Assembly (NCBI GenBank): GCA_001244265.2
Contig: CDLV01000005.1
Span: 744,001-808,000, forward strand
Direction of reading: 5' to 3'
Origin: Microbotryum violaceum
Lineage: Eukaryota
DNA: 64,000 nucleotides
Position 1 is the first letter of the stretch. Each line of letters begins with the position of its first letter. Of this stretch, positions 1 through 64,000 are shown piece after piece. The position numbers and the translations under genes were made by a program. The notes below the pieces were generated by a model. The model had not been told where the DNA came from. It did not search any database and saw only the letters and a list, made by a program, of their open reading frames with translations.

Positions 1-57
1 CCGACAATTCTTCTGCTGTGATCCGAGCCTACCTGATCCGAAAACCTTGACTATAGG

Positions 58-965
58 CACCCGTACATCTTGGCGCATCGGTCGTCGAGTCATACCTCCC
101 CAAAATCACTTTGGCAGCATCATCAAATTCGATCCCCATCGCCTCGTTCCGCTACCTTCTCCAGGACTCACCGAAAGGCACTTACCTGACCCCTGACTTC
201 ATCTCGGGTCTTCACCACCTCGGCTCGAAAGGGTACGCCTTTGACCATACGGTCGATTCGAGACGGGGCAAGTGGATGTTACAAGATTCGGTCGAGATGA
301 TTTCGACGTTGAGATCCCAAGGTGGGACGACCAAGATCATCTTGGACCATTGTGGCAAACCCGATTTGGGGAGCTGGCCCCGGTCGTCGAATTCGTCTGG
401 AGCTGATAATGTGGCGTCCAAGACCTCGCATGGTGACTGGTTGGAGTCGATCTATCAGTTGGCTTTATTCCCCGATGTCTATGTCAAGTTCTCGGGTCTG
501 TTGGACCTCTGTCCGGCGGAGACCGTCGATCTCGCCGCGCGCGAATTCGAGCAGACACAACGTGATGCATCTTCGAGGCAGAGTGTAAAGGGAGGGGAGG
601 ACGCGATGGACGAGCTCACGGCGAGGATCAAGAAAGTCGTAGAACCCATCTTGGAAGCTTTCGGTATCGAAAGGGTTATGATTGGGTCCGGTTAGTCATG
701 TGTCACCGAGGTCGGAGGATCACCCTTTGAAGAAACTGACTCGACAGTCCTGGATCCAGACTGGCCCATGTTCCGAGCGTGTACGATCCCGACTCGGGAG
801 AAAGACGCTCATGAAGGCAGGGACGTTGTTCAGGAAGCGTCGGCATGGGCTTTGGGGATGAAGTTGTGCCTCGACGTCTTGCTCGAATTGGGGTTGGATG
901 GGCCGGCATTGGATCGAATTTTCGAGGGGACCGCAAGGGAGGTCTATGGGATCAGCAGTGCATGA
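58..965 (+). CDS. Amidohydrolase family protein (L-rhamnono-lactonase-like), 5'-truncated by the window edge
   Basis: Motifs ILDHCGKP, YVKFSG and IGS|DWP (joined across the GT-AG intron at about 692-759); stop at 963-965. Confidence 0.8.
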
Positions 966-1239
966 ACGAGATGGAAGCGATCTGAATTGCTCCATAGGTA
1001 GTGTTTTACTTGGTGTACATATGCATCGTTCCACATTCCATTCAGGGAGAGCTAAAGTGTCGAAGAACAAGCTGCCCCAACTTGCCGAAAACTCGAGGAT
1101 AGACGAGCGGGGGCGCGTCGTGCAACTGGAGGCAACTGGTGAGGTGTCTCTCGCTCTACACCCCTGCTCTCACGCGCGCTCTCGCTCTCACTCGCGTCAT
1201 CCATTCACGCTCGCACGGCAACCTGTACATTGCGCAACA

Positions 1240-3236
1240 ATGACGTCTCTTGCTGATGAGCTGATGAACGACCTCGATACTGACTCTGGAGGAGAAGATG
1301 ACCAGTTGGACGCCGTCCTCGGCTCAAACGGCCACGCTGGACCGTCGACGTCGACGTCGAAACTGAACGGAACTACGAACGAAGCATCCAACGGTGCAGC
1401 AAACGATGACGATGGCCAAGAGGATGAAGCAGGGGATGTCTTGATGGACTCGACTGCGGTGGGAGACATGATGGTCCCCGAGGGTGGGGTACGACCGACC
1501 CTCGAGCTCAACCCAGACGACGTCAATGCGATGCAGTTGGGCGAGGTCGGAGAGCTAGCAAAGGTCGCCAAGCTGGCAAATGGCAAGACCATGAAGGATG
1601 TACTCAGTGTGCGTAGTTTCTCAGCTAATTGTTTGCTGCACTGGGTGGCTGAAGCTGACTTGTGCGGCGAATGCGCTCGGTGGGGGTGGATCTCGTTCGA
1701 TCAACTGCGATCGTTCCACGCAGAAAATCGCATACTACCGAGAACATCCCGATCCGGACCTGGCTAGCGATGGCGACAGTCAAGAGTACCGCCTCATCGT
1801 GCAGGCCAACAACCTCAACGTCGAGGTTGACAACGAGATGCTCATCGTCCACAAGGTCCGTGCGCCGTTGACTCGGGACGAGGCCCTGAACGTCGCACGC
1901 GCTGATACACCCTGACGATACATTCATCTGTAGTTCATCAAAGACCACTACCTCCCGCGCTTCCCTGAACTCGACACGCTTGTCTCGGCCCCCCTGCCCT
2001 TTTGTCGTGTCATCCTCGCCCTCGGCAACGGTCCCGAACTTCGAGGCGATCTCACCGGCCTACTCACATCGGGTACGGTCATGGCCGTCACCGTCACCGC
2101 CGCGACCTCGCGAGGACAAACCTTGGACGATGCCGAGTGGAAGGTCGTTGAAGGTGCATGTGCGATGATGTTCCAACTCGACGATGCGAAGCGAACCATT
2201 CTCGAGTATGTCGAGTCAAGGATCTCGCTCCTCGCTCCCAACATCTCCGCGATTGTAGGAACACAGACCGCAACGAAGGTGCTCGGGATTGCGGGTGGAC
2301 TACAGGGTCTGTCGAGGATACCTCACTCCAACATCTACGTATGTTTTGTTTTGTGCTCTAGCTTGATCTGGTGTAACGTCCAGCTCATCTTCCTCAACCC
2401 CACTCACTGCCCATAGGTCCTCGGCGCGGTCAAACGAGCAACAACAGGATTCTCGACTGCCGCTCATTCCGTTGATCGACTACACACGGGTTTCATTTAC
2501 CAGTGCCCACTTGTGCAACGCACACGAGCCGAAGATCGCATGAAGGCTCAGCGCAAGGTCGGAGCCAAGGTCGCTCTCGCCTGCCGCGTCGACCTGGCCG
2601 GCTCGCATCCAACCGGTCAATTCGGGGAAGAGATGTTGGAAAAGCTCGAAAAGGAGATGGAACGTTTGGCACGACCGGCACCGAGCAAGATCGTCAAAGC
2701 GTTGCCTCGACCGGACGAGCAGAAGAAGGCTCGAAGGGGTGGGAAACGAGCTCGGAAGGCCAAGGAGGCGTACGCGCAGACCGAGTTGAGGAAGCAACAG
2801 AACAGGATGAAGTTTGGCGAGGCCGAGGAGGAGACAGGTTACGCCGACGAGACGGTCGGAATGGGCATGATCGGTTCGAGTGGGAGTGGGCGCGTGCGTG
2901 TCACGGATGGGGAAGCGAGGAGCAAGGCCAAGTTGTCCAAATCGGCGAAAGGGCGATTGGCGAGCATCAAAACGAGTTCAAGTGCGACGTCGGGTTTGGC
3001 GACGAGTTTGGCGTTCACTCCGGTCCAAGGTACGTTCAGGGGCAGAACCTGCTGTTCGTTGTGCGATCGGATCTGACTTTGTATTGCTTCGCTTCTACTC
3101 AGGTCTCGAGTTGGTCGACCCGAGCAAACTGCGGACAAAGACGGAAGAGGCAAATGCGAACTGGTTCGCCAACGATGGTGCTTTCACGCATGTGCAGAAG
3201 GGGGGTGGATTCGGGAAATCCCAGGTAAAGCGATGA
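1240..3236 (+). CDS. PRP31: U4/U6 snRNP protein Prp31 (Nop domain), multi-exon
   Basis: MTSLADELMNDL start, EYRLIVQANNLNVEVDNE, LLAPNISAIVG, KALPRPDEQKKARRGGKRARK, TELRKQQNRMKFGE, SGLATSLAFTPVQG|LEL; four GT-AG introns. Confidence 0.95.
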
Positions 3237-3431
3237 TGGCGCTCTGCATGATGTGAATCTGAAATAAAACGCTTCCATTGCAGACTAACCAAAGTTGAAA
3301 AACCGAAAATTGCTTTTTTGTTGTTGTGTACTATAATTTTTTGAGTTCCAGAACCCCTTTGCTATTTGTTGCCGATACTGTCCACGCGTTTGCCTTCTCA
3401 TCCCGCCCCTTTTGAAAACACCTATCACCTA

Positions 3432-6306
3432 TCACCGACCTCGCCTACCCCTTGAGGATCCTCCACCACGGTGCGTATTGCCGGTGGTGATCGGATCTTG
3501 GCGCGCCAGGTCTTGGAGATGTCGCCTGACCTCAGGCCGACGTAGCATGGGCGCGTTCTCCCACCTCTTCTTGAAAAATTCGACCCCGCGAGTGCCGAAC
3601 GTCAAGTTTTCGACTTCGACGGCAGCTTGCAGCCATGCTCGGGACTCGTCAGCATGCAAGTCTCCCCGCATAGTCGTGAACATGTGTAGGCAGAGGCACA
3701 GAAGCGTGGTGACGTCCGAAGAAATGCCCAAGGCCTGGACTTGGATCTTGCAGTTGCTTGACCACTGCGCGTCCTCGCGAAGTGGGTCCATCTCGGCAGC
3801 GGGACCAGTTAGAGTCATTTGGCATCCCATCGCGACCAACGCCCTTTTAAAAAGGCCGATGATGGAAAGCGGGAAAATGAACGAAGGCGAGTGCCGTAGA
3901 CGATGGATGACGCCCAGCCGGCCAGCAGCCACCTTAGTTTGTTGCACAAACGTGGCTTCTGCGAGCTCCCACAAGGGTTCGGCGAGCTCGGGTCGCACAC
4001 GACTATGGCCAGGCCTATAGGTTGCTTCGAGCGCATTCACCAACTTGCGAAGCCTCTTGACTCTGGTGTCGAGGTCGAGAGGCTCCTCGAAGTGCTCGAA
4101 GACGAGGGCCATGCTAGCGCTGTCGAATAGCCCTTTGCGAAGACTGAGTCGGGAGGCACCGTCCAGCTTGTCGTCGACGCAGCACCGACATCCACATTCT
4201 CCCACACCATTCTCTTCAGCTTCCTCTCTCAAACTTCTACGCGTGGCATGTTCGTAGATCGTAGTTGATACGGTCATCGTGATCTCCACCCCGGCCGGAA
4301 TGAACTCGCGAGCGCGTACGAAGGTGAGGTCTCCGAATCGCGCAGCGACCGTGACGTTGGGAAAGCACGCGTGGTTGATAAGCGAGAGATACGGGCACGC
4401 TCCTAGCATCACAGTGTCGAGGCGTTGTTCTGCTTCGTCTTCAGGCATGATTGGCCTCGGTGGGAAGAGGTCCTCCGGTCCACGCACGACTTGAAAACCA
4501 CATGATCTGTCCAGCGATGCAGAATCACTCGTCAGCAATTCGGTTGAGCAGACCGGGAAGTACCGGCAGGAGTTTCGGCAAGCTGCCACTTGCGAAACCT
4601 GGGCAATCAGAAGGTCGGCTGAATCGATATCGAGGTCGAATTCACCCCCGACAGGGGTGTATGGCTTTCGAAAGTCTGCATGAAAGCTTTGCGAGCCGGG
4701 GGTTGCAGAAAGGGCCGCCATCTCTGCGTCGCGACCGTGATGAAGAGGAGCCAGAGTCTCGATCAAGGTGGGGTCGTCAATTAGCCTTGAGATGAACATG
4801 TTGTGATAGAGCGCTATTTGTTGAGATAGACTGGTTCTGCCCTTGGAGAGACTTGAAACAGCATACCCCGATGCGAAAGCTTTCTCGGCCAGGATGAGCT
4901 CTCCAACTTGAATATCACTCGTGGCGATCACGCCGCGAATGCCTCGACCCTCGACTTTGTCGACAACGCGGATCGGACCGATGTAGTTGCCGACAGGCAT
5001 GCGAGGTTCCTCCTCAGGCTTGAGCGATCGCTCGTAGAGCTCGAGCCAAGGGTAATGCTTGCCCGTGCGACTCTGCTCGAGCATCAGCTCGACGCGCGCA
5101 ATGCCTTGTTGAGCCTCGCCCTTGAGCGACCGACCGAAAGCCAGTACTTGCTTGTACGATGCGAGCGCGAGCTCGAGGTTGTTGGCTCGCTCTTCGGCGA
5201 CGGCCCGTCGACGCCACGCCTTCTCAAGCCAGTCCTGGATGGTCTTTGGACCGATCTCGAGCCGACCCTCGGGCGACACGTTTTCAACCAACTCGATGAC
5301 CTTGAGCGCATCCTGGTGCGCCTGACGCAGGTTGTCGACCTTGAGGTGGGCCGCGCAGCGATTGTTGTGGAGCAAGACGAGGCGCTCGATGGGCTCAACT
5401 GGGTTCGCATGCGTGACGAGATCGATCCCAGTCGAGTAGAGCTTGATAGCTCCACGCCATTGCTTGCGAACGAATGCCGCATTGCCGAGAGCCTTGTAGT
5501 CGTCGTTCAGGCTCGGAATCGGACCGGGAGCGGGGCCGCTCCACGAAGTTGCACTGCCGCGCACTAGTGGATGGGAAAGCTCGAGCATCACGACGTCGGT
5601 GGGACTAGGGCAGATGAAGTAAGTCTCGTTGGGTCTGAAAAATCTACGAAGCCGCTTGATTGCAACGATCTGGCCGAGCGGGAAGAGGAGGTCGAGCTCG
5701 GGTCCCGTTGCGGTTGGCCCCAAAGGCCAACTCGAGACACGCATCATCGCCGCTGCGCCAGACTGGTCCTCGAAAGCGAACGCGACATCGCCCTGATTGC
5801 GATGCGGCCTCGAGATGATACGAGCTAGGAGGTAGATTGACTGATTACCAAGAATCCTCCAGGAAAGGTTGGTCAAAGTCATCCTCAGAATCATACACGC
5901 TGCCTATGCTCACCTTTCCATCATGCTGGGCCTTCAAAGCATCCTTGATGTCCGCAGCTGCGGGGAAGAATGTGAAGCTGGTCAGTTGATCGTGTTTATT
6001 GACTAACAGTCAAAATCACTCTAAGGACAAACCTTTGTAGCGGTCTGTCATGGCAGCCGAATTTATCGCTACGGCTCCGTACTTCACCTGCTCGACAGTG
6101 TCGTCCACAAGGCTAGGATGAGCATACACCGAGCGAGCGAGAGCCATAATCTTGAGCAGTATGCGACGCGATTCGACGACGTTCGAGAATGCGCCCTCGG
6201 TTCCAACTTGTTCATACAGTTCCATAGCGCGCAGACGCTCGAGGAAGCGTAGCTCGGAACGAGCAGAGTTCAGCTCGCCCCTGGCGAGGGGTTCTGGCGG
6301 ATCCAT
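3432..6306 (-). CDS. TPR + SET domain protein (putative lysine methyltransferase)
   Basis: 820-aa ORF with TPR (KALGNAAFVRKQWRGAIKLYSTGI), SET motifs (GIRGVIATSDIQVGELILAEKAF, SLINHACFPN) and post-SET CGCRCC; upstream exons and start at 6306 are less certain. Confidence 0.8.
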
Positions 6307-7225
6307 TGTTCTTCGTGATAGGGCGCAGGTCTTGGGCAACGGTTGAAGGTACGATGAAAGGTATGATAGATGGAGGAATCCAAGAGGCGTTTTCTCTCAA
6401 GTGGCACAAGGGCAAAGCGGGTTGGTGATTGTTCTTTTTGCCCGCCGGCACACGTCCGGACAGGAGCTACGCTCTTCTGCCCGTTGAGGCATTTCTTCCA
6501 GCCGCTCAAACGATCACTTATGCGTCCTCAATTAGGCTGTTGTACAGTGTTTCCAAGGTCAAGCACCGAGCCCTGGAGTGTCCTGATGGTACTTGGGTCT
6601 AGTCAGGGTCTTTTCTCCGACTCCAAGAATTCACGAGGGTCGAGATTGGACGCGCACAAACAGGTGATCCGCCCTTACTGTTCTCTGCAAATGTACGGTA
6701 TAGATTTCGTATTTGGAGGTCTTTGGCGCTCGCAGATCACGAGAAAATAAAAAAGCTGTCCCACCTGGAAACCAAAAATGCTGTGCGGTTCATGAAGAAA
6801 TCAAGTTGGAAAAAAGGGGGAAAACGAAGGGAGATCGCTCCAAAAGGTCCATTCATACCGGGGAAGAAATTCCGATCTGCAACTGAAGTCAGTTCGCCTT
6901 GCCTTGTTTGAGTCTGTAGGTTGAATGCGCCCGAGCTCAGGCTTGCTGCACAGGAGGCGCATTCCTTGTCGATTATTGGTTCAAGGAAGTGGAGGGCAGA
7001 GAGTGGTGATGGAACGAGCATGAGAAGGGAGAAGGAAGGAAGAGGAAGCGAGTGCGGGAGGGAGATCACAACTCGAAAGGAAAGCCGAGCCTCATCAGAC
7101 GTCTCATATTCTCATCGACTGCCCCGGCGCCGGCTATTCCTTCCCTCAATTCCGAGCAGCTCGATCCAAGCTTCGCATAAGCCTTAACCCATGGTGTATG
7201 GCAGCTCATCTCACAATTGTAATTC

Positions 7226-10200
7226 CTACGTCCAGATTGCTACATCAATGATCCGAACCGAACGATCCTCGCTCCCACTAGCCAGTCTAACCGTCGAAGC
7301 GTCCTCCATCTTCTTCGGGCAGAACGACAGACTCGTAACCGTTTGAACGTGAGCGATCCTGTGACGAGCATGTCACAGGAGGAGATCAGTTCTCCTGCAT
7401 GTTCCCGATGAATTCCCCGGCATTGGACTCACTCGGGTCCCAATTCGACCACTTCCTTCCAGCCCTCTACCGGCTCAATAGCCTTTACAAACACCCGAAT
7501 CTCGCCATTCTCCAACCCCACCGCCAACACATGCTTACCTCCATTCCTCGTACAAGCCACCGCCGTCGCCGCCTCCTCGAATTTGATCGTCTCGACCTCT
7601 TGCCATGTGCTAGTCGACCACACTTTCACGGACTTGTCCCTCGAAGCTGTGAAGAACGTTTCTGCATCGTGGGAGAAGCATGCGTCCCAGATGATACGGG
7701 CATGGGCTTTAACCCCCGCTTTGTGGGGACAGTACAGATCTGTGCATAATGGAATACGCGGTCTCGTCAAGTCATGAACTGTTCTCCATCGAATGATGAG
7801 ACCACGAACCTTCATCCTCGATCCTCTCGAACATCCTCCAGCTCCGATCCCTCGAAACGCTCAACAACCACTTGCCCCCTTCGCCTCCAAAAACAACCTT
7901 CGTAATACTCAAACTATGACCCTTCAGTCCATCTTTGGGTGCCACCATCTTCCCCAACTTGGGTTCAAACAACCTTACTACGGCGTGTTGTTCAACCGTA
8001 GCTTTACAACTCGTCGCGATGAGTTGGGACGACGACGACGGTCCGTCGGATCGGCGCGCAGCGATCGACAAGAGCTCAAATCCATGTCCGTACAGTTTCT
8101 CGATCTCGGGCCAGAGCGTCGATCCGAGGAGATGTTCTTCGTATGGAGGATGATCAGGAACGGTCAAAGATGCGTTCGAGAAAGCCGTCGTGTACAACCC
8201 CCCTTCAGTCTCCTTGGGAATTTGTTCTTCCTCCGCTTCCGTTTTACCAATCGCTCGATTCGATAAGCCGAGTGGAGGTACGTTCGCTGCCATGGGACGA
8301 TCTTCCCCATCTTGAGCGAATTCGATCTGGCTCAATTGGTTGAGCGATTTGAGGAGGTTGCCTGGTGCCGAGAAGACTCGAACGATCTTCTCGTCCGCTC
8401 CGGAGACGAAACTGAGTCGGTCGAGGAAGGCGATCGAAGAGAGTGGGTAGCCGTGGATTTGAGGGCGTGCAAGTTCTGCGAGAATAGGCCAGTGGAATCA
8501 GCCATCCCATCGCTGTTGGTCGCCGCTGATTAGAAGCTCACCATGCCACGTTTCGATCTGTGCTCCCTGCGGACCTTTCCGCCTCCAAGGTCCATGCAAC
8601 CTCGTCGCCATATCGTGTCTAGTCACCAATTCGCTCAGTCGCAGCCCCCGAATCATCTTCTTTCGCACAAGTAACCTCACTCCAACTCACCCTGCGGACA
8701 TCAAGTACTCCCCCTCCGGTTCCCATTCTACACACCTGACCTCACCGAAATGCCCCGTCGTCGCAACGATCGGATCCCAACTCTCCGCTTCAGCCTCTTC
8801 CCCCTCCTTCCTCCTCCAGGCATGCCAACTCCCACCCCAACCGTTCGCCAAGACCGTTCGAGCGTTGAATCCCCAAAGGGCACCGAAGAAACCGAGGTTC
8901 GTCGCGGAAGAGAATTCGCCAAAGCGTCGGGAGGAAGTCCATACGGAGGAGGAACTCGCTCCTTTCAGCGTTGAAGACTGGGAGGTATCTTCATCGGGTA
9001 CGGAGGTCGCCACGATGGGCGTGGGTGTCCAAAGGATCATCGACCTATCGGCCGAAGCGCTCAACAGCCTCAACCCATCTTTGGGATCGACCAAAGGTGA
9101 CCAACGCAACCCCGTAACCCATGCATCATGCCCCAACAAGACGGCCTCACTCGCACATGCGAAACTCTCGCAAGAGGGGGAAGAAGTATCGCCGACGATG
9201 AATTGATGCGATTTGAGCCTCAGCTCACCTTCAGCACTCGAGGTCGATTGATCCAAGGCGTCGAGCGCTTCCAAGCCCGAGGTTAGGCCCGTCGTGGAGT
9301 CGGTTCGTACGGGGGCGGGTGAGAAGCGCCAAAGTCGGATGTAGTTGTCTTGAGAACCCGAGGCGAGCAAAACTTCGGAGGATGCAATGTCGTAGTTGAG
9401 AGAGGTCGAGGTGCTCGAAGGAGCGTCTGCCGGGATGGGGGTGATGAAGGAGAGGCAGCGGATCCAGTCCGAGTGGCCTTCGAGCGAGAGGGATTTGGTG
9501 AACTGGAAGGGAAATTTATGAGCTCGAGCTGTTATTCACTGAATCTGATTCGGGATGACCCACTTTGATGGAAGATGTAGTTGGACTCGCGTAGATGGTC
9601 AGTCGCTTGTCGGTACTTCCGACGGCGAGCGCGACACCTGGGAAGAAGCAGACGGGGGTCGTGAATAAGAGCCGAGATGACGGGGGTAGGACACCTTGAG
9701 ACTCACTCGACGAAGCAGGAAGGAAGCTGGTCTCGAGTGAGAGTGGGATCTTGCCCTTTGTGTCGATCCTCTGGACAAGTTCTTTTCGCGGAAGCTCTTT
9801 TAGCAGCCAGCCGAGTGAAGCGGGAAGCGTGAAATTTTCTCCCCCGATGAGACGTACCCGGCTCAGCCTCGGTGCGGATCCGCCATACTCGAATGGAGGC
9901 GTCGGATGATGCTGTGAATACGAGAAAGTGATCGCCGCTGCTACCGTCGCCTAGAGCCACTGTCGTGACGGCCGAGATGGACTTGACATGTCCCGAGAGG
10001 ACGGCGCGAGTGGACCACTTGCCGAGCGAGGATGGGGAGCGGGTGAGGATTGAGACGAGTCCGCTTTCTGGCGAGGCAGGGGTAGGGGTGTATCACCTAC
10101 CTGTTGTGTTTCCGAGTGCTGCTTCCACAGCCTGACCTGACCTAAACTATCTCCCGTGACCAAGTGTCGACTCGGGGTCGAGTTGCTGCTCGGGGTCTTG

Positions 10201-10472
10201 ATGAACCTGAGCGCGGTGACATGGCCCTCGTGTCCTGCCAGCGTCTTGTGGATCCCATTCGAGGTTGGGGACTGTGTGAAGAGGGTCGTCATCGGTGAGA
10301 GCCGTACGATGATCTGCACTGGCCGAACCGACGCCTGCCTGCTCACATTGGATTCCCACAGAGCGACGAGACGGGCCGAGCCGAAAGCGAGTAATCCGTC
10401 GTGGGGGCGACAGTCGGCGACGTCCGCTCGGTTCGCAGCCGCGGAGATGTACACCGAACGAGCGGTGGCCAT
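7226..10472 (-). CDS. ELP2: Elongator complex subunit 2 (WD40), multi-exon
   Basis: LASGSQDNYIRLW, EAVLLGHDAWVT, LLSASADRSMILW, ANVPPLGLSNRA, TLWPEIEKLYGHGFE, AHARIIWD, LASGSEDRSVRI. Confidence 0.95.
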
Positions 10473-10528
10473 GACCCCCGAGTTGGAGTGTAAAGAGTCG
10501 AGTGGGGGAGGAGTTGGAAGCGCAAGAG

Positions 10529-10570
10529 GAGTGGGTAGTGAGTGAGTAGTGAGTGAGTAGTGAGTGAGTG
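10529..10570. repeat. Short tandem repeat (GAGTGAGTAGT)n in the ELP2/TAF13 divergent intergenic region
   Basis: About 3.5 copies of an 11-nt unit read directly from the sequence. Confidence 0.7.
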
Positions 10571-10750
10571 CGGAGTGACATCCGATCGACGAGTTATTAG
10601 GCGCTCGCTCTAATCTCGCTCTGACTTGGGCCACTCCTTACACCGCTTTCTTCCATCACATTTGCCACGAGTGGGATCGTACGCACCGAGTGGAGTAGAG
10701 CACATCTCAGCTCGGTGATCGTGCGCCTTACCCCATCACCAGCAGCGATC

Positions 10751-11689
10751 ATGTCCGACCCCACTTCGAACCGCGCCTCGACGAGCACACATCCGGCTAC
10801 AGCAGCCACCACGTCCACCACCACCACCACGGCTACGACTCAGCCGGGCGCATCCCGAGCACAAAAGTACCGGCCATTCAGGGCAAGAGGTGAGCACAGC
10901 GCTGCCTACACCTCCACACCTCCGGGAAGAGCTGACTGGGCCTCTTTGGCGGCATACTCGCGCCAGGTCTCTTTGTCAAGGATCGTGCGTGACACCAGTC
11001 CATCATCCCCACACCAAGATCATCATTGACCATAGTCTTCACACCCAGTCGGACCCATGCTCTTTGGCTTTGGTGATCAAGCACCTTGCCTGCCAGAGAC
11101 CGCGCTCCTGATGGAGGAACTGCTCATCAACCACATCACTTCCATCGCAAGTCGAAATTGCATTACTCGCGGCCGACCACTCCATTCCTCCATCTCCAGA
11201 CTCACTGACCGACCCCCTTTTCCCTCTCAGTGTCAATCCGCGCAACGTTCCGCCCTCGATCGGGATCGTCTCAAACTCGACGACGTCAAATTCTCCCTCC
11301 GTCACGACCCCAAGAAACTAGCCCGAGTGGAGGAGTTGCTCTTCATGACCGAGGTCATCGCCCGTGCGAGGGGTAGGGACGATTTAGAACAGTATGCTGA
11401 TGAACCGATCGGAGGCACGAAAGGGAAGGCAGCGGCGGCGACCGGCGAACAGGACAAGGAGAAGGAGATGCAGAGCGTGGCTGCAGTGAAAGAAGCTGCG
11501 ACTCTTCCTACGCTTTTCAAGACGGGTGGCATCACGAGGCCGAGGGAGGGAGCAAAAGCGTCGAGCAAGGAGGTTGCAGACGGTGGTGGCCAAGGGGAAG
11601 GTCCCAAGAAGAAAAAGAAAAAGAAGAACAAGACCGACAAGGACAAGGACAAGGCAGCCGTGTCGACACCCATAGCCGCGGACGAGTAG
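10751..11689 (+). CDS. TAF13: TFIID subunit 13 (histone fold)
   Basis: Spliced product RG|LFVKD|LGPMLFGFGD..PET..LMEELL..HI...LKLDDVKFSLRHDPKKLARVEELL; includes an 18-nt microexon and a GC-AG intron at 11147-11230. Confidence 0.9.
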
Positions 11690-11826
11690 GTGGCTCCCAC
11701 CGAAGAGAAGAGGTAGATCTGAATGTTGTAAAACCGCGCAAACACATCCTTCACTTCACTGTCTGCCAGAGCTGCGTGAACACAAAATCTATACTTTTTA
11801 GTTTTGGGGAAACATTCAAACTCCGG

Positions 11827-14195
11827 CTATGTCGGTCTCCACCCATTCAATAACAACCTCGCCTGTTGGAACCCCGTCCTCCTCTGCTGCTTCGGTGCCG
11901 TTCTCCCTCCCGTGGTCCTCATCTCCTGACATGTGAAGCTCTCCGGAGGCGTCCTCCACTCGTCCAAGACGTACTGTGCATTCTTCTTCATCTGCGGTTC
12001 CTTGTCCTCACCTGTACCGAACAAATCCAAAGCCAGTTGGATATGGGAAACACCGGCGTAGGTCGTAACGCAGCGTGGGTTGACGAGGATGCGCGCAACG
12101 GCGTAATCGAATTGAGCGTTAGGGAGTGACTTGGGCCGGCGTTTCGAGAGCTTTCGCTTCTTGTGCGCTTCGGAAGGGATCGACACGGAGCGCTTGTGCT
12201 TGGCTCGCACCTCGACCGGTGCTGCTACTGCTGGTCCTGCTTCTCCCTCTACCGCCGGTGGTGGTGGCGGCGGCAGCGGTGGTGCCGCATCCGAGGACGT
12301 CTCCCCTTCAGCGACGGAAACGTCGGCCGCCGCGGCCAAAGCAGCCCCTTCTTCATCCTCAATCTTGACCGCCAAATCGATCGGTCTCCCCTTGCCACCT
12401 TCGTCCGCGTCATAAGGTTCCGGTTCGAGTCCCATCTCCGCATCCGCAGCGTCTCTCTCCTCATCGAACTCTTCATCGTCTTCCTCATCCCCTTCCCCGT
12501 CCCCGCCTTCCGTTGAAGCCTTCGGCTTGCCATCCGGAGACGCCCCCGTTTCATCCACCAGGTAATCCCCCGAATTCGGGTACCCGACTTTATCATTCGT
12601 CGTAGGTGAATAAGACGCCGTCGCTGCCGCGATCAGGTCCTGCATAAATGGATGCACCTTTCTCGCTTTCCCAATCTTTTCGTCGTGCGCGATTCGTTTG
12701 GCTTCCTCCTTGATCCCATTGCGGAATGCTACCATCCACATGTCGCGACAGAAATGCACTTGCGATGAATCCATACAGGGCCCTTCGGACCATTTAGGTG
12801 GGGTTTTACCGTCCGAGGCTGAAGTGGTGTTGAACACGCCTTGAACGGAAGATTGGTACGTCACGCCATGGTAGTAAGATTGATGAGGATCGACGACGTG
12901 CGAACCCGATTCGCAACAAAAGACTTGGAACGGGAGATGCAACGTGTACCTTGCTCCACCGTACGCATCGCGAGGTGGGGCCTCGTCGATCGGGGAGGTC
13001 GATTTCGAGCCTCGAAACAAGTTGCCGTCCATGTCGCGCGTACGCCAACGATCGTTGTAGATGAAGAAACCGTTGTGTTCCTTCCAGTCCATCGAGCACA
13101 CCATCGCGGCTTCGTTGATCTCGGAAACGCGGATCGTCTCCAAGAGGTCGTTGGGGCAGGTGAAGCCCTTGAGCCAAATCACGCGACTGAACTTGACCTT
13201 GCGACGTTCCCAAAGTTCGATCAGGGGTTCGAGCGCAAGGTTGCGCGTGTAAGCCTCTTCGAGAGGGTAGTAAGCTGCTGCCGGATCTTGCGTCATCGCG
13301 GGGACTTGTCGGATCCGGTACGAGATACCCAAGAGGAGAAAGATGGATTCGGCGATGTCGCATAAAAACGGGGTCGAGTCCGACGAGGCATAGTCGACGA
13401 GCGAGACAAAGATAGAACCCGCGCCGAGCTGTTTAGACAGCTGCACAATCACCGCGAGCTGATCGACGACGAAGTGATCTGCACCATGGACGATGAGCGC
13501 AAAGTAATACAGCTTGCCCTGGCCGGCAAGGTCGCTCCAATCGTCGTCTTTCTTGTTACCGAACGGACGGGTCAGCGATGCACAAGCCGCTGCAGCCCAT
13601 CCGTTGAAGCTCAACAACTCGTCGACCGCACCTCGCAACACTTGTTCATCGAGATGCATCGTATCGGAGTTCGTCGCGAACGGCCTTTGAAATCGATTCC
13701 AAAAATCGTTGATGCCCGTCGCGATGTCGGTGTCGAAGATGTCGGGACTTTCGTCGCGATTGATGCGACTCTGCAGAAAAGGGTATTTCTTGGTATCGAG
13801 CGGTTGCCCGGATAAGGGTGATCCGAGTGTTATCCGTTCGAGGATGGCTGGATGAGCGACTTCCCCATAGGGTGTTGTAGGCTAGATCGGGTACGAAACG
13901 AGATCGCGAGGGTGAGCAAGACGGGTCTCCGCCGGAAGAAGGGCGAAGCTGATCATCGCTAAGGATGGGGTAGCACGATCTTGTACACACCTTGGAGTCC
14001 CATATCAGCCATTTAACTGAAAAGCAGGTTACGATGACGACGGCGACCCGGATCACCAACCGCTGGACTGGGTTGAGCGAGACCTGTTCGTGACGTTGGG
14101 CAAGAGGAGGCGCGTAGAGGTGAGCGTGACCGAGTCGGGATGAGAACAACGAACCCCATAGGAAAGATAGGTTGGAGAGAACATACCCGTGGCAT
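11827..14195 (-). CDS. CAP59: CAP59-like putative glycosyltransferase (GT69 / capsule-associated), type II membrane protein
   Basis: 9-nt first exon ATGCCACGG, then a TM segment (RVAVVIVTCFSVKWLIW), FLQSRINRDE, ADHFVVDQLAVIVQL, YYPLEEAYTRNLALEPL, KGFTCPNDLLET, CSMDWKEHNGFFIYNDRWRTRD, PFQVFCCESG. Confidence 0.85.
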
Positions 14196-15049
14196 CTCCA
14201 ACCCAGTGAGTGCGTCAATGCTCTACTAGATGAGCCGCCTCGTCCCCGAGTTGATGTGGATCGAATCGGACTCCGACTCGAAGCTCCCTCCTCTCGTCGA
14301 TGGTGGTGCTCAACACGCAGCAGCAAGGACGGCCGTCTGACTGGCAGGGTCGGCCACGAACAAGAGCAAGGATGAGCTACTGCGTCGTCTAGCTGTGCTG
14401 TTCCTCGAACGGTTGAGCTTTGTACGGTACAGAGGTGAGGAGCAGATCCCGAGATTGGTTCGATCGCTTGACTTTGACCAGTCAAATTACTTCAGCGCGC
14501 ACGGACCCCGAAAATAAGCCCGCGCCTTTGCTCGAAAGCTACTACTAGTAATGCACTCGAGTATAGACGTGTAGAGTCTAGTCAGCTCTGGCACACGTTC
14601 TCGGATAGAATACGGACCTGTTTTCAACTCCAGATAAAGTCTACACTATCGGTGCACTGGAATGCGCAGCTCGACTCAACTTTCTCAAGGTCGCCGAACG
14701 ACGTGGAGGAGCCTGCCATTTCACTAGTCCGAAGGCCCAGACACCAGACGGCCGGAGCGAAAGCTCGCTGATGCTCAACTCCCTTGACCTGATCGACGAC
14801 GGAGCTTCAGCTCTTGCTCACCTCGCAACGTAGCCGAGCGGGCTCAACATACGCCGGGATCTGATCACAAGGCATTCAGCGGTGCCACTTGGGGTCATCG
14901 TCGCCTACGTCTTCTGTTCCCCACCCCCCGGCGCTGTGCTCTCGCTTTGCAGGAGCTCCGACCAGCCTTCCATCGGAATCCGCGGCCCTCCTCCTCTCAT
15001 CGCCATTGTACCGGGGTCAATCGCCTAGATTAAAGCTCAATCAACCGCG

Positions 15050-17143
15050 ATGATTCACCGGAGAAGAGTTTCAAGTCGATCCGAACCGGTGACCACCGCC
15101 CCAACAGCGCATGGCAATGGTCGTTCCTCACCGACCGGTCTCGCTGGCCTCTTCGGGGGCCCCTCATCATCCAACTCGCGCAACGTCGGCGGCAAGGCCG
15201 ATCGGACCCTCACACCGTTACGACGGCTCGTCTACATTCTGATTGGCCTTGTCGCCATGTTCATGATCCTACACTACGCGTCGAGCAATTCCTCGACGAG
15301 AAGTCGATTTGGGATGCGAGGATCGAGGAGAACGGATGCGCTCGTGCGACAAGCTCGGAAGCAGCGCGCCTCGGCAGCAGTGTACAACGCAGAAGGGGGG
15401 AGTGCACCGGCAAACTTTTCCGAAGCACCTCCTTTCACTTTCTGCCCGAGTTATGGATCGAGCGACGAGTTAGGCAACAAGTACGGGAGGGAAGCGCTCT
15501 CCAAGACCAGGTCTCATGTCGGTGGTACGGCGAGGGTGCAGAGGGTCATCAAGAGGGCCATGGCCGGTCTTCCCATCACAATCGGTATCTTGGGTGGCTC
15601 GATCAGTTCGTGTCATGGTCTCGACGCATCCCCAGCGCACCCATTAGGCAATCCGATCGGTCCGAACTGCTATCCCCATCGGATTTTCAGCTGGCTCAAC
15701 GACGTCTTTCCCCATCCCGCCAATGAGTTGACGAACGGTGCATGTGAGTTGGCACATGAATTTTGGTCGTGCCGAGGCGAAAACCTGACCCTATACCCTT
15801 TGTTTCCCAGTACGGCGAACAGGGACGTCGTACTATGGATTCTGCTCGGACATGCACTTGCCCGATCGTGTGGATCTCATCATTGTCGAATTCGATACCG
15901 AGGATCCGCAGTGAGCACCATCTTGGGCCTATAGTGGAGGGCCGTGCTAAATTCTTGGTCACAACTTCTGCAGTGACCCGACTTCGCTTTCGACGACCGA
16001 TCTGCTGATCCGGTCGCTCCTACTCCGACCCGACCACCCTGCCGTGATCATGCTCGGGCATTTCGCTCCTCAGATCCAAGGCGAATACGGTTTCGCCGGT
16101 CCCGAAATCTACCATACGACCGTGGCGCAGTTCTACGACGTCGTGCACCTGACCGTCAAAGGCCTCATCTACGAAGAGTACCTCCTCAACCCGCAAAAAG
16201 TGCGTTCGACATACTTCCTCGATCCGATCCTCGCCAACGCCAAGGGGCACGAACTCTTGGCCGATACGGTCATTTCCTTCTTGGAGGCTCAGGTGTGCCA
16301 GCTCTGGGACCAAGTCGCTCTACAAGCCGATATCGCCGCTTTAGGAGGGTCGACGACGATCGCATCCCCCTTGAACGTCGGCGAGGATTTCCCTTCTCTG
16401 CTTTCAGGTAAAGGGTTGAGGAAATCTGAAAACGTTTTTGAAGAGGCCGACTCGTCGAACTCGCCTGATACGGGCAAAGGATCGCGGTCTTCGCATTCCA
16501 AGATCCCACCTTTCCGAATCGGGGATCGACCGCACATCCTGGCTCGATTCCGAGAGATCAAGCCCAACTGCGCTTCAGCGAACGATTTGATCAACCCTCT
16601 CCCTCCTTCCGTTTTCGCCGGTTCGGGATGGTCTCCCGTCGTTCCCAAACTTGAAGAGGAGGATGAAACGCATTATTGGTATACCGACGCGCCTGGGTCG
16701 TTGCTCAAGATCCCGATCAAATGTGGAGCAGGCGATATCGCGGTGTACTACTACAAGGGACCGGCGTCGCAAAGCTGGGGGAACGTGTTGTGCTGGGTCG
16801 ACGATAACACCGCTGGTGCGGTCGAGTTGAAGGGGAGTTGGGATCGAGACTACGGGCAACCGACGTGAGTAGCTTCTTTTCATTTAGTGCGGTCGTATCG
16901 TGACACACGCTAAAGGTGTCGATCTTCATTGCTGCCATCAGGGTCACTCAAATCGATCAAGCCGTTACCAAAGGCTCCCATTTCGTCGTTTGCGAACTGC
17001 AAGGTAAAAAAAATCTGGGCTCTCTTCTGCCTTGCCCCCCACGAATACTGACCACCGCGGGCGTATTCTCGTCTCCTATCCACTCAGGGCAACCCGGAGT
17101 CGATCACGCCCAGTTCAAACTCTTTGGCATTTTTTCGACTTGA
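15050..17143 (+). CDS. CAP64: CAP64/CAS3-family SGNH-hydrolase-like capsule-associated protein
   Basis: N-terminal TM, RVQRVIKRAMAGLPITIGILGGSISSCHG, ELTNGA, PDRVDLIIVEFD, KGHELLAD, GDIAVYY, CWVDDNTAGAVEL. Confidence 0.8.
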
Positions 17144-17355
17144 GGGAACACATGTAGACACCCGTTATTATCTGCCGTCTTGTCTCTTACGTTCTCTTTC
17201 ACAAAACACACTCTTACTTAGTCTGTCTTCCCCACTTGCATTTCGAAATCTTCTTCCTCAAGCCCATTATAAGCTTCTCTGCTCCAGCCTCAATGAGAAG
17301 ACAGACGGGAAAGAGGTCGGATCACCTACAACCTAACGATGATAACAGTCCTAAT

Positions 17356-18400
17356 TCAATTCCACCACCACTTGACTCTAGCCAATTCTCCCCGAGCGCC
17401 TACGCCCACACCCACGAGTAACAAACCCGCCACGGCCCAGCCTAGATCCATTTTGACGACGGACCAGACCCACAAAGTACCGAAAGCGGGAGCGGAGGCC
17501 ATGACTTGGAGATAGGATTGCGTCGAGGTGAGGTGGACGAGATGGATGCCTGTTGCGGTGCAGAGGAGGAGCAGGAGGGGTTGTTGGATTCGAGGAGGGA
17601 GGGTCGGGAAGCTGGTTGGTGCTGAGGTGGTGGATGGTGTAGAGTGATTGGCAGTGATGGTGGTGGGGGATATCAGATTGAGAATGTACATGGCTGCGAG
17701 GGACGGTGGGGCTGTCAGTGAAGGTAACGCGCGCTGGAGCAGGGTTTTCGGACTCACTCGGCAGAAGTGAGGAGAGGTGAGAGACAATGAGTGATCTCGG
17801 TAGGCCTTGTCCGTATTGTGCATGAACAGCATAGTCCCTGAAAATGGATGAAGTAACCGTCTTGTCAGCATCGGAGCGAATGCATCGCCCTTTCTCGATC
17901 CCGAGCGAGCAGGAATGAAAAAAAAAACCTAAAAAAACTTGCATGCCAACAAAGAGGAAAGTAAAGGGAATCGTCCACAGCAAGGCGTCGACCAAGTGCT
18001 CCCACAGTGCTGGTGGTTCTGATCCTTCTTCAAGATCATCGTCAAGCTTGGACTGAAAATGGCGGACCGTGATGCCTCGGTCGTGTGATCGCTCGGCGTC
18101 GGCGTCCGATTCGTCGACGTTGTCCTCGAGCTGCTCGCCGTCCTCGTCCTTCCATTCCACGATACCGGCCAGATCTTCGGGAGAAAGCCTAATCAAGGGC
18201 TCTAAGCCAGGTGGGGGCTTGACTTGGGAGGGTCGAATGCGCTTCGTCAGGATGGGCTCTGAGGTGGATGACGCTGACGAGGCAGTGGTGGTGCTCCGAG
18301 TCTGAGCTGGCGGTGCTCGCTCAGTTTCCGAAGCCGAGGAACGAGTCGGTGAGGGAGAGGGAGTAGGGGTCCATGTCTTGCACGATCTCGTGGTGGCCAT
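17356..18400 (-). CDS. Conserved fungal multi-pass membrane protein of unknown function
   Basis: Spliced ORF with hydrophobic segments (LLWTIPFTFLFVGM|DYAVHAQYGQ; APAFGTLWVWSVVKMDLGWAV); GC-AG intron at 17838-17942. Confidence 0.65.
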
Positions 18401-18620
18401 GAGCTTCGATGTCGAGAGCTGTCCACACGACGAGGCGAGGGGACCAGAACCACGCGAGCCGAGCTTGGCGAGAAGGACCGGAGCCCTTCCGGCCTCACGC
18501 AGGAGGACCGAGCTCAAACGGCCCGAGGCTGATGATCACTCTGCGAACTGAGCGCGAGAGACTTGGCTGATCTGTGCTCGATCGGATCGACTGTCGCCTA
18601 CATCATCATCGGCACCCGTC

Positions 18621-19231
18621 ATGTCCAAAGCCACCGCAACAGCGGCAGCTCAGCTGGTCAGGTCAGTCCTCAGAATCGCTCCCACACTTCTCCTCCCGGC
18701 AAGAGAGCTGATCAAGCCCTTGCTTCGAATCCGCCCATCCGGACAGACTGGTCGTTCCCGCCGGTAAAGCCACTGCAGCACCTCCCGTCGGACCTGCCCT
18801 CGGTGCAAGGGGTGTCAAGTCCATCGATTTTGTCAAAGAGTTCAACGGTACGTGCGTGGTGAATTAAAACTGCCAGCTTGTTCCGTCGCCGACGTACTCG
18901 TGCTCGCCTCGCAGCCCGGACTTCGAGCCTCACACCGGGAACACCAACACCGGTCAAAATCACCATCCAACCGGACCGAACCTTCACCTTTACGATCCAG
19001 TCCCCACCGACCTCGTACCTCATCCGTCAAGCCGCAGGGATCGAGATCGGCTCGGGCACACCCAACAGGGCCGCCGGTGGAACGATCGCGGGTACGATTT
19101 CGCTCAAAGCCGTGTACGAGATTGCAAAGCTCAAGCAGGCCGATCAAGGATTGAAGGGTGTCGAGCTGGAGAGCATCGCCAGGAGCATCGTCGGCAGCTG
19201 CAAGAGCGCCGGAGTGCAGGTCGTGCCATGA
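18621..19231 (+). CDS. MRPL19: Mitochondrial ribosomal protein uL11m
   Basis: [36 protein letters not shown]...[18 protein letters not shown]...[13 protein letters not shown]; two introns. Confidence 0.93.
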
Positions 19232-19898
19232 GGCTCAGGTGGTAATGCGATCATGTCTTGTATTCGGGAGGCCGGCGAGTGTATTTTTACTGCATAATCA
19301 AAAGCATTGAAATTCACATTATTCGACGCAATCAATCTTTTGGGACAGACTCCAACAGAAGATGAAATAGGGATCGGTGAGCCGCAGTCGGGGAGGTAGA
19401 GACAACCGGCCTTCTGTCAGAGTCAGACTTTATCTAGCCACGTAGGCCACCAAGAAGGAACAGTGATCAAGATGTAACTTGACTACGAACTGAACCCTTT
19501 AGCTGTCATAGGCCCCTGACTATGACACCTTCCTTCTCTCCTTGAAGAGGCGCTCAGGACTACGTATGACCCTTACCCAAGTCCCATGGCATCACTGAGA
19601 TGTCGCGATATTTTGATCAGAGCTTTCGCATAGCGCAACCTCACGTCCGAGCACGTTGGCAGGTGCAGAGCACAGAGCCATCGAATAGCCCGTAGGTCGA
19701 GGAGTCACTGATTTTCGACCCTCTGAACTTGTACCGGCTCCGGGGGCCACCAGCAGATTAGCAGATGCCTCGCCAATCACCAAAGATTCTTGTCGAGAAT
19801 ATAGTGACACGACGCGTGATGGTGATGCTTCCAACACCGTGGCTTGAATAAACACCACTTGAAGGTGCCTGATCATGAACAAGACTTCCCCAGTGGAA

Positions 19899-20139
19899 GG
19901 CCGCGAGCGCTCTCGGCGTACCGCCCGAGGGCCCAAATTCTAATCATTCGCGTTGGCCGTTTCTACGGGTCAGGAAATTCTTGGCGATTCAGGGGGGCGG
20001 CCACAACAGGTGCGAGCTTGGCCGCGAGCGCTCTCGGCGTACCGCCCGAGGGCCCAAATTCTAATCATTCGCGTTGACCGTCTACGGGTCAGGAAATTCT
20101 TGGTGATTCAGGGGGGCGGCCACAACAGGTGCGAGCTTG
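19899..20139. repeat. Tandem duplication, 2 x about 120 bp
   Basis: GGCCGCGAGCGCTCTCGGCGTACCGCCCGAGGGCCCAAATTC...GGTGCGAGCTTG occurs at 19899-20019 and 20020-20139 with a few substitutions and a 2-nt indel. Confidence 0.95.
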
Positions 20140-20243
20140 ATCACCGACCGAAACGAGCGCGGTAACCGGCGCTCGGCTTTCACACTCCGTCTGCGATTCG
20201 GCTTCCCCCTCGTGTTCGTCAATCTGAAGAGGTTCTACCATTC

Positions 20244-21611
20244 ATGGCCCACGACGAAGCATCACCGCCAGTAGCCTCACCCTCGGCACCGGAACCGACG
20301 CAATCCATCGATGCACCTCCTTCGGCAAGCACGAGCCAGAGCCACGACTCGGCCCCACCTTTGACTCCAACAGCACCTGTCGCGGCTACACCTGTACGTG
20401 TTCCTCTCTGGGCATCCAAGTGAACTTGATACTGGTAGCCTAAGTTTGTCTCCTCGCTGCTGTAGACGCCTTCGTTGCCACCCATCGGGCCGAGGGATTA
20501 CAACAACCCAACATCGTCGTCGTTGTCCTCATTCTCGATCCGACCCGTGAACCTTCCCCCCGCCTATGCACCCAATTCCACGGTCCCGACCTTTATCAGG
20601 ACCTTGGCGATCCTCGTCTTTGTTGTCGGTGGCACGAGTGCGGCAACGATTGCTTGGGTGTACAAGGTACGCCTATCCCCCGCAAAGTTTTCGGAGGTTC
20701 GATTGCTGGCACTGATGGTAGTCGTTTGGGGGAGTGCAGAACATCGTTTACCCTCGATTGGTGCTCGCACTCAGAGCTAGGACAACACTACACCAGGGCC
20801 ATCTGAAGGGGTATACTCAATTCGTCGATGCTGTACGATCGTTCGGCAAGAGTGGGTCGAGGACGTTGATGGGTGGGTTGAAGGATGTCCCAGGTGTCGT
20901 CGACACGGTCGACTCGACGCAGGAGGCTTCACCCAAGGGGGAAATACCTTCGACCCAGTCCACGAAGGAGGAAAAGCTGCCTTTGACAGAACAAGGGGAC
21001 GAGACACAGCCTCTGCTTTCCACGACGGACGAAACCCCCGCCACTATTTCAATCGAAGCACCATCAATCCTCAACCCTCTCTTGACCTCTCTCCAAACCC
21101 TCTCTTCAACGCTCCACACCTCGAACCTTGCACCCAACCCCTACGCCTCCACCCACGCCTCCGCCTCATCAGCGTTTACGACCCCAAACCCCAACACATC
21201 GCACCAATTTACTCCTCCCCGCTCAGCCGCGGCCGCCTCCGCCGCTGCGGCCGCTCAATCCCGTCTTTCTCCCGACCATACGCTCGTCACTTCGTTAAGC
21301 TCGTTGAACGAATGGGTCGAAAATCAAGTTTATGCGATTGCTACGCAAGGGTATAGGACGTATGGGTCCGTTTCGGGGATTTCGTCGTCGAGTTCGGGTG
21401 GGGTGGGAGGTACAAATGGGGGTAAGGAATTCAAGGGTTTGAGTGAGGCGACGGCGGGTTTCAAGAGTGAGATCAGGGCGGTCAAAGGTCAGTTGGGATT
21501 CGTTTACTGTGCGGTTGGATGAAAGGGTTCATGCTGATTCTCTCTGCGGAGGGGCATGCAGGCTTGTTGTTGAATCGAAGAAATTTTGCGGTGGGGACGG
21601 CAAGTCGGTAA
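20244..21611 (+). CDS. Peroxin Pex14/17 (Pex33/Pex17)-like membrane protein
   Basis: TM segment LAILVFVVGGTSAATIAWVYK, then YPRLVLALRARTTLH and C-terminal FKSEIRAVKG|LLLNRRNF, resembling the fungal Pex14/17 C-terminus. Confidence 0.6.
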
Positions 21612-21764
21612 TCCCGAACAAATCTAGCCTCTCTTTTCCTTACTGCGGTTTTCGCAATGCACCCACTCGCATGAAACATATTTTTCCTTATTCCAAAGCA
21701 AGAAGTGAGACGCGTACCCGCCAAAAAATTACTGCAAACGTTCCGCGCTGGTCCTTCCTTGGCT

Positions 21765-22930
21765 TCACTCTGGCTTGGGTGTGATCTTTCTCGACAGTAC
21801 CCATGCGTCCCTCGGCTCGATCTTGCGATAATAGTCCTTAATCTCTCCCTGTGGACAATGACCGCGAAATCCCGAGTCGACAGTCAGACTCGACGCACAT
21901 TATACGTCCCGGGACACACGGACCGGGGTGGCTGGCTCAACTCACGCTCATTTCGAACCCATGTTTCTCCCAAAACGCCTTCGCTTCCGGATTCCCCTTC
22001 CACACATGAACGTAAACGCTATCGACGATCTCACTCTTGGCTTGAAGTTGCCATTCACGAAGTTGGTTCTCTTGTTTCTTCTTGAGCTTCTTCGCCGCTT
22101 CTTCTTCCTCTTCCTGGTCCTTGTCCGATTTGGCTGGCGGTGCTGAGCTAGCGGAGGTTTTGGATTTTTTGGAGGAAGGTGGCTGGTTCGAGTGAGGGTC
22201 GGTCTGGGAAGGAAGGGTCGGTTTGGGCGGGATCGGTTCGTGGGATCGTTCGGCGGCTTGGAGGACCGAGTGCAAGAGCTTGGTTGCGAGACCTTGACGG
22301 CGGTACGGGGACAGGATACCGAGGGTCATGATGTAGAGTTGCACGTGGGGTCTTGTCGGCACGGTCGTGGTCGTGGTCGTGGAGGGAGTGGATGGTTTAG
22401 CTTCGGATAAAGATTCGGTCTCTGTGGTAAGGGGTTCTAATCGGGACACGAGGTTGCCGACGGGGAGGTCTTGGTAGTAGACTGTGGGGGGAAGAAGGCG
22501 CCGCCGGCGGTCAGCGGGATGGAGAGGCAGCAGAGTGAGGTTGCGTACGGACTGAGTTTGCAATAGGGTTCGAGGTTGTGTTCGAGCAAGTTCGAGTAGA
22601 ACTTGTCCGAGTAGTTGACGGGGAAGAGCACCTGAATAGGGGTGGTGACTGGGATCAGCTGCGGGAGGGATGGATGTAGGTAGTGGGGTGAACGGACCCA
22701 GTTGAGCTTTTTGAGTGTGCCAAGATTGTTCGGTGTGCTGTGGGATCGTGTCGAGGGTAGATAGGTGATCAGCCTGCAGCTCCAAAGTGCCGGCTGCCGG
22801 CTGAAGAAGAAGAATGTGGGACTGACACTTGTCCGAGCGCGACGCGTGCTGGGACGCGTGTGCGTTTGCCGTTGATGGTCACGCCCGGCTCCTTGGCCAG
22901 GGTCGGCAGCGAGTCAAGGATCGCTGACAT
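21765..22930 (-). CDS. NAA50: N-terminal acetyltransferase Naa50/San (GNAT)
   Basis: NNLGTLKKLN, LFPVNYSDKFY, LYIMTLGILSPYRRQGLAT, YVHVWKGNPEAKAFWEKHGF, YYRKIEPRDAW. Confidence 0.88.
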
Positions 22931-23243
22931 GGCGAGTTTGATCGAATGCGATGTGGTGGGATTGAGCCAGGAGCCAAGGTAGCGAAGCGTAAGTCTTTGG
23001 AGCTCAGTCGCGCGAAAGCCGCCGACCCGCCGCCGTCAGCCAGAAGTCAGCCTCCGTCAGCCGCCGTCAGCTAGTCAGCTCCTTCAGCCCGCTCTGAGCG
23101 TTCTGCGGCTCGCTGCGATTCCCCCCCTATTTCCCCACCACCGCTCAAGTCACGCTCCGCTCTCTCTCGCTCTCCCGCTCTCCCGCTCTGGCTCGGTGCA
23201 ACATTGTGCCCGTTCGCCCCCCCACAACCTTCCACCTTTAGCC

Positions 23244-26200
23244 ATGAGTAAAAGAAGAGCGGTCGGTGATTTCGCAGGCGTGCCCGTCATCTCGGCACCG
23301 GGCATCATCCAAGGCATCGACGACGAGATGCACGTCCAGATGCTCGGGGCCGGTCAGGAGGTCAGTCCGGCCGCACCCAGACCCAGAGAGCTGCACCGAT
23401 ACAGATCAGACTAACCCCCCATATCGTCCCACCCCAGGTCGGTCGCTCCTGCTGCGTCATCAAGTACAAAGGTCGCACCATCGTCTGCGACACGGGTGTG
23501 CACCCAGCTTTCTCCGGCATGGCCGCTTTACCCTTCCTCGACGAACTCGACTGGTCCACCGTCGATGCGATCCTCATCACCCACTTCCACCTCGACCATG
23601 CCGCCAGTCTGACCTATGTCATGGAAAAGGTGAGCCCCGTTACTGCTTGTTATGTATGGGCCGGTCGGCTTCCGGACCAGTCGGCCACTGTAATCAACCG
23701 AGCCGTGCTGACCATAATCGCGCCTCACAGACCAGCTTTAGGGAAGGCAACGGGGTCGTGTACATGTCTCATCCGACCAAAGCCGTCTACCGCTTCCTCA
23801 TGTCCGACTTTGTCCGGGTCTCGTCAGTCTCGTCGGTCACGTGAGCCCACCCCGCAACGAGATCTCTCACTCCCCATCCCCATCCTCCCACAGCACCGCC
23901 GGATCGGACGACAAGCTGTTCACAGAGGAAGAGATGCTCGCATCCTGGTCGACCATCATCGGCTTCGATTTCGAACAAGAAATCCTGCTCCCGGCGAGCA
24001 ACAACCCCGAGTCGTCGACCTCGTCGAGTTCCAACGCCGCCGTGCGCTTCACCTCGTTCGCAGCCGGTCACGTCCTCGGCGCTTGCATGTTCTTGATCGA
24101 GATTGCGGGGTTGAGGGTCCTGTACACGGGCGACTATTCGACAGAGGAGGATCGGCATTTGGTTCCTGCCAAGCTCCCGATATGGGAAAAGAAACCCGAC
24201 GTCATGATCTGCGAATCGACATATGGGCAAGTGCCTACATTTCCTCGGACGGGAATGGTCGAGGGGACTGACCCGTCATTTGATTATGGACTTTTTGCAG
24301 TGTACAAAGTCATGAACCTCGCTTAGAAAAGGAAGCTCAGTTCACAAGTGAGCCAATTCCTCCAGGTTTTCATAGCTTCTCGGGATTGGACACCCCAGCT
24401 GACACTGCACTCCAACAGCACTCGTGTCCAACATCATCAAACGAGGTGGTCGAGTATTGCTCCCCGTCTTTGCCCTCGGCCGAGCCCAAGAGATCCTCCT
24501 GATCCTCGACGAATACTGGGCCGCTCATCCGGAACTGCACCACGTTCCCATCTACTACATCTCCTCCCTCGCGCTCAAATGCATGGACGTCTACCGCCAA
24601 TACATCCACACCATGTCCCCGAACGTGAGGGAGAAATTCGCGCGCGGGATCAACCCTTTCGACTTTAAAGCCAAGACCTCGTTCATCCGACCCCTCGAGA
24701 GGGGTTTAGCGAAATTGAATGATAAAGGACCTTGTGTCGTTATGGCGAGTCCGGGCTTTTTAACGAATGGGACTTCGAGGGAGTTGTTGGAGAAGTGGGC
24801 ACCGGATCCGAGGAATGGGCTGATCATTACGGGGTACTCGGTCGAGGGGGTTATGGCGAGGGTGAGTGTGGCTTGGTGGGATGTATGATTTTGACTCGTT
24901 GAACTGATATTTTCCTGTTGAATCAGACCATCATGAATGAACCGACCGAGATTCAGGCCTTGAATGGAGGTGCCAAGATCTCACGGCGGTTGTAAGTCTA
25001 AGTCGCGAGCCCCTTCACCGACTTGGCTATTTCCCCGCTAACGGTCGCTTCGCGTCCCAGATCGGTCGATTACATCTCCTTCTCGGCCCACGTCGACTAT
25101 ACCCAGAATGCCAAGTTTATTGATGAAGTATGTTCCTCAGTCTTTCTCGGAGTACGACCCTGTCTTAACATATCTTCTACTACGAACAGGTGATGCCGGC
25201 TCATCTCATTCTCGTGCATGGGGAGGCCAACAACATGTCGCGTCTACGCTCGGCGTTGAAGACCAAATTTGCCGAAAGGAAAGACGACATTCAAATCTAC
25301 ACCCCGAGAAACGTCGAAACGGTCAAAATTAGATTCAGAGGTGAACGAATGGCCAAGGTGGGTTCGCATCTGACAAAACGATGTCAAGGTCTTTTATTGA
25401 TCCTCGTCACTTGTCCGCGCGAGGTGCACAGGCTTTGGGTACGTTGGCGGAGACGACACCCAAAGCAGCGACCCCACTTTCCGGTCTACTCGTTTCAAAG
25501 GATTTCACCTACACCTTCCTCGCCCCTTCGGACCTTCGTGATTTCACCGGCCTCTCGACCTCGATCATCCTACAACGCCAACGCTTGACGCTTTCCGTCT
25601 CCTGGGAGCTCGTCCAATGGCACCTCCAAGGGATGTACGGCAAGATTCAACAAGGCGTCGATAAGGAAGGACTGATGACGATGCGTATTATGGATATCGT
25701 GGATGTCAAGGCTGTGGGCAAGATAGATTGGGTCGTTGAATGGGTCGGGAGCGTGAGCAATGATATGGTGGCCGATTCGGTCATTGCGTTGGTTTTGGGG
25801 GTCGATAAGAGTCCGGCTTCGGTCAAGAGTGAGTTCTTCGCCAGTGACCTATGTTGAGATGCGCTTTAAGTCTCAAAGTTCGATTGACTGTCGTCGACTG
25901 GTCAGAAACATCCATGGGAGCTTCGTCGCACTGCTCTCATCGACATCCCCATGCCGAACCGATCACGCCACCGCCGAAAACGACGAAGACGCTCGACGAC
26001 GCCGAGTCGGCGGGAGAAGAGACATCGCAGGAGAAGGACCTCCCTACCCGTCTCGATCGATTGATCGCTTTTCTCGATTCATACTTTGGTAAAGTGGAGC
26101 TGGTCATCCCTGGACCGAAGACTGCGGGTGCAAGTTCATCACCGCTGGAGAACGCTGCTGAATTGGAGAAGCCGACGGAACCGTCAGTTCCTCTGGAAGG

Positions 26201-26561
26201 GGATACGGAATTGACGCCACCCACAACGACGACGACAAATCCCGAAGACGAAGAGCACCTTGCCGAGGTCGAAACGACTACGGCCCCAACACTCCCCACC
26301 CAGCCCCTCGTGCCCGTCATCCGCGTCCACCTCGACGACCTCATCGCCGACGTTCGAGTCGAAGACCTTCAAATCATCTGCGAGAACGAATCGTTCAAAG
26401 CAAGGGTAGAGAACGTCGTCGGGTTGGCGATGGAGGTGGCGAGACCCCTTTCGGGGATGGGAGCGGGTGTGTTTTTGGAGAGTGTTAAAGAGGTGGAGGA
26501 AGGTCCAAGGGGAAAGAGGGTGGCGAAGGTGGTGGAAGGGGAGGCCGACAATAAAGTGTAG
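23244..26561 (+). CDS. YSH1: CPSF73/Ysh1 pre-mRNA 3'-processing endonuclease (MBL + beta-CASP)
   Basis: LGAGQE|VGRSC, ITHFHLDH, AGHVLGACMF, YTGDYS.EEDRHL, GGRVLLPVFALGRAQE, SFSAHVD, LVHGEANNM, NDMVADSV. Confidence 0.96.
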
Positions 26562-26723
26562 ATCGTTCAATGCAGATAACTAGCGCTCGTGATGAGAAGC
26601 AACGTAGGAGTAAAGCTCGCCCGGGCTTTGTTGCAAAGAAACCTGATAGGGTATGATCCGATGCCCGTGGTATTACAACATATAAAAGCCCACTCTACAC
26701 GTACTCCTCTTGATCTCCTCGAC

Positions 26724-28230
26724 TCAGTGCTGGTCAAATTCTCCTGCCCGTCGCTTCTGCAAGAACTCGCGGTATGGTGGGGCAGTCGGTGCTTGGATAG
26801 GGTCTTTGGATAGAGTCGACGAGAACGAGTTGCCGTAGTGTGTTTCGGAATCGAAGCCACTGAAGGGAGCAAAAAAAAAACCCCGGTTTAGAATCAGAAT
26901 TTCGAAAGTGAACGGCGGGGGGCGAGTTCCATGATCTCTCACCTCAAATCACCACACGCGACGAAGGGAGCGATGTATCTCATATCGCCGAGCAGATCGT
27001 TCTTTGCTCCGTCCGGGTTGAAATCGGAGGGATCGACGGGTGAAGGGGTGTAGGAGAAATCGAGCAAAGGCTTTGAGAGGTCCGGTTTGAAGCCGCTTCG
27101 GAAGCGTTCGCAGACGACGAAGGCCTCTGACGGAAATGGATCCCAAGACAGTCATACGTATTAGAAGCCATGCTCGACTGACCGAAGCGTAATAGATCCC
27201 TCACTCACCCATACTGCTGTTTCGCGAACTACGAGGTTTGGCGCACGTGACGTTTTCGAAGAAGCACCGCAGTTGATCATAGAGCAAGGTCACGTCCCTG
27301 CCTCGGAAGATCTTGGCGACGAACGTTCCCCCCGGTTGGAGAACGTGAAGGGTGATATTGAGAGCCTGGGAAGATGGTCATAGGATGAGTACACTGTAAG
27401 AGCGGGAGACGACAAATCTGTTTCTCGGCGACTTACCGCGAGAAGGAGTTGCGCTTGAACGAACTCGTCGAGATCGTGAAGACCTGTCACTATAAGACCG
27501 GGAAGCAGTCTGGTCAGAACTATGCCGGATACCAATCCTTCCAGCCTTGGGCTCACCATCCGGAGCTCCGTCGCACACGACAAGATCTGCCAATCCACCT
27601 TTGAAATGATCAATGATTTGGTTCGCGGTCGAGCTCTTGGTGATGTCTCCTTCGATTTGGACTACTCCGGGAAGAGGCGCCTGATAAGTTGGATTGGATC
27701 GTCAGTTTTTGAGCCAGAAAATTTGGCGCCTGTGCAGACGGATCAAACGAACCATGGGTTGCAGGTCGACGGCGACAATCGTAGCTTCTTTCGCAGAGGG
27801 ATCGCCTTCCTTCTTCTCGCTGCGGCAACGGAAGTCGTTTCGATTAGTTAAACCAGTTTTGTAGCGTCCATATCGATCACACTGACTTGAGCCTCTGGGT
27901 CAGCACCTGGGACCAGCTGCCCGGCGCGGCACACAGATCGACACATCGCTCGACGCCTTCGAATAGGTTGAATTGCTCGTCCAGATGGAGGAGCTGTTGG
28001 TTGACGAGAGTGACGATACTTGGTCAGCGGCTATACACTTTGAGTACGATCAAAGGAGGATGAGCGGACCTTGTATGCTGATCGAGCTCGATAACCTGCA
28101 AGGAGGGGGCACGTAGATCAGCAACAGCAACGGCACCGCGAAAATGACATACCGTCCTTTGTCGTGGCTTACCGTCTTCCTTGGCACTGCGAAAGAACAC
28201 GTCTCGCTTGAGTGCACTCGATTTGCCCAT
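26724..28230 (-). CDS. TRM7: tRNA 2'-O-methyltransferase Trm7 (FtsJ family), many short exons
   Basis: [85 protein letters not shown]-terminal APTAPPY. Confidence 0.93.
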
Positions 28231-28593
28231 GGTTCGATCGTTGGCCTCGACGGGTCGCCGACTGGGTGGTGGTCATTGCGAAAGCCTCACGCGCCATGAG
28301 CGACGAGAGGCCCGAGCGCGTCGAGGCATTCAAATCATTTCAGAGTGTGATCACTTTTGATGCCTTGCCGTAAGACTCGGTTGAATTTTCCTCGCCGGAT
28401 GGAGGGGGCCCTGCAGTAGGCTTACAACATTCATCTCTCTGGCAAATAATCTGCGTCATCCAGGAAAATGGGCCATAAGGCACGCCACAACCTGTGCCAG
28501 CCAGCGACGAACGGCTCCCGGGCCGATAAACAGAAGTTGCCCGGAGAGCTAAGAGCTTGCCCGACTAGTAGTGACGTGGATCTTCCTCGCCAC

Positions 28594-30629
28594 CACGTGC
28601 AAGTACGTTGGGCCAGGTACCAAGGCGAGGTCACTTGTATGAAGCTGATTTGTTCCGTTGAAATGAGATAGTGTTCGCAGTCGCCACTAGTCATTGACCC
28701 GATGAACGCCGGCGGCTTCGGCTAATCTAGCGCCAGAACCCCTATGGACAACATGGGGCAGCTTGCCAACGGGTAAAGGCATGGCATTGGCCCATTGTTG
28801 CATCGAGATCTATGACGTCGAGGCAGGTGTTTAATTAGCATCGTGTCTCGCGTGCATTGTGAGTCCCGGGAGACGAAATCCTGAGCCTCTGATCGCAAAG
28901 TTGTCCTTGGCCGAGGCGCCGCGGAGACCGCCACTGCATCGCGACGTCCGAAGCGCGCTGGCGGCTGGCCTCTGGCTACACCGGTACTTAGCGTTCAATT
29001 GGGCATGGTGAACGCCTGGGCACCTATATGTGTTCAAATGATTTGATGGAGTTTTTGGGCCGACACATTGGCGTCTAAGCCTGGCCATAGATCGATGGTG
29101 TTGCGTTCGACCGATTCGGAAAGCCCCGGCGGCGATCTCTCGCGGTCTCCGAGTCAGGCTCGACCTCAGACATTCGCCATAGGATGTACTTGCTTCACTT
29201 TCTTTTCCACGAGCTAGTAATACTGCTCGCTCAATCGAAGTGGTATCACGACAGACCCTGGAGTAGTGCAGAGATAGGTAGTCCTGGCTGGCTCCCCCGG
29301 CCTCGTGCCGGTGGCTGCTCGCGTCGCCAGCTGGGCTTGGGCGCACGCACGTGCCATCGAGAATGAGCGACCCGACCGCTTCCGAGTCTGGTCTCGAAGA
29401 GTCGTCGTGGAAATGTGTATCTCTACCTACAATAATAGTACTACCGCATGATGGATTTCGTCCGTAACGTCTTTGGGTATCCAGGTTAGACAATCGTTGC
29501 CACCTCCTTGACAATGAATAGTGCCAGAATGAAGCGGCAAACTCGGTTGGTGAAGTTCGCGACCACGGCAGCAAAGCCTACATTCGCGTACAAGAGCTAG
29601 AGGTGCGGTATCGAAACTATGCGATTCGGGTAGCTAGTCACGAAAAAGGAATAAGCACTATATGAGAGCTGGGACCAGTCACTCAGTGGGACGTTAGACA
29701 TCCTCGGCAATGGCGCGTCTCGCGTGTTACTGGCGCTGAGCTATCGCAAACTACATGCGATAGCCCTACAGTAAGCTACAGACCAGCCGTTCGACGACTT
29801 GACCGGTCTTCTCACTCGAGCTTCGAATCAAGGGGGGCCACAGCTGCATATAAAGGAAAAGTGAGCTCAGAACTCAACGCGCTCTCAGCCAGATGCCGAT
29901 AGGAGACGATGCGGTGCGCAGCGCTTCTACTATCGGGTCCACCCTCCCGGCGCGCGCCTACGAAGGAACCATTCCGCTCGGCCGCCCGGCGGCTCTGCTT
30001 TATTTAGCGCTTTTGGGCTTGAAACGGTGGGACAAATCAGAACAAGTGTGCTCTTTGAACCCAGTGGGCTTGGCGAACCACCGGCGAACCACCGATGGCA
30101 CGGGACTTTGGATGCATTGGGCGAGACTGATTCGAGATGAGAGGGGTGGGTCCGATCGACCATCCGCGAGGGCGTCTGAGCCAATCAGAGCGCGGCGTTA
30201 AATGTCTTGGCGCACGTTTCATCTTGTCGTCGCCTGCGCGCGCGCCGGCGCGTGCCACTGCTGCCGAATCAGCGCACGTTCCGTCGGTTCTAACAAGCCT
30301 CGATGCCAATTCAAATCCTCGGGCATGGTGCGCACAGTCGGGCTATGAAGGGTTCCCGGGTGTGATTGGCGCAGCTGTCTCCATTTCCGCATGCATTTAT
30401 GCTGACGAGTGAGAAGCCGCCACGAGGACCGAGAGCGACGCCCAATCTAGGCTGCTTGCAGGGAGGTTCCGTGCCTCGTTCCGAGAATTTTGTTGCGAAG
30501 ACGCCCGCCGGGCGGGCCGATGGAGGGATCGGAGGCCATGAGAGGCCATGTCTTGCAACTCAAATTGGGTGCGACGGCTTTTTCCTCCTCCTCTCTTTCC
30601 CTCCCTCTCTTTCCTCATCCGACCACGTT
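28594..30629 (+). promoter_or_regulatory. Candidate Pho4-type E-boxes upstream of PHO84
   Basis: CACGTG at 28594 and 29348; CACGTT at 30213, 30275 and 30624; CCAAT at 30181. Confidence 0.45.
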
Positions 30630-30829
30630 CTGCTCGACTCTTGGCGACCGCTTCAACTAGTCAACTCACCCCGGCCCAAGTTTTGAAACTCTTTCGGGTC
30701 TCCTTTCCTCTCTCTCTCCTGATCGACTCTGCCAGACTTGCCGTCCCCCGCTCCCAGGCTCAGCCCGAATTTGCTCCCTTCGTCTTTCTCCTTCTACCCT
30801 TTCGCCACCTTTGGAAACCATTTGTCGCC

Positions 30830-32807
30830 ATGTCTGTCGAGCTCAGCCACGAGAAGATTACCGATGACGGTTCCGACCTCATTAACTCGGCCGTCGACCT
30901 CAACGCCCGTCGCCGTGCTGCGCTCGAGGCGCTTGACAACAAGCCTTTCGGCTGGTTCCACGTCAAGGCGTGCTTAGTCGCCGGTGTCGGGTTCTACACC
31001 GATGCTTACGATGTGAGTTTTTCATTTTCTACTCTCGCTGAGATCAGCCTACTGGAAAATGCCCAATCGTCGGATAAACCGAGGCCCGGTGTCTGGTGTA
31101 GCCGGCCTTCCTCAGGCTTCGAACTCTGACGCCGAACGAGGCGGCACATTCGGGCTTTGAAACTGACCTAAGCGCCTTCGTGCTTCTCCTATCCGCTAGA
31201 TTTTCGCCATCAACTTGGCCTCGACGATGATCGGAGTGAGTCGCTTTTTGCATTTCCTTTCAGTCGTAAACCCGAGTTGCGGTGTCTGAGCACGTCATAG
31301 ACTTTGTCACCATCAACAGTACGTCTACCGACCCATCACCCTCGCCAAGCCCCGTGGAGCGCTTACGGCCAACCAAGATCTCGGTCTCAAGGTCGCCACG
31401 CCCGTCGGCACCTTGCTCGGTCAACTCGGCTTTGGTGTAAGTCATATAGCATTTAAAATGAAACTCACGGTGATTGACATGACCACTACTCCACAGTACC
31501 TTGCCGATGTGTACGGTCGCAAGAAGATGTACGGCATTGAGCTCATGGTCATCATCATCGCCACCGTCGGCCAAGCCGTCGCCGGTCGAGGCCCCGGTAT
31601 CTCCCTCCTCGGCGTCCTCATCTTCTGGCGAGTACTCATGGGTATCGGAATTGGTGGCGACTACCCTCTTTCCGCCACCATCACGTCCGAGTTCGCTGCG
31701 ACACGCATCCGTGGTCGCATGATGACTGCCGTCTTTGCCTCGCAAGGATGGGGACAGCTCTCGGCCGCCCTCGTCTCGCTCGTCTGCCTTGCCGCATTCA
31801 AGAAGCAAATCTTGGCCGATGACCCTCTCTACCCCCGCCATCTCGACTTTGTTTGGCGATTGCTCATCGGTCTCGGCGCTGTCCCCGGTGGTGTCGCCCT
31901 CTACTTCCGTCTCACGATCCCCGAGACCCCTCGCTTCACCATGGACATCGAGCGCAACGTCAAGCAAGCCTCGACTGACGTCGATGCCTTCCTCTCGACC
32001 GGTGGCTACGTTCACGACTACGAACAACCCCAGGCCGTTAAGGTTGAGGCCCCCGTCGCCAGCCGCCGTGACTTCATTGCCCACTTCTCCAAGTGGGAGA
32101 ACGGCAAGGTCCTTCTCGGCTGCGCCTACTCGTGGTTTGCCCTCGATGTCGCCTTTTACGGTCTCGGTCTCAACTCGTCCATCATTCTCGGAGCCATCGG
32201 CTACGGCAACGTCAGCAGCGGAACCCCCCAATTCATCCGTTACCAGACCCTTCACAATCTCTCGATCGGCAACATCATCCTGTCCGTGGCCGGTCTCATC
32301 CCGGGCTACTGGGTCTCCTTCCTCTTCATCGACTCGTGGGGCCGCAAGCCCATCCAGATCATGGGCTTCTGCTTCCTCGTCGTCACTCTCTCAGCCATGG
32401 GTTTCGGTTACCACAAGCTCAAGGACAACGCCCCCGGTGCTTTCGTCGCTCTCTATTGCCTCACCAACTTTTTCCAGAACTTTGGCCCCAACACCACGAC
32501 CTTCGTCGTCCCCGGTGAGGTCTTCCCTACCCGATACCGTTCGACCGCGCACGGTATCAGTGCCGCCTCGGGCAAGTTTGGTGCCATTGTTGCTCAGATC
32601 ATGGCTTTCAAGCTCAAGGACCGTGGAGGAGCCCCCGGTTCCAACAACTGGGTCAACCACGTGCTCCAGATCTTTGCGCTCTTCATGCTCACGGGTCTTT
32701 TCTCGACTTTCCTCATTCCCGAGACCAAGGGCAAGTCACTCGAGGAGCTCTCCAACGAGCCACAAGACGAGTTCATTGCCCCTCCCAAGGCTTCTGCCCG
32801 TGTCTAA
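30830..32807 (+). CDS. PHO84: High-affinity phosphate:H+ symporter (MFS)
   Basis: VAGVGFYTDAYD|IFAINL, GIGIGGDYPLSA, RRLTIPETPRF-type motif (FRLTIPETPRF), FFQNFGPNTTTF, EVFPTRYRSTAHGISAASGK, IPETKGKSLEEL. Confidence 0.96.
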
Positions 32808-33630
32808 GAAAAGAGGGTGTCGATTCCGACCATCTTGGTTTCACTTCTTGCGCCCGTCGTCCAGTCATGGGGGGTTCCACCGTAATGCGTGTGTTTAGGT
32901 CTGCGTGTGGTTCGGGCACGATCTAACTTTTCGTGTCACATAGTAATATTAGTTATAGATTGACTGTTTGCTCTGCCAGTATCCAGTTTCCAAATTTCGT
33001 CTGAATGTGGCGAGAGCGACGGCGAGGTGAGCGGCTTATAAGTGCTGCGCATGCGCGGTCCCCATAGCCTCATTTGCCTCGTCTTTACAAGAGATATAGT
33101 ACAGACGCTGGCGGTACCCGTGGATCCCTCGTCCACACGCGATGCCAGAGGTCAATCAAGACTGGCACGGTCGCGAGAAATTCGACTTGTAGGCGTCGGT
33201 GGAGGCCCACAAGGACGAACACGATGCCGGTTCTTCGAGAGTCGCCGAAGACGACGCTAGGGATGCTTGGTACCAGAAGCGTGAGAGTCCCTTGCCGGCT
33301 ACGAAAGAGAGGGTCCACGCCGACTCAGAAGAGGCGATCCACCAAGAGATTGAAAAACTTGCAACATCAAAGCGAGAACTATTCAAGTGATCGTCAAGCT
33401 CCCCAAGTTACTTCTCACCCCCGATAAGCCCAAATACGAAGGTGGAGCCTCGCGGATAACGAGTCGATTGTCGCGACGGGCCGGTAAACGGTCCCGTCGC
33501 CGTCGCTACTACGACCAAGAGAGCACCACAGAATCTGCCCACGGTTCGCGAGCGTCGTCCTTATGCTAGGGCACAATTATTTCGACGTTGCACGTTCATC
33601 TAAGGAGACACTTCATATAATTCCCTTCAT

Positions 33631-36600
33631 CTAAAGTTCATCCTTCTCGTTCGACAAGTTAGTCGCCTCCTCGAAGCAAACGGCGGGTGTGTTGATCTTG
33701 AACAGATACAAGCACTTGTCCGGTTCGGTCACCGACACGAGCTCGTTCTTCGTCCCACAGGTCAGTAAAACCCTCGACGATCGCACGGGTCCATTCCAGC
33801 ATCGCGCTCCTTCGCTGTAGCTCTGTTCAAGATAGTACTCGTCCGTTCCGACGGTCGCGGTCGGGGACCAGCCGGAGAAGGTGCCAAGTGACGTCGGCAC
33901 ACCGTGTTGAATCTGTTCAGCCTTGTCTAAGAAGCAGACCTTGTACTCGAACCTGTGATTTTATAGGACAAGTACGATGAGTGATCTAGTGACACTGTGA
34001 TCAAATGCTCGAAGCATAACTCGCCCTCCGTGATCTTTCTCAAGACATGTTTCGGCCAGCTTTTTCCATTCCCAATCGCGTCCGTAGTCGCGGTTGAGGT
34101 CGCCCTGCGCCGACGAGATGCGCTCTTCAAGTCGACCCTTCTCATCTACCAAAGCGCTGACAGCCGCGCGTGCAGACGTCAATTCTACCAAGATTTGCAT
34201 GTACTGTCAATAACGGTACGCGGAAAGGGAAGCAGCGCCGTTCGAATGTACTCACCAGCCGTTTCGGCACCCTCCGTCGACGCGGAAGGGTAGATGATGC
34301 CCGTGCCGGCGAGCACATCCATCAAGCTCTTCTTGAAGGCATCGTAGCGCGGCTTGAACTTGTCAGGGATGTACTCGCCGATGTCGAAGACTGCGCCAAA
34401 CACGAGATAACGTGAGCATGTAGGAGCTTGCACCCACACGCTTGCCCATATTCCAAAACTTACTCGTCGAGGAAGAGCTCGGAACAACCCGCTCGCCAAC
34501 GCGAGTCGACAAGCTATCGATGAGGTTGAGCGGGTCCTCGTTGCGCAGCGCATTAAGTTGGTCATCGGACATGTCGTCTATGTCGTTGGCGACGGCGACC
34601 TGGAGGATCTCGCCTTCGATTTGGTAGGGTTTGCCATTTTCGTCGAGGAGGTTGTTCGTCGTTTGCCATTCCTTGAACGCTCGAGTGGCGCCGAGGACGG
34701 CCATGTCTTGGTAGTTGGGATTGAAGTCGCGCTGCACACAAGTAAGCACGAACGGAATAAGAGTCAGCCAATGTTCTGTATTTCCCACGAAGTCCGCACG
34801 ATGAACTCACCGAAAGATCCGCCAACACCCCACTCAGTTCGACGATATGCCCTTCGAATTTCTGACGATGTTTCTGCAGAGCCTCGATCGCATGCTGCAT
34901 CTCGACGATCTTCTCATACAACAAGCTCTCCTTCTTGCGCTGAATATCCCCCGCCGCCTCATTCTCCAATCTCTCCAAAGTGGCTTGCGACGACTGTTGC
35001 TTGGCCGTCAATCGTTCGAGTTCTTTTTGGCCCTTTTCGATCTCATCCTGTAGCCTCCCTTTTTCCTTGACGCCGAATTTGATGTAGTCCCGACGAATCG
35101 CAGCGCCAACACGCTGCTTCCTCTTCTTTTCCGCCATGATCCTCGCGTTCTCCCTTGCGAGCTCAGCACAAAAGTTACCGCACTTGGCTTTGCCGTCCGT
35201 TTCGTCCGAACCGTCACAGCATTCAGGATCGCAAATCCCGTCGTTGACGCGCGAACGAAGGATACAGTTGGGTGTGAAACCTTGATTCTGGCAGTAGAAC
35301 TGACCGGGGGCGCATTCGGGAGATTGCAAGCGAGCTTCATGGTCGATGGCAGGAACGGTCGGGCAGGCGTTGCCTCCAAAGTCGAGGGTGATGTCCCAGT
35401 CTTGCACGACGAGCGCTCCGGCATCTTTGATGACGAGTTCGGTCGAACGTCTTCCACTGCGTCGACGAGCATTCGAGGCAGCCAGGCCGTCTATCCAGTC
35501 GAATTCGAGGCCTTGTTGCGTACCCGCGAGTCGGACACAGGTAGGTTTGCTCGCGAGACCGAGGACGCGGATCTCTCGAACGACGACATCCTCGATCTTC
35601 TTGGCCCAGGCGTTGGAGGTCGCATCGTACTTTTGCAAGCCAACGGCGGACGGGTCGACGAGTGAGCGCGAAGAGAGGACGAGGGACTTGCTGTCCGGCG
35701 ACGCAGGGGCGAGCTGGAAACCTCGGTGGACAAAGTCGCCTTTTTCGTGGTCGAAGGACTCGCCATCGTCGAGGTAGAGCGAACCCTCGGCCTGGGTGCC
35801 GGTCAAGTCGACGGCAACGACGAGGGTGATGGGGTCCTTCCACATCAAGATCGACGAACGACGAACAAGATCGCGGCGAGGGAAGATGGAACCACCACGG
35901 TGGAAGAGAGGGGTCGAATCGAGCGGCGCGGCGACCTTGATCATCGTTCCACCCGACGCGACACCGAAATAAAGATCGTGGTTGAAGTAGTGGTAGTAAG
36001 GCTGATCGTCGGAGATGTAGACTTCGGCTTGCGTCACCCCCTCGTGGACGACGGGTTTGGCCAACAATCCGGTCGAACCGAGGTAGAACTGATCCTCCAT
36101 GTCGAAACCCTTGGGATCGTTGGGAAAGACGACGTACTGTGGACGCAAAATGGGGATACCCGTGCGACTCGCTTCGTAAAAGGCCGTGTACATCGCCGGT
36201 AAGATCTTGTACCTCAGGCGAATTGATTCGCGCATCATCGAGCGGTAAGGCTCGGCAAAGAGGTAAGGTTCGCGACGCTTGGTGTCGAGATGACCGTGGG
36301 CGCGGAAGAAGGGTGAGAGGGCGCCGACTTGGTACCAACGCGTCATCATCTCTTCGGAGGGGTCGCCAAAGAAACCTCCCGTGTCCGAGCCGGCGAAGGT
36401 CATGCCCGCGATACCGTTTGTCAGCAGCATCGGCAGCGTTGATTGAAGATGTGACCAACGGCCGAGGTTATCACCGGTCCACATGGCGCCGAAGCGTTGA
36501 GAACCCGCGAAGAAGGCGCGCGTGAGCACGAAGGGGCGCCTGGGCACGGGTTCACGCTCGAGCAAACCCCGGGCGGTGATGTTTTGCTGTGGGTGGAAGG

Positions 36601-38784
36601 AGTCTCGGCAGTCAATGATCGCTCGATCGCCCCGATCAGCTACGACGACTCCGGAGAACGTACGTAGAGCATGCCGTTGATGTTGTGCACATCGCGATGT
36701 TCCCATCCTCCGTAGTGGATCGCATCCTTGTGCATGGTAATCTCGGGTCCGTCAAAGACCGAAGGCTAAGGTAGGCGGGCATCGAGGACAAGTTAGTTGC
36801 TACTCCAGATGCTCACTCGCCGACGACCGCGAGACCCACCTCGTTCATATCGTTCCAAATGTACAAATTCTTGGTCGAGCCGACGAACTTGTCGAACCTG
36901 AACAACGAAACCCACCAGTCCCAACTCTTGGGATGGAAGAAATCGACCCAAGCCGAGTCGCCGGTCCAGCACCATCCGCGAAACTCGTTGCCGTCGCGGT
37001 CCTTGCACAGCACGTCGAGATCTTGCGCTTCTTTGTAGACGTGGAGCGACGAGGTGCGCTTGATGTGCGGGTCGACGATCGCGACGAGCTGGAGATACTC
37101 AGATACACAAGAGATCAACGATTCAAGTCACCGCGAGTCCGTGTTGTCAATGGTCAGGCTCACCTGACGCCCTCGATCGACCAATTTCTGCTGCATCTTT
37201 TCAGGGGTGGGGAAGTAGTCCTTGTTCCAAATAAAGTACTTGTGCTCCTCGGCGTACTCGATATCGAGCCACATGACGTCCATGGGGATGTCGAACTCGT
37301 CAAACTTGGTCTGCACTTCCTGCACGTCCTCTTCATTGACATAATTCCATCGACATTGGTGGTATGCGGTAGCGAAGTATTGTGGCATGGGAATCTTGCC
37401 CGTCAAGGTCGTGTATTGGTCAAAGATGTCGAGCGACGAAGGCCCCAAGAAGACGAAAAGGTCCAAGATGCCCGATTCGGCGATCCAATGCGTCGACGTT
37501 GTGACCGGAGAAGGACCCGCATCCGTCGACGCGCCGTCCTTGGTCCTCTTCTTGAAGGCCGAGGTAATACGCTTAGGGGTCGAGCTCTTGGTGATGTCGA
37601 TCCACATCTCGGATCCGATGGCGGCAAAGACGGCGACGGTCGATCCGGCGCGGTGGGCCTTCATGAAGGGGATCGAGCCGTAGATGGCCATCTCCGAGTC
37701 TGCGTCGTATTCAAAGACGTCGAGGTTGTAGAGGCGGTAAGGGTCGGTGTAAGCGTTCGTGCCACCCCTGTGTTGGGTTGTTCGGTTAGTTTGGAGGGGC
37801 TGCTCTCTTTGAGCTCGTTGCAGATGCGCTGACGTACCTGGTCTGCTTGAGACTCAGCGTCGAGGCATGTTGGGGAATACCATAGACGTGTTCGTAACCA
37901 AGGAAGTTGATGTCGAGACTGAGCGATTCGGGGCCTGTTTCCGTGCGCGGGCAAGCCAAGTTTTAGCCGAGTGCAAATCTAGCGCGTAAGGATGCGCACT
38001 CACCCTTGGGCTTGGAGTCTTGTTTGCCATTGAAACTCTCCTCCCACATGCCGTCGTCGCTGGTGGGTAAGAAGCCCGGGTAGGCCTTGTCGGGTACAAT
38101 GACGGTCTGTTCGGTCGGATGGTCCGGGTCCTGAATGACGACCTCGCCCTGGTCCTGGCCGGCGATAGGTTTGACGCGAAAGTGTTCCATGTTGAACAAG
38201 CCCCTCTCGTTCAGGACGATGTGGGGTTGTCCATCGCGAAGGAAGGTGATGAGCAATGGATCGTGTTGGACCTGGACCTGTTGGTCGTGTTGGGGCGGAC
38301 CGTACGAGATGGTCGATTGCTTGGCATCGATCTCGACCGAATAATGAGCGTCGTCGAGATCAAGAACCGGTTCTTGCACCAAGGCCCAAGAAGCGGTCTC
38401 ATTGTACCTCTGCCTCAATCCATCGACCTCGTCGACGATCACGCGCGCCAAGCCATCGTTCTGGAAGCGGATCTCGAGCCGGAAGCCGATTAAAGGGAAC
38501 AGGGCGTTTTTGACCGACGCGATGTAGCGCCCTGCCTCGAAGCGGGGCGGGCTAGCGATCGAGTAGGGCGATTTCCAAGTAGAGGAAGCGTCGATGGCTC
38601 GGTCGGCGAGTTGTCGGTTGCGATTGCAGAAGCCGGATTGCTCGCACGTCTTAAAGTCCTGCTTCTTGACCGCGATAACGAGGTCCACGCTGGTGATCGC
38701 GGCCCACACGAGCAGCAGCACAGAGAGGCGACGGGACCAGGTGGAAGACGGCTCTGTCCTGGCCGTGGGTCGCGTTCGTGCCAT
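33631..38784 (-). CDS. ER glucosidase II alpha-beta fusion protein: signal peptide + GH31 alpha subunit + LDLa-like/coiled-coil/MRH beta subunit + KDEL
   Basis: Alpha: [76 protein letters not shown]. Beta, same frame: FYCQNQG...[61 protein letters not shown]...TPAVC, ending EKDEL-stop. Confidence 0.9.
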
Positions 38785-39226
38785 GGTCGTTGGGGGTGGG
38801 GCAGAGTAGAGTCTCCGGGGTTCGATGTAGCGCACGCGAGTGGGTGAAACGTGGCAATTCGCGCAGAGCCAAGCCAGTCAGTGCCGCTTGCCGGCCACGT
38901 CGACGGACGTCGACCGCACCTGGCCAGGCCTGGCCCAGCGGAGCACTGCGGAGCATTATCGATCCGCACCGGGAGCCGCCAAGGGGCACACCGCATTGCA
39001 GAGGATTACATGAGATTACATGAGGGTGTAGAAAATACCAAGGACTGAACTTTTCGGCTACGACTCGGGCTGGAAAAGTCGATCATCATTTCCCTTTATT
39101 TCGGGGGGCCAACTCCTCCGCAGTTCCTCCGGTCCCCGTGCTCGTCCCGTCCTCGCGGTGCTCGAGTCTTTGCCCTCTCTTCGCCTCAATCGACACCCAC
39201 CCTGACCCTCCCCCCCGACACAGCCC

Positions 39227-40362
39227 ATGGCGATTTCGCACCACTCCCACTCGGGCCAGTTCTGCCTCCACGCCAATGGGACGCTCGAACAAGTCGTCCA
39301 GACCGCGATCGCAAAAGGGTTCACCACCTTTGGCTTGACCGAACATGTGCCCAGGTCAAGAGTGCAGGATTTGTATCCCGAGGAGGTGAGTGATGGCAGC
39401 TCATCGGTGTACTCGAACTACACCGAGCTGGACGCTGACTCTCTCTCTCTCGCCCATACCTCCGCCCCCACCCGGACGACCCCCACTTTTTTTGCAAAAA
39501 AGGCCGACCTCACCCCCGAGGACCTCACCACCACGTTCGCCTCCTACCTCGCCGAAGCCCAACGACTCCAGATTCACTATTCCGCCCAAATCACCCTCCT
39601 CATAGGCCTCGAAACCGAATCCATACACCCTCTCACCCTAGATGAACTCGAATTTCTCCTTTCGGACCCGTCAAGTCCGATCCAATACCTCGTCGGTTCG
39701 ATCCACCACGTTTCCGAGACACCCATCGATTTCGATCAACGAACGTACCATACCCTCCTCTCCTCCCTCCCCGCTCCCACGAGCGAGACTCGACTCATTC
39801 TCCTGTTCTCCTCCTACTTTGACGCGCAATACGACCTTCTCGTGCGGTTCAAACCCGAAGTGATAGGCCATTTCGATCTGTGTCGGTTGTATGACCCCGA
39901 TCAACAGTTCAAAAAGTATCCCCAAGTTTGGGCCAAGGTTGAGAGGAATGTCAAACAGGCGATTGGGTACGGCGCCTTGTTTGAAATCAACGCTTCGGCT
40001 TTTCGGAAGGGGTGGAAGACGCCTTATCCGGGCCGGGATGTCTTTGAGGTAAGTGAGGGCAGCCTTTGCTCACGAGAAACAGAACGGACTACCTGACCCC
40101 AACAGACCCACCTCTACAGCTGATCCAATCCCTCGGCGGCCGCTTCACCCTCTCGGACGACTCGCACGGTCCTCAAGCCGTAGGACTACACTACGACCAA
40201 ACTTATTCCTATCTCGTCGAAATGGGTCTTCAAGAACTATGGCACCTTGCACCTGCACCGGTAGGATCGGCCGATTCAAACGTCTCGAGAGGTGTGGTGG
40301 CTAGGCAGATTGAAGGGAGACCTTGGGAAAAGGAGTGGAGGGATCTGTTGCAGCGAGCATAG
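39227..40362 (+). CDS. HIS2: Histidinol-phosphatase (PHP family)
   Basis: SHHSHSGQFCLHA, LTEHVPR, YLVGSIHHV, IGHFDLCRL, EINASAFRKG, FTLSDDSHG. Confidence 0.93.
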
Positions 40363-40458
40363 CCCTCTTGGTGTTAGACGAAGTCGGAAGTTTAAAAAAG
40401 GGTCCATGTTGTAATAATCAATCTATACCTCACTCCGAACAACATCTACCTCTCCCGC

Positions 40459-42758
40459 TTAGTCCCACTCGCCCACCCCCTCTCCAAGCCACTCCAATTC
40501 CTCCCTCTCAAAACCCTCCGCATCCCCTCTCCCACTCTCCATATCCACCGCTCTCAAAATGGGCAAACTCCCGACTAACATGACCAAAATCAACACGAAA
40601 CCGTACCTGATCTGACCCGTCGCATTCGTAATGATGGCGACCAACATCGGTCCGAGGAAGGAGGAGGATTTGTCCGTGATGCTGAGGAGACCGAAGAATT
40701 GCGCGGAGCGCGAAGGGGGGATAATTTCGGAGAAACAGGTGCGGATGAAGGCTTGGAGGGAGCCGTAGAGGGCTTTTTGTTTTTTGTTTTGATGAGTCGG
40801 GAAGAATGAAAATGCGGTTGCGTCAGTCAATCAAAGGGAACACTTTAAAGTAGAACTCTGCATCTTCACCGACCCACCTCCAAAGACGAACGCGAGCGGG
40901 TAAATCTGCCACGAAGTTCGGAGCGCGACGATCCCCCAGAAAGGAATCACACACATCCCCATCGCCAACGCCATCAACGTCCTCAAATTCGACCAACCCC
41001 AACGTCTTTGAACCTTGGGCACCGTAATCGCCCCCACGATCCCCGCAGCGGGCGAAATGACAGCGATCGCGATCAAGGCAGCAGTGGGGAGGCCCAACGT
41101 CGTTTTGGCGAACAGCATCGCCGTTGAAGTGATCGTCGACCCGGCATCGCTGAGAAAGAAGCATGCGGCTAGGAAGGTAAAGGTCGCGGGGAGTCGACGC
41201 CATTCGCGGAGCATGCGATCGAGCGCTCGCCAACCTTCTGCGACGCGCGTGCGGATGGGGATATTGGGTGGGGGGTGTTCGGAGAGCGTGTAGTCTTTCG
41301 GAGGACGGAGCCAGATCACCGCCGCTACATGAGGCATTCACAAGGAGTTTGAGTGCGATCAGTAAAATTGGTTCGACTCGACTCTTGTGATATGGACTCA
41401 CGTATGGTACCACCACCCCACACGGCGCCCGCACCAGCGATCGCCATCCTCATCCCCCACGACGATCCACCCCCTATCCCAATCGGGACCAACGCCAACA
41501 CGAGCGCAAGGATCCCACTCGTATACCCGACTGCGATCCCTTTGGACGAAACCGCGGCCGTAGCGAGCGCCTTGGCTTGAATGTATTCGTCCCTTGCGCG
41601 AACAAAGGCCTGCGAGGCCGACAAGAGGACTTCGCCGGGGACTTTGGAAGAGGATCGATTCGCTGAACGAGGACCACCGGGTGTCGAAGGTGGTCGCAGA
41701 GAGGCGAGATGCCGTCGCGCCGAGTCGAGGGTGTTGTGAAGCTCGAGGACGTGGGATGATGACCTTCCGAGATCAGGAACTGTGAATATTGCCGCCCACT
41801 TTCTATGATCTCGCTCTCACTCTTCTGAGCCTCATGAAACTGCGAGACCACTCACGATAGGAATTGAGGCAGACCGATCCAGCGCCGAACGCGACGTTGG
41901 CCCCGATAGCAAGGAGGATGCACAGTAGCCACACGGGTGATTGCGCAGGTGCGACCAAAAAACCCATGGTACAGATCGTGCCGATCGTCGCGAACGCGAC
42001 GAGCAGCCGATGCCTTGCCCTCGCTGTGTTCAGTCCCCCAAAAGTCAGCTCGGCGTCTCATTGCTCGTTGCCTTACGAAAAAAAAACTTCATCTACAGAT
42101 ACGCACGTTCATCAGCCCAATTGCCCATGGAGATGACCGTCAGCGCTTGAACTGCCACACCAGCCGAGTATGTATAGAGCGAGAACGAAGCGGTGTCGAG
42201 GTAGTGCCCCAAGAGGCGAACAGCGCAACGAGTCGAATCGGTCGTTCCACCGCCGTCAGAGGGGACTTGGGACGAAGGGGGACAGGGTAGGAGGTACGAA
42301 GGGCCGAGACGACCATTTTCTCGAGCATAGGTTTCTAGTATGACGGGTAAGAAGAGACCGCCTAATCGAGGCCAGCGATTCCGGTAATGAGGTCAGTCCG
42401 TAGCTCGGTCGAGATGGTGCGGAACAAGTGGGGGTGAGCCCAGACGTCAGCTGCCAGCAGTGGACTCCGACGAACCTGCGACGGTGACATACACCTCGCT
42501 CGCAATTGAGTAGGCGTAAAAACCCTTGAGCAACCTCTTTCGATGACTGCTGTTCTTCTTGTTGCCGTACACGCCGTTTGACGATCCATCGCTTGTGGAA
42601 CGAGGCTCGCCCAGTTCGGCGTGAGGGTGTGGGGTCGTAACGCTGCCGTCCAAGAGGGCCCAGGCCTCGTCACCATCGGCGGGCGGCAGCTCGGGCACAC
42701 CCACGACCTCGGCCCGTTGGATCGGCGTCAGGTGGGTTGAGACTTTAGACGAGGTCAT
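40459..42758 (-). CDS. ATG22: Atg22-like vacuolar amino-acid efflux MFS transporter
   Basis: GFYAYSIASE, SSKGIAVGY, FLAACFFLSD, FSEIIPPSRSAQFFGLLSITDKSSSFLGP. Confidence 0.88.
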
Positions 42759-43134
42759 GCCTGGTGCATCGGGGCTACTTTGAGGTGCGACAAAGTGCGG
42801 CGACGCCACGTCGAGAGCCGAACGTGGCGAACGCGCGTGGGCTTGGGAATCCGGGGCTTTGAAGATTCAGATACTCTGCAGAGGGCGAGCTTCGATGACC
42901 AAATATTCTGGCCTATTTTCTGCGCAGTGATACGGCTCCATGATCACTCCAATTCACCTCATTACAAAATGAGGATAAGAAACATTAGCTGCTCGGCGCG
43001 AGGGCCTCGGGCGGCGGACTGAGTTACTGAGCCTTTAGGCTTGCCAAAAGTGCTCTCGCTCGAAATTTCCCGAATACCTAACCCATCTTCGCTGATAATG
43101 TCTACAACACGTATTATGAACCTCTCTACAACAA

Positions 43135-44757
43135 TTAAAGCCCCAAATCCAACGCCTCAATGGTTTTCGAGACCTGTAAATCCTCATCATCGTCATCTTC
43201 TTCCTCGTCTTCTTCATCCTCATCAAAGTCGTCCCCTTCTTCTCCACGTTCCTCTTCTTGCTCGACTGGGAACACACTCTTTTCTCCTTCGGCATTCTCC
43301 AATCCACCCACTATCGAACCATTTCCCGAGGCCTCCCTCTGTCTGCCGCCCATGCCCGTGCCTTCGCCGGTCTCCCCACTGCTTTTCTTTGATCCATGAA
43401 CGGCTCTTTCTTCCCCAACTCCACCAGCAACCACACACCTACTTTTCCCTGCCCCTTCCCCGCCCCCCGCACCAGATCCAATCCCAGTCCCAACTCCTAT
43501 CCCTATCCCGGCCCCACCCCCACCCCCACCGTCCAACTCCTTCCCCGTCCGTCCCTTGTCGAAAAGTTTCTTCCCTTCCCCTCCTTCCTCCGCCCCATGT
43601 CCGTGCGCAGCTGCTGCAGTCGGATCATGTTCGACGATGACCTTCATACTCGCATGTACGCCCTTTTTTCCCGGAAAGCCATGGGGCCATAACCAAGGCA
43701 CACGGGACGAAGGTTTGGGGACAAAGATACCGTCTGGGAGAGTGGAGGAGGAGGGGAGGGGTTTGGTAGGGGTTGGGTTGGAGGATGAGGAAGGAGGCAC
43801 GGTCGACGAAGCGGTGTTGTTGGAGGTGTGGGTGGTCGGGGGTAAGAGCCGACGTAGGAAGGCGAGATGTTCGGGTTTGGGCGGGGGTTGTCGCAGGTAT
43901 CTGTGGTCCAGAGCGAGTGATTAGCGACAGGGAAGGCAAGGTTTGACTTTGCACGAACCTGGACATTTCTTCGGACCAAGCGCCCTCGGACCATCCTTGT
44001 AGCTTCCTCAGCGCCGCACCCATCATGGCCACCACGTCCGATCCGTCCAAATCATGAATATAAATAGGGTATCCAGTCCGATTGATCAAGAGCTGTGTTT
44101 GTGCGACGATCAGGATCAGCCGAGGAGGAGAAAGGGGGGGAAAAAAGGCTCGGGGGTGGTAGAATGAGGACCGGGACTGACCTCGAGTACGAGTTTGACC
44201 GTCGCAGCCGTAAAAGGGATCGCACCATCCTTGGCTTTACCCACTTTGACATGCACCAACTTGACCCCCCTTTGCCGAGCCCAGGTCGTCAAAGACGACG
44301 GTCTTGCTTCGTCCGGTCCTGGCTCGGTCGGCCTCGTCGCGGCGCCACTCGGTCCTACCAGCTCGCCATTCTCTTCGTAGGTCGAGATGGGCTTCGGCGT
44401 GAGGGAGATGATGGTGCGGAGGTGGAGCGTATCGAGGAAAGGGAGGTTGTGCCATCGGGGTAGTGAACCTCTGTAAAGGGGAAAGGAGGACGAGTTGGTC
44501 GAGGAGGATGGGGACGATGGGGACGATGGGGACGATGGGGACGATGGGGACGATGGGGACGATGTGGACGATGGGGAGGAAGAGGAAGAGGGGGGCTCGA
44601 GGGAGGTTACATGCTGAGGTAGGGCTGCAGAGGCCAAGTGCGCGAACCGGAAGGGTGGGATCAGCGATCGGTCCTCCAGCTTGGCTGTTGTTGGCTCGGT
44701 GATGGAGGAGCAGCCGCGGACCGAGAGAGAGCGCGAGAGGGCGGGGAGGTGCGGCAT
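43135..44757 (-). CDS. OCA6: Siw14/Oca6-like atypical phosphatase family protein with a degenerate active site
   Basis: LIPPFRFA, LYRGSLPR..NLPFLDTLHLRTIISLTP, PIYIHDLDG...LRKLQGW, C-terminal VSKTIEALDL. Confidence 0.72.
44507..44578. repeat. 9-bp coding minisatellite (GATGGGGAC) x8 encoding Ser-Ser-Pro repeats on the minus strand
   Basis: Six perfect and two imperfect copies read directly. Confidence 0.95.
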
Positions 44758-44900
44758 TAGCTTTTGACTCGAAAGCGAGCTTACAGATTGGGGGTTAAGG
44801 TTCGTGATGAAATCCAAGCGCGCTCCGTCGCGTCGAGCTCAGTGGATCTGTCTCGAACCGACTGTTTCACCCGCGTTCATCCAACCTCGGACGAGCCGTC

Positions 44901-46815
44901 ATGTCATCCAAATACTCGTCCCTGCCCGACATTGCAAGTGCCAGCTTGGTGTGATTGCAAAAAATCTTGTCTGACCTCGCTCCCCTCCTCCATTGCAGGA
45001 CACCGCTCCGGACGTTTATGAAACCGCCGACGTCCCTCTCGAGGCGACACACGCCGTAAGTACCACATCACTTGTCGAGCGAGATCAATCGAAACGAACC
45101 TACCTCTAATCGTTTCCTTGCGATCCCGCAGCTCGACAGCGACTCGGACTCTGACCTGCTCCCCCCTCGAGCCGGCTCACCCTCCTCGACACGTCGAGGC
45201 GCCCTCAACCCCGCCCACCCGAGCGCCGGTCCTTCCTCCTCCAACGGTCGAACGCACAATCCAGAGGACGAGAATCTCGTTGGGAAAAGGTTGGATGCGC
45301 ACGAGGCGAGGAGGAGGTTCCAAAATGCTCGATTTGAGAGAGGTCAGTTTCGTCGATCAGGGGGGACCGTGCACCTTTCGTGCAAAGCGTGACCCGGCAT
45401 AACTTATACTCTATGAAAACTTGGACGAGCGCACAGATTCGAGTCAGAAGAAGTCATCATCGTCGTCGTCGCGTCGTTTGCCGACTACATCAACGTACGC
45501 GCTCGGCGCTTCCCCCTCGCTCAAAGAAGGGAATCACGAACCCGAAACCACGCTCGAGCGCTTGAGGAGGCTTCGGTTCGAGATCACCGAGTTGGAGGAG
45601 GACGTCAGGAAGGAGCAAGCAGCACAGGACGAACAGAAATCACCTTTCGAGCCCACAGGCGATGAAGGTCAAGCACCAGGGGAGAGTCAACCGACGGATC
45701 TCAAGGGCAAGAGGAAAAAGGTTCAACGCGAAGTCTCCCCCGCCGTACTGTTGCAACAACTGCAAATGCTCAGAGGCGATCTGGGGGCATTACAAGTGAA
45801 CGAAGAAGAGATCAAAACGAATGTGTTGCACGACGAAGGGCAAAAGGGCGAATCGGGGAGCGCACTGTCGGAAAAGGTGCAGAATTCTTCCAGACTGCTC
45901 GCAAAGTTGGGGACGGCCACGAGTGGAATATCACCGCTCGCATCGACTTCTCAAGGTGGTGTCACTACGGTGGGCAAGGTCGAGGATCAGGGTTCGACGA
46001 ATCGGGGTGATTTGGAGAGACGGGTGGCCGAGATTGAGAAGCTCGTCGGGGCGAGTGAGGCTGATGTCGACGAGGTGAGTGGTCCGGGCAAAGCATGCTC
46101 GCGTGGCTATACTCGTATTTGACTTTCGAACTCTCCCGCGTGACTGCACGCACAGGCCCATCCAATCCCACCCCCGCTACTGACGACCGTCGGACGGCTC
46201 GACCATCTCCTAACGCTCTTGACCCAACCGCGCCACCTCGACTCGATCTCTCGTCGGGTCAAAGTACTCGTCTCTGAACTCGAGCGTCTCCACGAATCGC
46301 GGCGTAAATTAGGCGATACACGTCCTTTGAACATTGCTCTGTCGGGTGGGATGACCGTCTCGAATGGCGCCGCATCATCCGCCGACAAGGGTCCTACAAC
46401 GACGAACACCGCCTCGGTGCTCGGTGGTTCAGTGTCCCACCCACCCCAGGCGACGTCTTCAACCCAACTCCCTCCCGACGCTCTACAAAAGATCGACGCG
46501 CTCTTTGCGCTTTTACCTCGTCTCGACCCCTTACTACCTCTCGCGCCTCGCGTGCTCAACCGTCTTCGTTCCCTCTCAACCCTGCACACCTCGGCGCACG
46601 AATTCGGCTCCATTCTTGCTCAGCTGAGGGAAGAAGTCGGGAGGTTGACGGAGGCCGAAACGGGGTTGAAGGAGGTGGTGGAAGGGTTTGGGATGAGTCT
46701 GCAGGAGAACGAAGGGAGAATGAAGGGGAATTTGGAGGGGTTGGAGAAGAGGGTCAAAGAAGTGGTGCGGCGGTTGGAGGGGTTGGGTAGTGAAGAGGAC
46801 GAGGAGGACGAGTAG
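44901..46815 (+). CDS. DCTN2: Dynactin subunit 2 (dynamitin/p50)
   Basis: MSSKYSSLPDI|DTAPDVYET, ETTLERLRRLRFEITELEE, LERRVAEIEKLVG, LTQPRHLDSISRRVKVL, RLRSLSTLHTSA. Confidence 0.9.
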
Positions 46816-47150
46816 TACAGCGATCGATCGATTAATGATGTAGAGTCTGGTCCATGGGATAGAGTGCTATTTCTTTAGTTTGTGCATAGATCGGTGGGGA
46901 GTGGGAAGCGTCGAGGAGGTGTGGTCGCACGAGGTTTGGCTGTGGACCGCGTTTGACTCGGGCGGCGAGCGCTCGGGTCTGGTCACGTGCTCTAGGGACT
47001 GTCATCAGCTGCTGGAATGAAACCGCGTGGAGCTCGACTCGTAGCACCCTGCCACCAACAAAGAGACACTCACCCGAAACACGACCCTCCCAACTACTGT
47101 TCGTGATACGGTCCCACCCATCGTGCTCAGGACGAGCTGTCTCAGCGTTC

Positions 47151-47414
47151 TCAAAGGCCAATCCTCTCATTCCTCGCCCTGATCGTCTCACTCTGCGTAT
47201 CATTCGCCATCCCGTCCGCGCCGCCGATCTTTTTCTTCCTCTTGGCATCATTATGATCGGCCGCTGTCGAGGAAGAAGGGGCATCAGGATCCGAGGTGGG
47301 TTGATTGTCCGCTTGGGCTTCTTGAGCTTCCTGACGGGCTTGGACGAACGCTTGCATTTCGGCTACGTCAGAGGGCTTGAGGGTGATGAAGGTGGGCGGA
47401 CGACGGATGGACAT
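47151..47414 (-). CDS. Small protein (87 aa), APC/C subunit Cdc26/Hcn1-like
   Basis: N-terminus MSIRRPPTFITLKPSDVAEM resembles the Cdc26 motif M(L/I)RRxPTxIxL..D, followed by a low-complexity tail. Confidence 0.6.
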   Translation of the reverse strand: MSIRRPPTFITLKPSDVAEMQAFVQARQEAQEAQADNQPTSDPDAPSSSTAADHNDAKRKKKIGGADGMANDTQSETIRARNERIGL

Positions 47415-47689
47415 GGTTGGACCTCTGGGCTCGGCGTCGGAGGTGGTGTGATCGATGGGTCGGTAGATGAGCACGAGGAAGAAAGACGGATGCGCGCGTG
47501 AGACCACGACGCTCAACATTTGCGCTAGACATCTCTCGACATCTCCGCCGCTAGGCATCTCGGTCAGGTCGGTGGAAGTGGTCAAGCGATCGTACGGTGG
47601 GTCGTCGCCTCTCTGGCAGCTACTCTCTCACTCGACCGTGACCTCCGAGTCGACGCGTCTTCGTGGAGTGACCCCACCCCAAATCCAAG

Positions 47690-50178
47690 ATGGTCGGGCC
47701 GGGCGAGTCGCCGATCAAGGCGTGGATCGCGCAGGACACGATCGCCTACAGCCGAGAATACAACTTTCAGCTCGGCGCGACCATGGACAAGCAACGCAAG
47801 CTGCAGCTCATAGAGGTGAGCTGACTCCAGCTTCACCTGCAGGCCACGCAGATCTGGCCACAGTGCTGACCGTCGCGTCGAAACGCGTCGCTCGCCACCT
47901 CTTTTCTCTCCGACCAGACTTCCGGACTCGATACGGGCATCGACAACGTCCACTTGTGGGCTACCATGACCGACAGTGATCTCTGGATCCACGTCGCCAT
48001 CCCACTCGACGTGGTGCGCACCTTTAACCAGTCAGTCTCACTCTCCCCTGTCGTACCCAACGTCAAGTGACTGACTCCTCACCCACCTCCTGCCTCTCGA
48101 TTTTTTCCCCTCAAACAGCGACAGCGCCGAAGCTTTCACCGCACTCAAGGAGCACATCTTCACCATCACCTCGTACGACTACGTCTACGCCAGTCCGGTC
48201 GGCTACAATCTCTCCGCCAAACGCTTCGAGGCCATGTCCCCACGCCTTGTACTCCGCGTCCTCGAATTCCACCTTTACGGTCTCTACAGGGGTCTCGCCT
48301 CCCGTCATTCCGACAAGTCCGTCAGGGACTACAGATCCCAAAAGAGTGGACATCCGGAATTGTATCGGTCAATCGAACGCATCGAACACAGCAACCGGGA
48401 GTCCGCCCAGGTTTCGAATCAGGCTCAACTCTTGAAGCAGGCTCATTCGGGTCAAGCGTCGTTGGAGACCTTGCCCGAACTGTATCCGCATCCCAAAACT
48501 CGTGTCTCGTTGGGCTCCCGTTCGGGTGTCGATGCGGCTCAAGTTAGGGTTGGGGGAGAACGCGAACCTGAGGGGATCAAGCAGCAACTGCCTCTGAACG
48601 GTTACCTCCGAGCGGTCAACTGGACTTTGCCACAGTTTACCGGGGTGAGTACGGGCTGTTTGTAGCACCTTTACGGGTTGAATTTATCTGAAGCCTGTCT
48701 TTACTTTTCGCCGCACAGCCCAGTCATTGGAGTCCCCGAGATCGAACCAAGGCCGAAAGTCCAGCGACTGCTGCGCCTGCCTTGTCTGCGCAAACCGTCG
48801 AGCCCCACCCGGTCGCTTCTACCTCCAAAGCACCCACCCCGATGTCAACCGTCCAGACGGCGTCAAATCCCGCTCCCGCTGTCGAACCTGGAGCTAACGC
48901 CGACCCATTCCAAGCCCCTGTGACCGTCCTCGAGCCCGTTCGCGTGCCTCCCGTTGACTCTCCTCCCAAAATCCCCAAGAAGGAATCGTCGAAACCCCTC
49001 GCCGCCTCATCCTCTCTCTCCGAAGTCATCTCCTCGCTCAAAGAGGTCGAAGAACATTTCTACGAGGATTGGACGCCGTCCTCACATCCCGAACATAAAA
49101 GGCGAAGGTCGGCTTCTTCTTCTGCCTCCTCTTCGACTTCAATTGCCAGACGGCACCCGAGCTCAGCAGCGACGATGGCGGACGATGACAGGATGGACGT
49201 CGACGACCTCCATCCATCCGAAGACGAAAAGGATGAATCGGCAATATCGTCGTCAAATGCGCTTCGTTCGAAACCCCTTTCAAGAGCCAGCACCTGCTCG
49301 CCTCAGCTCGAAGAGAACGTCAAGCCTTTGACGGTCAAGATCAAGGGCAAGCATCTCGAGCTCTTGTCCCGGGAGGAAGGGTATTCCCAAAAACGAGCGC
49401 GCCTCGCCCCAGATGAAGGACCACCACGGAAAATGGATGCCATCATAGCTGAACGAATTCCTCCGCTACAACCTGCCACGGAAAGGCACCTCGGCGACCT
49501 TTCAGCATCATCATTCCGATCGTCGCAGATGCCGAGGCCGGGTCAACTGCCCACTGCGACATTCGAGCCTTTGACGCCGCTAGAAGACGAAGACGATTCG
49601 ACGCAACTGTCGGGAATCCTACCTTTGGAAATGGTTACGCAAGTTGAGGGCCAACCGAATGCTGGACAGGGGCAGGGGAGGAGAGGCTCGTTTACGCCAA
49701 CGCAGCCGTAAGTCTGGCGTTTAAACCCTGTTGTGTAAGACCGAGGGCTGACTGGCTTTGGAGTGTTCTTAGCGAGTCGTCTCGACCGAACGGGAGGGCG
49801 GCTTCGTCACCGTTCACGAACCCGCCACCGTCTTTAACAGCCACCGCCGCGATCATCGCCACCTCCGGCCCAACAAGCGAGGCATCCACGATCCGAGCCA
49901 CTCGACACACCTCAGCCCATCCTACACCAATACTGCACGACCCTACACCGAGGATATTCGAAGAAGACATTAAACCTATAACTACCCCTCCTACAGCCTC
50001 CACCACCAAAAGGGCTCCCGAACCCAACCTTGCAGAGTTCTTCGTACCTGCCCCTGGTGTGGCCCAAGTCGGGCACATGGAAAAGGATCTGGATTGGCTG
50101 CGCCTCCCCGAAGGATTCAAGGCTTTCGTTCCTAGTCGACCGGCGGTGGTGAAGAGGTGGAAGAAGGAGGTGGGGTGA
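47690..50178 (+). CDS. TPP1/Est3-like telomere protein (N-terminal OB fold, long disordered C-terminal region)
   Basis: Spliced N-terminus IKAWIAQ...KLQLIE|...LWATMTDSDLWIHVAI...FTALKEHIFTITSY...LVLRVLEFHL follows the motif order of the TPP1/Est3 OB fold; 3' exon structure approximate. Confidence 0.65.
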
Positions 50179-50920
50179 AAACTTTTACGCTCTGAGCTTT
50201 CGGAAGGCTAGCACTGTTTGTGACGTGTGTTGCAGTTGTACGCATGTGCATTTTGCACAAAATTTCACTAGGACTTTAGTATCGAGGTTGTCCATCAAGC
50301 ATCCAAAGCATACAGCTCTCCCGTGTTCAAGGGCATATGATGCACGCTTTGCCGTGAAAGCCAACAAGAAGAGGATAGTAGACATGAAAGGAGGGATTGT
50401 CTAGGCCTCGTGACGGCACCCTTTGCGTCAGGGTCGGAAGTAATGGGCATACAACTCGGCTGCGAACGTCGTACCACCACGACGAAAGCAGGTCACCTAT
50501 CCGACGACACGAGCTCAGCACCAAACTGGATCCGGACATCAATTGATGGTGCGATGCATTGGCATAAGTTGTGAGAGAGGAATGCAAAAAAAAAAACAGC
50601 TCGCCCGGAGACATCTTTGGCGTCTCGGTGTCCCTGTGGGCTGAACCCACTCGTCGACGGGGACTGCAGTAGTCACTATATAACAGATCAATACGAATGC
50701 ATGTACAGTACAGTGCAGATCGGGGGTTTTTTTTTCCAAAAGAAAAAAATGCCAGAAATGAAGTGCGACAATAGGTTGTGTGCACCCTGCATCGTGCCGG
50801 CCGGCAAAATCCCCCAAGGCGGCCTCAAAAACTGGACGACGCTCTGTTTTCCACCACAAGCGCGCTTTCTCGTTGGTCGCGCCTTGAGGAAAGCACGAGA
50901 GAGCAACGTGGTGCTTGATC

Positions 50921-50949
50921 GCCGGCCACTTCGGTGGCCTGGCTAACAT

Positions 50950-50981
<32 letters not shown>

Positions 50982-51128
50982 GTACGTCGAATGAACGCAT
51001 TCGATGGGGGTCATTTCGCACGGTTCGGCTCGAACTCACCCTCTAGCACCCACCCACCTCAAACAGGGCCCCTGCACAAGGATGACAACATGCAGTCAGA
51101 AAAGGTAACCTACGGGTTATAAAATTTT
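50921..51128 (+). ncRNA. U6: U6 snRNA gene with one spliceosomal intron (exon 1 50921-50981, intron 50982-51066, exon 2 51067-51128)
   Basis: 5' stem-loop GCCGGCCAC-TTCG-GTGGCCTGGC, AAAATTGGAACGATACAGAGAAGATTAGCAT, intron GTACGT...CTCAC...AACAG, then GGCCCCTGCACAAGGATGACA and terminal TTTT. Confidence 0.95.
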
Positions 51129-51347
51129 AGTTTCTGGTTTCCAGGAACTCGGGCATCGGGCACACATCGGGATGTTGTTGATGCTGAGGTATTATCTTGA
51201 CGGTCGATGTAGTACGTGCGGTGGCAAAGGTTCTCAACTTCCGGCTCAACTGCAAAGTTGCGGGCCCAGGTGCGCAAAGGGGGTGGGATGGACAAGCACG
51301 GGCGAGATATGCCACGAGCCTTGGTGGGCTATGCCATGGGAAGCCTT

Positions 51348-51470
51348 TAGCACCCACCCACCCACCTCGAACAGGGCACCTGCACAAGGATGACAACATG
51401 CAGTCAGAAAAGGTAACCCACGGGTTATAAAATTTTCACAAGATTTCCTATGAATTCGGGCATCGGGCAT
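51348..51470 (+). pseudogene. Partial duplicate of U6 (intron 3' end, exon 2 and 3' flank)
   Basis: TAGCACCCACCC...AACAG GGCACCTGCACAAGGATGACAACATGCAGTCAGAAAAGGTAACCCACGGGTTATAAAATTTT matches 51044-51128; no ACAGAGA box upstream. Confidence 0.9.
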
Positions 51471-51699
51471 CCCACTTGCAAGGGTTGCATCCCGCAACTC
51501 TGTGATGCCAGACCGATCCAACTTATTGCCATCCTCACGGGCGACGCCCCTGACCGTCTCACTGTCGGGGGAAAACTGAACGCGCGCCAAGGCTGGACAT
51601 GCCGACGCCGACGGAAAGCGGGAAGCGCCGCATTCCAGAGCGAGAGAGCCGGCGCCTTGAGAGGCACGAGATCGCTCTCCGGCCTCGCAGGTGCCGGGC

Positions 51700-53906
51700 A
51701 AGGCATGTGGAATACATCTCGCTTCCGGGGTCAGCCCCATAAAGAGGGAACTGCTGATGCATATGGGGGAAACACGACTCTTCTGTACGAACTCACCCGA
51801 GTGCACAGTCAGCGTGCACGAGCTGCGTACACGGTTACTTGACCCCCTCGTCATATTTGTGCTGCATAAGTACCATGCCCAGCTTGGCGAGGACGTCAAC
51901 AAGTCGAACGGCGGTCGTTACGTTCTTCAGTCCAGCCCCGAGGACCCTGATCAAACCCATTTTCCTCGCGGGATCACCTTTGCTCTAAGGCACACCCATA
52001 CGAGGGTGGCGTCCAACATGTTCATTTCGTTCGAGGAGGACACTAGCCTCTTGACTTTCGGACCTCAGCCGGACCTGTTTGCGCGCGAGGACGAGTGCAA
52101 GTTCTTCCTCCACCAGCGTGGGCCGATCCCGCTCGATCCAAGCGGCAGGAGCCACGGCGCGCAGGCGATGCTGAACAAGGTGAGCATCTTGCATTTACTC
52201 GTGCTTCGCTCAATGGTCGCTAGATTGCTAACTGTATCTTTCTTTGGGCCTCCAGCTTGCCTGGAGGATGCAGTCTGCAATTCAACGTAACCCAAAGACG
52301 GGTAAAGTCGAGGTACCGGTGCGCCTCGGCATCATCATGAGCACTCGTTTTGCCATTCAGGCCGAGTCGAGTATGTTGGACTGGTCATAACGAGTTGATT
52401 TTGCTCATCCCTAAGTCACCTTCTGATACCCTGACAGTCGTTAACCCGAGCAAAGATCAAGAAGCTGGGCTCGTCTACACCCCCATCTTCAAAACCGGCA
52501 ATGACTTCGAGGATCGGGATCGATGTGCATTCGATTTCCGGCCAAAATCCATTCCGCTTTTGTTCCTCGCGATTATACTAGACTATCTCGTCAAGGTCCC
52601 ACCTCCGCCCGACGAGGTTCTCACTTTCCTTTTTGGTACGAGGAAGCATACGGACGATTCTAGTGGAGACTTGGGTGTCGAGGGCCAAACCAAACTTGAA
52701 CGCTCAGAGGACGTCAAACAGCCAACTGGACTAGAGAACAAGGGACAGAGAACAAGTGAGCCAAGTGAGCCGCAAAATAAGGAACCTCCGGAACCATCCG
52801 CCCATGACGTATGGACCACTAAGCAACTCGCTGTCTAAGCGAGCTGAACAGTGGCCGGTAAGTCATCTCGATCACCATCGGATGAGGATGGAAGTCGTTC
52901 GGCGTCTTCCCCGACATTCACTGCGGGTGACTGACAAGGATTTCTTGCTGACGTTTATCCACGAATAACTCTCTACAAATTTGATCGAGGGAATTGGGTC
53001 AAACGGGGCACACGTATCGAAGCCGTCATCTTCGAGGTCGTCAACAAGCCGGGCCAACCGTTGAAGACTCCTCGACACAACCCCAGTCATGACCTTGTCC
53101 ACCTTCCCCCCGCGTTAGTGTATTACCTTTCACGCCCCCTGAGCGAGCTTTATGGGCGAAGAAAGAGCTCTGTCGTCTTGTCCGATTTGAACGAGGTCGA
53201 ACTCAACACTCTACCGGTGCTCGCTGCGGCGCAACTCCTGGGGAAAGGCAGGTTCGGCTCCGTGACCGCTGGCAAATTAGTGGCCAACACTGCCGTTATG
53301 TAGACGTGGATCCAAGGATGGCAGCTCGAAGGCTCCTGAAGTGGGAAGTTCACCTGCAGGAGCTCGCAATGAGGACTCGACCGACTCAAGATCGAGCTCA
53401 ATCCCGACCAACCGACCCGTGGTGATCAAGCTGTTCGGAGCCGACCAGCTGGAGGCTGGCATTCGCGAATCGCTCTTCTACGACCACGTCTCCCCCCTCC
53501 TTCCGGAGAAGGCTCGTGCGTTCCTACCCTCCTACTACGGGACCTTCCGATCGGCTCGTGGGCATACAATCGCGTTGATTATGGACTACGGAGGCCGGCC
53601 GATCCCGCGGTCCGAGAGATCGAACGAGGAACTCCGACAGAGGGTCGCGTGAGTTACACGATTCTGGAAGCGCATTCTCGACCTAACTCTGCTATAGGCC
53701 GCTGATTAATGGGACATCCGGCTCTTCACAGCGACGTTTACCGTCCTTTCGACGAGTACGGGATCGACCACTCGGATTGGGAGTTTCGTAACGTGTTGCT
53801 GCGCGATGACGGCTCGCTGTGCGTGATCGACTGGAACCTCGCCACTCTCAAATTCACCTCGCACTCCCGGGAAGTGAAAAGGTCCAAGGTGGTCCCAACA
53901 GGATAG
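51700..53906 (+). pseudogene. Atypical protein-kinase-like gene, copy 1, disrupted
   Basis: LLGKGRFGSV, VVIKLF, ESLFY, PSYYGTF, IDHSDWEFRNVL, LCVIDWNLA; in-exon stops at 52836-52838 and 53301-53303 with frame changes relative to the paralog. 5' end uncertain. Confidence 0.7.
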
Positions 53907-54239
53907 ACATGATGTCATCACCGGCATCCTCTCATCCAAGAGCTAGCTCACATCGACCATACCTTACTACTACTTGTCCTCCGCAAGAGACTTTCAACAC
54001 TATCCGCTCGAAAAACGGACTCGACAGCGTGCAAGCAAAGCTCGGCAGGGATTACAGATTGCGTGTCATGTCTGGTTGCCTTGACTTTTACCACCCTTTC
54101 CTCCTATCGAGCCATGCTCGGCTCCTGCCGACGGTCTAGCTGATACGCCATCGTATCTACCACTCCGATCGTGCATTTCATTCTCTCACTACTCTCCTCG
54201 AAGCGTCGTCGCCGACTTGAAAAAGGAAACTCCTATTGG

Positions 54240-55669
54240 ATGGACAACAACAACAACACCAACAACGCCAGCCATGCTGCTATACCACCTCTTCGCCCTA
54301 ACCCTCCCGATCCTCCCGGCCAAGCCCCCGCCACCACCACCAAATCATACTCCGCCGCGGTCGGCGCCCGCTCCGCTACGAGCACGGAAACGCCACCGCC
54401 AACGCCTCGACTGCCGTCGCCGCCCATCCACTGATGCACAACATCGAGAATTGCGTCATCATCAACACCCCACTCTCAACCTCGGTCGAGCAAGTCCTCC
54501 TCGCGCTTGACAAATACTACCCTGGCCTTACCGGCGCAATGCCATGCGTCATCAAGGGTCAGCGCGGCCTCCGCTTTCCCAAGGCCGCCGATCTCGACAC
54601 CCTGGTGGCCAACGGCCTCACTGTTGGCAAGACTCTGTGCAAAGTCGAGAAGCTGTACAGATCTACTAGAGGAGGTGTTGTACAATGCACCCTTACGGGC
54701 TTTTTCTCCGACCCCGAGGGCCTCTGCCTATTCGATGAGCAGATCGCTGCCTATGGCACGGTCCTCCGTCGTCGCATCCAATACATTGGAAAGACGAAAC
54801 ACATCTCTGGGGTGTACGACTTTATCCTTGCCCTTAAGGATGTAGATGTTTTGCCCCCTGCCTCACTTTCTATTGCTCGTGACGGTGTCACTGAGCGAAT
54901 CCCACTGAGGATCACCGGTGGCATGCGCCACTGCGTCTTCTGCCGTTCCGCGGCTCACGTCCGTAAGGATTGCCCCGTCGCCCCGGCGTGCAAGTCCTGC
55001 GCGAGCACCTCGCACGCCACCCAGCACTGCCCGGCCCGTTATGCGTCGAGCCCCCAGGGACCCCCCACGTCACGTGCCCCGCAAGCCTCCACCGCTACCA
55101 CCGCCGCCCCCGCCGTGTCCAAGTCGATCTCCCCGGCCTCCGCCCACGACCGCATGACCAAAAAACGTCGAGTGGAACAGGATCTGGCAGCCCAGACTGA
55201 AGATCTGCCCAACAGAGCTCAGCCCGATTCTCTGTCGAAGAATGCCCGCCCCGAGTTCTCCTTCAATTTCCCTTGCAAAACTGCCACTCCTCCTGCCCCC
55301 CAGCCTGCCTCCAATCAGGGAATTGCCTACTCCCTCGTTGAAAAATCCTCCGAGTCCCCCAGCTCAGAGACCATCTCTCCATCCCCAAGCCCTCCTCCGG
55401 CCACGCCAAAGTCGATCATAACTCGATCCAAGTCGATTGCCGCCCTCTCCAAGCCAGCCACTCGTGAAGCCCCTCCCACTGCGCCTGCCCTCGAAGCCTC
55501 CGAGCCGAGCCCCGAGCCGTCTTCGCCCACGCCGTTGCCCTCAGCCGCGCCCAAAGCCCGACCCGATGACGCCGACACCGACGACGAGGCCGACGAAGAA
55601 GCCGAAGACCAAGAAGCACCTCCTAAGGACGTGGAAGACGCTATGGACCAAGATGATGAGCACAACTAA
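54240..55669 (+). CDS. Retrotransposon ORF1 (gag-like), split at TGATG 54432-54436
   Basis: KSYSAAV motif in the first part; CVFCRSAAHVRKDC and CKSCASTSHATQHC zinc knuckles in the second part. Confidence 0.85.
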
Positions 55670-58600
55670 AATCCCAAACGTGTCTTTTGTTGCTGCCAAC
55701 GTGCAGTCAATCAATGAAGACCGTAAGCGTGCCTCTCTTTTCTCCAATCTCCGCTCCCATAACGCCGACGTCTTTCTCCTGAGCGAAACTGGCCGACCTT
55801 CCCCCGAAAGGGTGGCCCAGTGGACTCAGGAGTGCCAAGACTTAAAGCTCTCCGCTCTTTTCACTCCTTTCAACAACAGTGCCATACTTTGGAAGAGCGA
55901 CTCCGTGGTCATTGCTTTTGATCCCGAGTCGCCTCCAAACACTCTTCGTGCCTCTTTCTCTTTCCCGGACCGAGTCACCGACGCCACCTTTTGTGTGGGT
56001 GATTCAAAAGTCCGGGTTGTATCAATATACGCGCCTTCCTCCGACAAGCCAGACAAAAAACGCTTCCTCTCACACCTCAGCACCGCCCTCCGACAAGTTG
56101 TACGTGACGAACCCTCGCCGCCTGCGCTCCTAGTCGGGGGGGACTGGAATTGTGTTGAGTCCCAGCCCCTCGATTCGGAGAACCAAAACGGAACGAATTA
56201 TGGGGGTCAGGAGATGCGCGACCTTGCCACGGCCAACAATCTTTTCGACGCCTATCGGCTCCATCATCCCAAAGGACGAGCCACGACGAATCGCTCAGCG
56301 CCCGGCACGTGCCGTCGCCTTGACCGCATCTATGTCTCGCCTGATTGGGTCGACCTCTTCCATGATCATAAAATTTGGGCTCCTGTCCTCAAATCGACGC
56401 ACTCAATGGTTGTGGCACGGTTCCAAGTGCCGGGCGCAATCGACATCGGTCCGGGCAAATTCAAGCTGGGTTTGCACGTGATCGAGGGCGACGCGACCTG
56501 CGAGTACCTCACCTCCATTGTCCGCACCCTTTACAACAAAGCCCTCCTCCAGACGCCCAACGAACCACCAGCAGCTTGGACGTCCACCAAACACCGCCTG
56601 CTGCCCGAGCTGCAGGCTCTGGCCCGGACTTTCGCTCGGTTCCGTCGTGGCGGGTCGGAGCAAGAGAGGGCTGACCACTCGCGCTACGGCGCGGCCCTGC
56701 GGTCCCGCCTCGACCCATCTCTGGCGGGTCCCTCTTCCATCTTCATCCGCCTGCGCAAAGTGCGAGCATCCGACCTGATCCCTTCGCTCACGGTCAACGA
56801 TGTTGTTCATTCCGGCCCTGATTCGATGCTTGGAGCGGCCAGCGACTACTTCGAGCGGGTCTATGAGGACCGCCCCATCGATGACGCGGCCCTGAAGGCG
56901 ATCATCGACGGCCTCGCTTCAACTCGCCTCTCCCCCGCGGACTCACTCAAGCTCGAGGAAGCGTACCCGTTGGAGGAGATGACAAAGGCTCAAGCGGCGT
57001 GTAAGTCGAACTCTTCGCCAGGGCCTGACGGCCTCCCGGTTGAGTTTTATCGCGCTACGTGGCCGGCCACTGGCCCGATTCTTCGAGACGTCATCAACTC
57101 GATCCCCACCGAGGCCCGTCGGCCTGGACCTCTTCCCCGCAACACCGCCCACATCCATCTCATCCACAAACGCGGCGAGAGGGATCAGCTTTCGAACAAA
57201 CGCCCCATATCGCTCATCAATGCGGACGAGCGCATCATCTCGCAAGCCCACAACCAGCGCCTCGCTCCCTTATTCGAGTCCCTGATCGGCCCAACCCAGC
57301 GTGGCTTTGTTCCGAACCGTTGGATCGGCACGAACATCGCTGAGGTCCAATGTCTCATGGACCCTGGACTTCCGGGCTCAACACCCGTGTCTGGCATGCT
57401 AGCAGTGATGGACTTTGAAAAGGCTTACGATCGTCTTTCCCACCCGTACCTTGATGCAGTCCTCTGCGCCGTTGGCCTCGGCCCCAAAGCCCGCCAATGG
57501 TACCGAGCGACCTACACCAACCAATCTGCCTCGATCTTCCTCAACGGTTGGCTCTCTGCCACTTTTGACATCCTGTCGGGCGTTCGGCAAGGTGATCCTT
57601 TGGCTCCGTCTCTCTTCGTCCTGGCGATCGAAGGTTTTGCCTGTCAGATTCGATTGAGAGTCAAGGGCATCGATATTGCGGGCCTCCAAAACGTTCGCGA
57701 ACTCCTTTTTGCCGACGACGCTTGCTGCGCACTCCACAACCTCTCGGACCTCGACCACCTCAATCGGGCGATCGAGCTTTACGAACGGAACGGGCAAGTG
57801 CCAGCAAGCTCAGCAACGTCAAATCTTTCCTCTACCCCCTTGGAGCTTTTCGGGATTGGTCGATCGCCCCAGATCTCGGGACCTGGCGTCTCAGCGATTC
57901 GCAGTTTCGCTACCTTGGTATTCAGGTCGGGGCGGAGATCGCCGAGGATGCGAACTGGGAAGATGTCAAGGCCTCGACCATCGCTCGGATACGCTCGATT
58001 CCGATGTACGATCTCCCATATGCAGCCAAGTGTTCGATCATCAACATCTACTGCTACACAAAGATCTTGTACTACAGCCGATTCCTTCCCGCCCCCAAGA
58101 GCGTTGTCAAGGAGATCGAGGAGGCCGCCATGCTCGCCATTCACGGTCGAGCTTCGGATGGTACTCAGCGACGTCCGAAGGTTTCCCGGTCGCGCCTCTG
58201 CACCCCTCTGGATCACGGCGGCTTCGGTTTGATTGATCTGCCTCGGCGTCTAGCAATCGATCGCGCGAAGTGGGTCTTCCAGCTCCGGGCCCCGGACGGC
58301 TGCTTCACACGCCACCTCTTCGAAATCCGCATCCGCCTCCAGGCACCAAACGAACCAACCCCTTTCACCTTGTCCAGACCGGCCCCCAACCAGCATCGTT
58401 GCCCTTGGATTTGGATCTGGTGGGTTTACTTTTGCCATCCTCCCCCAAAGTGGGACCATGCGGTGAGAAAAACGACAAAACTTCTTCCTGCTCGTTGGGT
58501 CCGATACTTCGAAGCCTGGGCGTTGGTGACCATGCTCAATCCCCCGGAACTCTCCAAGAGCCAGAACCTCGAGCAATGGGCGACGCACGTACTCTATTTC

Positions 58601-59434
58601 CCAGCGGGCCACGGAATACAACTCTCGGTAAACCCGAGGCTTTTTCGAGGGCCCGATGGCGAAGTGATGACCCCGTCTTCGTTTCTGAACGCGTCCAAAC
58701 GCCACCAAGTCTTCATCTTCCCCCCTATCTTCCCCAAGGGACACCAGAAGGTATTCGATCTGCCTGAGCAACGCTGGAACGCTTGGTGGAAGGCTTTGCG
58801 CAAGGTTCGCCGGGTTCACTCGGACGCCGAGGATACCGGCCACCTTCTCTCCCTGGGGTCCCTCCATCCGGGAAGCCAAGTCGCCTCCCTAACCAGCCCA
58901 CATCGCAACAATCGATCTACCTCCTGTGTGATGTGCCTCTCGGAAGCACCCGAGTGCCTGGTTCACCTCGCGGTCGGCTGCCCATTTGCCCGGCGCCTCT
59001 GGTTGAAAGGCACGAGATTGCTCTCGAGCCTCACTGGTTCCGAGTCCAAACTGAAAGGATCAAACGGTGTAATTCGCAGGCGAAGAAAGACTACTAAAAG
59101 GACTAAGGTCAAGAGACGCGGCGGCGCCGCGCGCGAGGGCAAGCGTGAGGCCGCAGAGGTCGGCTCGAGGTCGTCGTGAGGCGTAAGCGGAGCGGCGCCT
59201 TACACTGCTCTGTCCCCGACCCCCCACCCAGTCTTTGTGGACTTTGTATGCCCGGTCGTGTCTCGCTCGGAACGTCGACTTGTCGAACTACGAGTCCTCT
59301 TCTTTCACTCGATCTGGAAGCTCTGTCGCCGTCGTCGATTCTCGTCGGATCTTTTGGAACCGATCACCGAAACGGAGTTCGAGGGGCTTCGAGCCTCTAT
59401 CCAGGAGTCCAAGGGTCGCCTAGTGTCTCTGTAA
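55653..59434 (+). pseudogene. Retrotransposon ORF2 (APE-RT-ZnF), with a frameshift near 57788 and an insertion at 59004-59204
   Basis: APE: LLSET, SIYAP, GDWN, RLDRIYVS. RT: SPGPDGLPVEFY, RPISLINAD, DFEKAYD, GVRQGDPLAPSLF, FADD, FRYLGI. ZnF: CVMC...HLAVGC. Terminal HSIWKLCRRRRF. Confidence 0.9.
59004..59204. mobile_element. 201-bp solo-LTR-like insertion nested in ORF2
   Basis: Starts TGAAAGGC and ends GCCTTACA (TG...CA, 7/8 inverted termini); removing it rejoins ...RRLW-SALSPTPHPVFVDF in frame. Confidence 0.7.
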
Positions 59435-61731
59435 GACACCAAAGGGGGTTTTAGTGGGTATGGTTGATCCTGGTTCAGGGTCAATGAGTCCTACACTACT
59501 GGCTTCTGCCAGTGTGCGTAATAGCATTCCCTCCGACTTTTCCGAAGATTTCTAGGTATTAATATAATTATGCTGTTAATGAAGTCTATCAAATAAAATA
59601 AAAAAAAGACGGAAGTGGCTTGCTTAGTTTCTGCACCCACATGGTAATTTACTAACTTTCACTAATAGTACCTAATCTATACTATCACCAAACAAAACAA
59701 AGGGACGAATCAGGTGGCATGACGTCACTGCTCGTGGAGAGACGGCTCAAAAACTCGGAAGGAGACGTTTCAGAATTAGTCAGCGAGCCAACTTTAGTAG
59801 CGGGTGTCGCCCACTTCCTCAGCGCATTCGTCGGCGGCTAGGAGCCGACGTTCGACGGCGTTCAATCGACGATCCGGGGAGTCCGGAGACGGTCCCAGCA
59901 GGTTACGCGATCACGATGCGGCCACGCCGGCACGTTTGCTTGGGCTGCTTCGACTCCGCTCACGATCCGAGGAGTTGTCAGAGACCGACCTCGGCGAGCG
60001 TCAGGTTCGATTGACGATCTTGAGTTGCGCTGCGAGTTCCTCATGGGTCGCCAATTGCCGACTCTGTGTCGGGGTGTCAAAGTGAGGAACGACATCATGT
60101 TTTCAGCTGGCATTAGACCGCGGTCCGGGACATTGTGGTGTTCGGGCCTTTTTCGCCTCCAAATGATTCATGATACATGCCTATGACTGATTTCGGATTG
60201 GGGTGACGGTCTCAATGATGCTGATCTGATTCTTTTTGAATCAGATGCAGTCCGACACTTGGCATGAGTGAGGAGGGCAATGTCCGATTGCTGCTCAGCA
60301 CGTGAGTTTGATTCATACTTTGCTCTGCGCTGACGTTCGAGTGATTAGAGGAGCCGTCACCGGTGCATGCGACGGCTTTTGCCACCGGCCTTCCGGATTT
60401 TTGTCGAGGTCATGTCGGCTACCTCAAGCGCCACCCGGTCCGCTTCTCGCTTTGAAGTCTCATTGCGACGTCCAAAACTTGAGTCGGAAGTGCTGCATTT
60501 CTCGGTCTTCCAGATTCCATATCAGGTGGACAACAAGACACTTATCTTCGAGTTGAAGCCTGCCGAGCCAGTTGTCATTGAGTAGGTAAGCATCCATTTC
60601 GACTGGGTCACAGACGATGGGCTGCGGTCACATCGAGGGTTTGAGGGAGCGGTTCAAGATTTCGGCGTCAAGTGTTGAACGGTCACAGAATAGCGGTTCA
60701 AGACAGTCGAGATGAGCAGCCTTTCTCCGATCCGGCCGGCGGTAGGGCGTCGCTGACTGTCCTCTCTTCCTGGGCACGAGCTCGCAGCCGAGGTTCAGGC
60801 ACATGTGAGGCAGTCGGTGAAGGCGGTGAGTCCAATCGTCTAAGCATATTTACCCGAGTTGCTAATAGGAACATCTGGATCGTCAGTCTCAACAGAACAC
60901 TGGCCCAGCTTTCCGCCTCAACCCGAAAATTCTTCTCGGCAACTCTACTGTTGTCGACAAATTCACATGCAATTCGTGCGTCGAACGGGCCGTGCGGCAT
61001 GCACTTCTAAAATCCTGAGATATTGAGACTTGATTGTAAGATTGCAACATATTTCCTTGAATTTGGTCGACTCTCCTGACCACTCGCGCGAGTTGTAGCG
61101 GAATAGTGGTTCGAGTTGCAGCAAGACGAAGGACAACATTGGTGTAGGAGTTGTTAAACAAACACCTCAAGCGGTGAAAACCCAGCCTTCTGGGGAAACC
61201 CGCAAAAAATTGATCTACACGGAGGAGAGTCCGAACTTCTTGGTGATACACAGGGATGGTGGGCGGGATGACAGATGGGAGCTTTGCGACCCAAGCTTCT
61301 GGATGTCAGTCGGCTGCAACTGATGATGGAACAAGTCCACTGATCGTCTCAGCATACCTTTGCGACAAAGGCAAGACACTGTATAAAGACAGTTGTGGCG
61401 CGGTTGGTGCAAAGGACGGCAAAGGGTCTGCTGAGAGATATGCGATTTAGCTCGTTGCCCAACAAGGACTCGGAGCAAAATGCCCCCACAAAGAATTTGC
61501 AGGGATCCAAGTGCAAAGTACACCGTGCAACAAGCTTGGGTGTATCGAAGCACTGACCCCGAGCTACTCTAAGCGAGCCAAGTCGAGGGTTTCATACCGA
61601 GCTGCTAGCAGCTGTGAACGTCCGGCAAGATGGAACTCTCGATCAGCGACCTCGTCAGCTGGGAGGTAGTCTTGGGAGTGAGGAACGCACCTGCCCCTAC
61701 AGGTGGTGAACGCAGCCATAGAAGCTGGTAA

Positions 61732-61934
61732 GGAAATGTCGACAACGCAGTGAAGGCCCGAGAGGGAACGTGCGTTGCCAGTACCGCCCGTGAGCTCGCG
61801 TGTGGGAAGCACAGCTATAGCATCCACTGGGGGAAACGTCGACAACGCAGTGAAAGGGCCCAAAAGGGAACGTGCGTTGCGAGTACCGCCCGCGAGCCCG
61901 CGTGTGTGGGAAGCACAGCTATAGCATCCACGGG
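61732..61934. repeat. Tandem duplication, 2 x about 100 bp
   Basis: GGAAAYGTCGACAACGCAGTGAA...GGGAACGTGCGTTGC..GTACCGCCCG..GAGC..GTGTGGGAAGCACAGCTATAGCATCCAC occurs at 61732 and 61832. Confidence 0.93.
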
Positions 61935-62195
61935 AGAGAGAGAGGTCCGTGCGCGCGAGCCTGAATCGGCGCGTCAAATCCTTGCAGCAAAAGCCGAAAA
62001 GACCATTGTCACCACGTTGGTGCTGAAAACGAGGGAAGCAGCTTTGCCAAAGTGACCTGCATGCTGTTGGGCCTGCCGAATTTTGCTTCCCTCTCTGTCG
62101 AGTCTAACCTCTGACGCCTGACTTATCGAGTAGACAGTGTGGTGAGCTCCTCGCAGACTGAAGGTGAGCCGAGGTCGATGTAAGCTGGCGCCTGG

Positions 62196-64000
62196 CTAAG
62201 GCTTTGCCGCTGGTGACATCGACTCTAACCCTCGGGTTCCAGCTTGGGCTTCTTTCTTCAGTCCCCGAAAGTGGGGACTAAAGTTGAGGGTCGCAAGATT
62301 ACAGTCGATCAAGCACAACGAGCCATCGTGGCGTCGCACGACGTTGCGAAGCTTACGGTCCGAATGATCGATTCCATACTTCTCGAACAGTTTGTATGCG
62401 TCGCTATGGAGGACCATATCACACGCATCAGTGACCTGTAAAAGTAGGACAGTATGGCCCCCCTTCCCGTGAGAGCTCACCATATCTGTTGCTGAAGATT
62501 GTCGTCCGACCTCTCAGCGAAGGGGATTGGATTGCCGGCGTAACCCATGATCAAAACGAGCGTCCGACCGCCGCTTGATCGATAGGTTCCATAAGAGTGC
62601 GGGAGAAATGCGCGAGTTTCCTTCAGGAGTAGAGGGAACACCGTTTCATAAAAAATCGATTCTCGTATCCCCGCTTCCGTGTGGACGTCGTCATCTAACA
62701 GCTTGATCACCACTGGCTGGTCGGTCGGGATCGAAGTCCGTCGCGTCTCCGAGTCCCCGTCCGAGGTCTTGTCGTTGTCGGCGGGCGCCCCGGCTTTGAG
62801 TTGGCCAGCGGTGACAGAAGCGAATCCACCTTTGCCCAGAAGTTGGACCGCTTCCAACCTGGGCAGGGAATCGAATTTGACCTTGTTCTGATCCGACAAC
62901 TTGGCGATCCCTCTCGCAGGGCGCCCATCCTCTTCGACTAGCGGTTCGGATAGATAAGACAGCAGTGCAGATGACAATTGGCTGAGCCGGCGACTCGGCT
63001 TGTATCGTAAAGGTTTAGAGCGTCCCTTCGTTTTCCAACCGACTTCGAAAACTACGGCTTCCATGGGGGTATACTCGTGCCGCCACTCGAGTTTGACGAA
63101 GCCGAAACGCGGCTGTTGGACGCAGAGCATGTGGGTTAGCCAGCATACACGAGAGAAACCCCACCATCCGCCTACCGTAAAACAAATGAAGCAGCAGTTA
63201 TGGCGCTGGCGTTGGTTCTGTATCAAGGTCGAGGCTTACCGGCCATGATGTGGTGTTCAGCCTCGTCTTAACAATGAAGTTGCTGGACCTCCACGCGTCG
63301 ACGAGATTCGGATATGGTGTGGGCTGGTTTCTCACTCGATAGGAACTTCGACTGATATCTTTGGACACATCGGAGGGAATTGCGCTCGGCGACTTGGAGA
63401 CAGCCCCGCCCGCAGGCTGCGCGTCTGTGAGAGATTGACCATCGCGATGCGGATCTGACGGCTCTTGCCGGGCACCAAAAAGCGAGTCGAGGGTGCCGGA
63501 AGAAGGACCGGGTGTGTGCATGACGTAGTCCAGGATGGATGCCAAAAACATGAGACTAACTGATCGTTGCTGAAACGAAAATGGGATTTCGCCCTGGTAC
63601 AGGTAGCTCGGGTAGACCGTTCGGAAGATGGGGGTGTAGAGCAGTCCACATTCTTGCGAATTATTCGGGTTCTCAACTGCCCGAAAAACGCAGACAGTTT
63701 TCAGCTCCAGTCCGGTGTAGTTCGACAGACGGGTGACGACCTACCGGACTCGGCCAGGATCGCGAGGCGAGTGCTCATGATCAAGCCAAAGCGCACGGGA
63801 ACCTCGACTTGTCCGGTCGCCGCGTTACGCTGAACCGCGGAGTGCATCCTCCAGGCAAGCTACAGAGACAGGATCTTCGGTGGTCAGCATGAATGTGCCC
63901 AGTGTACGAATTAAGAATGAATGCCACATGCTCACCTTGTTCAGCATCGCCTGCGCGCCGTGGCTCCTGCCGCTTGGATCGAGCGGGATCGGCCCACGCT
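62196..64000 (-). CDS. Atypical protein-kinase-like gene, copy 2, 5' part beyond the window; visible exons appear intact
   Basis: LLGKGGFASV, VVIKLL, ESIFYE, PHSYGTY, IDHSDRKLRNVV, LCLIDCNLA; same intron positions as copy 1. Confidence 0.78.

Follow-up and report, generated by a model that had tools for sequence, protein, structure and literature searches.

Alpha and beta subunits of glucosidase II encoded as a single chain in Microbotryum and other Pucciniomycotina

Both the alpha and the beta subunit of the endoplasmic reticulum (ER) glucosidase II are encoded by one gene in Microbotryum lychnidis-dioicae, where this fused gene is real and expressed, and the same architecture is found in relatives across the fungal subphylum Pucciniomycotina. 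We consider it likely, with a probability of roughly 80%, that the product is a natural single-polypeptide ER glucosidase II that remains uncut, and that the fusion had a single origin, with vertical inheritance ever since. Glucosidase II of yeast, animals and plants is a heterodimer from two genes (ROT2/GANAB and GTB1/PRKCSH), namely GANAB and PRKCSH in mammals, Rot2 and Gtb1 in S. cerevisiae, and GII-alpha together with GII-beta in S. pombe. A review presents the heterodimer, made from two gene products, as obligate (PMC12732852). The fusion is a real, ancient single-chain variant of this known enzyme, an architecture and not a new mechanism.

In the mechanism proposed here, one signal peptide would take the whole chain into the ER, where the residues up to 1014 would form a complete GH31 catalytic alpha subunit, followed by a 21-residue linker, the second LDLa-like module of beta, a helical stretch, the mannose-binding MRH domain and a KDEL end. 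Such a chain would trim the two inner N-glycan glucoses as the heterodimer does, by alpha-1,3-glucosidase activity on Glc2Man9 and Glc1Man9 glycans, and would bring retention by KDEL and glycan presentation by MRH in cis, with the ratio fixed at 1:1. The beta signal peptide and the first LDLa-like module would have become needless because of the covalent tether, and both would have been lost, and the retained second module may still dock on alpha; the fusion itself would have originated once, at or near the base of the Pucciniomycotina, and passed on vertically. What we observed, and build this reading on, is the open frame, the domains, the splicing, the continuous RNA-derived contigs, the sequence conservation and the missing first module; what we infer is that the enzyme is active, that the chain stays uncut, that the disulfide loop forms and that the retained module goes on docking.

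Gene structure and RNA-derived contigs

The window, that is, the whole stretch of DNA analysed, comprises 64,000 nucleotides of the Microbotryum violaceum assembly GCA_001244265.2 (contig CDLV01000005.1, positions 744,001 to 808,000), and all features described below lie on its minus strand. A single gene at 33631-38784 carries the fused coding sequence in ten exons (38784-38004, 37934-37838, 37767-37164, 37088-36840, 36765-36664, 36586-34811, 34731-34464, 34390-34256, 34184-34025 and 33952-33631, the last including the stop codon at 33631-33633), with a product of 1497 aa; the initial annotation had given the span the same limits as our 10-exon model. The nine introns are each 69-79 nt long, eight of them GT-AG and one GC-AG, the latter being intron 9 (33953..34024), whose donor is the sole one that keeps the frame and whose 72-nt skip is seen in spliced contigs of three sequencing runs (X1, X4 and X6). 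Letter for letter, the model agrees with MVLG_00506, a deposited protein of M. lychnidis-dioicae, and public records of the fused model already exist (KDE09184.1, UniProt U5GZA2), so that the novelty lies in the recognition and description of the fusion, not in the sequence itself.

The junction lies within exon 6 (34811..36586, 592 codons), which holds the acid/base motif, the alpha C-terminus, the linker and the start of beta. An open reading frame scan found the frame 34562..36751 open from stop to stop over 729 codons across the alpha/beta junction, containing WTGDN, the alpha C-terminus, the linker, the beta Cys motif and the helical stretch, in exact agreement, as are the exon borders, with the earlier claim that this exon runs uninterrupted from WTGDN into beta.

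Runs X1, X3, X4 and X6, presumed as to their kind of library, were compared with the window. Run X6 yielded one contig of 4549 nt, about 4% different and from a related organism, which covers 33626-38742 and drops all nine introns at the exon borders of the model; exon 6 is continuous in it and free of gaps (X6, contig record 22). Spliced contigs with no differences from the window are present in runs X1 and X4, and the junction, for which reads across 35200-35500 had been proposed as a check, is bridged by record 4 of X1 (35249-35446) and record 18 of X4 (35240-35424), both spanning the alpha end, the linker and the beta start. In X3, introns 9 and 3 are retained by contig records 9 and 13, respectively, and there are no splice joints; this run behaves like DNA and was dropped as evidence of splicing. 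Stretches left uncovered in X1, X3 and X4 were likewise given no weight. In a rust-like relative, full ORFs of 1526-1527 aa are found on 47 contigs of only 4.8-5.7 kb, which is transcript size.

Domains on the two sides of the junction

The alpha part opens with a signal-peptide-like region (38674..38784, about residues 1-37), by hydropathy the only such segment in the protein, the highest-scoring stretches of 15 residues along the chain beginning at residues 19-26. The GH31 TIM-barrel, the N-terminal mutarotase-like domain and the C-terminal beta-sandwich all score above the Pfam curated cut-offs: PF01055 on three exons (170.9, 66.6 and 83.0 bits, cut-off 23.5) and with an E-value of 5.9e-50 on the 729-codon frame, PF13802 at 59.0 and 44.6 bits (cut-off 27), and PF21365 at 73.0 bits (cut-off 24.4, E 2.8e-20); PF17137 stays under its Pfam threshold (23.8 bits, cut-off 27). 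The nucleophile motif WNDMNE (36840..36857, residues 572-577) stands at the end of exon 4 and the acid/base motif WTGDN (36467..36481, residues 647-651) close to where exon 6 begins, the putative catalytic roles of the Asp in the former and of the latter being those customary in GH31. All 34 aligned fused proteins have the W, G, D and N of the acid/base motif, and DMNE is present in 29 of them; the five exceptions deviate exactly at the exon 4 splice border and look like gene-model errors. In comparison with the PDB, the best match of the alpha part is 5dkx_A, the GII-alpha of Chaetomium (E 8e-102), followed by neutral alpha-glucosidase AB of mouse and human (about 1e-80), and lysosomal and plant alpha-glucosidases rank far lower (about 1e-42 to 1e-44); among solved structures, the predicted alpha part is closer to GII-alpha than to other GH31 enzymes. 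Its last strand, DWDITLDF (35378..35401, residues 1007-1014), was placed by alignment with five free alpha proteins, and it is at this position that the free alpha subunits of those other basidiomycetes stop and the linker of the fused chain begins.

The linker (35315..35377, residues 1015-1035), announced as about 20 aa and measured here as 21 residues, occupies the place that the signal peptide and first LDLa-like module hold in aligned free beta. It contains Cys1019, and Cys1036, directly after it, is the first residue of the kept beta module; the positions of both are invariant in 34 of 34 fused sequences, the first Cys standing 10-13 residues from a conserved Trp and the second 17-20 residues from the first, and this loop of conserved length is probably closed by a disulfide between the two. 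No hydrophobic segment was found at the junction in a hydropathy scan of the whole protein, which within the reach of such a scan bears out the statement that the chain has only one signal peptide.

The beta part begins within exon 6 immediately past alpha, with neither a signal peptide of its own nor a separate gene. Its second LDLa-like Cys-rich module (35168..35314, residues 1036-1084) is the best conserved beta block, with a mean column identity of 0.79, and is followed by a charged helical, coiled-coil-like region (34811..35167, residues 1085-1203) that lies within both the PF12999 match and the PDB alignment, and whose composition suggests a coiled coil. PF12999 (PRKCSH-like) scores 71.2 bits (cut-off 34.9, E 1.2e-19) at profile positions 71-171 of 176 only, the kept region aligns to residues 86-213 of human beta in solved structures, and the first LDLa-like module of human beta finds only an insignificant 4-bit match in the fused protein by PDB comparison. 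Judged from these alignments, the alpha-binding G2B domain is incomplete, with one of its two LDLa-like modules kept, the second. In a docking prediction by a tool that left the alignment unused, alpha residues 95-1017 against the linker and second module (1018-1090) scored 0.40, 0.38 and 0.35, and the best control 0.24, which speaks neither for docking nor against it. The later exons bring the MRH domain and the KDEL end, as had been stated: PF13015 (PRKCSH_1) lies in the last exon (33667..33951; 79.9 bits, cut-off 23, E 2.1e-22) and the KDEL ER-retrieval signal at 33634..33645 forms the C-terminal end of the protein. PF07915 remains below its Pfam threshold (25.2 bits, cut-off 27). The MRH region aligns to residues 435-527 of human beta and to the S. 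pombe MRH structures 2lvx and 4xqm, and its Q, R, E and Y positions in the window are the putative ligand-binding residues of the beta MRH, which would bind mannose of the B and C arms of the N-glycan.

Compared with the heterodimeric enzyme, the alpha part has the same GH31 architecture (PF13802, PF01055, PF21365) with the same two catalytic motifs, and the beta part the same second LDLa-like module, helical region, MRH domain and C-terminal xDEL, whereas here one gene makes one chain, beta lacks a signal peptide, stoichiometry and retention are provided in cis, and a short two-Cys loop replaces the first LDLa-like module of the G2B domain. Mutagenesis in S. pombe indicates that both LDLa-like modules matter in the heterodimer, and the beta mutant E73A breaks alpha-beta binding (PMC3103398); motif spacing suggests that E73 lies in the first module. 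As that module matters in S. pombe, its loss would require the tether hypothesis to be true. A close engineered counterpart from the same work is GII-alpha-VDEL of S. pombe (Stigliano et al., 2011; PMC3103398), in which alpha has been given an ER-retrieval signal of its own and, as in the fusion, is retained in the ER without needing non-covalent capture by beta; it has no MRH in cis and still needs beta to trim G1M9, whereas the natural fusion has both MRH and KDEL on the chain. Satoh (2016; PMC4742823), in the part available, concerns alpha alone.

Distribution and origin of the fusion

PF01055 and PF12999 stand together in 37 of the 120 matches listed for the fused protein, all of them full-length or near-full-length; the other 83 are without PF12999 and cover just 44-69% of the query. 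Every organism-named fused protein among the 37 belongs to the Pucciniomycotina (Microbotryomycetes, Mixia, Atractiella and Pucciniales), so that the fusion is seen in four of the ten classes, the other six appearing in no listing, fused or unfused. Twenty further single ORFs cross the same junction, some of them within genomic contigs as long as 245 kb, and the ten junction-crossing cluster representatives looked up did not extend the taxonomic range. Of 30 matches in the ESM Atlas one has the fused domain set, and this one, perhaps the cluster of the protein itself, adds little. In named Ustilaginomycotina and Agaricomycotina alpha and beta are separate proteins: their free alpha, annotated as 'Glucosidase II subunit alpha' and about 950-1100 aa long, is about 50% identical, and their free beta, among the matches listed, 33-37% identical to the fused beta part over 94-98% of the query, a closest unfused beta being, e.g., the 583-aa protein of Sporisorium reilianum named 'related to alpha glucosidase II beta subunit'.

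The motif of the first module occurs in none of the 37 fused proteins as against 111 of 115 free beta proteins (the free beta rows within the best 120 of 906 matches), which thus carry both LDLa-like modules, and the four exceptions comprise three truncated or mis-modelled N-termini and one motif variant. The second-module motif is present exactly once in each of the 37 fused proteins listed, 35 of which end in [KRH][DE]EL, the two models without an xDEL end looking like gene-model errors; none of the ten commonest C-terminal endings of 96 free alpha proteins is of the xDEL type. In the alpha tree, 16 fused proteins are united by their alpha parts in a single group (SH-aLRT 99), whose sister is made up of Ustilaginomycotina and Agaricomycotina (support 95), and in the beta tree, 35 fused beta parts fall into one clade with none of 114 free beta proteins inside, a clade of modest support (0.886, FastTree local support) whose sister is a truncated fragment; both trees follow species groups. 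Two parts of the initial annotation are modified by these results. The lineage-specific single-chain enzyme stands, with the same architecture in 37 relatives, but its lineage is the subphylum Pucciniomycotina and not a narrow group; the beta subunit fused to alpha stands as regards the second module, helical region, MRH domain and KDEL, but without the signal peptide and the first LDLa-like module.

Alternative readings and significance

An artefact, whether an assembly error or a merge of neighbouring gene models, is refuted for practical purposes. Models that merge alpha with unrelated neighbours do occur in the same listing, for instance with a sugar-transporter domain in Pleurotus (P0038) and an additional HLH domain in Mixia (P0026), but the junction described here lies inside one exon without a stop, is crossed by contigs identical to the window and by those of a related species, and has the same anatomy in the 37 annotated proteins and the 20 single ORFs, including those on long contigs; the argument that an intra-exonic junction leaves no place for a gene-prediction merge is upheld by the one ORF and the crossing contigs. 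The fused chain could instead be a precursor, cut in or near the linker after folding to give a two-chain alpha/beta enzyme held by the kept LDLa-like module, and the high conservation of this module (0.79) would fit a continuing role in binding alpha. Dibasic RR pairs do occur about 30-35 residues upstream of the alpha end, yet they sit within the last alpha domain, and linker residues 1015-1035 contain no dibasic site for the Kex2-type cleavage considered; moreover, the usual dibasic-site protease of fungi works in the late Golgi, whereas the fused protein carries KDEL. The lost first module matters for non-covalent binding in S. pombe (PMC3103398), and its loss argues that such binding is no longer relied on; cleavage is an unlikely course.

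Slightly less probable still is a fused gene that works alongside an independent beta, supplied by a free-standing paralogue or by an internal promoter in exon 6. Room for it is given by the assembled contigs, which reveal no transcript starts or ends, and by the beta-like listing, which holds the best 120 of 906 shorter matches; named Pucciniomycotina are, however, absent from the 115 free beta rows among those best 120 of 906, and a beta begun internally would be without a signal peptide and so barred from the ER. The only alpha-only Pucciniomycotina row among those listed, P0245, was considered as an unfused form and rejected, being marked partial and stopping at the first linker residues, and it shares a cluster with a full 1519-aa fused protein that comes from a more recent assembly of its species. 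For the natural single-chain enzyme, we favour on balance, with more reserve than for the reading as a whole, the combination in which the chain of the Pucciniomycotina is uncleaved, no free beta exists in the genome, the tether replaces the first LDLa module, and the vestigial loop is closed by a disulfide.

No description of the alpha/beta fusion was found in the literature searched, subscription journals being outside its scope, and neither 'glucosidase' nor 'GH31' occurs in the main text of the paper on the M. lychnidis-dioicae genome (PMC4469406), although its supplementary files could list the gene. The fusion means that both subunits are hard-wired into one chain across a fungal subphylum that includes rust pathogens and the biotechnology yeast Rhodotorula toruloides; it offers a Rosetta-stone-like, independent confirmation that the two subunits work together as a unit at 1:1, and shows that tethered chains can do without the first LDLa-like module and the beta signal peptide. 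If the chain is uncleaved and free beta is absent, this would be a natural experiment on which half of G2B serves only subunit capture. Being a natural single-chain protein, it lends itself to structural studies of the way in which glycans are fed to the catalytic site by the flexible MRH arm, and would, if our reading is true, be a ready single-chain construct for solving the full-length enzyme with that arm, as well as a rare genomic change marking the whole subphylum Pucciniomycotina. Finally, the fused proteins are a likely annotation trap: they go under names such as 'Glucosidase 2 subunit beta', 'glycoside hydrolase family 31 protein' or 'hypothetical protein', and surveys could therefore score these fungi as missing one subunit.

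A single coding frame and spliced sequence across both subunits

The minus-strand gene at 33631-38784 joins the alpha (GH31) and beta (PRKCSH/GTB1) subunits of glucosidase II. The minus-strand frame 34562..36751 runs for 729 codons from stop to stop without interruption, and its Pfam matches are PF01055 (GH31 barrel, E 5.9e-50), PF21365 (GH31 C-terminal domain, E 2.8e-20), PF17137 (DUF5110, sub-threshold at 23.8 bits with a cut-off of 27) and, after the GH31 domains, PF12999 (PRKCSH-like, E 1.2e-19, 71.2 bits with a cut-off of 34.9). ORFs upstream of this frame encode the N-terminal mutarotase-like domain and the barrel's first half, and the last exon carries PRKCSH_1/MRH (PF13015, E 2.1e-22) and ends in KDEL. 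The constructed model has 10 exons from 38784 to 33631 (4494 nt, 1497 aa) separated by nine introns of 69-79 nt, eight of them GT-AG and one GC-AG. It is letter-for-letter MVLG_00506 of Microbotryum lychnidis-dioicae p1A1 Lamole (KDE09184.1, UniProt U5GZA2), which UniProt names 'Glucosidase 2 subunit beta'. Given this identity, the initial annotation, which had proposed a single-chain glucosidase II with its junction inside one exon, was right in its coordinates, exon borders (34811-36586), motifs and linker length.

The catalytic motifs WNDMNE and WTGDN are both intact in the window protein, and its MRH domain aligns with the beta MRH domains of solved structure. Among 34 aligned fused proteins, i.e., those with alpha and beta domains on one chain, GDN is present in all and DMNE in 29. 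In the other five deposited proteins (P0022, P0025, P0033, P0034 and P0036) DMNE is lost or garbled, in every case right where exon 4 meets intron 4 (positions 575-580 of the sister-species protein P0001 in alignment A1), which suggests recurrent mis-splicing in rust and Rhodotorula gene models and not a true loss of catalytic residues.

The initial annotation had also called for RNA spanning the junction, and spliced contigs from three sequencing runs, X1, X4 and X6, do cross from alpha through the linker into beta. No run is recorded as RNA, and RNA origin was judged from the contigs themselves, by introns being absent or kept. A single 4549-nt contig of X6, whose source is a related organism with ~4% differences, spans 33626 to 38742 without any of the nine introns, the GC-AG intron included, exactly at the exon borders of the model, and within it exon 6 (34811-36586) is unbroken, with 92 substitutions and 0 gaps. 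Runs X1 and X4, with 0 differences from the window, supply small spliced contigs, two of which (X1 record 4, 35249-35446; X4 record 18, 35240-35424) reach from the end of alpha across the linker into the start of beta; the contigs of a further run, X3, retain introns and behave as DNA. The absence of introns means that the contigs of X1, X4 and X6 derive from spliced RNA, and spliced RNA sequence thus runs without a break from alpha into beta. Assembled contigs carry no information on transcript ends and are compatible with shorter additional transcripts. A rust cluster of full-length ORFs (1526-1527 aa) lies on 47 contigs, each only 4.8-5.7 kb, that is, transcript-sized.

Anatomy of the junction and how the fused enzyme may work

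An alignment that includes free alpha and beta proteins shows that free alpha stops where the fused linker (residues 1015-1035) starts, and that fused beta begins at the second LDLa-like Cys-rich module, the signal peptide and the first module (the ..NDDYCDCxDGSDEPGT.AC block) being absent. The first-module motif occurs in 0 of 37 fused proteins vs 111 of 115 free beta proteins, and of the four free beta proteins without it, three have an N-terminus that is truncated or mis-modelled and one carries a variant of the motif. Against solved structures, fused beta aligns with human beta from residue 86 on, and the first human module gives only an insignificant 4-bit match. In its place stands a short loop, in which the conserved Trp in the final strand of alpha is followed after 10-13 residues by an invariant Cys and after a further 17-20 residues by a second one, in all 34 sequences; the two cysteines may represent a disulfide-closed vestige of the first module. 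Mean column identity is 0.79 in the retained module, the highest of the beta part, 0.70 in the MRH domain and 0.56 in the linker. With its 21 residues, the linker can stretch over ~70 Å at most. This anatomy is an addition to the initial annotation. Some 30-35 residues ahead of the junction, a loop in the last alpha domain carries a basic cluster, ARRRSGRRS (residues ~985-992, window 35400-35480, with RR pairs at 985-986 and 990-991). The corresponding sequence is S/GRR..GK in related Microbotryomycetes, and Gly/Ser-rich loops occupy the site in the free alpha proteins of other subphyla.

In the heterodimeric enzyme, as described in two papers (PMC12732852, PMC3103398), alpha is the catalytic subunit and the N-terminal G2B domain of beta holds alpha; beta also contributes an xDEL signal that retains both subunits in the ER and an MRH domain that boosts the trimming of natural glycans. 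In the G2B domain of S. pombe, E73A or E114A alone abolishes alpha binding and ER retention of alpha (PMC3103398); the spacing of 41 residues would place E73 and E114 each at the final Glu of one of the two DGSDE motifs. Tethering would provide the fused enzyme with capture, stoichiometry and retention in cis, and could for that reason have made the loss of the first module and of the second signal peptide possible. The second module, which is kept along with its invariant acid cluster, probably continues to pack against alpha. An xDEL-type C-terminal signal is found in 35 of 37 fused proteins.

Distribution, origin and alternative explanations

A search with exon 6 among longer proteins gave 172 matches, and in the best 120 of these GH31 and PRKCSH-like occur together in 37, covering 94-100% of the query; the remaining 83 have no PRKCSH-like domain and cover 44-69%. 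All named organisms among the 37 belong by checked lineage to Pucciniomycotina: many Microbotryomycetes (e.g., Microbotryum, Sporobolomyces, Rhodotorula, Rhodosporidiobolus, Phenoliferia and Meredithblackwellia), Mixia and Atractiella outside that class, and, in Pucciniales, Puccinia, Melampsora, Cronartium, Phakopsora and Austropuccinia. A beta-part query against shorter proteins gave 906 matches, and free beta subunits account for 115 of the best 120, all named ones from Ustilaginomycotina or Agaricomycotina; the other five are ORF fragments without MRH (PF13015), three of them also carrying the alpha C-terminal domain. A third search (protein lengths 829-2639 aa) returned just one alpha-only protein from Pucciniomycotina, a 'partial' model of Puccinia triticina, which was rejected as an unfused form: it breaks off at the linker's first residues, and a newer assembly supplies a fused cluster mate of 1519 aa. 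Six of the ten Pucciniomycotina classes are absent from all listings, and ascribing the fusion to the whole subphylum is therefore an extrapolation.

An exhaustive HMMER search of 1.84 billion representatives found 15 cluster representatives with one matched stretch crossing the junction; together with fragments from the beta-part and 829-2639-aa searches, 20 such ORFs in all share the junction, some of them on genomic contigs as long as 245 kb. In two junction-crossing clusters, P0342 and P0343, on contigs reaching 111 kb, the linker is shorter, has one Cys only and lacks the QSPxC motif (..EYGT.C.......P.GDFLC.NEGH..); these clusters represent a more divergent version of the fusion.

On a quick 40-row IQ-TREE tree, 16 fused proteins group together by their alpha parts (SH-aLRT 99), and their sister group consists of Ustilaginomycotina and Agaricomycotina (support 95). 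A single clade likewise unites the beta parts of 35 fused proteins and leaves out all 114 free beta proteins, at a FastTree local support of only 0.886 and with a truncated fragment as sister. For a single fusion event, the shared peculiar anatomy of the junction is a stronger argument than the trees.

The view that the fusion is an artefact of assembly or annotation is excluded for practical purposes by the one open frame, the spliced contigs, the 37 fused proteins and the 20 further ORFs with the same junction. Cleavage of the fused protein into two chains may still take place, as a less probable reading, but the linker has no dibasic site and the loss of the first module speaks against reliance on non-covalent binding. 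A free beta coexisting with the fused gene is likewise a less probable reading; none was seen among named relatives, either in the best 120 of 906 beta-part matches or in the 829-2639-aa search.

Full-text literature searches, with supplements and subscription journals outside their reach, found no description of a natural alpha-beta glucosidase II fusion, and neither glucosidase nor GH31 is named in the main text of the paper on the M. lychnidis-dioicae genome. The sequences, the domain content and the fused gene model are already public; glucosidase II as a single chain across Pucciniomycotina, with the alpha-binding domain halved, appears undescribed. The fusion is no new mechanism; it is of interest to specialists in ER quality control and fungal genomics and useful for structural work.

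Neighbouring genes and deposited models

Around the fused gene, Pfam marks a divergent PHP-domain gene (39206-40096, plus strand; PF02811, E 5.3e-20), a sugar-transporter gene (31290-32807, plus strand; PF00083, E 1.4e-42) and an ATG22-like fragment (41325-41816, minus strand; PF11700, E 1.9e-06), with no evident link to glucosidase II or the fusion. For M. silenes-dioicae, the sister species, the deposited model (P0001, 1508 aa) departs from the window gene at two splice sites: it reads into part of the GC-AG intron 9 (33953-34024), giving [10 protein letters not shown] instead of FE and disrupting the EY.Y.VC motif that is conserved in the MRH domain, and at intron 3 (37089-37163) it uses an acceptor 9 nt upstream, adding YLQ. 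Since spliced contigs back the window's borders (intron 9 in X1, X4 and X6, intron 3 in X6), both differences are probably annotation errors. Two other deposited models look like merges with an adjoining gene, namely the 2122-aa protein of Mixia osmundae (P0026), a fused protein with an HLH domain (PF00010) and ~600 additional residues, and the 1408-aa protein of Pleurotus ostreatus (P0038), an alpha model with sugar-transporter domains (PF00083, PF07690). A sugar-transporter gene adjoins the glucosidase gene in the window too, which may reflect chance or old synteny.
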